In this document: positions 1 to 64,000 of the stretch, in pieces
How positions within the stretch are numbered: position 1 is the first letter of the stretch
Layout: the number at the start of each line of letters is the position of its first letter
From: Trichosphaerium sp. ATCC 40318
Taxonomy: Eukaryota > Protista > Tubulinea
Length of the DNA: 64,000 nt
Assembly (NCBI GenBank): GCA_038496445.1
Contig: JALMLS010000150.1
Location: forward strand, 1-64,000
Direction: 5' to 3'
The notes under the pieces: generated by a model
What the model was told of the DNA's origin: nothing
The model's input: the letters and a program-made list of their open reading frames with translations, nothing else
Database searches by the model: none
Made by a program: the position numbers and the translations under genes

Positions 1-341
1 TTTTGGTTGGTTTCTTTCTATCCCCTTAATACTAGGCTATTTGCTATCTTATTTAGTTTTGACTTATTATTTTGATTACTTGTTTACAACTTTGTTGCAT
101 ATATATGCCAAAAAATTTACTTGTAGTACACTGTTATGATAGTTGGTAAAGTAACTATTAGGATATCTCACATGGTTTTTTTTTGCAGCTTGTGTTATTG
201 CTATTACTATTCAAAAGCAGCGTTGAGTGCTTTGAGGTTAAAGGTTTCAATTAACAACAACCGCATGTAAAAAACTGTTTACATTGTTAAGTACATCCTC
301 ATTTAGTTTTTAAGGTATTAGGTGGCTATTACATTACAGTT

Positions 342-3248
342 TTAAACCATTTTGTATGAGTAAATTCTACGGACAAACATTGAGGTGCCCATGTAACCAA
401 TTGCTCCACACATGATACCCATACCAAGGCAGAACATAAAGAGATAACCAAAATAAAAACAGGTCTGCATTAGACCTGACATTCTCGTCTTCATCATGAA
501 ATAGTAGATGCCATACAAAAAACACATAACCAGCTGTAGATGTAGCACCCAAAAATGATACCCAATGCCACCTATTACAAAGAGTAAATAACACTCTAAC
601 TAAAGACTAACAAAAAAAATCAAGTTGACAAAGGGGCAAAGTGTACCTGTAGTCCTCTGAATTTAACAAGAAGTACACAGATACAATATCAACACATACA
701 GTGACAATAATGAGGATAAAAAATACGAGGAACAAGAAACCTAAAACCAAAAATAAGTTACATTAACATTGGCTTTCCGTGGATATGATAACATCAACTT
801 AAAAGAAAAAAAACCGCCAAACGCACCAAAGACGTAATAGTATTTGTATTGCCAAAACGCTGTGAACACAAAGTACATCTCAATAAAGATGGAGCCAAAT
901 GGAAGAATACCAGACAGCAAGATGTGTGCCAAAGGCTCTTGGTACCTGTGCAACGTGGTCAGGAAGTACACGCTTCACAAACAAACAAAAAAATATTTTC
1001 GTACCATTGCTTTTCAGGGATTGGTCTTGGGACTGGACTTACTCTACAAGGGTGGCGTGCTTTACCAGCAAAGTTACGGCCTACAAGAGTACCAACACCT
1101 GTGAGAGGGACGGAGAAGAAAATCCAAATCGCAAAGACAAGGAACATAGTAGTGATTGGGATAGATGCCAGACTACTGTATGACATAGCGATAATATCAA
1201 GAAGGAATGCAACACCAAAGCATGTGCAAGGAAAGAGGATGGCGGTCAATATCATTGTTTGAATCCATTGCTTTCCAGCTACAAAGAAAAAGGTGATAAG
1301 TTTTTGGAACAAAAAAAAAATTGAGTATTTTGTTCGCCAAAAAAAAAAAAATAGAACGCACCAGCGTGTTGATGATAGTGGCTTCCGCTAACATATCCTG
1401 AAATGAATGACGTGACAGCATAGCAACCAATAAAAGCGCTGACCATACTTCCACGTGCATAGACGAAATGACTATAAGACTTTAACATTACAATAAAAAA
1501 GAGAACAAACAAAAAAACAAAATGCTTGAAAAGCGCACCTGTGGTAGAAACCAATTGATAGCGAGATGATGAACAAAATAAGCGCTGCTATTTGAATACC
1601 AGTACCATACAGTGCGGAGAACAATCCAATTTGTGGTGGAGCACGGAATACATCACCCATGACTTGTTTCCAACCACACTCACCATCAACGCCCATATCC
1701 AAGCCTCCATCCTACAATTACAGATTAGATATTTATTTTATATAATTTGTCAAAAACAGAACAATAACAAATGACACGCACATCTTCTTCATCCTTTGCA
1801 ATGGATGCGAAATCCTTGCGGAGAGTGCGCATGAGAATCATTGATACAAGACCCACAAGGAACACTACCATCATGAATGAGTTGAAGATAGAAAACCAAT
1901 GGATCTACCAGCAATGTAAGTAAACAAGACAATAAAATATAAAACATTTTCAAATAAAGGTTTATCACTATAACGAATAACGTACTTGATGCTCAAAGAA
2001 AGAGTTGTCCAAATATCTGTTGAATCTGGTCTCATACGGTTGATCAGTTTCTAACCAGTGAACAGAATAAGAAAATGTAAGCGCTGCGCCTTCGGCCACA
2101 GGCTTCAGGGTTTCAGGTGTCAACTTCGCTTCAATAATCTAACGGTTTTTAGTACAACAATTTTCCCCTTTTTTCTGGTGGCTGATTTTTTTTTTTTTTC
2201 AACACAACAAATAAAACTTCATATTAGTTGATTCCGATGCGCATACCTTGTCACCGTTGTACGTTATGGTGAATCGCTGGTGAGTGAATATGTATGGGTA
2301 TTCATCTACTTTTCCAACCATTCCCCAGACTGGGAGGTCATCTATCGTTAAAAGGGTTAACAAAAGTGATATGAAAGGGAGAAAAAAAGAAAAAACAAAA
2401 AGCTTAAAACAAATATCTAGGCTGTCAACCAACGCCACTACGTACCCAAGAAAAATTCATACCAATATTGCTCTTTGATGGCCTTGTTGAATTTCTTCGC
2501 CTCTTTTTTTGTTAGAGTCTTTTCGCAGAGCGTTTTCGTCTCAATGTCTTCTTTAAATTTTATTTCATAACCACTTTTTCTTAGTTCGTAGCCGAGAATC
2601 GCTTCTCCCAATCCTTCAAATCGTTCTTCTTTGTTTTCTGTGATAAGAAACGTCAGCGCATGAGTAATGCATGAAAGAAGATTAATCAAAAACAAACGCC
2701 ACGCATTGTTTTTGGTTTGTTTTTTTTTTTTGACGCAAGTGACGGCCACACGGAATGAAACAATTGAGGTCGTGTACGCACCCTCAAACTTGCAAAACGG
2801 CAATTTTTTGTGGTACAGGTAGGTTTCTTGTGGGTTAAAATAAGGACCGACTTTATTTATCCATAGAGTTATAGGAGCACTGTCTTTGTACTAAAATCGC
2901 GTCAGTTATACAGTCAGGCACTTTTTAAACGAAAAATCACGGGTTGAGAAGAAAAAAACAAATTGTTGGGTCTGACAACGTCAGCAAAATGTATGGCCTC
3001 AGAATGTCGCGTATTGAGCTCAGTGCATAAGCGAAGAACACTACGAACATCGTGACCAGTGTGTGGCAGATATAAACGCCCTACTGTTTATTTTTCAAAA
3101 AAACGAGCACGCTGCGATCCCCCATTTGAATCTCACCGAAGCGTACGTGCCCGATTAAAAATTTTTGTTTTGATCCTTCTAAAGGGCATACCTCGGCACA
3201 AAAACACACGGCTACGAGCACTGCCAAAGCTACGAGTGCTACCCTCAT
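342..3248 (-). CDS. TM9SF3: Transmembrane 9 superfamily (nonaspanin/EMP70) protein, TM9SF3-like; multi-exon
   Basis: Signal peptide exon [19 protein letters not shown] (ATG 3248) splices over a 301-nt intron to [24 protein letters not shown]. Family motifs present: [57 protein letters not shown]. Stop at 342. Confidence 0.92.
2994..3058 (-). ncRNA. Candidate intronic box C/D snoRNA in TM9SF intron 1
   Basis: Minus strand has a terminal stem TGGTC/GGCCA, variant box C ACGATGT, internal CTGA (D') and terminal CTGA (D). It lies in an unusually long 301-nt intron. No target identified. Confidence 0.3.
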
Positions 3249-3539
3249 TGTTGTTAGCGTTCTTACAGTTACGTGGTGTATTGGATTTTGCCAGTAAAAA
3301 ACCAAACGGCGTTTTTTACTTCGTTTGAAGTGCAAGTAGCTGACGAGTTGTTCTACTGGCATCTTAAACGTAGCTGAGCTGGAGATTGAGACATAGTGTT
3401 TTGGAAACAAAACGCTAATCCAGCCAAGACAGGAGCTCACTGGATTAATGCTTAGACTCCCTTCCCACCATGTACAGAAGAAGGATGCCACTGAATGAAG
3501 AACTGTGGGACACTGGCTGTATGGTTGGCACATACGCTG

Positions 3540-4855
3540 ACAAGAGCAGCTTTATGTACGCCAACTTACCATGATTCTGTTATTATACATTTCTTTTATA
3601 CAATTACATAAGTTGCAGCACACAACTTGGGCATCAAACGTTGACTGTCATCTCATTTACCTTTCCTTTGGTAGATGCAAAGCATTGTCTTGCAGTTGCA
3701 TGAAGCCACCTTGAAAATGGTAGTGTGAACACAACAAAACAACAGAACTTTTCTTGTACCTCTGAGATGCAAACACTTGTTGTTTTCCAAATAAACGCAT
3801 ATCCCACTCTATATTGTCATACACTAATTGCAGTACACCTGGGTAATAACGCGACAACCCATTAGCGCCCATTATTTTTAAATGGGTTTGCGAGATACTG
3901 TACCAATCATCCATTGTTTTGATGCCTAAAGAGGACTCTGCACATCGAACAAATCTAGCAATGTTGTGTTGTTGTTGCCAATAGTAGTTTGGAGCTCCTT
4001 TCACAAAGTGTCAGCGTTTTCTTTTTTGATAAACAACACTGCGCACTTGCTACAGAATGTTGCCTAAATTTGGCCTCTATCCACGGGTGCTCTGGCCTCA
4101 TGGCCGACAACAAGTAAGATAATTTGTTTTGAAAAACCCTAAATAATAATTTTTTAGCTGTCATAAAAACAATGCAGTGTACGCTAGAACGCCAGCTCCT
4201 CCAGAACGTTGTAATTGTGCGACAGTGATGGTGTACCACTGTTGATGCACATGTAAGCCCTCTTCTTCTTCAAACTTGGCGGTACATAATCAGTGGCGTA
4301 GGATTAAAATATACAAAACATGTGACGTACCTTTGCTAGGAATGATTGCCTGTTTTTCTCGATCCTCCAAAATCCTTGTGGCATAGTCTCTAACGAAACA
4401 ATTACGATCAAACTGCACAAAACACTGCATAACTGAATCTAGTTACAACCCAGTCATGATCCGGATACACTGATTGTACGAGTTTGTGGACTGAGTCGTT
4501 GTGTTGCCTTTGAAGTTGTAAACCATCAAAAAAAAAAACAACAATGTGTCAAAATGTGCATGTCTGTACGACGTCGTACCACGCAATATTTCGGCCACCA
4601 GTGCGCACTGCAGCGCTGGTGATACGATACCAATCGTCCAGATGGCGTATGTTGTACTTTCGCTCTACCTGGGGCGAAAGTCGGTTAATATTTACCCAAA
4701 TCCAGCGTTGTAGCAATCAATACGTTTTTAAGAGTTTCAAGGCGCTCTGCAGATAACCACTGTGTGTACCGTGCTTTAGGCTCTCTAAATACGCGGCGAT
4801 GATGTATAAGTACTTGACACTGGCTGGAAAGTACAGTGTGGCATAGTAGCTTCAT
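3540..4855 (-). CDS. 'DWY' helical-repeat hypothetical protein (repeats like LDDWYRI..GG..YP..W), possible mitochondrial presequence; 3' end uncertain
   Basis: Exons encode VERKYNIRHLDDWYRITSAAVRTGG, VYPDHDW, MRPEHPWIEAKF and GAPNYYWQ..KTMDDWYSISQTHLKIMGANGL..IEWDMRLF..ASQR. Same repeat type as the 20.1-21.5 kb gene. Confidence 0.65.
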
Positions 4856-5045
4856 TACGAATGAAGCTAGGACGGATTTGCGTAACAGTCGTTGCCAAGT
4901 GTTAGAAAAGAGTTGGTTTGGGCGTAAAATTAAAGTACGACAAACTTCTAAATAGATTGACCGAGTTCTCTGTTCATTTTTGGCATCCACACTTTCACTA
5001 CATTTGGCCAACACTCCTGTTAAAATAACCAGTGTACAGTGCCTT

Positions 5046-8000
5046 ATGGAACCACAGCAGCTAAAAATGCTGCAAGCGAGGCTTATGGAGCAACAGGTGC
5101 ATACGAAAATTATACAACTTGTGTTTTAACACGGTACAGCTTGAAATTGATACTTTGTACAAAGAAAACGCGTCTCTGCGCCAAAAGCTCTCCCATTCCA
5201 AAAAGGATGCTCTTAAGGCGACTAAAAAGCTGTACGGGCATTACAGTTTTGTTTACGCATTGTTTACGCTTACGCAATCGTGCTAGAAAACGTAGGAGCA
5301 AAGTAAAAGAAGAAAAGATTGACGCTAATTCCGTCGCTTTTGAGGATGACGCACAAAGCTTTGTGGTATCGCTGCAATGCGACTTTAGAGATCATACGAA
5401 TTTTTTGTCTTGGTTAACGGCTAACCAGCTCAAAAACTTCGACATCGTGTTCAAAACAAATCCAGCCGTTCCTTTTTCCACTCAAAACACAATTTTTTTC
5501 AAACAGGTACAATTAAAAAAAACGCAATTTAGCAAAACAGGCAAAAAACAATAAACTGATAAAAATATTCAGCACCCAAACATTCAAGGCCAGTTGGTGA
5601 TTGGCCACGCTTCCAAAGAGAGGTTGTTAGAATTGTTGTTACTGCCTTCCAAAGGTACTGATCTCAATCTTTAACACAACGTTCTTTTTTTTTCTTAGTT
5701 CTCTTGTATTTTCTAATACCATCAAAACATAGCCACAATTCGCAAGATGCTTGATACAGAAAGGTTTTCTCAGACTATGTATCTTACATATGGCTCTTGG
5801 ACTACTGCTAAGGAACTTTTCGAGCATATAACGAGCACTTTAGTACTCACTAAAGATGACATTGGAAGGTGCAAATACCACGACTCTTCGTATAGTTTTT
5901 GATGTACTGATATTCTATTTTTTAGTACTCTAGACATTATAATGAGAGAATTAATAACATGGATGCACACTACACGAGGTCTTGATTTCGTAGGTGGTCT
6001 CAAGAAGGCGTTCAATTCTTTTGTAAAGAGACTGAAAAAGTGTGATTTCGAAGTTGCAGCCCAAGAATCAGAGCGTTTAGTAACCTCCTTAAAAGATGTC
6101 ACCGATCCTTATACACCAGTTTCAGGAGAAAACGCATCTCCTAGAACACCAAGACGCATGTAAGTATCTTAGCTATTGCTCACTAACGACTTTTTTTTTA
6201 CAGTTGTAAAACCTGATGTATTTTAAATAGGCTTGCCAAATCTGCCATGAGCTCTCTATTAGGACTAGAACCCATGCAAATTGCAGAACAATTAACATTA
6301 ATGGATCACGAGCTGTACAAGGCAATTCCTGTTTCAGATTTTGTGAATAATGCTTGGATGAAAGAAAAAGAGTCCAATCTTGTATCCCTAATCAACTCCA
6401 GTAACAGAGTACGTAACAGGTTTTCAAAGATACCGCCAATTTTATTATTACTGCAATGGATCTAATTCTGGGCATAGTTGTTTCAGTGGTTTAGTACAGA
6501 AATAATAATGCTTAAAACTCCAGTTGAGCAAGCGGGTTGTATTAGCAAGATAATTGCTGTTGGCGACTACATGCTAAACTTAAGAAATTATACCGGGCTA
6601 TATGAAGTTGTCACGTGTCTGGAAAATATGGCTGTAGCTAAACTCCAAGAAGCTTGGAAGGTATGACTTCAAGGCGTTTTTTTTTTCTTCTTTAGAACCC
6701 AATTGTATTTCTAAAATCTGAGCGGATAAATAGTTAGTTACAGAGAAAGATATGGAGACACGTGCAATTCTAAAGGATACACTATTGGACCCAACTAAGT
6801 TCAGGGAGAGTATGAGTGAAGTAACAAGTCAAAGCACTGCGGCAAGTACAGTACCTTGTGTTCCAGTAGGAAGTACGCTATACATAACCCAACGTTGAGT
6901 GAACTCGGCTAATCCTAGTCAGCATTTATTTGCAGCGGTGTTTGCAAAATTAATGACAATGTAAAAACTATGACGCCTCAAGGTCATATAAATTGGTCCA
7001 AGATGAGGCTCCTAGGAAAGAGTATATGGGACTTTAGTCAATATCACGGACACTACGACATATTGCCGAACCCATCCGTGCAGAAAAAACTTCAAGAAGC
7101 TAGTGTGCGGGTTTCATCCAGTATTTTTTTAAAGCTACTTGCAAACAGAATGAGTTCTTATTTTATTGTAGGGCATTGAGGAAGACTGCACTCGTTATGC
7201 AATTGCCAATTTACGTGCCAATAACATAGATTTTGAAGAAACGCCCGAGAAGACTTTAGAGTCTATGTTTAGCTGGCTATTCCAAGCACATAAAGTTGAA
7301 ACATTTAAAAAGGGTGCTTGTTCTTATATAAAAATCTTTATAATTGACCACTCGCAACAAAAGGTGACATCGTGTTTAAGCAAGGTGATGATTTGACAAA
7401 GTTATATTGGATAAAGGAGGGTACCTTCCACGGGCGTAAGAAAGAGCTTGAAGGAGTAATATTAGAGCGCGCTGAGATTATGGGTGAAGAAGCTCTTTTT
7501 GATGGTGTACGTCCAAATACTTTTTTTTTTCAATTTTTAGTTTGTTACTTACGTACAAAAGTTTGATGCACAATCAACAGCCTATGCCGCTACTGATGGT
7601 GCTTGTTGGTCCATATACGGAGACCAGTTCTTAGTCGCAGTAAAATCTATGCCAGAGATTTCTGCACCTTTGTTTAAATTCATTGCACGGCGGTTTACTA
7701 CTTATGCTTCGTACCTAAGTCATGATATAATCTTGGAAGATGACGAAACACTGGTTGTGACTAATTTAACAAAATCTATGTGTATAGGCGCTACGCCAAA
7801 GGAACAGTACCGCTGTATGTCCTCAAAGTTTTGGAGATCACATTTAAAGGTACAATATTCACTTTTTTTGTAAAACTAATGTTGACACCACCAAGGATCA
7901 ATCAGTCATACAAGCATTGGCTTGTTCTATGTCTAGAAGAAGTCACCTGGGTAGTGTAGGTGCGTTATTTATCACAGAGAAGTACATGGTATTCATGGGT

Positions 8001-9041
8001 AGAGCATTTGGTATGAAGACTAGGGTACGTCATAGCTTTTTTTTTTTAACTTAGTTATCGTATTTGAATCAAACCAATACCTCGTTAGGAATACTTCAAA
8101 ATATCAACAATAAGATGCATAGTACGTAACAACTAAACGTTTCCAAAGCTTACCTCATTTCCGCTCAATACGCGACCTAATTGAGTACTAGGAGGAAACT
8201 GAGAAACAAACAGTTAAAATTTCTGTTATGGAAGATAGACAGGTAGCTCCTAATATCACGTGTTACTGTAACAGCCATTGACTATTTTGTTTTTTGCCTA
8301 GTTCACGTTCGAATTTGAAGAACAAGATAGAGCTTTGCAAATAATACAAGGCACCATTGAAACACATGCACCATTAGTTTCTCGGAACAGTGCAAGAGGA
8401 CTTGTGCTCAGTCAAAAAGGTCATACCAACGATGACCCCACTATTAAAGACTTCTTACCAACGCAGCGTGACTGGGCCGTAATCTTAAAGGCAGCGTACA
8501 CTAGACGTTACACAAAGGGCGATAAGATTATCACTCAAGGCGCTAGTTGTGTTCCAAAATTATATCAACTAAAACGTGGTGACTGCTTTGTTGAAAAACT
8601 CAACCCCGATACTGGCGAACTGGAACATGTGTTTGGCAATGTAGATAAAGTTTCGCCCGTATTTGGAGAGCGAGTACGTGATTTTTTGTTTCTCTATTGT
8701 GGCCAACACTATCTGACTTTCCTCAATAGTCTTTGATTTCAGGTGCCACAGAGCATAGTGCTTCAGTTATTGCTGATTCGAGAGTCACTGAAGTAACAAT
8801 GGTAGACGGTGCCTACCTGGATGTGTTGTTTCAGTACAACCCAGATATTGCTGGAAAGTACGGCACCCTCCTTTCTTTTCTTTGGTTTTGTGTACTAACG
8901 TTCTATGGCAGGTTTCACCTTTACTTGGCTGAAACAATTTCTACCAGATACACAGAGCGTAAACACTTGGCCAAGAGCTTTAAGAGCTCCTCTAGTATTG
9001 ATGGAACTTCTTCACGCAACATTATACATGCAAACTTTTAA
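5046..9041 (+). CDS. gbpD: RasGEF with RasGEFN-CDC25-cNMP-GRAM-cNMP architecture (Dictyostelium GbpD-like); start approximate
   Basis: CDC25 motifs IAEQLTLMDHELY, WFSTEII, LRNYTGLYEV and INWSKMR. cNMP folds VFKQGD..LYWIKEG..MGEEAL and IITQG..LYQLKRG..FGER. A GRAM-like exon (GALFITEKYMVF) lies between them. Confidence 0.85.
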
Positions 9042-9180
9042 CTGTTCACAAAAAGTAAATGACACGCCCGTAATTTTTGTAAGTTTCATTGTTTGTGAAC
9101 CTCAGTAACATTACATGTGTTGATAGTAATAATTGGGTTTTTTTTTTCTTTTTGTTTCAAATAATTTTCTGTCCACTGAT

Positions 9181-10264
9181 TTAAATGTTAATCTCAGGCA
9201 GCTCCATAGCTGTTCCTTGGCGTACGCTAAAAAAAAATTTAACATTTTGTACATTTTGTACTAAAAAGTTATAATTACCTGAGCACGTAATGGTAGAAAA
9301 AATCGCAGTACAATCCTGTTTGTACAAGCCCAGCAATCCATACAATCCATTGAGAGTAATTTGGTTCCGTAAAAAACCTTAGTTACAGAGTTAGCATCGA
9401 TTTGGTTTAGCAATAAAAAATATTTTTAACTATCAAATCAAACTAACCTCCATATCCAATTCAAAATGTACAAGGCACGATATCCACCAAGGCAAAATAC
9501 GTAATGGCTAGTAATGGTATCGACTGAACCAGTTTTAGTGAGAAGCATAAGCTGTGGGATAATAGCCACTGCTTCAAGATAAATTGAAAATGCCCACAAC
9601 ACCTAGCAGTTATTTAGCGAAGAGCTTTAGATTTATGCCGATTTAATTAAAACCAGGCCGCTTTGAAATAGAAAAAAAACATTCAAAAAAAAAAGTTTTT
9701 CACAGAGATTTGCGCTTTTTGAGTCCGATTTGTACCTCCCAAAATGTAAATCTTTGATGCGCTATGAGTGCCAATACAATACAAGGAATGATAAGGTAAT
9801 AAGTCGGTAGCTGGTCGTTTTTTTTGTCGTATTTGTGGCGGTATTGGAAAGCAATCAAGTAAATGATGTAAAATGTAGAGCTGATAAAGATCAACTTCAT
9901 AATCACGAGGTAAGTTGAGTGCCAATTCCATAGGAGGTCCATGTATCTGGAGACGAACACCACGGCGTATAGTATTTGGGTCTTTAGAGAGATTCCTGAG
10001 CAACAGTTAGCAACGTGGCAATGGAGCACTTTTTGACAGGCGTAAAAACCGCCGTCGGAGCGACAAAACCCTCTGTAAGGGATATAATTTGAATAAAAGG
10101 AAAAAAATAAAGCGTTTTGTGTTGAAAGCTCGTAAGATGATTAAAAAATCACGCTAGAAAGCGACACACGTACCGGCGCAACTGCGGTTCGTTCTTATTT
10201 TCCAGATCAACACGAAAAATGAAAACAAGTGTAGCATATCAGCAATGAGCCGAAAGTAGTTCAT
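9181..10264 (-). CDS. ERD2: ER lumen protein-retaining (KDEL/HDEL) receptor
   Basis: [80 protein letters not shown]. Confidence 0.96.
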
Positions 10265-10509
10265 ATGAAGGTAAAAACCAGTTCTTTGTTTCAACAGTGG
10301 TTTGAGACCCGCAAAGCCACCCATAGTATCACCCAGGTCTGTTCTTCTACCTAGCATTGTGTACACAATCTCTTACGCGTTTTTAGACGTTTTAATTATT
10401 AACAGCAATGACTTTTTTTTTTATTTTGGGTCCAAAGCGAAAAACAGACAAAAGGTCAGTCACGTTCCCAGTTCATTGTACAGCCTTTTCAACAGCGCGA
10501 GCAACAGCA

Positions 10510-12174
10510 ATGGCTGATCCATTCGACGTTTTTGACTATGAGGACATCATTGGAGAGTATGTGCCTTAAAACTTTGCAAAACGTCTTTCCATTCTACATG
10601 GCGCATTTAAAAAACGGACTTCATGCCTGTATTTGTTTTTTGTTTTCTTGTAGAGTGCTGATTTACATTTTACAAAAAGGGGGTCTTACGCTAGCGTTGT
10701 TTTGGCCACGAACAAAGATACTGGAGACAAGATTGCGCTCAAATTGATGGACCGCTCAAAAATGACCCCTGCGTACGCTCGATAATAGTCTAGCGATGTT
10801 TTATTTACACGAAACAGCGACGCCATTCGCGCCAAACGCGAAATTGACATAAACGAGCGCGTTAGCCATCCGAATATCGTAAAGGTGTCAAAAATAATAC
10901 AAACAACTGAATGCGTTGGTCTTGTAATGGAATTGTACGCTCTCAACAATATTAAAAGTACGCTGAAAAAAAGCCGTTCAGAATGAAGGGAGGAGAATTA
11001 TTTGACTGTGTGCTTAAGAATGGACCGTTGCCTGAAGCAATATGTCGTTTGATAATCCACGTGCGTTGTTTTAGAGAATTCGCCTCTTCGCGCATAATTT
11101 TTTTTTATTCGCTCAATTTTTACTCAAGGATATCTGCAAAGCTTTGTCATACTTGCACGATCAAGGGATAGCCCACAGAGATTTGAAACCTGTACGAGAG
11201 AACCAACAATACTTTTTCGACATTTTCTTAATATTGTTGTGGTAGGAAAACGTGCTATTTGCGGAAGAATATGATGGCACAAGCGCCTTTACAGTTAAAA
11301 TAATAGATTTTGGGTTTGCGAAAATTGACAGGTGCGATTAAATCCTTTTTTACTTCTCAAAAAAAACCAAGGGTATTAATTTTTTGTTTGCAATTAGGGA
11401 ACACGGAGCTTTACAAACGCCTATCGGTACTGCAGGTACACAGTATGCATATTATTTATTATAGTTAACTTTTTGTTATCTAATAGCATACGTTGCGCCT
11501 GAAGTGATTCATGACAAACAATATGACAAGAAGGTTGACATGTGGTCGTTAGGATGTTTACTATATTTCGTGTACGTTGTGTTTTAACACAAAGGCTGGC
11601 ACAGTCACATTGCTCATGTGAAAGCTTTCCTCACATGATACAGTCTATTTGGGAGACCACCATTCTATTCCGAGGATGAAGAAGAGATTTGTGATCTTGC
11701 AAAGAAAGGAAATTATTCGATACCCAAAAAAATTAAAGTGTCAACGGAAGGTACAATTGCTTAAAAACGATTAACAACGCAAAAAGTTTTTTTGTAAACA
11801 ACACTAACTCTATTTATAGCACTGGACTTTGTACGACATCTTCTTGAACCCGACCCAACAAAGCGCTTTGTAGCAAAGGATGCCTTGCAACATAAATGGC
11901 TAAAGGGTTCAAGTGGTATTAGCCTTTTTTTGTTATTTTTTTTTTACACCTAGCAAGTACTGATTGCAGTATAGACATGGAAGTAGAGCCATCGAAAGTC
12001 GTTAAACCAAAGATTTCTGAAAAAGAGGCGACACAAATGAAGCAAAGCTTTAGTGTCATAGACAGATTTCGCGAACCAGAAGAAGATATGAGCATGGCGA
12101 GCGCTCAAGATTCTCCTTTATGGAAAAAGAGGCAACTAAAAAAGCAAAAATTACTTGCAACAGGAAATTGTTAA
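10510..12174 (+). CDS. CAMK-group Ser/Thr protein kinase (CaMKI/MLCK-A-like)
   Basis: Spliced exons give [51 protein letters not shown] and DMWSLG. Confidence 0.93.
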
Positions 12175-12244
12175 CACTAAAAAACTATATTGTATGAATG
12201 CTACACGTGTGTTAAACCGGCAATTCAATTGGTCTTTTAAACCG

Positions 12245-12598
12245 TCATTCCAAAAAGATATAATCTGGGTTGTGCCTCTCCAATAAATTCTTGTGTTGCA
12301 CGTTATGCAGCCACGTTTCGAATTCTTTATTGTGCATGTCATCTTCTTCACGAATAGACTTTTGACGTTGTGTTGTTTTTCTCGTCTTTTCTTTTGACGC
12401 GACGTATTCTACGAGGTTGTTTAGTACTCTTTGCATCATTCTGCGTGTGTATGCCGCTTGTATCTCTTGAAGTCTTCGATTTTGCTCAAGCTGCTCGAAC
12501 TGGGCCAATACGAGTGGTATAGGGCCGCAAGCTATTGTAGATACATCTGTAGGGGTGCAATGGTCGCTGAAATGGGAGTTGAGCATACGTGCAAACAT
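12245..12598 (-). CDS. Small hypothetical protein (117 aa, predicted helical/coiled-coil)
   Basis: Single ATG-initiated ORF filling the gap between genes, with charged amphipathic composition. No recognisable family. Confidence 0.45.
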   Translation of the reverse strand: MFARMLNSHFSDHCTPTDVSTIACGPIPLVLAQFEQLEQNRRLQEIQAAYTRRMMQRVLNNLVEYVASKEKTRKTTQRQKSIREEDDMHNKEFETWLHNVQHKNLLERHNPDYIFLE

Positions 12599-12844
12599 GG
12601 TGAAGATTTCTTATTTTGCCGTTTATGATTTTTATTAAATTAAGTCATTGTATCGTTGAAACCACTTTTTGGCTTGGAACGACTGCATGCACTATTTTAA
12701 TTTCTACCGTGTTACAGGCGCCGTTTCGTATTTTATACACGTGCTTCCTTAAAGACGGAGAAAAATAAAAGTCGCATGAAATATTGCCCTTTTATTTTGG
12801 TAACAGTTTTCAGTAGCATTTCCTTGCCAACAGCGTCTGTACAC

Positions 12845-13481
12845 ATGAATTTAAGTGTTATACTAGTATTCTCTCTTGTTTTAGCGTTAGCAAGTAGTTT
12901 GTCGGTTGAACCTAAAGCAACGTGGCCTCTCACGGTGAAGGGTAAGTATAAAATTACGTCAACGAACCCATGCTTCAAAACAGTGTCGTACTTTCCTCTC
13001 ATCCCGAGCACTACGAAGGTACGATCATCTCAGAGCAAAGTGATGCATTCAAGCTGTTTTAACAAGGAGAAATAGAACGCTACTTTTACCAAAGATGAGT
13101 TTTTTGCCGAACACACTGCGAAACAACAATACGACGACCCTACTTATGGAGTTTGTGCTCGTAAAAACCACGCTCTTTGTTGACACTGCATAGGGCTATT
13201 TGATAAACAAGTGTAAAGACAAACCAACCTACACCATAGACTATGTACGCACCTTCAAACAAAGGTTTAGCGATTTTCATTGACAAACAAAATGCTAGCT
13301 CACGTGGAATGTGCAACTGTACCCCACACAGTTTAACATATACCCATACCTCCAAGTCAATCTAGTGGAGGATTGCGTACACAATTTGTGCCATTGTGAT
13401 TACGGAAAGGAGTGTCGTTGCGTATATGACTGCGATGGTGAAACTGTTGTAATATTGAGTACTGTAAACCTTTCGAGCTAA
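12845..13481 (+). CDS. Small secreted Cys-containing hypothetical protein
   Basis: Signal peptide MNLSVILVFSLVLALASS. GT-AG splicing gives a continuous frame ending in DCVHNLCHCDYGKECRCVYDC. Confidence 0.55.
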
Positions 13482-14004
13482 CACCTCAGCGGGCCATGAC
13501 ATGTCTTAACAGTTTAGAAATACGTGTTGTATTTGCATACAATAAAATAATTACCTGCTATAGCACTTTCTTTATTTGCTGTACCGCTTTCTATCGCTAT
13601 TGTAGCAATACTTTCAGCGATTATGACTCGCACAAGCAACAACGGCAAGGTGAAGGCGAATCAAACCATTTTCGGAAAGAGCCGTTTGAAACCATCCAAC
13701 AACCAGCCCGTGTTGAGTGTATTCCGAATTTCTTTATGTTTCGGAATATCACCGCGGATGAACGGTGAATTACTGCAGCTTAAATTCTGTGTAATTTTGA
13801 TTTGGATAACATGAGAACGAAGTACTTCAACTGTGGGAGTGAATTTCTCGGGGTTGTTTTCTCTCAAATGACGATAATAATGCAAAAAAAAAAAATAAGC
13901 TTATTGTTTCCATTCCATTAAGTCCACCAACGTAATCTCTCAAAGGTGTGACGGTACGGCTAGTGTACATACGGCACAACGGTCTGCCGATATCATTAGC
14001 TAAA

Positions 14005-17000
14005 ATGATGTCCTCGGATACAAATACTTCAGAAGAGAACGCAAGGAGCCCACGCGTGATATGGATGGTTAGCACGCTTGAATTTTGCGCTAAATAGCCG
14101 AACGTTTGTTTTAAAATACGAAGCGGCCTTCTCCACTTGAAGAAATTACCTGTACTTACTTTCTACAAGTCGGCCTATGCAATTGGCAATACCAACGAAA
14201 AACGAGCTGAATTACACGATGAAATTAAACGCGCAGGCTGGGACCTAATTGTATGCGACGCAGGTTCCGCTGCAAATCCAGAAGGCACACCACCAAAGGT
14301 ATACGGGTTGATTTTTTTGGTTTTGTTGGTTTTTTTTTTGCCTCTATACGGTAATTGTGTATGACTAGCAGCGCGTTAAGCGTTGCAACATGTTACAGAC
14401 ACCTCTACCAAAAAAAAAAAAATGTACTGCAGATTCAATCATTATCCTTCGCCGCTACCTGCATTTTACTGACTTGTTCGGGTATAGGTGATTGTTATTG
14501 ACATGTTACGTGGGCGTCAGGTACTTTTTTACACGCATTTTTTTTTGTTTTTTGTAGTTTATTGTTTTACGCGTTGACAAATCACCATTTTCGAATAATT
14601 GGTCGTCTCAAAAGGATCCAAAATAATTTTGAACACACTGGCACCGAAAACATTAATGACATTCATAGGACGCGTCTAATATTGGTTACCAAATTTTGAG
14701 AGACCTGCGCGCAGCACACGTGTATGCCCTTATTGTTGTTTTCCATGAGCGAATTACAAAAGAAGCCATTCATCGTTGTTTTAAATACGTACGTAGTTGT
14801 CAAAACAATTATGGTTTTTGGTGATAAGTTACTTAATCATTAATAAAAAAAAAATATCAGGGCGCTACATTAATTATGCAAAATGATGATGAACTTGCTG
14901 GCTTCCTCAAAATGTATTGGTTAAATTTAAATTTGAATCCTCGGCAAATAAGTAAAGAGCATGAATCCATTATAGCGCGCATAAAAAGCCCTCAACGTGC
15001 GTTTTTTCACCTATCATTGATGGAGCTCACTTAACTATGTTTCCTGGAGTGGTAACAGTCTTTGTAGGTGAAGTACAAGAAGATGGAATACTCTTAAATC
15101 CAATACACAAAGATTTTTTGACCATTCAACAAAGCATGGAAGGTGCGTAATATAATTAATCAACATGTCAAATGTACTATACAGCAAAAAAAGATATTGA
15201 AATTTAAAAAATAGGATATGTCATACCTGGTTCTAATTTAATGGCTACTGTATTACGTGTAGAGCGGTTAAAAAACAATGGGTTAGAAAGACATTTTTTG
15301 GGGCGACGTGCACAATTACGAGACATTAATCCAACCAAATTATTGTGCGTTGTTAATCACAGATCATTCACAAGTCGACAAAATTTATGACTAAGTGTTA
15401 GGTATTTGTCTCGTTCTGTTAAACCTACAGAAAGACGTGATATCATGTATGGGGGACTTAAAACAAGACTAGGCGAAGACCAGGGATTTGTTTACCCTGT
15501 GGGCACATTTTTGGCAACTAAACCACTTGTTGCTATGAAGTGCGCTATTACTTTCACGCTACTTGTTAATGAAGATTCTTTAGAGCAAGCAATAGTAAAG
15601 GCAATTTGAATATCTTGGTGTTCAAAGTAGCTACAGGTGCATCACTAACAGCAAGTGTTACACGGACATTGTCACCTACAACAGTATTACATACCAATGA
15701 TTCTTTATTCATTCCAGGTAAGCCTAACTGCTCAATTGAGGTATACTTTCGTGGCCTTATTCGTCTTGTAGGTGCTAGAAGACGTTTTGGTCCTGTTGAA
15801 TATGATGAATATGCTATATTTCATCCTTATCAAGCTATACCAGTACGCCTCCAATGCAACTGTTATTATTTTACGCTAACTGTCTCTAGGTTTATCTAAT
15901 CACGGCAAGGCTTACTCCAGCCAAGTCAGTAACAGGCACTATGTTGAGTGTTTCTGACACTACCTACCTTGAAACTCCTGAGAAGAAAAAAGCAGCTGCT
16001 TTGGTAAGACTGCCTGTGCCATTTTGTAACTAAGTGATGTAGGTTGACGAAGACCGGTTACCTAAGAAGTATCATACTTCATCTAGTGATGTTGGAGCTG
16101 CAAGAGCGAGTATACTAAAACCGGGGTACAGCCTGTTTTGTGGCGATCTTTTCTCATCAACTTACAATGTGCAGCGCCTTTGATGATACCGCTATTGTAA
16201 CTGGTGAGTTAAAATCTCCAGATGGCAGTCCTAGATTGAAGCAACACAGACGCGCAACTAGAATGTCTTCAAATGATGTATTGAATGGTTTACCTCTCAC
16301 AAAACAACGTTCAAGGTGAGTCTCAGCTCTCTACAAGTCTCTTAACAGTACCTATCAGGACGATTGTGGGTAATTTTGATACTGAGTTCCAACGTGACCG
16401 TGGTAGCTCTGACCCTATTCATGTACCTGTACGGTTTTTATACAGTGTGCATTTCTTGACAGGCGCATTTAGAAACGCGTTTTGGACATAAAAGATACAA
16501 AGTCCGGGCGCTCCTACTCTGACCCTGGAAAGTACGTTGTTCAAGCATGCAATATCCTAAACACAGAACTAACGGAGGGCCGGCCCAAATTAGGAAACCT
16601 CTAAAGAAACCAGCGCTCAGTATGTCTCCAATGGTTACAACAAATGTGCACGTGCATAATGGTAAAAAAAAGAGAAATGGAAATAGCCCTAGAGCTCATG
16701 GTACTACTTATCAAAGTACTGTGTCATAAACCTAACAGATAATAGTGCGCTCAGGAAGTGCGGATAATTCATCCCGTAGAAAGTGCGTAGTTTTTTTTTT
16801 TTTATAATTAAGTCCATTTTCTATTACTCTTCGCTCATATACTCTCTAGGATACGTCAAACGCTAGATGTTCTATCAGATATTGCGAATAATATCGATGA
16901 CGACGCAATGGAGAACTTAGAGCAGCACGTGCAGGTGCGCAAATTTCTATTTTATTACCTGTTTTGTTTTTGGATTTGGTAAAACACTTTGATTTGACTT

Positions 17001-19724
17001 TCTTGGTTCCAGAGACCGCGCTCCAGAATAATTAGAACAGATATGCGATTACGGCGCCCAAAGTCTGCCAGTGTGCATACAAACTCTGAGTTTGTACCAG
17101 AACCTACAAATCAGCGTTCAAATAGGTAACCCTTTTACTAAAAAAATGGTTTTGATAGTCCCATTCATGAAAAACTCCTACAAAAAATCTCACAAAACAA
17201 ATAGCTCAAATCCTCGAACACAAAAGTCAAAAAGTACGAAGCCATATAGAACCAAACACATGGGCACTGCCTGTACTACCTTTACAGAGTACGGAATATT
17301 TTAGTACATGTGGCTTGCTCCTAGCCAACTTGAAAAAAGAACTATTGTTGATTTTTTTTTTTTTTCTGTATCTGCCGCGTATTTCAGCCCTAATACATAC
17401 GTTTGAGATAATCTACAAATTAAATATCTATTCCTTATTATAATATTAACGGTTTTAAGGTCTCCAGGGCGTACGAGACGCACGCCCAGCCCTAGCAGGA
17501 AGCGAAGAACGCAGTAAGTAGCATAATTCAATACCACGTTTTTTTGTCGTTTTGGTAATTCATCGCTAAGTGACTTGAGTAGAAAAGGCAAATTCATTAA
17601 GAGAGGTGTGTCGGGGTCTCCACAAGAACGTGGGTCTATTTACGATCTTCACTCATGGATACCTAAGGTGCGCTACTTTTCATACAAATGAAATAATCGG
17701 GCGTGTGTGATACAAGTACACCACAGAATTGCAGTGTGGATTTTCTGACTTACCTTGTTTTACTTTTTCGACACTTTTTTTTTGTTTTGGTATGATCTTC
17801 AAAAAAAAAAGCAAAAAAACTTAACCCCATTAATTACTTTAACGGAGTATTAATTGCCCCCCGTACTTATACGCGTTCGTTTGTTCAGGTCGATCATGCT
17901 AGAAGCCCGATATGTAAAATCAAATCTGAATTATTTTACATTGAGGATGGCAAACGACCTAATTTTTTTGATATGTACGCGCCAGAGAATCTGGCGTCAA
18001 TTGAAGGTGATTGCTTCGGAGATTACGAAAAGTACTTTGTTTCCAGTCGTACGTTTTTTTTTCTACAAACTCAAAAATCCGTTTGTCTGTACCAGGTAGT
18101 ACAAGTCTATGTACGCTTACTCGATTTTTAGCTCACTACAATTATTCAATGGTTGATTCGGAGCTTGGACCCGTGATTATTTCAATAAACGCCCAGCGTG
18201 ATGCAGAAAAGGCTGCTTACCGATGTTTGATACGTACACGCGAAGGCGATATGCGGTTATTCCTTCCAACAAAACACGTACCACAGTCAAAGAAAGACGG
18301 CGACGACGGTATTGTAAAGGCCAGCAAACTTGAAAAAGCGTTTGATATTATAAAACAAATAAGAGCAGCAACCGATCCTTCAAGAAAGTTTTTAAGCGAC
18401 TTGAAGCTAAGACGTGTAAAGTTTCAAAGCTTCGGACAAAACTTGCTTGAATTCGAACGGAAACTGGTAAGTTAGCACCTTTTCTCACCTTTTTATCTAT
18501 TACCATCTTTGTCACACAACTGTGTTCTCATTTGGGGTTTGAATAGGTCCGTAATGAATTCAAAATTGGTGTGATATACTTACGTCAAGGACAAAAAACT
18601 GAAGAACAAATGCTCAGCAATGATAAAGCCACACCTGACTTTTGGGAGTTTATGGATTTTATTGGGTCTAAAGTAGAGTTACGGCAGTTCAAAAAATACA
18701 ACGGTGGCTTGGATACGACAAGCAGTAAGCGAGAATACTTAACCCCAAAAAAGAAAATAAAAAAATACTAACAACTCTAATTTAGAAATGACCACTGGAC
18801 AAGAGTCTTACTTTGCTCAGTATGATGCAATGGAAGTAATGTTTCATGTATCTGTATTACTTCCTAATGATACGCCAGATGGAGATGGTGATGGCTCTAG
18901 TAGTATTGTACGTCGTTGTGATGTTCAGTGTTTTGTTTCTCCGGTTTTGTTTTTTTTTTCTATCGGTTCACTTACTTACTGATTTGAAACAGATGAAAAA
19001 GAAGATCCACATTGGTAATGATATCGTTGTTTTGGTGTTTATTGATGGCGCAGAAACTTTTTGTCCCGATGTTATTGTATCTCAATTTAACCGTACGCAA
19101 ATACCACGTGCTACTTTCCGTTTGCTTAAAGAAATTCCTAAATTCCTCTCTAGATATCTTCATAATTGTACAAAAAGTTAAGAAAGCAGAAACAGATGAA
19201 AATATAAGGACTATGTACCGTGTTACATGCTCATACAAGAAAGGTGTATCAACAGTACAGCCTGCTATTCCAGCAGGAACCCTTTTTGAAAAAACTCCTG
19301 AGTTCCGCAAACTACTCCTTGCAAAGCGTAAGTGACACCATTCTTCATGGTTTTTAGATTTTTGTTTGTAACCTAACGCTTTTGTAATAGTGATTAACAG
19401 TGAACGATCTGCATACAGATCTGATAGCTTTAAAACGTCAAAGGAAGGGATGAGATATGAATTTTTATTACAGCTTCACCAGTCTACCTTGAACCCAAAG
19501 AAGGTGCGGCATTACTTTCAAGCTTATCCCGTTTTTAAATATTACGTGTTGATTTGCTGACTTGGTTTTTTGTATTGCAGATATCACGTGACTCTGGAAA
19601 AGCACGCTTTAAAAAGAAACCACCAAAGACAAAACCAAGATCAAAAACAATTGGCGGAGCGCCTTCTTCAGACCTCGGTATGAATGGTCCAGAGAGTCCG
19701 ACACACGTACCGGCCACCAACTGA
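14005..19724 (+). CDS. Multi-exon gene (possibly two): N-terminal receiver-like domain, degenerate PARP/ART-fold domain, low-complexity linker, C-terminal Rap/Ran-GAP
   Basis: RapGAP motifs FKIGVIYLRQGQKTEEQMLSN, FMDFIG..YNGGLD, EVMFHVSVLLP, KKIHIGNDIV (Asn thumb) and LLAKLINSE. REC-like and PARP-like motifs upstream (see findings). Frame continuity at 16.9-17.9 kb is not unambiguous. Confidence 0.75.
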
Positions 19725-20107
19725 TGGTATGCTCACGTTTACAAAAAGTTTAATTATATCACATCAACTAACACGTGCTAGATTACCTGGTTTTTTTTCA
19801 ACAAGAAAAAGAAACGTTTTTGGGTAGTGTATTTTAAAGAGTTTGTAATATAATTTGCCTTGTACATAAAAGAAAAAGGAAAAAAAAAAAGTATGTATAC
19901 ACAGCTAGCTAACAGAAATCAAGGCATTCTGTAGGCCTATATCGTTTATACTTAAATAATTAATGTAATTTTGTTTCGTCGTTCTTCATTCACTGTTCTT
20001 TCGTCTGTCTTTTCATATCCTCTTTCCAGCCCACTGTCGGGCTAGCTTTTGTTTTTCGTGCTATGGCTGCGCCATATTGGATGGCACGACAAAGGCGTAT
20101 TAATAAG

Positions 20108-21500
20108 TCATCTACAATTCCATGACATGCAACTAAGATCTTCTAGCTGGCTGGAAAAATATCTTTGGTTTTTTTGACAAGCATTCTACTTTTGTGTTAA
20201 CAATTTATGTTCCGTTTTATTGTGTACCTTTGGATTGATTTTTTGGAGCCTCTTGCGAATCTACTCCAGTCCCAATCATATTCCGTATTCAATATCTGAA
20301 GGACATGAGGGAAGTACTGAATAAAACCATTTCCACCATAATTTTCAAGTTGAATGGTTGAAACACGATACCTTGAAAACAAAATTAGCAAAAATGGTTC
20401 AAAAACAAGTGCAAATTACCAAGCTTCTATGGACTGAATATTCATTTTATTCGCAATGTGTCGAAGGAAACTGAGTTGGTTTCCTTTTTGCATCCAAAAC
20501 CCAGTGTGTCGTCTAAATTTCCAAGGATGAGAATGGTATATATCCTTTAGTGCATCTTCTAGAGAACCATTGTATCTAGAAAAACAAGTTAGAAAAGCAA
20601 TAAGTCATTTTTAGTTCGTATTATCCACCTTGCAATAATGCTTGCACCAACAGTGCCGTTAAGGTCTTCTTTTTTTACTTCATACCAGTCATCGAGTACT
20701 TTGATGTCTTGGTCTTCGGCTGTATCAGTCATAGCATTTATCACATTCTCCCTACTACTAAACACATTATTAGGCGTATATCTATCACGTGTTAGCTAAA
20801 CATAGTGGGCTAATTAAATAGAGGTACTTGAAGTGCCAAGGGCGCCATTTAATGTTTGGGTATATAGCCTGCAGTGCTAGTAAGAGCGATCCATTGTATC
20901 TGATTACGTTTTAGATTTGGTCATTTGTACATTGTTATTTTTTAAAGCTTGTGGGCTGTTAACGCACTTGATCATCAGCGAAGATCCACCGTTATCACTA
21001 ATGTCTTTATGAGAGAAGTTTCCCCATTGCTCCATATCCTTTATGGTAAGGATCTCACCAATTTGATCAAATAGCAGTTTATGATTCTCAACTATATTCC
21101 AGTAGTGTTGTGGGGCGTTTCTAAAGATGTTAGGATTAAAGTGGCGATTTTTACAGCGAACCTAAAATTCCATGGCATCCAGTCATATTCTGGATAGCTT
21201 TGTTGAAGGGCATGCGACAAAGAGTAATTATATCTGAAATACAGTTAATAAACCAAAAAAAGTGCTGACGTGCGTTGTAAGCGTTTCTCTTCCACCAGCG
21301 CCTAGTACTTGGCGCACAGTGACACTATACCAACCCGAAAGATGTGTAATATTTAATTTCTCTCCAACAACCTCTAATTGCCGTCGATGGCGCACTACTA
21401 ACACATTTGCGCCAAACCACGCTAAAAGTGACATGTTATAACGGCTTACAATTGGGTACTCATACTAGAGCGTACAATTTCTCAACTTGCTTGCCATACA
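20108..21500 (-). CDS. 'DWY' helical-repeat hypothetical protein (about 4 repeats); start uncertain
   Basis: Repeats LSGWYSV..GAGG..YNYSL..YPEYDWMPWNF, YNGSL..YPNIKWRPWHF, LDDWYEV..YNGSL..HPWKF..GFW and EAWYRV..YGGNG..YDWDWSRF..SIQR. Confidence 0.75.
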
Positions 21501-21627
21501 ACTTCGACAGCCATAAAAGTACAAGAAAATAGCGTGACTTTCAAAAACGACACGTGTAGATGCAATAAAATTGCTGTTTTATTTGAAGTGTGAAGGCGAG
21601 GCAAATGAGTGCCTACAAAGTACAAAG

Positions 21628-22973
21628 TCATTCTTGACCTTGTTTTGGTTTCATGGAGGGAAGTGATGAATGTCTCTTTCCACTGTTACGACATCTTTGA
21701 AGACAGAAATCAAGATGAGCGTTACATACATGAGGTGGATTGAACTCACTACAGTCTGATTGGGCAATATGACAGTTGACTGCACATGAGAACTGTTCTG
21801 ATGATTCGATGTTTCGTTTTCCTCCATTTCTACATCTTTGAAGACATAAATCAACTTGAGTGTTACATACATGAGGTGGATTGAATTCACGACAATCTCC
21901 TTGAGCGATGTAGCAGTTAACGGGACATGAGAACTGCTCTGTCGACTCAGTCTGTGATAAAAAGGTGAGTACGAGGAACGAAGAGATGACATCTAAGTAG
22001 TGGTTGTTGGTAAACGGCTTATTTAACCGGCTTAGTCATTTGGGTGTTACGAAAAAAATAAATGACTTAATTGACTTAAATCGTTTCCGTTCTAATTACC
22101 AATTTCAATGGCTGAACCACCAAGTAGCGGAACCAAAAAATGTCTACGAACAAGAACTGCTGATGTTTTTGTTTATGGACGATGATAGACTCGCCTGATA
22201 AGGTTTCTTGTGCCTATTGTCAAGCACCATTCAGTCGCAACTCCAGCACTGATACACTTCGCAAGCATTTACAAGTTTGTAAATTGTGCTTAAACGATGG
22301 AACAAAAGCCCAGCTGAAACAACTATCGCTTAACTCAATGGGATTCAAAGCAAACCCTACGCTATTGCATGAAGATCAAGTGCGCTTAGACAATTTGTTA
22401 CTGAGATGGGTTCTACGAAGATCAAAACCATGGCAAGTAACATGTTGCTTCCGAACTCGGATTCTTTTTTTTTTTTCGAAAACTTTTATTTTCTTTTTTT
22501 CTTAGATTGCCAAAGAACTGAAGCAATACAGACGGATGCCTGCACTTGCCCTAAACCAGTGTCCATTAACATGGTGGCGTGGCAACCGTTCTTACTTTCT
22601 CCTTTCAGCTTTGGCTAGAGTGTACTTAGGAATGCCAGCAAGTTCCGCAACAGTTGAGAGAGTATTTTCTCGTGGTTCTATTGTGATGACAAGCAAACTA
22701 CTAGTCTGAGTACAAAATCTCTAGAACTGCAAGTTTGTGCTGCAGTTAATGCTAAGTACTTAGACTACATAAACTACAAATAAATTTCCAAACACGTGTT
22801 TTATTGTAACAATTTGGAGCCGGTTAGCCAGTTAAATAGAGTTGTTTTTGTTTGAAAAGTCATTTAGAGCTGAGCCGTTAACTTTCAACCACTACATCTA
22901 AGTTAAAACGTACAAGACATAGAATCATGGAAAGAGATGCAATGATGACAATGAAAGTAGAAAACAGATACAT
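21628..22973 (-). CDS. Secreted Cys-rich peptide precursor, 2-core copy; intron expanded by a hAT insertion
   Basis: Exon 1 22973-22914 (MYLFSTFIVIIASLSMILCL). Exon 2 21951-21628 is open and encodes two six-Cys cores ending RNGGKR and RNSGKR. Near-identical to 50975-51561. Confidence 0.8.
21998..22894 (+). mobile_element. Non-autonomous (internally deleted) hAT DNA transposon, 897 bp
   Basis: 8-bp TSD CATCTAAG (21990-21997 and 22895-22902). TIRs TAGTGGTTG/CAACCACTA extend imperfectly to about 22 bp. Remnants of a BED zinc finger (VSCAYCQAPFSRNSSTDTLRKHL) and of the hAT dimerisation domain (LARVYLGMPASSATVERVFS). Confidence 0.93.
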
Positions 22974-23132
22974 TGATGTTGTTGCTGTTGTTGTTGTGGT
23001 TGTTGTTGTTGAGACAATTTGATTTGATTGGTGGTGAAGATTTGAGTGGAAAACCAAGCTCGTCAAAAAACTAAGCAAATCGTCAATCATTGCGTCACTT
23101 TTGTGAATAAAAACCGAAAATGAGCATCCCTT

Positions 23133-23360
23133 TCCTGTAAACTGCTACATCGCTCAATCAGATTGTCGTGAATTCAATCCACCTCATGTATGTAACGCTC
23201 ACCTCGATTTCTGTCTTCAAAGATGCCGTAACAGTGGAAAGAGACATTCATCACTACCCTCCATGAAACCAAAACAAGGTCAAGAATGACTTTGTACTTT
23301 GTAGGCACTCATTTGCCTCCCCTTTCACACTTCAAATAAAAAAGCAACTTTATTGCATCT
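23133..23360 (+). pseudogene. 5'-truncated copy of the Cys-rich peptide precursor (last core plus 3' UTR only)
   Basis: Encodes PVNCYIAQSDCREFNPPHVCNAHLDFCLQRCRNSGKRHSSLPSMKPKQGQE* and matches 52461-52680. No signal exon. Confidence 0.88.
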
Positions 23361-23669
23361 TTGCGTTGTTACTAATTGAGGCAGGACATCAAAAAGTCTT
23401 CAGCCTAGTTTCAGTCATAGTTGGGTGATAGTTCCTTTATTCGGTTTTAGCAAGCCAATTGTATGTGTTACAGTAGACTTTGACTCAGATCGACTTTAGT
23501 TGTTTTAATACTAATGTACAGGATCTCTTTCATACTCACGTGATTATTATTTGAGCTATAGAAAAGTTTATTTCTTTATTTTTTTTTACAAGTTTCAGTG
23601 ACCAACATCATTTACGAGCAGTACACTAGTAACAAAGGTTAGATGATACAAATAATAATGCAAAGAAGA

Positions 23670-26600
23670 TTATATATAAACTACAAACGTACTTGTAGAA
23701 ATCTTTTTGAGCGTATCACTGTACTCTGTCCAATCGGAGTCCAAATCAAAAACACGAACAGCAGATATCATTCTTTTATTTCTCCTCAAAGCAAGTGTTT
23801 TAAGTGTTGCTGCCTCAGATGCTGATATCTGTCCAGTTCTCTTTAATTTGTTTATAGATAGCAACATCTTCGTTACATCATTCTTTGGCTTTTCAGTTGA
23901 AGGTTTCATATCTGCAAAACAAACAATTAGATAAACTTCATTCAATCAATTTGTAAAAAAAATAAGTACGTACTCATTGCAAACTCGATGAGTGTACTAT
24001 TAGGTACAGCTCTCAAATCATTGAACGGATGAGGGAGTGTCACAGATGACGTAGGAGATACGTTCGATTTTGTGTATGTTACATCAACGCCAGGAGCGTT
24101 ATAAGCGCTCAATGGTTTCGTTGGGGATACGTTTGATTTTGTGTAGTTTACCTTAGGAGAGAGTATCTTTCGTTTCTTTGGCACACCTTTGTAAGGATTA
24201 GGAGAGACGTTCTCTTTGCCAGCGAATTGTTTAAATGGTTCAGCAGATGGTGTAGGAGATGGTGTAGTGGAAAAAGAATCTCTTTGAGAAGGAGTAGGTT
24301 TTTTATGACCTTGATGTGGTTTTCTCTCTTCTTCAGCCTTGTGAACATATCGTTGTTGTTGTGATACTTGTGATAACCCAAATAGTTGCGGTACGTTATC
24401 TGTAGGTAAGAAATCTGATTTTGGCAATTCAGGAAAGTCTCCAGTATCACTAATATGTGGGAATACAGCATTACTAGAGATCAATGATTCCCGTATTTTA
24501 TCCTAAAACGCAAAAAAAGTTAGTTCGTTTGACAAGTCAATATTCTTCTTTGTTTTTAGTTGTTAGGCTTTATTAACGTACCCAAAGGTATTTGTCTGTG
24601 TAGCTAGGTAAACCAAGTGTGGAATCACCGTTATTAGGGAATCCAAAGCACCTGTTTAACATTGAAATCACATAGAAAGCAGGTGTTTGGTTCAAGTTAT
24701 TGGTAGCATTTATGTCCAGCATTCCATTGTACGCCTTGTCATTTTCATAATTGAACGCTTTGTTCTTAGAAGCAGCCGCTAAGAGCGTCTTGGTTGCTGA
24801 TAAAGACGCATAGCGAGTAGCATAGTGCAGCGCATTTTGACCCAAAGTGTCACATTTGGTAATATCCACTTTTTGCAATAGCAAGCGCAGAGACTTTTTA
24901 TCATCCAGAGCGCTCGCTATATGGATAGGCCACACTCCTGACTTGCACACCTCGTCAACCTTGAAGCTGTCTTTCCATTCCTCAATACCACGACCAGCTA
25001 CACCAGATAGAAGAGGCTGAGCGCTCTTAAAAATGATTAGATTCAACATGTGCAATTGATATCGTACTCTGTAAGTAGACTTGAAGGCAACTCTTGTGGC
25101 TTTCTTTTTAAGTTGTACAGGTTTTACAGCGGTTGGCATTATCCTAGAGTACTCATTAAATATCTATTATTCAATCTAATTAGTAACAAAAAACGTACCT
25201 GTGTAGCAATGCACATAATTCATGGACAGCAGAACGATGTCCACGATCAGCAGCTATCTTGATGAGACCATTTATTTTAGTAACATTCAACTCCATAGCT
25301 TCACCAAGTCTTCTCACACATTCAGCGGAACCATTCATGCATGCCAATGTTATTGGTGTGCGTGATAGTTTATCCAGAACAGCAAAATCTACAAGAAAAA
25401 GTCAAACAACAACAAAAGAAAAAACCATCAAATTACCTGTCCTAGTATCATCCAACAAAGCCTTTAGCGCTTCAGCGTTGCCATAGTATGCTGCTACATG
25501 AGTAGGTGTCCATCTTTGATGACATGCTTGGATGTTAGGATCGGCTCTGTTCTGCAACAAGAAGTCCACAGCACGACCGTTTCCGTTGTACGCAGCGAAA
25601 TGTGTTGCACTTAAAAAAAAAGAGTTAGAAGGCTGTGGAAAAGAAATTATTATGCCAAACGTACGAAAACCCAGTGCGTGCTTCAACAAAATTAACGTCC
25701 GCTTGCTTGTCAACAAGTAATCGAACACATTCAAGGTGACCATTTACAACAGCATGATGAAGTGGTGTACGGTTAGTGTAGATATCTGGTTTGTTAACAT
25801 CACAGTTCCTTTCCTTACGAAGTACTTTCGCCAACAACACGTGGTCGCCCATGAAGGCTGCATTAGCGATTACCTGAGAATGTGATTTAACAATAAAAGA
25901 ACATCAAACAATAGTGCGTTGGCGTACTTGTTCAACTTGTTCAGAAACGTAAGCTTGTTGGAACCAATCTTGTGATGATAGTTCATCAAACTCAACTTGT
26001 TCTGGTCGCTCTGTAAGCCACTTAAGAGGTCCTTCAACATAATCAATGCTCTTGGCAGGAGCTGATCCTTCCTCTTGCTTCTGTAGAGCTTCTTCTGGCC
26101 ATTCTTCTTTAGTCTCTTCTGTAACCCAACTAGATTTACCAGTCATGATGTTCTACAACTTGTAAGCGAAATACATTCAATCTTCTGGTCTAGGCATACC
26201 TCAATACCGTAAAATATGACATGTTTAGCTGGTTCCATTCGTTCTAGCAAACCAAAGTATTGTTGTTTGTCTCTGTATTCGAGTTGCTCAATGATCTGTT
26301 TAGTGTACCTGTTTGTTGTTTGTTAGACAGCGCAACAGCAGGTATTCGACTTACCATTGTGGTCCCCAAGGTACGTAAAGGTTAGAGTAGTCACCAGCTG
26401 GGTCATAAGGTGCATCGTCTTCATCCTCTGTATCGAGAGCTTCAAAGATTGATGCTCCTTTTTTCTCAATTTCGATAGCATTGTATTCATTGATTTTATC
26501 TTGTGAGAATTCATCAACGCTGTAGACTTTAAACATATTATCTGCCGGTTTCCAAACAAGCTCTTTGGTCCCTGTGATTGCCTCACGCTCATATCTTAGG

Positions 26601-29600
26601 AGTCTAGCAAGACCACGACATCCCTTTTGAGAGGCTACGTAGACATCAGGATTTACTAGGTGTCTATCAAATCCTGGGCAGGCAACAGCAAAACCACTAA
26701 ACAAAATGAGACAAAAAGTTCGTAGTCTCACAAGGCGTCTTACCGTTTAGCGTATTTGTAAAGACGAGCTTCGTATGTAGCACTACGCCTTGACATATCA
26801 ATTAAATTATAACGCTTTGTGATTGCACGTCTTGCACGTGGCAAAGCAAATACTTTTTGACCAGTAAAAGCAACTAGGTAGGTGTTAATAGTGGCACGTG
26901 TTGTGATAAAACAAAAGAATGGTACCTCCACAACAATCAATATCAAATCCAGTAAGAACCTCAGCAGGTGAGGAGAATAATCGCAAAGATACTTTTACGT
27001 TGCGAACAGGATATGTGCCAATAATTATAGCAGAACGCGCTGTACGAATAATTTCGCATGAAGCGTTTGTGTTTGATTGAATAGTGAAATAAATGTGCTT
27101 CAACTAGAAACAAGGTGTGAGCTAACAAGCACAACTATGAACACTTTTCGTACCTTATCTGTGGCCTCCTCTTCGGTAAGCCCATACAAGTATAGATCAA
27201 TGTCCGAATCAGCAAATCCTTTCTTAGCGCCAAGAAGAGATCCTAGAACGGAACCTCCAGCTCCAATAACGTTTTCCCAGTTGAGACCTTCAAGAACACC
27301 TTTGCTGAACTCTTCAAAGTTATCTTTGAAGTTACTCAGTTTAGGTACAATAGCAAGCTGGGAGTCAGGTACACGACGCATGGTTTGTAGTAGTTTTGGG
27401 ATATTCAACTATCAAAAGGTTAAGACCAAAGATTTTCTTATAATTGTGAATCTTACCTCATCCTTGCTTTCTTCTGCGAATTCGAATGACTCTACGTTTT
27501 CATAGACGTTGAGGCACGATGTGAATGGATCAGATAGTTTAAAGTGCTTCTTGTCTTTTAAAAATAACTCACGAAGTTGATCTTAAGAAAAAGTAAGAAA
27601 AAATAGAGCAGAGCGTAATGAAACAAACTATGTACCTTCTTGTCGTTTAAGTTTAGCATTAGCTTCACCGATAACTTTTGAAATACTCGATCCATAGCTT
27701 CCAGTAGCCTTTAGGAATGCCTTTGAAGTACCCCAATCGTTTTTGGAAGAACCAGAAACCGATGAAGATAAATTGAGCATAGAAGAGGTTAAGCTATCTG
27801 CTTAAACAGTTAAATAAGAAGAGCGTCACTTGTGTATGGCGTACCAGATAGTCTGCCAAACTTCATTCTCTTTGGCTCTTGATCAAGGCTAGATTTGAGT
27901 GTGTAGTTCTTATCTTTTGTGCTAGCAGTCAAAGGTATGTTGTCATCATCGTCTTTTGTTCTCTTTCCAAGGATGGATAATTTGGAAGGCTGCAAAATGC
28001 TGTTTGATAGCAGTGACTTCTTAGGTGTGGAAGTGTATTTTGAGGTAGTGTATGACTTTTTCTTGTATGAACTTGCCCATGATGGTTTCGAAGGTGGTTG
28101 TGGCTCCGGTTTTTTAAACACTAAATTAGAGTAAGAAACAGATATCTTTTGCACTGAGGTTATTAATACCTGAAGCTTCAGCGTTGGCATCTTCCAAAGG
28201 CATAGAAAGCATTGCACGCTCAGCTGCCATTACAGGTGCCTTAACATCAGGAACTCTATCGTGTGCTGTATCGCCAGTTGCTGTAAATTCAACAAGGTAC
28301 TGTTGACATTGTTGCTTTGTATCAAAGATAACATATTCCTCATCTTTGAAGTCAGAACTAGGGTCCATGGATTTGCTAAAGAATGCCTTGTTAGCATAAA
28401 GTAATGAATGAACCAGATGTCGGTACCTGACACCGTGAACACTGTGGAATCCAGAAGGAGCGTCAGTGAGGCCATAGGTTACCTTGGTGTAATCTTTTAC
28501 TGTACCAAGTGACACGAGACACATAAGCGCCATACGTGTTCCTTTACCACCACAAGTGGTGTATTGTGCTGAAGTGGAGATAGAGTCACCAAAGTAAATA
28601 CCATTACCTAAGAGGCCTCCATCTGTTCTTTTTCCGCCCATAGAAACAACAACCTTTGGCATGAGAACACCACGAGATAAGAGACCGACGAAATTACTCA
28701 ATCGAGAACCGTGGTACAATAATCGTTGGTTATGCATGTTTCCAGCGAACTGAAGGCGCTCTCCATGGCGATCCAAAGAGTAAATATTTTTGATGCTGTA
28801 CTCCTTGGAATCTTCATCTACAACAGAACCGAGAACAGTAGCTCGCATGCGCTTAAACTCCTCACTATCTTGTGCTAGTGATACTATATCCGTCTTGAGC
28901 GCTTTGTATTGCATACCAATTGCGCTAGAAGCGCCAACAGATGTGCTAACCTGTGAAGCAAGTTAATTGAATTCGTCATGTTTTCAATGGCACTTACATT
29001 AAGCATATCTTTCATCAATTGCAACATTTCTTGTTTCTCCTCAAATAATCTCATTGAATTAATGACAGAGTCACGAATGGCATCACGTGAGCGGCCAATT
29101 TGGTGAGGGATGATAGTGTAAAAGTGGTTTGACAACTCTTCCATACTGGACTTAACATGTGATCCAGATTTACCGCTCTTGAAAACGTCATACAACTCTT
29201 GCAGAATCCCTTCACCCTACACGTGCAAACATTAGCTTTATCGTACATTTAAGTACTAAACAAATTAATGTACCTTCTTAATTTGTTTTAGGGTTACAAC
29301 ACCGAGAGGTGTTTCAATGCCCTTTGCTGTGATTTTGATTTTACCCAAAGTGGTTGACAACGCCTTTTTGGCTTCTGTGTAGATATACGACGTTAAATCC
29401 TCAACTTCAGGTGTGACCTTTACAGGCTCAGATAGAGAAAATGCAACCTCTGGTGGTGGCTCCTCGCTTCCAAGAGATTTGAGCTATAGGGAAAAGGTTT
29501 AGTTGAAAACTGTAACAATTGTTTCTAGTAACTTACTTTCTCGGAACCAATGTTACTGGCAACAAGATCAACTCTTCTATATCCCTTCTTTCCTGTTTTT

Positions 29601-30845
29601 TCAATGATTACAGACGCATACAGATTCTAAGTAAGTGTAAGAATGTATTTTGAACAAAACGTGTTAAAAAGAAACGAAAAGAGAGACCAAAAGTCAGGAC
29701 GTACTTTAGCATGGGCGAGGGAAGTGCAATATCTGTTTTCCTTTCTGCCAGCCTCTGGGTTTTTTATCAAATCTCCAGTACGACCATAATGCGTGAACAA
29801 ACGGTACACTTTATTAGCACCCTTCAAAGCAGCATGTAGTTCGATGCAGTAGTATTTGTTCATGTTATTCTTAACATCTGTCCACTAAAACAAGATTGAT
29901 CTCAGTTAGACAAACACTCACAGCTGCAGTTTTGTCGTACCTGTAATACATCGTAGTACAAAATATCAAAATCCTTTGGGAATGGCTGCTCGCTAGGTGA
30001 GCCAACACGGATAGCCTTCACCTTTTTTACTGGACCAGACAACGTGGATGGTCCTGGAGTGATAGCACCTCCCATGGCTAATTTGGAGCCTAAAACAAGC
30101 TAATAAGAAACTGCAGGATTGATAATGTTAATTTATCTTTACCTTCGCCTCCAGAGTGCTGTTGTGCGTGTTCTTTTTGCATTTCTAAGCGCTTTTTTTG
30201 TTTTTCTTGTTCCTTTTTAAGACGCTCTTCCTCTGCTCGTTTTTTTGCTTCAATCACTTGAAGTTGCTCCTCTGTAATAAATTCCCGATCGTAGGAGAAG
30301 TATTCAGCTTTCTAAACCGATTATTTAGTACAAAAGTTCTTTCTGAAATGCTCGGCACGTGGGCGGTAAAGAAGCTGTTTTTAGTACACAAAAAAATTTG
30401 AATACTCAAAAGTGGCCTGTTTTTGTCGTACTTTAGGTGTAGAGACGTCTTTTGAAAGTAAAAAGCCCGCTTCTTCTGCTTTTGTTTGAAGTTGAATAGA
30501 AGCGTTGATGAATCCTTCAGATACTACCTTTACGCCATACTTGAGCGCAGACTTGACTTTGTAGTTGTCAGCCTGTACAAGTTTTTGTGTCGTTACCAGG
30601 TGAGTTGTCTTATTCGGTGTCAGTGATCAATACGTAAGCTGAGCGGTTTTTTTTCGTTTTAAATGTTTTAGAGGAAAAGTAAATTGGCGGTTGTGTAAAT
30701 TGCCGTGGTGTAGTCGCACTTTGCTGGTTATCAAGAAGGAAGGTTTGCCGCCATATTCTTTGATCCTCTTAAGAAAGTCGGCTGGATTTATAGATAGGCC
30801 ACTTGTAGCAGCGATAATCAAACCCGCAAGCGGTTTATCAGTCAT
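23670..30845 (-). CDS. Poly(ADP-ribose) polymerase fusion: BRCT - WGR - PARP regulatory - PARP catalytic - nucleotidyltransferase-like - ankyrin repeats
   Basis: BRCT (TTHLV..VKVVSEGFI), WGR (NKYYCIELH..FTHYGRTG) and regulatory (LSNHFYTIIPH) motifs. Catalytic H-Y-E (LLYHGS, GIYFGD, DEEYVIFD). NTase GAGGSV..SDIDLYLYG..GFDIDCC..RRSATYEARLYKYAKRGF. Ankyrins TPLHHAV, TPTHVAA, WPIHIAS, NALHYA. Exons splice in frame by GT-AG. Confidence 0.85.
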
Positions 30846-30962
30846 TGCGTGAGCTGTTTGAAGCGTTTCCAAGCAAATAAAAAAATGTTTAATTTGGTTT
30901 AGCCAACAACACAAGACTATCTCTGACCGTTCGACAAACGCTTGTCATTTATTCTGTAACTG

Positions 30963-33213
30963 ATGGAACTCGCCAAAAGTCAAGTACGTAAACGCGTACA
31001 GCAACGCACATACTTACGTGATTGCTTAAGGAAGAACGCGAGAAAGCGCAGTTTGAATTGGTTTTACACCCTGATATAGTACCTGGCGTTGAGGATAAGT
31101 TCTTGACAGACGAGCTTGAATGCCACAACACGAAGGTAACGCAATTAGACATTTTTGGATGAATTAGGACGTACTAATTGCTTCTAGGATACGGTGTGTA
31201 CATGTCATTTGCAGTCTTGGCGCCAGAAGCATCCAGACACATTGCTGTTTTTTAGCGATCAAAAAAGGTTTGGCATGTATTTGAGACAAGCTCTACTTCC
31301 ACACGGCTGGGCTCAGGCAAGTATTACATCCATGCTTACAAAAAGAAATGAAGTCAATTTGTTAGCGAAAACGCTGACGTACATGAACCAATTTAAGCGC
31401 AATATCGACGATAACCGCTTTTTATTCAAAATCTGTTTCAAGAAAAAAACAAGCTAACACATTCTAGCTATACTACTGCAGGGAATCGCGCCTACGTTCT
31501 GCTAATAATGAAACAAAATGCTTGAATCTTGCTCGAGCACGCCTTTTTGTCAGTAGACTTTTATGTTAGTGAATAATTTTTCTCAATTTCCTTCCAGGAG
31601 AGCGTAGTTGATACAATCAATCTTTTTTGGCTTAAAAAGAGAACTGTCATCCCTGTTCAGGTACGAGGCTTTTGTCGCACTTCATCTTCATAAAGAAATG
31701 AAGTGTCAGGTACTGACATTATTGTAAAGAAGCTAAGACCATTACAACAACTATTAAATCACATTCCGTCGGAATATCATCTGTGTAACAAAGGTAGGCA
31801 ATAGAAAAATCCAAACTAATTTTTTGACACCATAGTTTTCTTTGCTGACTTTATTTTCTCTCAGCGTACTTGGGAAATAATGCACAAGAATTTATGCATA
31901 AGTACCCTCTTATATCAAAAGTAGGACGTTTCGTACCAGGTTTCGTGTCAATCATGATTTAATTCGATATTTCAAATAGCAATATGATTTTTGTATTCAA
32001 TTTTTTTCTCACTTGTGACGTTAGAAACCTACGATTTATCAAAACCAGAACAGTTTACAAAACTAAAAAAAGATATGGAAAAAGGAGATACACAATTTAT
32101 AGTAAAACCTTCAAGGTTGTCACGTGAGTACCTTTTTTCCGTCAACAGAAGCAAACTTCGAAGAAAAATAAGCAGTACTGAAAGATTCGCTGATTATTCT
32201 TAAGGTGGCCGTGGTATATTTGTTGCATCTAATGAAGATGCTCTTTATAAAGGACTCAAACTACCAAAGGGCGAAACAAAGCATGACGAATATATTGCTC
32301 AACGTTATGTGCAGAATTTGTTGTTATACAAAGGAAGAAAATTTGATGTCAGAACATACTTGTTTATTGCAAGCTGCAAGCCATGGTATTTATCTCATAA
32401 TTCTAGCATATCATCCTAACAATGCGTCTAAAGGGTGGTACTATTCCATGAAGGTTACATACGTGTTAATATAGAAGAGTTTGAAGAAGATGATTTTGAC
32501 AACAAATACAAGCATATTTCTAACGTTACTGCCCAAAAGTGCGTCCAAGTGAATGTATGTAAAATCTAACTGTGACTATCCAGAGATCATCCATCTTTCA
32601 AAAATCAATATCTGGACACTAAAATATCATTTGATGATTTGCAAGCACATTTATTGGAGTCTGGACAGGTGGACGATCCAAATTTTATAAAAAATGTTTT
32701 AGGTACCTTGGGATTTGACATAAACACATTACAGTGACTACTTCTTCTACGGGCTTATAACTATTTAGAACCAAAATTGATGTATGTCACAAAGCTAGCG
32801 TTCAAGAGTGTACAGTTCAAGATGGCAAGATTACAGACATGCTTTGCTTTTGTTGGTACGAAACAAAACTTCTTCGTTTTTTGCAAGATATAATTTAAAG
32901 ATTACAATGTTCCGAGTGTTAACAAATATGTGCTTACTTTTAGGAACTGATTTTCTTTTGGATAAATCAATGAAACCGTGGTTGATAGAATTCAGTAAAA
33001 GTCCTAGTGCTCACGACTCATTTAAAGAACCAGGTAAGCTCTCTCTTTTTTTTTTGATTAATGAAGGCTCAAAATCTGTTTTTAGGAAGATTGATGCCTG
33101 GTCTTGTAAAAGAGCTAGCGAATATTTTAGTAGAGATAAGAGAAAGGAAGATTGCTGGAGAAAAGGATTTCAGTGAGTTAAAGTCATTAAAGGACTTTAA
33201 ACGAATCATGTAA
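30963..33213 (+). CDS. Tubulin-tyrosine-ligase-like (TTLL) ATP-grasp protein
   Basis: LNHIP..LCNK, FIVKPS..GRGIF, IAQRYVQN..GRKFDVRTY, GYIR, HISN, GTDFLLD..PWLIE. Confidence 0.9.
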
Positions 33214-33454
33214 CATATGCCATAAAAAAACGAATTTGCAAATTTTTTTTAAGTACTTATAATACCTTTTTCTTTGCCTTCTTATGCTTAAGATAATACA
33301 CCATTATCATACAATCTCTTATACTCCTTCCATAAACAAAAAACAGTTCGTGAAGTTGACCATACACCGAATAAAGCACGTGTCATGTGTGCTTAAACAA
33401 GTACTGGAGTAGAGCAAAGAAGGAAAAAACCAACTGCAGGAAAGTAAAGTGTAC

Positions 33455-33690
33455 TATTTACATGCAACAGACTTTTTTGATAGCTTCAGTAAAAAAAGAT
33501 TAATTTTAGTACTGCTGAGACTAATGTGTGACTCTGAGACTGTAATATGATTACTCTAACTTAACACATGTCAATACCTTAATAAACAGTTAATTACAAT
33601 AGTCTACGTCGTCTTAACCTTACAGTATGAACTCCTACCAACGTTTTGATGCCTTTGTCTGTCACTTCAGTACAGTTGAGATCCTTATGA
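33455..33690 (-). pseudogene. Degenerate fragments of a tandem paralog of the F-box/LRR gene
   Basis: Contains DLNCTEVTDKGIKTLVGVHT and ISLSST-KINLF pieces, plus a copy of the LRR gene 3' UTR (CATGCAACAGA..TTTTTTGATAGCTTC, compare 34062-34090). Confidence 0.75.
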
Positions 33691-34108
33691 CATGAAGGCT
33701 GGGGATGTGTACACTTTTCATGCACTATTGTTTGGCTCCAGACACTAACAAATAGAGATAATAGTTAAGGTACAGAATCAATGGGACATAGGATAGTGCA
33801 TACATAAAAGCAGAAAAAACTCGCCTGGGGAGAGCGTATACAACACAAAATAATTTTGGTACACCAAGACATTCCTAAAACCAAAGGCACCTGAAGTAAG
33901 TATACAAGTTTAGGAATGACTACTCAATGTTTATAGCAGTCATCAATACCACGTTACATTACAAGCATAGTGTCACCTTGGCGGATGATATTTGTATTAC
34001 ATTAAAAACGGAATTACAAAAAAAACTTGTGCAGCATTTTTTTCTGGAACTTTACGTGTTACATGCAACAGAGATTTTTTTGATAGCTTCTGTCATTTTG
34101 TTACATGA

Positions 34109-35029
34109 TTATTTCATAATCTCCAGCCAATGGTTATTGTCTTTTTCTGTCAGATAAATTTTATGAACCCCTGTTAACGCTTTGATGCCTTTGTCTGTCA
34201 CTTCAGTATAAAAAAGATTAATTGTATGAACTCCAACCAATGCTTCGATACCTTTGTCTGTTACTCTAGTACTGCTGAGACAAATTGTATGAACTCCAGC
34301 CAACGCTTTGATGCCTTTGTCTGTCACTTTAGTACAACCAAGATCAATTGTATGAACTCCAGCCAGTGCTTTGATGCCTTTATCTGTCACATCAGTATAG
34401 TTGAGATTAATTGTATGAACTCCAGCCAATGCTTTGATGCCTTTATCTGTCACTTGAGTATAGGTGAGATTAATTGTATGAACTCCAGCCAATGCTTTGA
34501 TGCCTTTATCTGTCACTCGAGTACAACTAAGATCAATTTTATGAACTCCAGCCAATGCTTTGATGCCTTTATCAGTTACACTAGCAGTACCACTGAGATT
34601 AATTGTATGAACTCCAGCCAACGCTTTGATGCCTTTATTTGTCACTTGAGTATAGGTGAGATTAATTGTATGTACTCCAGCAAGTGCTTTGATAAAGCTT
34701 TCACTCACGTTCTTATAAATACTATGAACAGAAAAAGCTTGTTGAATGTATGTTTTAAAGTCATACCCTGTCATCTCATAATAAATATCAACTTGGCATG
34801 TGTTTAAATGAAAAGGAAACTGTTGTTGATGATAATCTTTGAGCTGTTTCTTGTTTTCGATTGTAATGACTATCTTGGGTGTGTAACCCAAATAATCTTT
34901 TACTATACACGAAAATACAGAACATACTACCCTCATGTAGGGTAAGTACACGCCAGGAATAAAATTAAGGATAACAGCCCATATTTCGGTCGGTATTTGA
35001 TCAATTATCCCAGTAGTGCGTGTTTCCAT
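34109..35029 (-). CDS. Intronless F-box plus 21-aa leucine-rich-repeat protein
   Basis: N-terminal IDQIPTEIWAVILNFI..MRVVCSVF (F-box), then about 8.5 tandem GIKALAGVHTINLxxTxVTDK units (63-nt period). Confidence 0.9.
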   Translation of the reverse strand: METRTTGIIDQIPTEIWAVILNFIPGVYLPYMRVVCSVFSCIVKDYLGYTPKIVITIENKKQLKDYHQQQFPFHLNTCQVDIYYEMTGYDFKTYIQQAFSVHSIYKNVSESFIKALAGVHTINLTYTQVTNKGIKALAGVHTINLSGTASVTDKGIKALAGVHKIDLSCTRVTDKGIKALAGVHTINLTYTQVTDKGIKALAGVHTINLNYTDVTDKGIKALAGVHTIDLGCTKVTDKGIKALAGVHTICLSSTRVTDKGIEALVGVHTINLFYTEVTDKGIKALTGVHKIYLTEKDNNHWLEIMK

Positions 35030-35077
35030 TGTCTTTATTTATTAAAATCACGTTTTATAAAACCTAGGAGGTTTATA

Positions 35078-35179
35078 TCCAAGGAGTACGGAAGAGGCGC
35101 GGTTATCTTATTTATTCCCCTGAGATAGTGATCTCCGGGCGGTGTACAATACAAGGGAATCACACTCCGTGAACTTGGA
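35078..35179 (-). other. Putative structured RNA element just upstream of the F-box/LRR start
   Basis: Locally GC-rich. Nested stems TCCAAG/CTTGGA, ACGGA/TCCGT, ATTCCCTTG/CAGGGGAAT and GAGAT/ATCTC, with G-U pairs on the minus strand. Confidence 0.4.
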
Positions 35180-35416
35180 GGTGTTAAATTTTTACTCTTG
35201 CACTAGTCGAACTCTTGAAAGTTGCCTTATAGTCAATTGTTCGCTTAACATCACAGTGCGTTTGAGTAGTCTCATTCAACATTCTTTTATTTCTGACTAC
35301 TAACACAGAAGTTACAATTACGACGTCAAAAGGAGAGATGAAACATAACAAATTTAAAGTACAATTTATTTTTACTACCAACCGGCGAACAAGCCTTGAA
35401 AAAAATTAAGTTTGTG

Positions 35417-37458
35417 TCACTCGCTTTGATAGCTACTAGCCCAAGTTGTTAAATGAGATTTCCAAGACTTAAAAGTATCCTTTGAGTAAAAAGCTATAAC
35501 CCAAACCTTGCCCTCAACCTTATTCGATACCCTCAAGCAAAAGTCTTTACCTTTACACTGTACAGCAACAACTTTAGCTCCTGCAAGTGATATATGCTTT
35601 GACTGGTTCAAGAGACAAGCCTCAGTCTTCCAATACTGCAATTGTCCATTCTTTAACTTGAAATAACGAGCAGGCCATTTAGTGCCTAGCAAAGCCTTTT
35701 TTCTAAGCAATAGATGTGCTGTAGCTTGTGCGTTTGGTAGCATCATTGGAGGTCCTTGCTCTTTGATTTGTTTTTTAAGTCTTTCAATCTCGTTCTGTTG
35801 ATTTGTAAGCAAGTTCTGTTGTCTGTCAATCATTCCTTTGAGATGTAAGACTTCCTCAACTAGAAACATTTTGTTATCACTTATAACCCTAAACAACAAT
35901 ATTACATACCTATACTGCCACTTCCGCTTGAACCCGATAAACTATTATCGCCTTCAGAATAAGCAGCTTTACGGTAGGACAACCTAAGATTTGTACTTTC
36001 TTCAGAGTCATTATCAAATATACGAGATCTTGAACTTTCAGAGTTATAAATAGCAACTGGAGGTACATGTGCTACTTTATGTTTTTTAAAACTATAAGAT
36101 GACTGTTCTCGTTCATCAAAGTCACTACTCCCACTACTGTAGGAACTAGAATCAACGACGACAACTCTACAAAAAAGCGCATTAAAACAAGAGCAAAAAA
36201 AAACTGAGAAAGTTCTTACTTGTCTGCACGTTCACTCTCTTCTGTAGTTTGACTCTACAAGCGAAAGTTAGAGTAGTATTCACCCACTAGTTAGAGAGTA
36301 TTTGGGCTGCTTACCTTGAAGGAAAACTCTTTGCTGTGTTCAGTATCACGTGACTTAGGTGAAGTAGGTGATAATGGTGTATCAGAAAGCTCTTCAGAGC
36401 TTTCTCCACTTGTACTAGTATCACGACTATGTCGTGAATTGTTACTTTTATAATTAACTATCTGCAACTTTTTTTGAGATGCTCGTTCTATACGCAAGAT
36501 GATTAAACAAAGGTTCAAGTATGCGCGATTATAACGCACTCAATGCGCGTCTTGTCTCTACGAGTTTTAGCCAACGTGCATTGTCAAGAACTAAAGTAAA
36601 AGTAAGCGACTTCATCATGTGGAATGTGTTAAATTGGTGATAAAAGATGTACCATCAATTGTCCATGGTGATCCTGGCGCGTGTTTGCCCTTTACTTTAA
36701 CTACAACATCAACGCATTTCTAAATAGTGTTACATTGCATACACAAAGAACAAATAAACTCAAAAAAAAGAGCACTCAAAACACCAAATAAAAAACCTGT
36801 CAAAAGCTTCTGTTTTTTTTTTTGTTTACCATATTGTCAATCCAAAATTCGTAGTCGAAGCTACCATTTGCATTATCGTATACTTGTATATTTGCGTCAC
36901 CACTTATTTTAACAGATATTTCCTTTCTTTTAACGTATAAGAAGCTAGAATAGGCTATTGCGGTTGCGTACCTGTTTGGATGGCGTACTGTGAAAGATGT
37001 GACTTGGCCAAGGCGAACTGGATCTTGAAGTGCTGGTCCCGAACATAGAGCATTATTTTTGTCCTATGATAACAGTGTTACACCAAAAAGATGTTTTCAG
37101 AATAGTTTCAGTTGTTTTCTGACAAACTAGTTTACGATGAGGCCTAAGTTATTCTTTACGCGCAGAGACTACAAACGCAAAGCTAAATATGAAAAAGAAG
37201 TGTTCCCTGTGGTACAAATGCGTACGGCATATTTCTTTGCGCGAGGAGACATGAGGGAGTTTGTAAGGCTCGATGACTGCGTCAGGTCTTCTAAATTTCG
37301 GTATTTGTAACGTTGTCTTGTACACTTCTAAAATTACCTGTTTCTTCAACATCATAGGCTCCATAGTCCACTCGCCTTACTTTACGCTTCTGGGCTAAAG
37401 TTAGATTTTTTTTTAAAGGGGTAGTTTGTACTTTGCTGGTTCGTTCAGATTTCATCAT
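35417..37458 (-). CDS. Filamin-type Ig repeat, Ser-rich linker, coiled coil and C-terminal PH domain protein
   Basis: Filamin repeat CSGPAL..GQVTSFTV..VYDNANGSFDYEF..VKVKGKHAPGSPW. PH domain KWPARYFKLKNGQLQYWK..ISLAGAKV..FKSWKSHL. Confidence 0.8.
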
Positions 37459-37843
37459 TCATAGCGTCAGTGTTACAATCAATGTAAAATACGTAGACTT
37501 TGACGTCTATTGACTGCGATTGATGTCTTTTTACTCAAACTTAGCATACGCCTTACGTCATCACTAGTCTGTTGGATCTAGCGGTAAATACTTATTATTT
37601 TCTTCATGTACTAAGGCTTATGACAAGTCCTTTAGGAACTGAGACACAACCGAAGTCACAGCCACCTACAAAGCTCTTGGTTTTGGTTGAACACGTGCAA
37701 CAAGAAATCTTACAAAGATTAACAAATCCGCCCACATGTTGGGATTGAGTGCTCGTTTTTACCAATGGAAAGAGAAATCACATATTCATAAGATATTGTT
37801 GTGCTGACCTCTGCCACAGTCAAGGAAAAACAGTTTTTCCATT

Positions 37844-38888
37844 TTAATTAAGTGGTAGCTTAGATTCAAGTTCGTTATCCTTCATTATCCATCTTTTTTT
37901 AAGTCGACCACTGGGATACCAAACCTCATATAACCCTTGTTTCAAACCATCCTTGAACTGAGTCTTAATCTCCATAAAACCGTTCTTATGCCAAGCCTCA
38001 TACAATCCTTCTTTTTTTCCATCTTTGAAAAAACATCTCATCTCAAGAGTACCATTGTCATACCACAGCCTATGTATACCTTTTTTCTTACCCTTTATAT
38101 AAAAACTCTTAACTTCAAGTTGACCATTATCATACCATGCTCTATATGTACCATCTTTAACTCCATTATTCATGATACAGTTCATTTCGATTTTACCATT
38201 TTCATGATAAGTTTCATAAAATCCATGTTTGTTACCATTTTTGAATGAGCATTCAGTTCTCTTTTGTCCGGTGTTATACCAGCTTGAATAACTACCTTCT
38301 TTAATACCTTTTCTGAATAAACAAAGTACTTCCAGTTGACCATTCTCATGCCATTGTCTGTGAATGCCTTCCTTTTCAAAATTTACACGATTGAATGACA
38401 CTTCTATTTTTCCGTTCTGCCAAAAAGCGTTGTAACTACCGTCTCTTTTTCCGTTTACTTTGTGCATCTTTGCTTCAATTTTACCGTCTTTATAGTAAGT
38501 ATTATAGTATCCATTCTCAACACCATCTTTCATCATCTTTTCACACTTGAGGATACCTGATAAATTCCATCTTCTTGAAATGCCATTAAGTACACCATTG
38601 ACGAAATGACATTGTGTTTTTTTGTTTCCGTTTTTGTACCACGTGTACCAGTTGCCTTGTTTTTCCAAATTTACATTAAAGTGTGTCAATATTGCTGCTT
38701 CTTTACAGAGACAATGCCTACAGAAACAAGCTTTAGTAAACACAGTAATTGCAAGGAAAAAAAAAAAAAAAACACAAATTATACCAGTTGTTAAATATTG
38801 TTAGGTCATGCATAGACGCTATATATTGCTGAATTTCGGGAGGTAGAGTGATAAGCGATGCTTTTGATGTGTTTTGAGACAGAAACAT
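37844..38888 (-). CDS. F-box-like plus MORN-variant (YwqK-like) repeat protein
   Basis: LITLPPEIQQYIA..WHCLCK after removing intron 38718-38784, then about 11 repeats of the type NGxKxGxYxxWYxNGQL. Confidence 0.85.
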
Positions 38889-39039
38889 AGTGTCTGGGCT
38901 AACTTCTATAAAAATCGTCAAATCAAGCAATAAACGCATTTTAGACTCTTTTTCTGCAGTCGCGCACATACAATTAATCAAAACCCAACGCCCCACGATA
39001 TCTGTACAAAACCGTTTTAGTATTGGATTACTACCTTTG

Positions 39040-42000
39040 TTACTTGTATTTTAGCGTTTCTTTGCTTGTTTTATAATTGTAGCGGCTTAACAATAGTAGG
39101 GATTCGCCGAAACATTGTTTTACACGAACAGATTTATCAACACGTGCCTACCAGAAGTTGTATTGTCATACAACTGTCAGTGCATGTAAGAGATGCCAGT
39201 TACGCAAGTATAGCTGTGATTGTGTCATACAGACGTAAATCAATTGCTAAATCTTTGAACATTTTTGAGCAAATAGTTCAAATCCGAATTCATGGAGATA
39301 GCCCGATTTGAGTTTGTCTTTCTCATATTTTTTGATGGGTGCTAGAAGGTAACTGAAGTTGAGGTTAGAAGATTGTACAGTGACGATCTACAATAGACAG
39401 TTTCTTTTTGTCAAATATTTTTTTTCTTTTTTTTTGTTCACGTGTTTACAGTGTACTGGAAATATTCATCCATAAATCTCCAAAATTTTGTTGAAAACTG
39501 ATTACAGTTATCATCAGGTAAGGACTTATATACACCTTTAGGTTGTCCCAAGTTAACCCATTCTAAACCTATATTTGTCTTTAATGCTTTGCTTATGTAT
39601 TTACCATGTTGCTTGTTAAATCCAGAACGAAGAATAGTGAGTGTTTTAAGATAAATGTCATTGCATATAAAACTCCTTAGCATCCTTAGAGGTGTTGGGT
39701 CTCCAATATTTGTTTCGTTTATAGTCAGACCTTGCAGTTGTGCAGTTTGTAGGAGAGAAGAAAAAATACCTATAGTATCTTCATCGAAATACTGACCAGA
39801 AAGATCAAGGTTCTAGTTATAAAATGAGCGGTTTCAACACGTGGGTAAAACAAGTAGAGAATTTGAACAAAAAGAACTGTAATTGATCTTTTGGGAAGAC
39901 AGAATTTTCGGATATATTCAACACTTTTACTGCTGGGGAAAGCTTGAATTTGAACATTGCCTGTCGGCAAGCATATCTGGTCAAAATTTCTCGTTTTGAA
40001 ATCTCATTTTTTCGTACTGTTATTGTTCGGTGTTGTTTCAAAAATGCCTTCAATACTGTCAATTCTGGTTTACCAAGATCACTGTGTATAAGTCCCAAGG
40101 ATTTTATATTAGGCTTAGATTGTAGACACTTGCATATCTTACTAATACATGCTAGATAAAAAGACTTAGAATGCAACTTCTGTACGTACAGAAACAGTAT
40201 TCAAACCTAAACGTTCAACGTCATCAAAACTTGAGATTCTCACACTCAATTCTTTTAACCCATTGTTCGCTACAATGATATTAATGGCTGGATTTAATTA
40301 AATATATGTACTGCTTATGGATGGAAGCAAAGCTTCCAAATGTAGTGTATCTGTTTCTCCAACAAGCCATAAAGATTCTAATGTTTTGTTCCTTCGTAGT
40401 CCTTCACAAATTGCCTTCACCATCTTCTGACAGCTGCTCTTATTCTAAATGTTCCAAAAAATAAGTATCCGTAATTCATACAATCCGTAGCCTGTACGTA
40501 GGCAAAAAATATAAAAATTGATGCGAGCAATAATAAAAAAACGAGAATTTTGAAAACGCGAGAAGATCCTTACTGATACAGATGACGATATGCCAGAAAC
40601 AAGTAGTTTCTTTAAGGTAACATTTGTCAAAAGCAGCGATTTTATCACTTTAGGGGACAATCCAGTGTTTGATAGATTAAGTGTTGTGAGCTTCGCTTTG
40701 TGCATCTAGTCGTAGTTAGTTTTACAAAAAAAAATAGAAAAAAACCGCATAAAGCTCGTTTATTCTATATGCGTTCGTGTACAAGACAGAAGAACAAGAT
40801 TATAAGCTATACTGGAGATAGCCTATCAAGTTTTCGCTGATGCAATATAGGTGTTGCATAGCTGAGAGATCAAAACACTAAATATTTTTCGATTTTTTTA
40901 ATGACGTACGATATGTTCAAATAGCGAGGACCATCCATGAAAAGGAGCAAGGTCTTCAGGCATTTTTACACCACAAAGACTTAGTGACTTTAAAGATTTG
41001 TTGAATACCAATAAATTATAAAAATCCGTAGCACCTACAAAGTGTCATTGGTGAGAAAACTAACAAGGATATCGTACCATTGTCGCCGATTGAGTTTCCA
41101 CCAAAGTCAAGTTCTGTTAATGTTGTGTTCTTCACAAGCCCTAGTGCTTTATTAAGCTTACAAGATCTTGGAACACTCGACTTACCATGCGCAAGAGCAT
41201 TGGCTCCAGGATCATTAATCATACAATCGTGTAAGATAAGAGATTTCAAGGTTCTAGTCAGAAGAGTAAATGTTGGAAAAACTTAAACAACTTGACTTAG
41301 TTGCAAAAAAGTACTGTACGTGTTCATTGGTAAAGCGTCTGAGATTAATACACAACAGCGATCTCCAACAAGTGTGCCAGATAGATCCAGTTTAACCAAG
41401 TTAGTAGAACTTGATTGTACTTGTCTAAGGATATCTCTAAGGCTCTTTTCAGGAGATTGATCGAGATCTTTTACAGCAACTTCTGACATCCACGTCGTTA
41501 CGTATTTATCGAGGTTGTGGTATATTTGAAGTGCATTAGAGCCTATTTATTAGTGATTAAATTAGTTATGTCATGAGAAAAGCAACAAACCTCCTAGTAA
41601 TGGTTTCCCGCCCAAGATTGCGTTCAAATCTTTGTTTTTTCTCTGTGCTCTTAGAATGTGAAGAATACCTTGAGCCATGATAGGATTATTCTGAAGGCTT
41701 ATGCGTACAAATTTTGGATTACATATAGCCACACCTTGTATATGCTTTATACCTAGATGTATGTAGGCATTAAATCATCAGAAGGGTGTGAGTAAAAGAA
41801 AATGGTGAATGAACTGTCTTTTTCAAAAGTTTGTACCTTTTGCAGAAATACGAACGTTATCAACGTTGAGCTCTGTGAGAGTCTGATTCTTCTTTAGCGT
41901 AGCCAACATACATTTTATACCCTTATCTTGGATAGGATTGTTTGAAACATTTAAGCTCTCCAAAGTACTATTTGATAGTAACGCCTTTGTTTATCACGTG

Positions 42001-42481
42001 TTAGTTTGGCTTTTGTGCTTTTTATTTGTTTTATCACGTTTAGTTTTTTTTTTGTATAGAATTCGCTTTGCGTGCCTCTGAAATACTTTTCATTGCGTGG
42101 AAAGACAAGTGGTTATCGTTCAGGTACAGTATGCGAAGCGTCGTATTTTCTAGCAATAATTTAGCTAAAGCCATCGCTACGTCATCTCTGATGCCCAATT
42201 TAGCCATAGTTAAGCGTGTAACATGCTGTTAGAAAAAATGAGCAATTCTAATTAGTAAGTTGGATTAATTGTACTGTGTTATATCCCAACGCGTCGCAAA
42301 GCTGTTCTATCAACTTTACACGCTTTCTTGGTTTTTCTTGCAGAAACGTGTTGCTGTCAATCTAATCGTATGGGTTACTAACGTAAAGGTTCGCTAGCCT
42401 TTTTGGCTTGCGTACTTGAACGGCCGTTACGTTTGGGTCGTTCTTACGTAGGCGACTGATCAGCTTCTCGAGACTGGCCAT
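39040..42481 (-). CDS. RNI-like leucine-rich-repeat protein (NLRC3/tropomodulin-type LRRs); 3' end approximate
   Basis: MASLEKLISRLRKNDPNVT, NTTLRILYLNDNHL, NSTLESLNVSNNPIQDKG, NTTLTELDFGGNSIGDNG, LVKLDLSGTLVGDRC. Many short introns. Confidence 0.82.
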
Positions 42482-42779
42482 AAGAGCTAGCGGCACCTCT
42501 TGTTTGTGCGATAAGCCACCACGTAAATAACGTGCACAAGGTTCAAGAAAAAAGCAGTTTATTTAATTGGATGTACAGTTGCCAAAAGTACGCTGTGTAC
42601 AATTGGCGGGTTGAAGGTTTATTTTCCATCTTTAAAAGTAGTATCGAAAATAGCGTTGTCGTAATTTCTTCACTTGCCGACCAAATTCCGTTCAAAGTTC
42701 CTTTTTAGTAAAACTATACAATTACGAAGACTGATAGTGCCGCCACGGGCTACCATTTCTTGTTGCTAGTTTATATCAC

Positions 42780-45700
42780 ATGAATGGCCTCAACAGTACA
42801 CCTACAGGTACATTTTCAGGTTTTGCAAGGAATTTTGGATATTATGGTGGAGCAAACGTTTTATAGGTTTCTTTTGGCTCTGGTAGTAACAAAAAATTAA
42901 AACTAACAATTGCCGATGGAGCCACAGTAAAAGACGTCAAAGTGCGTTAAAGTGCTTTTTAACTTGTTTGCGCCTTCTTTGATGTTCATGTAATCCGTAG
43001 AAACTTATTTTCAAGCAAATACCCGCGTTACGATCTGAAAGGCGACGAGATTGGTGTATTGTTGTATCAAAGGTATTTTGATAGCCTAAACCTCGGTTTT
43101 GGCGTATTTTCTTCCGATTTAGTGTATGACTAACTATGGTCGTGTATAGAGCGTACAATTAGTTGTGGAGGCGGTACCTTTTATTAAAAGTCACAAACAC
43201 ATACGTGAAACGGTAAAAAATAATGGCACAGTCAAATTGAAACTAGTTAAAGTTCAGGGGTGCGTCAATTGATAACACTGAAAATAGCCGAAATTGAATC
43301 CAAAAAAAAAAAAAAGACACAAAAATCGAGTTCCGTATTTTCGTCATATTTCGTTTTCTAATCGCTACGTAAAGAGCAGACTATGTGTTCCAGCTACAAA
43401 CGGCGCCTAAATTGGGCTATTCACAAGTAAGTAACGCCACACGCGTATTATATGCTTTATAACGTATTCACATGAACTTGCAGTCGCCAAATAGTAAGAA
43501 AAAGAAATCGAGGCATTCTTCTCAAAAAGCAGCTGCCAATAACTCAAAAAGAGCCAAATATACTAAAGTTCCTTCTACATCGTCAGTAGGTAGACACCAG
43601 GATAGATCCCGACAGAACATAGGACGTAGTACGCCAATACAATACAAAAAAAAATCAATTTCTAAAAAAGGTTTTAATTTCGGATTGGTTATGTTATAAA
43701 AAGAAGTTAACGCGTAATTATCCTAGACATGTAATGTCATTAAAGCCAGAACGCATTTCCAGAAATTTCCCTTTCTCGTAAAAAATTGTTTTTGTATTTT
43801 CGCCTTTCTTCCTTTTCTCAGTTTTACTATTAGTCAAGAGTCCTGGTGGTAGTAGAATGAAGTCGAAATTAACATTTATCGAACCGGACGAACCTACACA
43901 AGTGAAGAGGAAGCAACGTGACATTAACAAAGAGCACAAACATAAAGACTCATCTTCAAGTGGTGAAAGTGGCAAAGGACGTTCAAAATCTTTTGGTGAC
44001 ATGCAACACTCAATAGAGAGGCAACAAAAAGGTACAAAAAATAAAATGAAAGAAAAAAAAAACCCGAAAAAAACCGTTGGTTGTCAATTAAATTGTATTT
44101 AGACGCTATAGCCGCAAAGCGTAAGAAAAACAGAAAGTCTGTGTCTGTGTTGAAGCCAATCAAAGCCAAGTCACCTTCTTCTAAGGCTATGAAGTCTCCT
44201 ACTGGTAGCAGACGATCTCGTTCAAAGTCTCCTACTCCAACAATAACAAGTCCACGACAACGTACAGCTAAAGCAGCTACGCCAAGACCAAAGCATAGCA
44301 GTAAATCAAAAGCAAAGGAACAGTCTCCAAGGGTTGGAAAGAATATTAAAGGAGATGCTGGACGCTCAAAGACGTCACAAGCGCATTTAAAGACTCCTAA
44401 GAAGACAAAAGATAAGTTGCCAACTCAAGAAAAACGGAACAAAAAGCGTCAATCTCATGGATTGGATGTTTCTGAAAAGAAACGGTCAACTGAGCGCAAG
44501 GATGGCAAAAGCAGCGCTTCTATTTCTACTTTTGAAGAACCTCATCAACGACCCAAGCCAATTCCTAACCGTCTAAAGAAGCTACATCGTCGGTAAGCGC
44601 CTCATAAAGGACAAAAGAACAACAAACGAAGACTTTTTTTATTAAATCAAACATCTCGTTCTTATAGTATAACTAGAGCACGCACTCAAGATGATGAAGC
44701 AAGTAAACCTGAAAAGAAGGAAGAAGAGAGAAGTAGATCATATCATCCAAGTGGTACATTCGAAGAGAGACAAGTCCCTGCGCCAGTATGTAGTCGTTTT
44801 AAACAATGTTATAATTGTTTCAACTTGCGCTAATACACTTTTGTAGTTTCGTAGACTCCAAATGCAGAAGAGACAGAGTACAAACAACCAAGTTACACTT
44901 ACTCAATATATGGATACTTTACAAGAGAAAGGATCTAAAACAGCAAGAGCAAGAACTAGAAGCAAGCCAGTACCTCTCCTCTCACTCTCGAGTGATCTGA
45001 AGATTGAACTTTCTTCACCAAGAGCTGATTATCGCTCACCTAGAAGAACAACTGCTGTGTCTGCATCAAAGTCATACCAACTAGCAAAGCGATCTAGTGG
45101 TATTATTAATAAGTTTGATATTGAAGACTCAGAAAGTGGTTCAGAGTTTAACGATAATCCTACACGTCAACCATTAAGTTCCAAGAAACCTCCTAGTGCA
45201 CCTAGATTCATGAGAGAGTACGTTTCAACAAAAAAAATGCTATTTCTGTCAAGAACTTGAGAAACTTCATCAGTGACAGACTTCCAAAAGAAGTATAATA
45301 GTGTCACTTTTTTTTTGGTTTCTTTTCAAGGAATTAATTGTTTTTATGTTAGTGGAAAACGGTTTAAAAGTGTTTACAGTTTGGAGAGACATGACTCTGA
45401 AAAGAACATAATGGTGAAAGAGAACACTGCCCAAAAAAGAACTCTACTAGTAGAAGTGGCCAACCCAAATGATCCATTGGTGAGCACAGTAATTTAAAGT
45501 ACCTTTCTATCTTATATTATTGTTTTTTAGTTCAAGTTGTTAAATAATAACAGTCGCATTGGCATGACTAAAAAATCATCCAGTAAAGACCGAGGCTCTA
45601 ATAGTAATCCGCATAGAGAACGTACGTGCTTTTAAATAGTTGATAGGTACCTTGTTTAACATGTTATAGCGCATATTATAAGCCCACCGCGAAGAGGTCA

Positions 45701-48700
45701 TCGCTCGAATGGTAATTCACCTGTAAGAAAACGCCCAGGAAAGGGAAGGTCTAGGGCAACTTCTTCTGGACAGCGAACTGCTCCAAAACCGAATAAGCGT
45801 TTATATTCTACACCAGTCCGAGTAGCCGCACCATCTGCTACACCAGTAAGAGTTGCAGCACCTGAATTAGTCGTTCGTACTAGAAAGAGCATACCTACAC
45901 TCAAACTTGGAGTTCGGGAACAGAAGAAGGTGAGATTTTGGTGTTTTGGTTTATTTCATTAAACTAACTCCTGATTTAGGCTTTAGAACAAGCTGTGTGG
46001 GTAAAGCGTGCTGGACCAGGTGTTAAGAGACGGTATTCTCCAAAATTACCGAGCTCGATGTCTGCATCTGCTGCTAAAGATAAAAACGTTTTTGCAGTAC
46101 CTAAACTGGCGCTACCACCATTTATTACTGGTTTACCACCAAAGAAAGCGGTTCCAAAAAGAAATAATGCAACAAAGTAAGGATTTTTATAAAATTTATG
46201 AAACATATTTCTAATGGTATCAAAAAAAAAGAGCTAGGCCAAAGAAAGTAAATAGGCTATTACCAAATGGTGTACACGCAAGGGTAATGTTATGATCAAA
46301 AAGGTTTTTTGTTATGCTTACTTTGTATATAGTCACAGAGTGCCCTGTCACACTTGGAGCTTCAGAGATTGAAACAACGTCGTGCTACGGGTATATTTTT
46401 TTGGGAGGATAAGCCGACTAAGTTGTTTAGGACTACCTAAGGATTTTCGTACTGAGAAAATCAGTCCAAATATGCCAGCGTCTAAGACAGATAGTCACCT
46501 ATTTCTTCATTCATGGGATTATAGTCCCAGTACGTGTTGCTTTGTTAATCTTCTTCTTTGTTTTGGCATTCAATCTTTGATTGTTTTACTGAACTCACGT
46601 GTAGGTTATTGGAGTGAGCACTATCGCAAAACAAAAGAGGAACATGTGGACGTTCCAGAAACAGATGAGTACGTCCCTCAATCCCCTTCCTTTGTTAAGG
46701 TTTCTTGTATTAACTTAACTAGTGAGTCATCTTCTAGTGAATCTTCTGATGAAGACGAAGAACGCAAGAAGAAGAAAAGAGTAAGAAAACTATCAAACAA
46801 GATTTCGCAACTATTTTGCTAACAGGCAGCAGGCAAGAAGGATTGCAGAAACTAGACTACTTTATATTCATGGTACAAAGAGTGGACGAAAGCTTGTTAC
46901 TGCTGGAACACTTCTTAGCGTTGTTGATCATCTCGCAACGGTGGACGGTTTCGGTATGTCCTTTTTTGAGAAATTATGATTACATGAACTAAACTTCTGT
47001 TTTAGATGTTGTCTTTGCTAGACTCGTCCTTTACACATTCCCATATTTTTCTACTGTTAAAGCGCTGTTGGATTGCTTCAGGAAACGTTATGAAAACCCA
47101 AATTCAGGTGCTCCACGATGGATAACACAAGAAGAAGCTAAAATAATTCGCGCACGGTACTAGTCAAATGCCAAAAAAAAAAACTTCAAAAACCAAAACA
47201 AACATCACAATCCCACACACCGTGTGGCCTATCGGTGTCTTTGGTTTTTAATTTTTATTTAGTATAAACGAGTTTATTCGTATGTGGATTTCAGAGTACT
47301 CGTATTATTATAAAGGAAGTAGAGAAAGCTTAGTATTGTTGCAAGCTTTTATAACAAAAGTTATTGGAGCTTTCAATACCAAAGCCTCTCAAGCCCTTTT
47401 TGCATTGTTAAGCCGAAAGGTACTTAGTTTATAGAGATGATCTATACCATTTTTGCTAATCAAGTCTTTCTATTAGACTAGAAGCCTATCTACAAGGCAT
47501 TTTGATACACCCAAGTTTTCTTCCGGAAAAACAAAGGACAAAAATTTCAGTAAGACAAATTCTCGTTTTCTTTCATTAACGCCTTTGCTTTAGAAGTACT
47601 ACAACCTATGAGTGGTAAATTTGGTATAATGCAGCAAATGCCACGAGCTAAAGGTGTTAAACCACGCAAGAGAGATATTACATTTCTTCAGCTCCATGCA
47701 AAAGATATTGCACGGCAGGTTAGTTTTTGATTGAGTCTACTTTTTTATGTTTATTGTTTGTATTTTTGGGAGTCTCACTGTGTTTTATCTAGCTCACTAT
47801 ACACGAACACAGACTCCTTAGAAAGATTAGAAAGAATGAGCTATTGTTCTGTCGTTGGAAAAAACCAAATAAAGCTACTCTATCACCTAATGTTGTAGCA
47901 ATGATAAAGTGGTTCAATAGGGTATGTCATAATATCTTGTATGCTTATTTTTCTAACAGTTTATTCCAGGTTACTCACTGGGTAGCAACTGAAATAGTTA
48001 TGACTCCAAATCTAAAGCAGCGCCAAGCTGTTCTTAAAAGGTTTATTCAAATAGCAAAGGTACGTACATGTAACTAGTTTTGCGCCTCGCACCCTTTGTA
48101 CTTTTTTTCTTATTATTTTGTAGTATTTGCTTGAGTTCCGTAATTATTTTGGTCTTCTTGAAATGGTATCTGCTATAGGAAGTGTAGCTGTGGATAGACT
48201 GAAAGGAACCTTTGCTGTACGTACCGTACCTAAAGCAGCATTGACTTAATTTGAATTTTTTTAAACAAGTTTGTTTTTTCTCCTTGCCATTGTTGTTCGT
48301 TTGTCTCATCAATTTTGCTTTTAGGGACTATCTAAGCGTGAAAAATCACTTCTCGCACAAATGAGAGGGTTATTGATATCTCCTTCATCAAATTTTTACA
48401 CATACAGAGCAGAGATTGCATCTATTATTAATACAACTGAAGCTTGTGTTCCATTTATTGGTCTCATGCTACAAGATTTACTCGCTATTGAGGAAATCAA
48501 AAATAGGAACAATAGTGGTTTAATTAACTTTAAAAAGTTCCAACGTATATATACAGAGTGGGAGATTTTCGAACGCTTCCAGAGGTCAGTAGCAAAAAGT
48601 AACAAAGAGCTCAGAAATCCTTTTTTTTTCTAGATTTTTTTCTTGCTTTGTATGATTTTTTTTACTAACAGCTTTTTATAGGGTTCGGTATAAGTTTCGT

Positions 48701-48805
48701 GCTGTACCTATTGCCATTGAATTTTTGACAAACGTTCCTGTTCTTAATGAACGGGAACAGTTCCGCCTTTCTTTACTTTGTGAAGGGCGAGCGAAGGAAA
48801 AGTAA
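42780..48805 (+). CDS. RasGEF with N-terminal ubiquitin-like/RA-like domain, long K/S/R/P-rich region, RasGEFN and CDC25 domains; start approximate
   Basis: LVTAGTL..VDHL, IARQLTIHE, SPNVVAMIKWFNRVTHWVATEIV, FRNYFGL, SSNFYTYR..CVPFIGLMLQDL, INFKKF, SLLCEGR. Confidence 0.88.
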
Positions 48806-49155
48806 ATTAAGAGGGTTCGTTTTTACCAACAAAGTTGGAGCGTTACCTTCTATTTCTGCTTTTGTACCATAAAAAAATTGTAATACTGTTGTACCCATAA
48901 ATTATTACTTGTACACAAGAACTTGTTGACTTACGGGGTTGATCCTTAAGCAGGCTTCAGACTATTAGAACTTTTAGCACAAGATTGCTTTTTTAGGAGC
49001 AAACTTTTGTGAATACAGGTCACGTGGTATACTGGTGGTACTGGAAAACGCCACGGCAGGTTAGGTGTTGGTTTGGCTCATTTTAGGCTGTGGATATTGT
49101 TTTTGAGGACAAATTATGAAGACAAGTCATAGCGCAGTCTTTTCTACCAGCAACA

Positions 49156-50491
49156 ATGACAAGGCTACTGTATTGCTTTATTCTTTGCTTCTCTTCAATA
49201 TTATTACTTCGTAATTGCGAAGCTAGTAAGCCGTGGGTTCATACATGGGATACACTATCAGATATGTTCTATATGCATGGTAATAACCGGAGCGGTGAGT
49301 TAACAGATGCTGAAGTAAAGTTTATGGCATCAAGCTTTAAAATAATCACGTTTGGAAATTGCTTTGGATCTATCGAATACGGCACCACAGATGAAGAAGC
49401 AGTGTTAAAAGCTGCTACTGAAATAAAAGTAAATAATCACGTGTAAAGTGAAAAGGTTAACGAATTTTTCAGGCGGTTAATCCGGATGTAAAAGTAATTT
49501 TCTACTTCAAGTCAAATTTTGCCGAACAAATAGTAAAGTGTTCTACCACTTCTAAAACGTGGTTACAGAATCAAGATAAATGGTCTCTTCGTGATGATAA
49601 GGGTAACATAATTCACCACAACAGTACGCTATACAACGCAATAATACTAGTACACTCACCGCATCACTAGGCTGGCCAATGTTTGACCCAACTAAAAAAG
49701 ATTTTGTTGACTTTTGGGTTGGTCACTTAGTGGACATTGCCAAACAACGTCTCAGTAATGGAAAGGTATTAATCGATGGTTTTTTCCTCGATGGTATACC
49801 AAACTCTGATACCGAAATACGTAACCTCACAAAAGCCGAAAATGACGCTCACGACAAAGCGCAAGCGGCGATGATAGGAAAATTGCAAGCTGCACTAGAC
49901 GGGTTTGGGGAGAATCAAAAAGCTATAATGAACGCTCTAGACAGTGATTACGGATTAAAGCTTCATGTAGAAGGCGCTGCAGCGTCAATGGTTGACCACT
50001 TTGCTATTATTCAGTTTCTTGATCATAAAACTGGAAAAATGATTCCTGAAGCAATGCAACACCTTTTATTCGAAGTAATAGGTTCTCCAGAAAACAAAAA
50101 TCGTACTCTCGAGATAAAAAGTTGGCCAGGACCACTTATTAGTCCCAAGACTTGGCCTAACAATACTATCCCTAAAACGACAACAGGATTACGACAGATG
50201 ATGACTGACGAGTTTAATAACGCGTTATCTTACTTTTTACTCATTGCAGAGGAGAACCACTGGTGGGGATACTCCCTCTTCTGGGGAATCTCGGATTACA
50301 TCCCGTTTGGACCAGATCATACTTGTCCAGAGAACTTCTATCCTCACTTACATTGTAAACTTGGTGCTCCAAAAGGTCCAGCAAAACGTGTTTCAAACAC
50401 GTGGGTTTACACTAGGGAGTTTGAATATGCAAGCGTTTATGTTGACTTATCAAACAGAGCTGTATCCAAAGTAACTTGGCATGACTGTTAG
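49156..50491 (+). CDS. Secreted putative glycoside hydrolase (GHL15-like TIM barrel)
   Basis: Signal peptide, IKAVNPDVKVIFY, FDPT..FVDFWV, IDGFFLDG, and C-terminal KLGAPKGPA..WVYTREFEYASVYVDL typical of GHL15-like proteins. Two introns. Confidence 0.7.
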
Positions 50492-50974
50492 ATCTCAATA
50501 AAGACAAACCATCTTCCTTCAGTTTTAGATTTTGTTCCTTGTTACCACAAGACAATAACAACGTTAGAAGTTACTTGCAATGCAATTATTAAATACAAGT
50601 ATTGAGACTGAGGAGCACATTGAAGAGGCAAATGTTGAGGTAAAAAGTAGTGGCTTATCACTAAGATCATTATTCAACACATTTGTTTTTCCCTTCCACA
50701 TATTTCGTAATATTTTATATGGCTTGTTCAGGTACTTCACAAACAGATTTTGTTCTCAAGTTCATAGGTATGGAAAAGAATAAAAGTCATCACGCCAAAA
50801 AAGTAAAGAAAAGTGTGCGTGTTAGGTAGTAAATAAATAGAAAAGACAAAACCTCCTCTTGTTGGCGTCACTGTATCCTTGACTTTTTGATAATTGAGAC
50901 TTTAATTCATAAGATTGTGTTTTTTTTTTTCAAGTGCGAAGGGGAAGGCAAATGAGTACTTACAAAGTACAAAG

Positions 50975-51561
50975 TCATTGACCTTGTTTTGGTTTCATGG
51001 AGGGAAGTGATGAATGTCTCTTTCCACTGTTACGACATCTTTGAAGACAGAAATCAAGATGAGCGTTACATACATGAGGTGGATTGAACTCGCGACAATC
51101 TGATTGAGCGATGTAACAGTTTACAGGACATGAGAACTGTTCTGTTGATTCACTACTTTGGACACTTCGTTTTACACCATTACGACATCTTCGGAGACAA
51201 AAGTTGGCTTCGGCGTTACACACATGAGGTGGATTGAACTCACTACAATCTGATTGGGCAATATGACAGTTGACTGTACATGAGAATTGTTCTGATGATT
51301 CAATGTTTCGTTTTCCTCCATTTCTACATCTTTGAAGACATAAATCAACTTGAGTGTTACATACATGAGGCGGATTGAATTCACGACAATCTCCTTGAGC
51401 GATGTAACAGTTAACGGGGCATGAGAACTGCTCTGTCGACTCAGTCTGTGATAACAAAGTGAGCACGAGGAACAAAGAGATGACATCTAAGTAAAACGTA
51501 CAAGACATAGAATCATGGAAAGAGATGCAATGATGACAATGAAAGTAGAAAACAGATGCAT
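50975..51561 (-). CDS. Secreted Cys-rich peptide precursor, 3-core copy A
   Basis: Exon 1 51561-51502 (MHLFSTFIVIIASLSMILCL), 56-nt GT-AG intron, exon 2 51445-50975 with three six-Cys cores ending GGKR, GVKR and SGKR. Confidence 0.9.
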
Positions 51562-51713
51562 TGATGTTGTTGCTGTGGTTGCTAGTTGTTGTTGATAAAA
51601 TTTGATTGGTGGTGAAGATTTGAGTGGAAAACCAAGCTCGTCAAAAAACTAAGCAAATCGTCAATCATTGCGTCACTTTTGTGAATAAAGTGTCACCAAG
51701 CAAGTCATGAGTA

Positions 51714-51762
51714 AAAACCTTCAAGCATCAACCAAGTACATTGGTTGATGCTTGAAGGTTTT
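51714..51762. repeat. Perfect 22-bp inverted repeat with 5-nt loop
   Basis: AAAACCTTCAAGCATCAACCAA-gtaca-TTGGTTGATGCTTGAAGGTTTT. Confidence 0.95.
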
Positions 51763-52027
51763 ATAACTCCACAACAAATATTTATTTTAGAAGCAAAACT
51801 AACAATCTATTATCAACGGAACTGACGCATTTTCCATTGTATGACTTCATTGAATCAAATATGTCGTGATTTTTTTTTCAGTGTACCACGTGAAATTTTG
51901 TTTTTGTTCACATGAATCTAAACGGTACAAAAATATTCCGATGTTGACGAGATTTTATTTTGGTAAAGACTGAATCAATCAAATTGCCTCAACAACAATA
52001 ACCACAACAACATCAACAACAACATCA

Positions 52028-52617
52028 ATGCATCTGTTTTCTACTTTCATTGTCATCATTGCATCTCTTTCCATGATTCTATGTCTTGTACGTTTTTTGC
52101 TTAGCTGTCATCTCTTTGTTCCTTTTACTTACTTTTATCACAGACTGAGTCGACAGAGCAGTTCTCATGCCCCGTTAACTGTTACATCGCTCAAGGAGAT
52201 TGTCGTGAATTCAATCCGCCTCATGTATGTAACACTCAAGTTGATTTATGTCTTCAAAGATGTAGAAATGGAGGAAAACGAAACATCGAATCATCAGAAC
52301 AATTCTCATGTACAGTCAACTGTCATATTGCCCAATCAGATTGTAGTGAGTTCAATCCACCTCACATGTGTAACGCCGAAGCCAACTTTTGTCTCCGAAG
52401 ATGTCGTAATGGTGTAAAACGAAGTGTCCAAAGTAGTGAATCAACAGAACAGTTCTTATGTCCTGTAAACTGCTACATCGCTCAATCAGATTGTCGTGAA
52501 TTCAATCCACCTCATGTATGTAACGCTCATCTTGATTTCTGTCTTCAAAGATGTCGTAACAGTGGAAAGAGACATTCATCACCTCCTGATATGAAACCAA
52601 AACAAGGTCAAGAATGA
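52028..52617 (+). CDS. Secreted Cys-rich peptide precursor, 3-core copy B (inverted duplicate of copy A)
   Basis: Exon 1 52028-52087, intron 52088-52143, exon 2 52144-52617. Near-identical to copy A. Confidence 0.9.
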
Positions 52618-52921
52618 CTTTGTAATTTGTAGGCACTCATTTACCTTTCCATTCACCTAATAAAAAATGCACTTTTATTTTGCATTTTGTGTCGGTAATG
52701 TTGGTATAAAACAGAAACAACACGTCCATACGAGGAAATAATTAAGCACGTGTGAAAGAGCTTACATGAGAGTGCTTTAAAAGGAAGACTGCGGCGGTTA
52801 AGCATAGAAGGGCAAATGTGACAACAAAAACCGAAGTTGACTTTTTTTTTCCCATTTAACCAACTGTACCTTGAAGTCGCCCTACAAGCCACGTTATTAT
52901 GGCAGGTTTCCATAATAAAGA

Positions 52922-53287
52922 ATGGTCTACTGTTCAGGGACTATACGAACGTCAAAGTGGGGACCTCATACCCTTCAAACACCCCAGAGGCGCTAAAAAG
53001 TGAGTTATTTGCAAAATTACATTATAATTATAAACTAAGCTCAATTAAATCATAGAATGGTATGGCGAGCTTGGAACTACTTTACTCCGGTATTTTGGGT
53101 GTTTTTGATATACTATGGCTACAACAAAGTGCAATACTTTAGATACTGGTATAAAACGACGTATCCTCCAGAATTGACGTCAGAGGAGCTTTTAGACGCG
53201 GAATTACGACGTCTTAGAGAATCTACAAGGCCTTTATCGGGTTTAGAGCGCACATTATCTCAAGAGAGTCATGAGGCGTACTATTAA
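52922..53287 (+). CDS. Small single-pass membrane protein (possibly mitochondrial)
   Basis: MVYCSGTIRTSK can splice to MVWRAWNYFTPVFWVFLIYYGY..ELRRLRES. One hydrophobic helix, no recognised family. Confidence 0.5.
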
Positions 53288-53989
53288 CGACCTAGCATCT
53301 GAAAAAGGGAAACAATAACTGTGGCTGGATTTTTTTTGCCCTGGCATTGTCATTTTATCATTGCGCTCCGGCCACAAACACAACAGTACGAGAGTTAGCC
53401 CTAAGCTCCCTCAAATTGCATTTTAACAAAGATTGTATGTCACATTGAACATTTAAATAAAATAAATGATACGCAAAGTGTAACTGGCAAGAACATGAAC
53501 ACCAAGTACAAAAAACAAGAAGATGAAATGATTGTGACATCTCCTGATTTTGTTTTTTTATTTGACACGACTTCAGATCACTAGCGTCGTTAGTTTGGGT
53601 TAGAATTACTTTGCTAATGTATAACAGCTAACGTAAAACATCTACACTCATTTCACGCAAGTTGCGTTGATACGAAAGTACGGATTGCTTTGTCGGCAAA
53701 CAAACGATTGATTGTTACTCACGACGTGTGCACAGAGCGACTCACACAACCCAAGTGTCTCCCTTTCCTTAAAACAATCAAACAAAGTTTCCATGCGCCA
53801 CAGCATAAACAACTACCTCTTGCATCTTTTGACACAATTTCGTGACTGGTGCAAATCAATGACGACTGAAGTACTATTTAAGTAAGCAAATGACGATATT
53901 TAGCGATAATCAATTGTTTTGTACCAAGTGGCAACTGCTCTTCACTGTAGTATTAGAAACAAACAAATAAATAGAAATTGGCTCTCAAT

Positions 53990-56262
53990 ATGGTAAACCT
54001 CGCATATTTCCTACTGGCGACTGTACTAGTAGCGTTAACACTAGCGCAAAGTACGATTATTATTACTTTACATGCCCATTTTAATATTCTACCGTTAGCT
54101 GCTGACCACCCACTGGTTGGTACCTCAGGAAACTTAGTTGAACGTTTCCATGATGCCACGGGCACTGTAGTTATTATCAACGACGAACAATTCAGAGTTG
54201 ACAATTTCGCGTTTGATGGGCAAGGAGTACGAGTTCAGTACGTGCTTATGCTTTAGGAATGTACTAAAGTACTTTGTAGTTGGTATGCTAGTACACAGCC
54301 TTTTGATATCAATGGAAATTTTCAATGCAACATCGCAAGCGGGGATTGCTTCAGCCTTGTTTCTTCCGAAAATCTGGTTACTGGTTCCAGTTACAACTCG
54401 GAAAGCTATACCTACACTCTTGATGGTGGTAGAAACTGGAATGGTATACGCTCAATCTCCTTGTGGTGAGTAACTCTCGAAAGTCGTTATAAAATCAAAC
54501 TAAACTTCGATAGGTGTGTGCCTGTTGGCATAGATTTCTCCAGTATAGAGCTTCCTGAAGTAGCAGCAGCTCCAACAGAAGCACCATTAGCTAATTGTAA
54601 ATCAATGAGCGACTTTTTTAACTTGCGTTGGCACGTGTCGGGCGAACATTTCTCCTTTTCAAAAAAGTCACTTTTTTTTTTTGGGAGTCAACTCTACTCT
54701 GCCTCACTACACGTTTTTTTAAAAAGCGCTTCCACTCACTACGCGTTTTTTTAAAAAGCGCTTCCACTAATCTACAAAAACAGGGAACTAGACTTAGCTA
54801 GCAATTCTATCACCTTTGAATACGAAACTGCTATCCGTTTAGATCAATGGATGGGTTTTGGAATTGCTGATCAAAGCCTTGGCTTCAGTGGCGTACGTAG
54901 TACCGTTGGCTTCATAGAAAGCTTAAATAACTTTTTTGTAGATGGTTGGCGCAGACGTTATTATCGTAGGCAGAGTCAACGAACTACCGTTCGCTACAGA
55001 CTATTTCTTAGGTGCTAGACGTCCTTGTGAATCTTCAACAGTGACAGATGCTGTATGCCCTGATACTGTACGCATGGGAGGCACCTCAGATGTCATTGGT
55101 CTAGAGTACGACCAGTAACTTTAGTTTGAACTCACCTGTTTGTAGGGTGAGAGGAACAGCTGAGACAACAAGTTTTTTCCGTTTCAAACGTCCTTTGAAC
55201 AAAACAGATGATTTTGATAGAAGCATTGACCCAGACGCAGAACTCTTTGTAGTGTGGGCCAGAGGACCTCTCGATGGTACCCTTTATATAGTTTAAACAC
55301 CAACCACTCATCATTGTGTAAGGCGATCTCGTTCGTAAGCACCCTGCCGGTGAAACAAGTTCCACAACAAAAATACGTTTCTCTGATAGTGTCAATGACT
55401 GTGTCGCTGTCACACAAGCTCCAGGAACCCTTGCTCCAATATCTACAGTAGTAGAAACAATAGTAGACACTACTGAAATTGAAGTTACTCAAGGGAATTA
55501 CATAGTTCACCCAAACCCTCCTGGTTGGGGATTCAGGTAACAAACCTTTTATTTTTGAGTATATGAACGACAGCACTACTCACAATGTTTTGTAGCTTTA
55601 AACTCAATGGAATGTCAACACCAATACTTTATGTTAAACGTAATGTTACATACACATTCACTGTAAAGACAAACCTACCAAGTACTATATTTTTTTAATC
55701 AATTTTTTTGAGTCGTAGTTAACCGACTTACAATTTTGCTTTGTAGCAATGGAACTACCATTTTACTTGACTGATGATACGGTCGGTGGTCAAGGAGTAG
55801 GTGCAGCAATGAAACAAAATCCTATTGTTTATGCTGGTTTTAATGGAAGTATATCTGGTACATTCATATGCTCCTGTAAGGATGTGTACTTACTCCAAAT
55901 AATTAGGAAGCCCTACTGATCCTTACGTATTTCAGTGGACTCCTGATGATTCAACACCTGATTTATTGTACTACCAGTGTTGGTCAGCAACTAAACAAGG
56001 GTGGCAAATTGTTGTAGATCAAGGTACGCCACCTTCTGAAATTCCACCCACTGTTGTACCAACAACTTCTGTAGAGCCTACACCTACCACTGTAGCGCCT
56101 GCATCCACCAGTGTAGAACCTACTTCTACCACTGTAGCGCCTTCAACTAGTATAGCTCCTAGCAACACAAACTCACCAGCTGTAGATCCAAATGCGAGCG
56201 CCAGTCCTGCTCTAGTATATGCTTTAGCATTCGTCATTTCTGTAATTGCTCTTCTCTTGTAA
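53990..56262 (+). CDS. DM13 + DOMON + Skeletor-type C-terminal domain, Ser/Thr/Pro stalk, GPI-type C-terminus
   Basis: Signal peptide. DM13 (HDATGTVVII..FRVDNFAFDGQG..SISLWCVPVGIDFSSI), DOMON (NLRWH..WMGFG..MVGADVII..VFFRFKRPL..VVWARG) and YLTDD..WTPDDSTPDLLYYQC. Hydrophobic tail. Confidence 0.85.
54702..54767. repeat. Intronic direct repeat of about 33 bp
   Basis: CGTTTTTTTAAAAAGCGCTTCCACT occurs twice in tandem. Confidence 0.8.
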
Positions 56263-56636
56263 AGAAAAAAGACATACAAAACGCAGATTAAAATAAACAC
56301 CAACAGAATTTTGTAATTATTGCGTTAGTATTTTACTTGTTATCACACAACTCACTCACACGTGCGTGACACGGTTTCTATCTACAGCCTCTAGATAACG
56401 ACTTTTAGAGGATTTTGAAATTCATTGATGGCCGTTAAAGGAGTTGAAGCTAGTCTGTTGTACCTCACTGTAAATGGTACTTTTTGAGAGAATCTGTTTA
56501 GTTGATTGAAACAAAAAATTCTTTTTCGCGCTCTCCTCATTGTTTTTTAACGAGGAGAAAATTGAATGTTCACGTAGAAGTTACGAAATTGCGGTGGAGA
56601 ATTTTTTATTGGTTTAAAATAACTAAACGAACTGGT

Positions 56637-57091
56637 TTACAAGTTTGATGATACTCCTGCAGCTGTAAGGAGCTTTTTAAGGTTTCCGCTTGCTTTTGCT
56701 GCGTGGGTGTCTAAAAAAACAGAGTTAGATACACCTACGCGTGGGCACAGTGTACGTACCGTCGTTACCGCCGAGGTATTTTCCATCAATCCATACGCTT
56801 GGTACAGTTCTTGAACCGCTTCTCTCGGTGACGACGGCTTGGATATCGCTACCGTTATCTACATAGAGTGAGGGAAGAACAAAACGTTTGTTGACGAACC
56901 CATGTTATCTAATTCGATGGCGTGGTATTTAACATCAATAGAGTCTAATAAACCCTTAACCTTTTTGCAATATCTAGAGGCGTTATTTTTTGTTGGTGTC
57001 TACAAAAACAACAAACGCACGGGCAATAGGATTTAGAGAATACCATAACCTTGTTTTCTGCCAATTTTGAGTCTACAACTGCTGCTGCCAT
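56637..57091 (-). CDS. GRX: Dithiol glutaredoxin (CPYC)
   Basis: VMVFSKSYCP|YCKKVK, RTVPSVWIDGKYLGGND. Three introns. Confidence 0.95.
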
Positions 57092-57159
57092 GATGTTTTT
57101 GTTTAGATATGGCTTAATGTTCACTCGAAACGTAAGGCTTAAAGTCAGTTTGTTGCAAA

Positions 57160-57761
57160 ATGTCGACTCTACCAGTATCTGGCTACCCTCAAGGCGGAAA
57201 AAAGAGCAGGCGTCTTTTTGCCAACAGGCTCAAGCGCTCATTGCCTGGCATGAAGCGCCGTGTTGCTGAAAGAAACAACAGCATGTACAAGAGTAACCTT
57301 AAGTACTTTGAACAACTCGGAATCAAAACCAGTGGTAAGGATAATATTCTACTGTAATTCACAAGTAATTCTTACCTGTAAACTAGATCTAAGACCTCTA
57401 AACGATGATACAGAGTACGTATTACAAATTTCGTATTAAAACAATACAAAAACGTTAAAAATGTAATGTAGAGGTGGTTGCGAAATGGTTATGGACGTTG
57501 AATTTGAAACAGATGATAGACACCAAGACTCCAGAGCAAAATTAGCAGGTGGTGTTACAAAAAAACGAACCAAGAGACACAAGAGAAGAAAAAACAAGCT
57601 CGGAAAAATGGTTGATCGTAAGTTAAAGCGTTTTTTATGCAATTCTGAAACAAATTTTTTTTTTCTCGGTTTACTTCGCGTATTTACAATTCTAAACCAC
57701 TATAGATTCTCAAAAGTCTCGTAAGGGAGTTAAAAAAGCAGGTGTTGTCACCATTGCTTAA
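57160..57761 (+). CDS. Small highly basic protein (nucleolar/ribosome-biogenesis-like composition)
   Basis: Four GT-AG exons give about 130 aa with K/R-rich ends (GGKKSRR..KR; KKRTKRHKRRKNK). Confidence 0.6.
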
Positions 57762-58436
57762 GGATATAATCAAAATCAGCAACAAAAAAACAAAACAATT
57801 TATTTGAGTCTTTCATCGCCACTTGTACATGCCAAGATGAAGAATCAAAGCGTTTAAAATGCGTAGCGATTTAATTCATTTTTTGCAATAAAATAGCATT
57901 GCAATCGCACAATCTTGTCACTATGCTATCCTTACCTAATCGCTTCATTCTCCTGAATATCAACAGGTACGTTTATTGCCATTAACACCCCAAACTTTCA
58001 CCATTGGCCATCACCATGGTAGATAACTAAAGGTCACACATTATTCCTTTTTGGTGCAATGTAAAATTCACCTTTGAATTCACCTTATCTTTCTCTTTCT
58101 GATTTCTCAGCCTTATTGGCTTTGTTACGTGTCGCGTAATTATGACGTGTTTTGATAAATTTGAAATTTCGTTTACTGAGAACAGCGTCTTCTTTATGTT
58201 AAATTAGGCATTACTGCTGTGCTCTTCGCGTTGATCAATGTGATTTTTTTAATGCTTACCTTAACGTTTATTTCTTTGCGAGATTCCCGTATCAGACTGG
58301 GTACAAGGTTCCTATTCTCTTAAAACGGTATATTTCTGTTTTTGTTTGAATAGTCTTTTATTGATTTTTACCCTACTTTCGCAGTTCCTAATTGGAGTTT
58401 TAAGTATTTTATCGAGCGCTCTGTTACTTATAAGCA

Positions 58437-61400
58437 ATGGAGATAACGCCCGAGCTAAATACGTGGATACAACGCCATAGTCTTACCAAAGCAGCACCAA
58501 AGCTAAAGGGCCTTCAGTAAGCAAATAATCACGTGCTCATTTTGAAAATTTCTTTTTTTTTTTTTTTCGCGTTCAAAATGGAGCTCCTAACCAAAAAACG
58601 ATTAGAATATGGAGCCTGAGGAAGCTATATAACTACCTAGAGAAGAATCAAAACAATAAGAAAGTACAAGGGTTAAGCGCAAGAACATTAAAGAAAATAA
58701 AAAGAGCGATAGTAAAGGATTATACATTCGATGGAACAGACGTACGAGATACTGTTTTTGTTCTGTTTATGAGATTTTTTTTTTTTTGCAGTTTTTTGTT
58801 TAATTGTGGTTTATGCCTTTATCCTTTTTTTTTGTGTTTCTGCTTCCTTTCACGCGCAGTAAAGCGTGATGAAGGGTTGTAATTTGTGGTTTAAATTGAA
58901 AAAAACCAACGGATTTATTTTGAGCGCAAGTAAGTACTAAAACCGGGTTGATAGAAAGCAGGACGTCCAAGAAGTATGTCACACAGTTTTAAAGTGTTCA
59001 GAGTATACCTACCCAACGATACAAGTACAAACAAACAAAACAAAAACCCCCAATAATCAAAACCTTTTCTACCCCCTTTTTAACTTCATCTCCTGTTTCT
59101 AAACCTCGTGTTTTTATAGCTCATTCTATACAGTATCAAGGAGAATTGGTATTAAAGTACGTTATTCTGTATTGGTGTTATCTCTCGTAGTGTTGTTGAA
59201 GTAGTAATGTCTCGTTATTTTTTTTCTTATTTCTCAATAGGGAGGTTCTTGAAAGAGGTAAACCAAATTCATTAATTGTATACATCATATTTACAATGTA
59301 GTATGCAGAAATCGCGATGTAGATATGTGTGCATTTATAGCACGTGATTCTGTAACAAGAGAGCAGCTACCATCACATCTAACACTTCACGATTTGGGTG
59401 AAATAACAGAAGTTGATTTTTTTGAACCAAACCCTGATTTCGAAGGTATCAGCCAAGATTCTGAAGATGAAAGCGAGCTTGTATCAGAAATGTCGTCCGT
59501 TTCTAGGCGTACACCAACAAAGATGCCAGACCAGGAGCTACCACAGCCTGTTAGACAAGAAATCGCTCAATTTCAGATAAATGGATACGCAGAGCAGTAC
59601 TTTAGACGTTTGAAGAAAAAGAAAAAGAATCACGGGTTTGAGAGAAGGGCTATTCCAATAGAGGAGTTACTACAATATCAAAAAGTAAGTTTATAATGGC
59701 AACAGGGTACCTTTGAAATCAAATACGAAGCTCCATTGTCAAGGGTCACATTTAGTTTTTTTATTTGCTTTCTTTTGTTTTTTTTTCAGCATGGCAATTA
59801 TAATTCCAGAAAACATTAATGGCAGCGATGCGTGTGTATTTATTTAAAAGTAATATAAGTCGAAATAGATAATTGTTTACTTTTAACTGCCATAAACACG
59901 TGTTTGTTTTTGCTAATTTTTTTTATTTTTAGAAACCAATTGAAGCGTCATTGATTAAGATGAAGCCAAGTTTGAGTAAAAATGCTGTTAGTGCATTTAA
60001 TCATATAGTCAAATTTATGGACGTTTACGAAGCGTGCGTTAACCTTGCTTATTTAGATAAGAGTGAGACTTCTAAAGCCAGTTTTTAGGATTGATAGACA
60101 GGCTCTTAAAGCTGCTAGAGAAATATTACTACTTGGTATTGATAAACCTGAGTTACGAGATGAACTTTATTGTCAGCTTGTAAAGCAATTAACAAACAAC
60201 CCAGTCCGGTAAGTTATCATTCGATAAATCCTAGAAAACAAAACTAGGTTCCGAAACTTTTGGTTTTTGTACCTTGCCGTCAGTGCTGAATTTCTTTTTG
60301 CTAGGCCAAGCGAAATTAGAGGATGGAAGCTAATGGCGCTTTGTTTACAGTGTTTCCCACCTACAAAGGACTTTGAGCTCTACTTGGGTCAATTTATAGT
60401 GTATTTTGTAGCTGTACGTAAAAAACCCTTTCAGTCACGTGGTTCTTACAGTTGTTAATGTATATCCTTATATTAGAAGCCTAAAAAAGTTATTGGCGAG
60501 AAAATTGCAATGTATGCTGATTATTCAAGGAGAGCTTTAATAGATATTTGTGAACTGGGAAGGCCAGCATCATTTTCTGATGTAAATGTTGAAAATTTGG
60601 AAGATATGATGGCATGTGTTCTGAACAACGTTTTTTTTTGTAAGTTTTATTTCTTGTTTATTTTTCTCTTTAGAATGCTCCTTTTGAAACCTTTTTATTC
60701 AAAGGATCTATACAAGATATTATGCAAGCACAAAAGACAACACACCCAGAGTTGGATCTAAAGATTCCATTTGTTGTAAAATTTCTAACAGACAAAATGT
60801 TGAGCACTGGTACAACCAATCATTTTTTTGACATTGTATTGACTACTTTGTAGGGTTGGTAATGGAAGGTCTTTTTAGGTACTCACATAAATGCGCTGAA
60901 GGTTTTTTTACTCATTGATGTTGGTAGAGTACCCGGGAAGCGTGCTGATATGAATAAATTAAAAGAAATAATAGAACAAGGGAGATCAAACGAGAATTGC
61001 ACTGTACCCTTTTTTTTTGAAAAAAAAACTATCTCAGTGCCTACCTAACACTTTCTAAATTAGATTGACGATCCTCATGTACATGCGTGTTTACTAAAAC
61101 AATGGTTTAAAGAAACTAAAGTTCCATTAGTGCCACCTGCATACTAGTATCCTTTTGATCACGTGATTTTTCTATTTCTATTTTTATTGAACGCAGTGGT
61201 TTGTTTTCTCTTTGACTCCTACAAGCTATCGTATTATTGAAGCATCACAAGATATAACAAAGCTTATGGCAATAATTAAAGAGATAAATATTCACCACAG
61301 AACTTTGATTTATTACATGATCGACTTTCTACGTAAAGTCGCTGCAAGTGCGTAAACTAAAACCAATGAAAAAAAAAAAAAAACCTTTTATATTTTATGC

Positions 61401-61667
61401 TCAAACAACCTCTCTTGCGTCTTGTTTAGTTACAAGCTCTGCACATTATGGTATTACAAGCGTCCTAACATAGTTTATTTAGCACCTGAGAACTTGATGA
61501 ATGAGCACAGCTTGTCCATTGTAATGTCTCCTAACTTCTTACGTTGTCCTAATGATTCTGCGGATGCTGCTCTACTTTACACAAAGAAAGAATCTGAGAG
61601 TATATGTACATTACTCAAAGAATTTGAATACGTAGATGAAGAAGAAAGCTCTCTGTCAAGCTTTTAA
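58437..61667 (+). CDS. MyTH4 + RhoGAP protein (ARHGAP39-like) with SAM-like N-terminus
   Basis: First coding exon [23 protein letters not shown]. MyTH4 motifs [41 protein letters not shown]. RhoGAP motifs MEGLFRVPG (Arg finger), [28 protein letters not shown]. Confidence 0.88.
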
Positions 61668-61765
61668 ATATAGATAAAGAAAAAAAAAACCCCTCTTAGT
61701 ATATTTACCTCCAGACTACGTTAATAGGCGACTGAGAACGATAACTACAAGATTTTAAACATCTA

Positions 61766-61888
61766 GATGTTATCTGAGCTTCTACAGCGCTAAGCGCTAT
61801 TCTCGCTGTACTACGCTGTAGTATGTTCTTGTGACTCTGTCACAAGTGCCTCGGGGGATTTGGGAGGAGTCCCTGCTCAATCACATTG
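61766..61888 (+). ncRNA. Candidate intergenic structured ncRNA (four-way junction)
   Basis: Closing stem TGAGC/GCTCA encloses hairpins CTACAGCG/CGCTGTAG, CTTGTGAC/GTCACAAG and GGGATTT/GAGTCCC. Confidence 0.5.
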
Positions 61889-61959
61889 CGTTCAAGAACA
61901 AAAACCCATCCGGTTAACGCCCAACATTACCCGCAACGAATCAAACTGTTGTCAAGTAA

Positions 61960-64000
61960 ATGAGCTCTAAGAAGAAGTCACGGTCTCAAAGCAAGGCGTC
62001 AAGGGGAGACGGTGCGTATAAACAAACTGTGTAAACTAACTGAACACATAGATCTTACAAGCAAAGGGTCTTCAAGCCAATCAGCGAAGAATGCCTCTGG
62101 TGCTAAATCAGTACGCGAATAATATCAATTTAGCCTCTGCTATGAGCGCTAGCGCTCTACTAACATCACTGGACTAACTCTTTTCAAGCCCGCACCAAAG
62201 AAGCGAAAAGATGTATCAAAAGAAGTGCCAGAACCCGAACCATATGTATTAGACTACCAAGCTTTCCGTGATAAGCTATACACTCTTTGGAGTAAACCTC
62301 TTGAAAAAATGCCTGTAAACAAGGATCTTTCGCGATTGAGCAAAGAAATACAAATATTTGATGTTGTTAATCAACGGATGGTACATTATATTGTTTTTGG
62401 TCGCTCTGGAAGGGCTGCAACTACTTCTTTTTTGAGTTCGTTATTATTTGGTGTTTTAACGCTATGTTTAGGACTACAGGGACACTCCTAATATATCACA
62501 AGGTGAAAGAGCTTGTAACGTTATGCTTTCTCTGGCAAGAGTGCTTGATGGTCCAGAGGTGGAAGCTAAAGTGGATGCCCTATTGAAGGAGTTTGTGGCT
62601 CATAAAGTAAGGCTTCTTTTTATTTAATTTTGATATTTTTGGCATTGTTTTTACTAAAAATCACGTTTTTGAATTAAAATCACGTGTTATTTGAGAACAA
62701 AAAGGGGTTGCCTATTTTTTTTTTTGTGATTTTCGCTTTTGTGTCCTCCAATTTCTTGTTGTTTTATCTCTCAATTGTGTTATACTAAAATTAATAGGAT
62801 GGAGACGTTGGAGAACAGCTAAGAGGAGTTTTAGCGCGTGTTGACGACGACTGGAATTTTCTTCCTATATTACGGTGTATTAACCAAGAGATTATATCTC
62901 CAGGTGTCATGGAGTTGCGTAAGGGCATATACGGTACCTTTCCGTACAAAGACATCAAGGCAAGCAAATACAATCGATTCTATTATTCGTGAACTAGCGG
63001 ATAATTCCACTAATTTTATTTTCCGCTAACATCATTTGATAGGGATCTTGGCGCGTCTTGATAAACGTACACTCATCTTACGTCACCGTGATACATAAGA
63101 AAGGGGTAAGCATAATTAAAAGACTTCGTAGTGTCTACTAGTAGACATTGTCTGGGTAAATGGATCTTGTTCTAACAGTATGCAGGAGCGATCACATGAA
63201 GAAGGTCTATTTTCTCTCTCTTGGCGCTTTGAAATCAAATTTGACTGGCCAAAATCAAGATGGTCTGATAACAATGGCATGCCTTTCAACGCTGCTGTTA
63301 CTATAACCGATTATAATATCGCAGAAGGGACCACAGAAGAGCGCTCTATATCCACCAGGCCATTTCCTCGTTTTTATTTTATTTTTCTTAAAGTTTTGGT
63401 GTTAAGCCAAAGCGCTATTCTTATTGTTGCTCCTTAATATTGCAAAAATGAAATCACTCAAACGTTATCAAAATTCTTCTCTCCTGAGATAGAGTTCTAT
63501 AGACTATGGAAAAGACCTCTTACTGACCTTCCTGTTCATGAAGATTTAGCGCTTTTAGGTCCACAAGAAATCACGTGTTTTTTTTTCAATAAAAATTTTA
63601 GCTAATAGCTTTATCTCTTAGGCACTAAACTACGAATCTTCGATGGCTCCAAAGGAAACACACTCTATAGAAAGACTATAGGAGATACCAGAGGTAACAA
63701 AATTGATCTACTTGTACTTTATACTAACTCAGTTGTTTTACACTTTAGCTAGCTCTGCCTTGATAAAAGATGTTTTAGTTTTTCTATCAAGTCGATTGGG
63801 ACCACCTGAAACAGTTCCAATAGTACAGAAAGTACTGGAAAACTCTCTTACTCCAAGCACAAAGGATGGCGAAATGTGTCAAGTATTGAACACTTGCTTG
63901 CTTGAGTTACAACAACAATTGAAAGCGAATGGTATCATTAATCCACCTGTACTTCGTATAGTCAAAACATTCAACCACCACGTCATTGAACCATCTGCAC
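61960..64000 (+). CDS. Protein with tandem domains resembling the C-terminal domain of Dictyostelium GflB/GlfB; runs off the window
   Basis: LRCINQEIISP..FPYKDIKGSWRVLI..VIHKKGE..FSLSWRFEIKF. A second unit starts LWKRPLTDLPVHEDL (first unit LWSKPLEKMPVNKDL). One GC-AG intron (about 62960) and one non-canonical intron. Confidence 0.65.

Follow-up and report, generated by a model that had tools for sequence, protein, structure and literature searches.

What is made from the tandem six-Cys modules encoded at positions 50975-52617 of the window, that is, the entire 64,000-nucleotide stretch of Trichosphaerium DNA analyzed here: peptides released from a secreted precursor, an intact protein built of repeated domains, or nothing at all, with the open frames being the debris of a repeated sequence? 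A preliminary description of the locus had proposed a family of neuropeptide- or toxin-style polyprotein precursors that yield amidated peptides. The secreted, genetically encoded peptides of amoebae are poorly charted, and the answer bears on how such molecules are to be recognized from their genes. On balance, the evidence tips toward real, transcribed, and lineage-restricted secretory prepropeptides, each of which would be cut at Lys-Arg (KR) into three disulfide-stapled peptides.

A divergent gene pair encoding probable three-module precursors

The interval holds two genes, A and B, arranged head to head and 93-94% identical across ~680 bp, each with a 60-nt exon 1 encoding a 20-residue leader, a 56-nt GT..AG intron, and an exon 2 encoding three 38-residue modules (Table 1). 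Both genes lie where the preliminary description had put them, their exon-intron boundaries are mutually consistent, and the hydrophobic 20-residue leader and three-core polyprotein layout that it had reported are present in each. After Met-His, the leader consists of 18 strongly hydrophobic residues (residues 3-20, with a mean Kyte-Doolittle value of 2.56) and, judged by this hydrophobicity, is a probable signal peptide. The product of exon 2 begins with a short acidic propeptide, continues with the three modules and their linkers, and closes with a 14-residue tail past the last KR, giving a spliced product of 177 residues and a proprotein of 157 residues. The inverted-repeat arms of the pair extend beyond the coding regions to 51608 and 51976, and a perfect palindrome is situated between the two genes (~51715-51765).

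The module framework is exactly C-x3-C-x6-C-x8-C-x6-C-x3-C in all three modules of both genes, and the symmetric 3-6-8-6-3 Cys spacing noted earlier is matched exactly in every full module of the family. Cores 1, 2, and 3 terminate in GGKR, GVKR, and SGKR, respectively, and are preceded by TESTE-Q, NIESSE-Q, and SVQSSESTE-Q, i.e., the linker consists of G/V-K-R and an acidic Ser/Glu spacer ending in Glu-Gln, and every core begins with Gln. The KR that had been described after each core is found behind all 14 full modules of the genome, including the last module of each precursor, where just the 14-residue tail remains. An alignment of 10 non-identical modules has 23 invariant columns out of 38, among them all six Cys and E17-F18-N19-P20-P21-H22; the EFNPPHV loop, described as invariant along with the cysteines, is so up to H22, while V23 varies (V/M/I). 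Overall, the modules are polar, with 6-7 charged residues, a pI of ~6.8, and a net charge of ~0. Variable positions concentrate at 26-30 in the second half of the module, where the signatures of the predicted helix 2 are constant for each module type across the genes (T/A-Q-V-D-L, A-E-A-N/D-F, and A-H-L-D-F). Since the module types thus keep their identity from gene to gene, the three-module layout predates the gene duplications, and all three peptides appear to be individually maintained.

Table 1. Positions of the putative precursor genes, their parts, and associated elements within the window
Feature	Position	Strand	Remarks
Two-module paralog	21628-22973	-	exon 1, 22914-22973; intron, 962 nt; exon 2, 21628-21951
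Non-autonomous hAT transposon	21998-22894		897 bp, internally deleted; within the intron of the two-module paralog
Truncated paralog	23134-23289	+	single module; Cys1, leader exon, and promoter missing
Gene A exon 2	50975-51445	-	three modules and TGA
Gene A core 3	51026-51139	-	
Gene A core 2	51176-51289	-	
Gene A core 1	51317-51430	-	
Gene A intron	51446-51501	-	56 nt, GT..AG
Gene A exon 1	51502-51561	-	leader same as that of gene B
Upstream region common to genes A and B	51562-52027		divergent
Gene B exon 1	52028-52087	+	start codon and 20-residue hydrophobic leader; probable signal peptide (hydrophobicity)
Gene B intron	52088-52143	+	56 nt, GTACG..ACAG, phase 0
Gene B exon 2	52144-52617	+	propeptide, three modules, C-terminal tail, TGA (52615-52617)
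Gene B core 1	52159-52272	+	38 aa, Q..G; then GKR (52273-52281)
Gene B core 2	52300-52413	+	38 aa; then VKR (52414-52422)
Gene B core 3	52450-52563	+	38 aa; then GKR (52564-52572) and 14-residue tail

Expression, constraint, and multiplication of the genes

The sequence occurs in a single public sequencing run (X1), stored as contigs, which contains a GT..AG-spliced joint of the neighboring gene (52999/53056) and is therefore RNA-derived. Its contigs match gene B exon 2 over 52144-52487 with no differences, the match starting exactly at 52144 with four unmatched letters on the 5' side of this point. Depth is zero in the bin representing the gene B intron (52017-52117) and in three intergenic stretches (50603-50905, 51613-51915, and 52623-52824), and reaches 14.4 in a bin over gene A exon 1 (51512-51612). 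Another contig has a 255-nt loose end matching the 3'UTR of the paralog at ~81 kb, and hence at least two of the paralogs are transcribed. Transcripts, whose absence the preliminary description had regarded as fatal to its proposal, are accordingly present as RNA-derived contigs over the exons.

The four intact genes of the family differ from each other with a dN/dS of 0.10-0.17 (dS up to 0.31), and the modules within one gene show a dN of 0.10-0.17 vs a dS of 0.5-2.5. The 38-residue pattern recurs 14 times with high dS and low dN, which is far beyond chance; the genes are real, transcribed, and selectively constrained.

In the 70-Mb assembly of the organism, all 14 full modules were located on one contig, where the family is arranged as three inverted gene pairs at ~22, 52, and 80 kb. 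The four intact genes have three modules each, and two of them lie 15-17 kb past the window on the same contig. Four copies had been reported in the window itself: two of these are indeed intact, the third is a recombinant that has two modules and a transposon inserted into its intron, and the fourth is a truncated fragment. In the two-module paralog, the second module begins as module 2 and ends as module 3 through an in-frame deletion of 50 codons, and this hybrid is evidently the product of in-frame unequal recombination. We also considered a large segmental duplication behind the ~29-kb spacing of the three pairs and rejected it because the DNA between the pairs is not repeated, the repeat being limited to the gene-pair unit of ~1.7 kb. 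Beyond the known copies and three degenerate fragments, a profile search of the same genome recovered no further divergent paralogs.

An orphan family with a mirror-symmetric framework

The preliminary description did not recognize the family, and wider searches bear this out. The 157-residue proprotein has no match to a Pfam family; neither the proprotein nor one 47-residue module, each used as a query, matched any of 5.8 billion proteins in a word-indexed search; a PDB sequence profile search with E-values up to 10 was also negative; and a feature-based search of the ESM Atlas gave no usable match. A phmmer search against 1.84 billion representatives returned two matches, to a bacterial-type tandem-repeat protein and to an unrelated repeat protein, both of which were discarded as repeat-on-repeat artifacts. 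The scan of metagenome contigs likewise gave two matches, each a chance DCREFNPP. The contigs concerned have a GC content of 53% and look bacterial, and the gene whose N-terminus contains the match was read by eye as diaminopimelate epimerase-like. Since none of these searches recovered a homolog, we regard the family as a lineage-restricted orphan with no detectable relatives, in the sense that a module of just 38 residues is too short to score significantly at low identity and distant kin could escape such searches. The twin CX3C small Tim proteins (Tim10/DDP) were also considered and set aside: there is no Pfam match to them, and the amoeba proteins have a hydrophobic leader on its own exon, whereas the Tims are intermembrane-space proteins without a signal peptide.

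The internal regularity of the module offers a handle on its likely fold. The cysteines occupy positions 4, 8, 15, 24, 31, and 35 of 38, with mirror symmetry around residue 19.5 such that paired positions sum to 39 (C4/C35, C8/C31, A11/(V,A,L)28, C15/C24, and F18/P21), and both halves show a 3-4 hydrophobic spacing (4-8-11-15-18 and 21-24-28-31-35). An antiparallel helical hairpin with three ladder disulfides calls for just such a mirror-image 3-4 spacing; hence, a helical hairpin with the pairing C1-C6, C2-C5, and C3-C4 is likely, with AlphaFold2 reaching a pLDDT of only 52 for one module (10-row alignment) and 39 for the whole proprotein, values too low for use. Helices appear in both of these low-confidence runs at module residues 12-17 and ~22-36, with residues 1-11 left non-helical, and a Foldseek search of the PDB with the low-confidence model as query gave no structural match.

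The overall design is paralleled in several known systems. The plant α-hairpinins (e.g., Tk-AMP-X and Sm-AMP-X) are encoded as modular precursors and fall into a 4C class (C-x3-C-xn-C-x3-C) and a 6C class (C-x3-C-x3-C-x4-20-C-x3-C-x3-C) (PMC11591084). Like them, the amoeba precursors combine a signal peptide (here, the hydrophobic leader) with a cassette of short Cys-rich modules and a short C-terminal tail, vary in module number among paralogs, and possess the outer twin C-x3-C pair, which holds two antiparallel helices together in the plant peptides, among which six-Cys variants are also known. However, the amoeba modules differ from the plant 6C versions in their inner x6 (rather than x3) spacing and 8-residue loop, yielding the 3-6-8-6-3 pattern; moreover, they show no detectable sequence similarity to α-hairpinins, come from an amoeba, and are bounded by KR, a convertase-type site. 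The plant modules are presumably excised by other proteases. The Hairpin Loop Peptides (HLPs) of fungi and hemipteran insects are single-domain proteins of ~65 residues in mature form; hydrophobic residues make up 58-75% of the sequence, charged residues number 0-2, and the loop spans 15 residues (PMC13357843). The amoeba modules resemble these in their six mirror-symmetric cysteines, predicted secretion, weakly acidic to neutral pI, and predicted helix-loop-helix with three ladder disulfides; unlike them, they are 38 residues long, polar, and charged at 6-7 positions, occur three to a precursor with KR as separator, and yielded no sequence match in the 1.84-billion-protein search.

With yeast α-factor, the fungal KEPs, and metazoan, including cnidarian, neuropeptide precursors, the family shares a leader, tandem cores with a dibasic site at the end of each, acidic spacers, multiple genes that each encode several near-identical cores, and a genomic complement of convertase and carboxypeptidase. 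The cores of those precursors, in contrast, are mostly short, linear, and Cys-free, without homology to the amoeba modules, and many of the animal ones are defined by the PAM amidation machinery, which was not found in the amoeba genome. The earlier label of "neuropeptide/toxin-style" is thus to be understood as an architectural analogy only. Because it departs from each of them in a defining feature, the family is set apart from α-hairpinins, HLPs, and kexin-cut precursors alike. A further parallel is offered by the naegleriapores of an amoeboid protist, where several disulfide-rich secreted antimicrobial peptides come from one multipeptide precursor; these are saposin-like, about twice the module size, and have another Cys pattern, whereas the amoeba proprotein shows no Pfam saposin match. 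In sum, the design principle is a known one, and the peptide family that appears to use it has no detectable relatives; it would represent an independent further case of the modular hairpin precursor solution known from plants and fungi.

A proposed route from precursor to peptides

Candidates for several of the enzymes that the preliminary description had named are encoded in the genome. Kexin/furin-type convertases combining Peptidase_S8, P_proprotein, and S8 pro-domain matches (Pfam) are found at three loci (C36, C188, and C27), the exon translations of which display S8B-type motifs flanking the catalytic residues and predicted pro-domains ending in HH[ST]KR. Kexins autoactivate at KR, and pro-domain ends of this form are expected for such enzymes. 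Carboxypeptidases of the M14 and S10 families are abundant, and matches to Glu_cyclase_2, the plant/bacterial-type glutaminyl cyclase, occur at four loci. With these three kinds of enzymes present, KR cleavage, removal of the basic residues, and Gln cyclization are all enzymatically possible, and processing of the precursor into peptides is plausible.

We accordingly propose the following scheme, with its steps predicted from the organization of the genes. The leader would direct the precursor to the ER, in which the 38-residue modules may oxidize independently of one another. Cleavage after each Lys-Arg by a kexin/furin-type convertase would follow in the late secretory pathway, and a carboxypeptidase would then strip the two basic residues, resulting in three related peptides of ~4.3-5 kDa per precursor from a genome-wide repertoire of roughly 14 modules. 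Trimming of the acidic spacer to the N-terminal Gln, followed by cyclization, is a possible further step, and the C-termini would be left Gly-extended or as free acids. The mature peptide is envisaged as an antiparallel helix-loop-helix with the three ladder disulfides (C1-C6, C2-C5, and C3-C4), with the invariant E-F-N-P-P-H loop on display, together with a patch of variable residues on helix 2.

Alternative readings and function

Might the family instead contain no functional genes at all, its members being the decaying remains of some repeated or mobile sequence whose open frames are due to chance? The damaged copies in the window, one truncated and one carrying a transposon, and the three degenerate 3'-end fragments located within a repeated element on other contigs are what such a reading would predict; nevertheless, the dN/dS of 0.10-0.17 among the four intact copies, the conserved splice sites, and transcripts over exons only leave it with next to no probability. 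Greater weight attaches to an uncleaved secreted, surface, or cyst-wall protein with three tandem six-Cys domains, wherein KR would merely be conserved linker residues. Basic linkers are common in secreted repeat proteins, and the cleavage itself is predicted from sequence; furthermore, linkers and spacers are conserved about as well as the cores (7/43 variable columns in spacers vs 10/114 in cores; Fisher p=0.25, not a significant difference), and hence the chain could work uncut. Yet such a protein would leave unexplained why KR is identically placed after 14 of 14 modules, even before the 14-residue tail, and the genome encodes kexin-type convertases whose pro-domains themselves end in KR; the shifts in module number via in-frame unequal recombination also recall other polypeptide precursors. 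We therefore consider the intact protein unlikely, if still a serious competitor. The full neuropeptide-like model of the preliminary description, with pyroglutamate N-termini and Gly-directed amidation of two of the three peptides, fares worse. At the N-terminus, it can call upon the Gln with which each core opens behind the acidic spacer and on the glutaminyl cyclase homologs, but we know of no enzyme that removes acidic spacers. At the C-terminus, a Gly precedes KR in all copies of cores 1 and 3, and two of the four intact genes have it in core 2 as well; PHM-fold copper monooxygenases are encoded in the genome, with matches to PF01082 and PF03712 at ~17 loci. All four of the monooxygenases that were inspected, however, have DOMON domains upstream, and a DOMON scan extends this to at least 12 of the ~17 loci; by their domain layout these are DBH/MOXD1-like and unlike PHM, with DOMON established for that minimum of 12. 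NHL/PAL repeats do not adjoin any of the ~17 loci, and on the sole contig with matches to both (C17), the monooxygenase and the NHL/PAL match are 23 kb apart on opposite strands. The genome search thus did not find PAM (PHM plus PAL), with at least 12 of the ~17 candidate loci being assigned to the DOMON type, in agreement with a review of its distribution in which amoebae are without PAM (PMC6529398). As no PAM was found, amidation is unsupported, the peptides most likely retain a C-terminal Gly or end as free acids rather than amides, and the full model is very improbable. More generally, this result cautions that a Gly-Lys-Arg grammar in a protist is not readable as amidation without checking for the enzyme.

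If the precursors are indeed cut into peptides, as we favor, there is the question of their role. They could be bulk-made defense or attack molecules, i.e., antimicrobials or toxins against prey or competitors, which would explain the amplification of genes and modules: the family counts five or six gene copies, each carrying two or three modules, which suggests selection for dosage. An antimicrobial role is ascribed to the nearest architectural analogs, the α-hairpinins and the HLPs of fungi (PMC11591084, PMC13357843), and disulfide-stapled peptides are stable extracellularly. Even so, a net charge of ~0 is unlike that of cationic membrane-active antimicrobial peptides, the selection is purifying and not diversifying, and the searches showed no similarity to known toxin or antimicrobial families. 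The lack of charge together with purifying selection speaks against cationic membrane-active antimicrobials and arms-race toxins; a membrane-lytic role is accordingly less likely, and a defensive or offensive role in the broader sense is a possibility that we view with some doubt. For the same two reasons, we favor stable extracellular ligands or inhibitors that would act on a conserved target, be it as a cell-cell or encystment/mating signal or as a protease or channel blocker, with the amplification of genes and modules pointing to a need for quantity. In its most specific form, which we offer tentatively, this would be an independently invented, triple-stapled α-hairpin, mass-produced from convertase-cut polyproteins as a diffusible quorum, mating, or encystment signal. 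If true, an amoeba would be using disulfide-rich signal peptides that are encoded in its genes, each gene supplying three isoforms of the ligand, and we have found no description of signals of this kind. Irrespective of the precise role, a transcribed and maintained polyprotein family with a symmetric three-disulfide framework constitutes a synthesizable target for studying the interactions of amoebae with their neighbors, and the module is a compact and probably very stable scaffold.

Degraded copies and a transposon insertion

The truncated copy at 23134-23289 is probably a pseudogene, and three degenerate 3'-end fragments, in which KR is changed to KG, are found on other contigs inside a dispersed repeat. 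The element in the intron of the two-module paralog has TAGTGGTTG terminal inverted repeats and is flanked by an 8-bp target duplication, CATCTAAG, at 21990-21997 and 22895-22902; its assignment to the hAT superfamily is based on a match to the Pfam domain Dimer_Tnp_hAT (E = 9e-10).

Genomic context of the peptide genes

The head-to-head pair of peptide genes is bounded on both sides by transcribed genes, viz., one coding for a putative glycosyl hydrolase and, on the other side, one whose splicing across a 56-nt GT..AG intron is evident in the RNA contigs. At the centre of the upstream region common to the two divergent genes lies a perfect palindrome, which is probably the junction of an inverted duplication. 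Elsewhere in the window, two long intron-free ORFs code for repeat proteins, viz., an LRR_6 protein with ~9 near-identical repeats of 21 residues each and a MORN_2 protein.

Transposon and repeated element associated with peptide-gene copies

The intron of the altered, two-module paralogue houses an internally deleted hAT transposon with terminal inverted repeats (TAGTGGTTG) and a flanking 8-bp target duplication (CATCTAAG), which retains remnants of the hAT dimerisation domain (Pfam E = 9e-10) and, as read by eye, of a BED-like zinc finger. On other contigs, a repeated element occurs in three dispersed and nearly identical copies (L008-L010). Each of them includes a degenerate piece from the 3' end of a peptide gene, corresponding to its last half-module with KR (Lys-Arg) changed to KG. 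This looks like the capture of a gene fragment by a mobile element.

Coordinates of features in the window and on other contigs (C-numbers)
Feature	Position	Remarks
hAT transposon	21990-22902	897 bp plus target duplication
LRR_6 repeat protein	34109-35029	
MORN_2 repeat protein	37844-38743	
GHL15-family gene	49679-50510	upstream of pair; Pfam E = 3e-11
Palindrome	51715-51765	~50 nt
Spliced gene	52858-53300	downstream of pair; intron 53000-53055
L008	C362:9843-9956	
L009	C208:94828-94941	
L010	C455:8935-9048	

Expansion of DOMON-monooxygenase genes

The organism's own assembly displays a large expansion (~17 loci) of DBH/MOXD1-like genes combining DOMON and copper type II ascorbate-dependent monooxygenase domains (contigs C12, C46, C102, C3, C17, C57, C155, C191, C205, C320, C332, and C386). 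Judging by eye from the exon translations, the C46 gene seems to encode additional copies of the DOMON domain as well as a multi-pass membrane segment.
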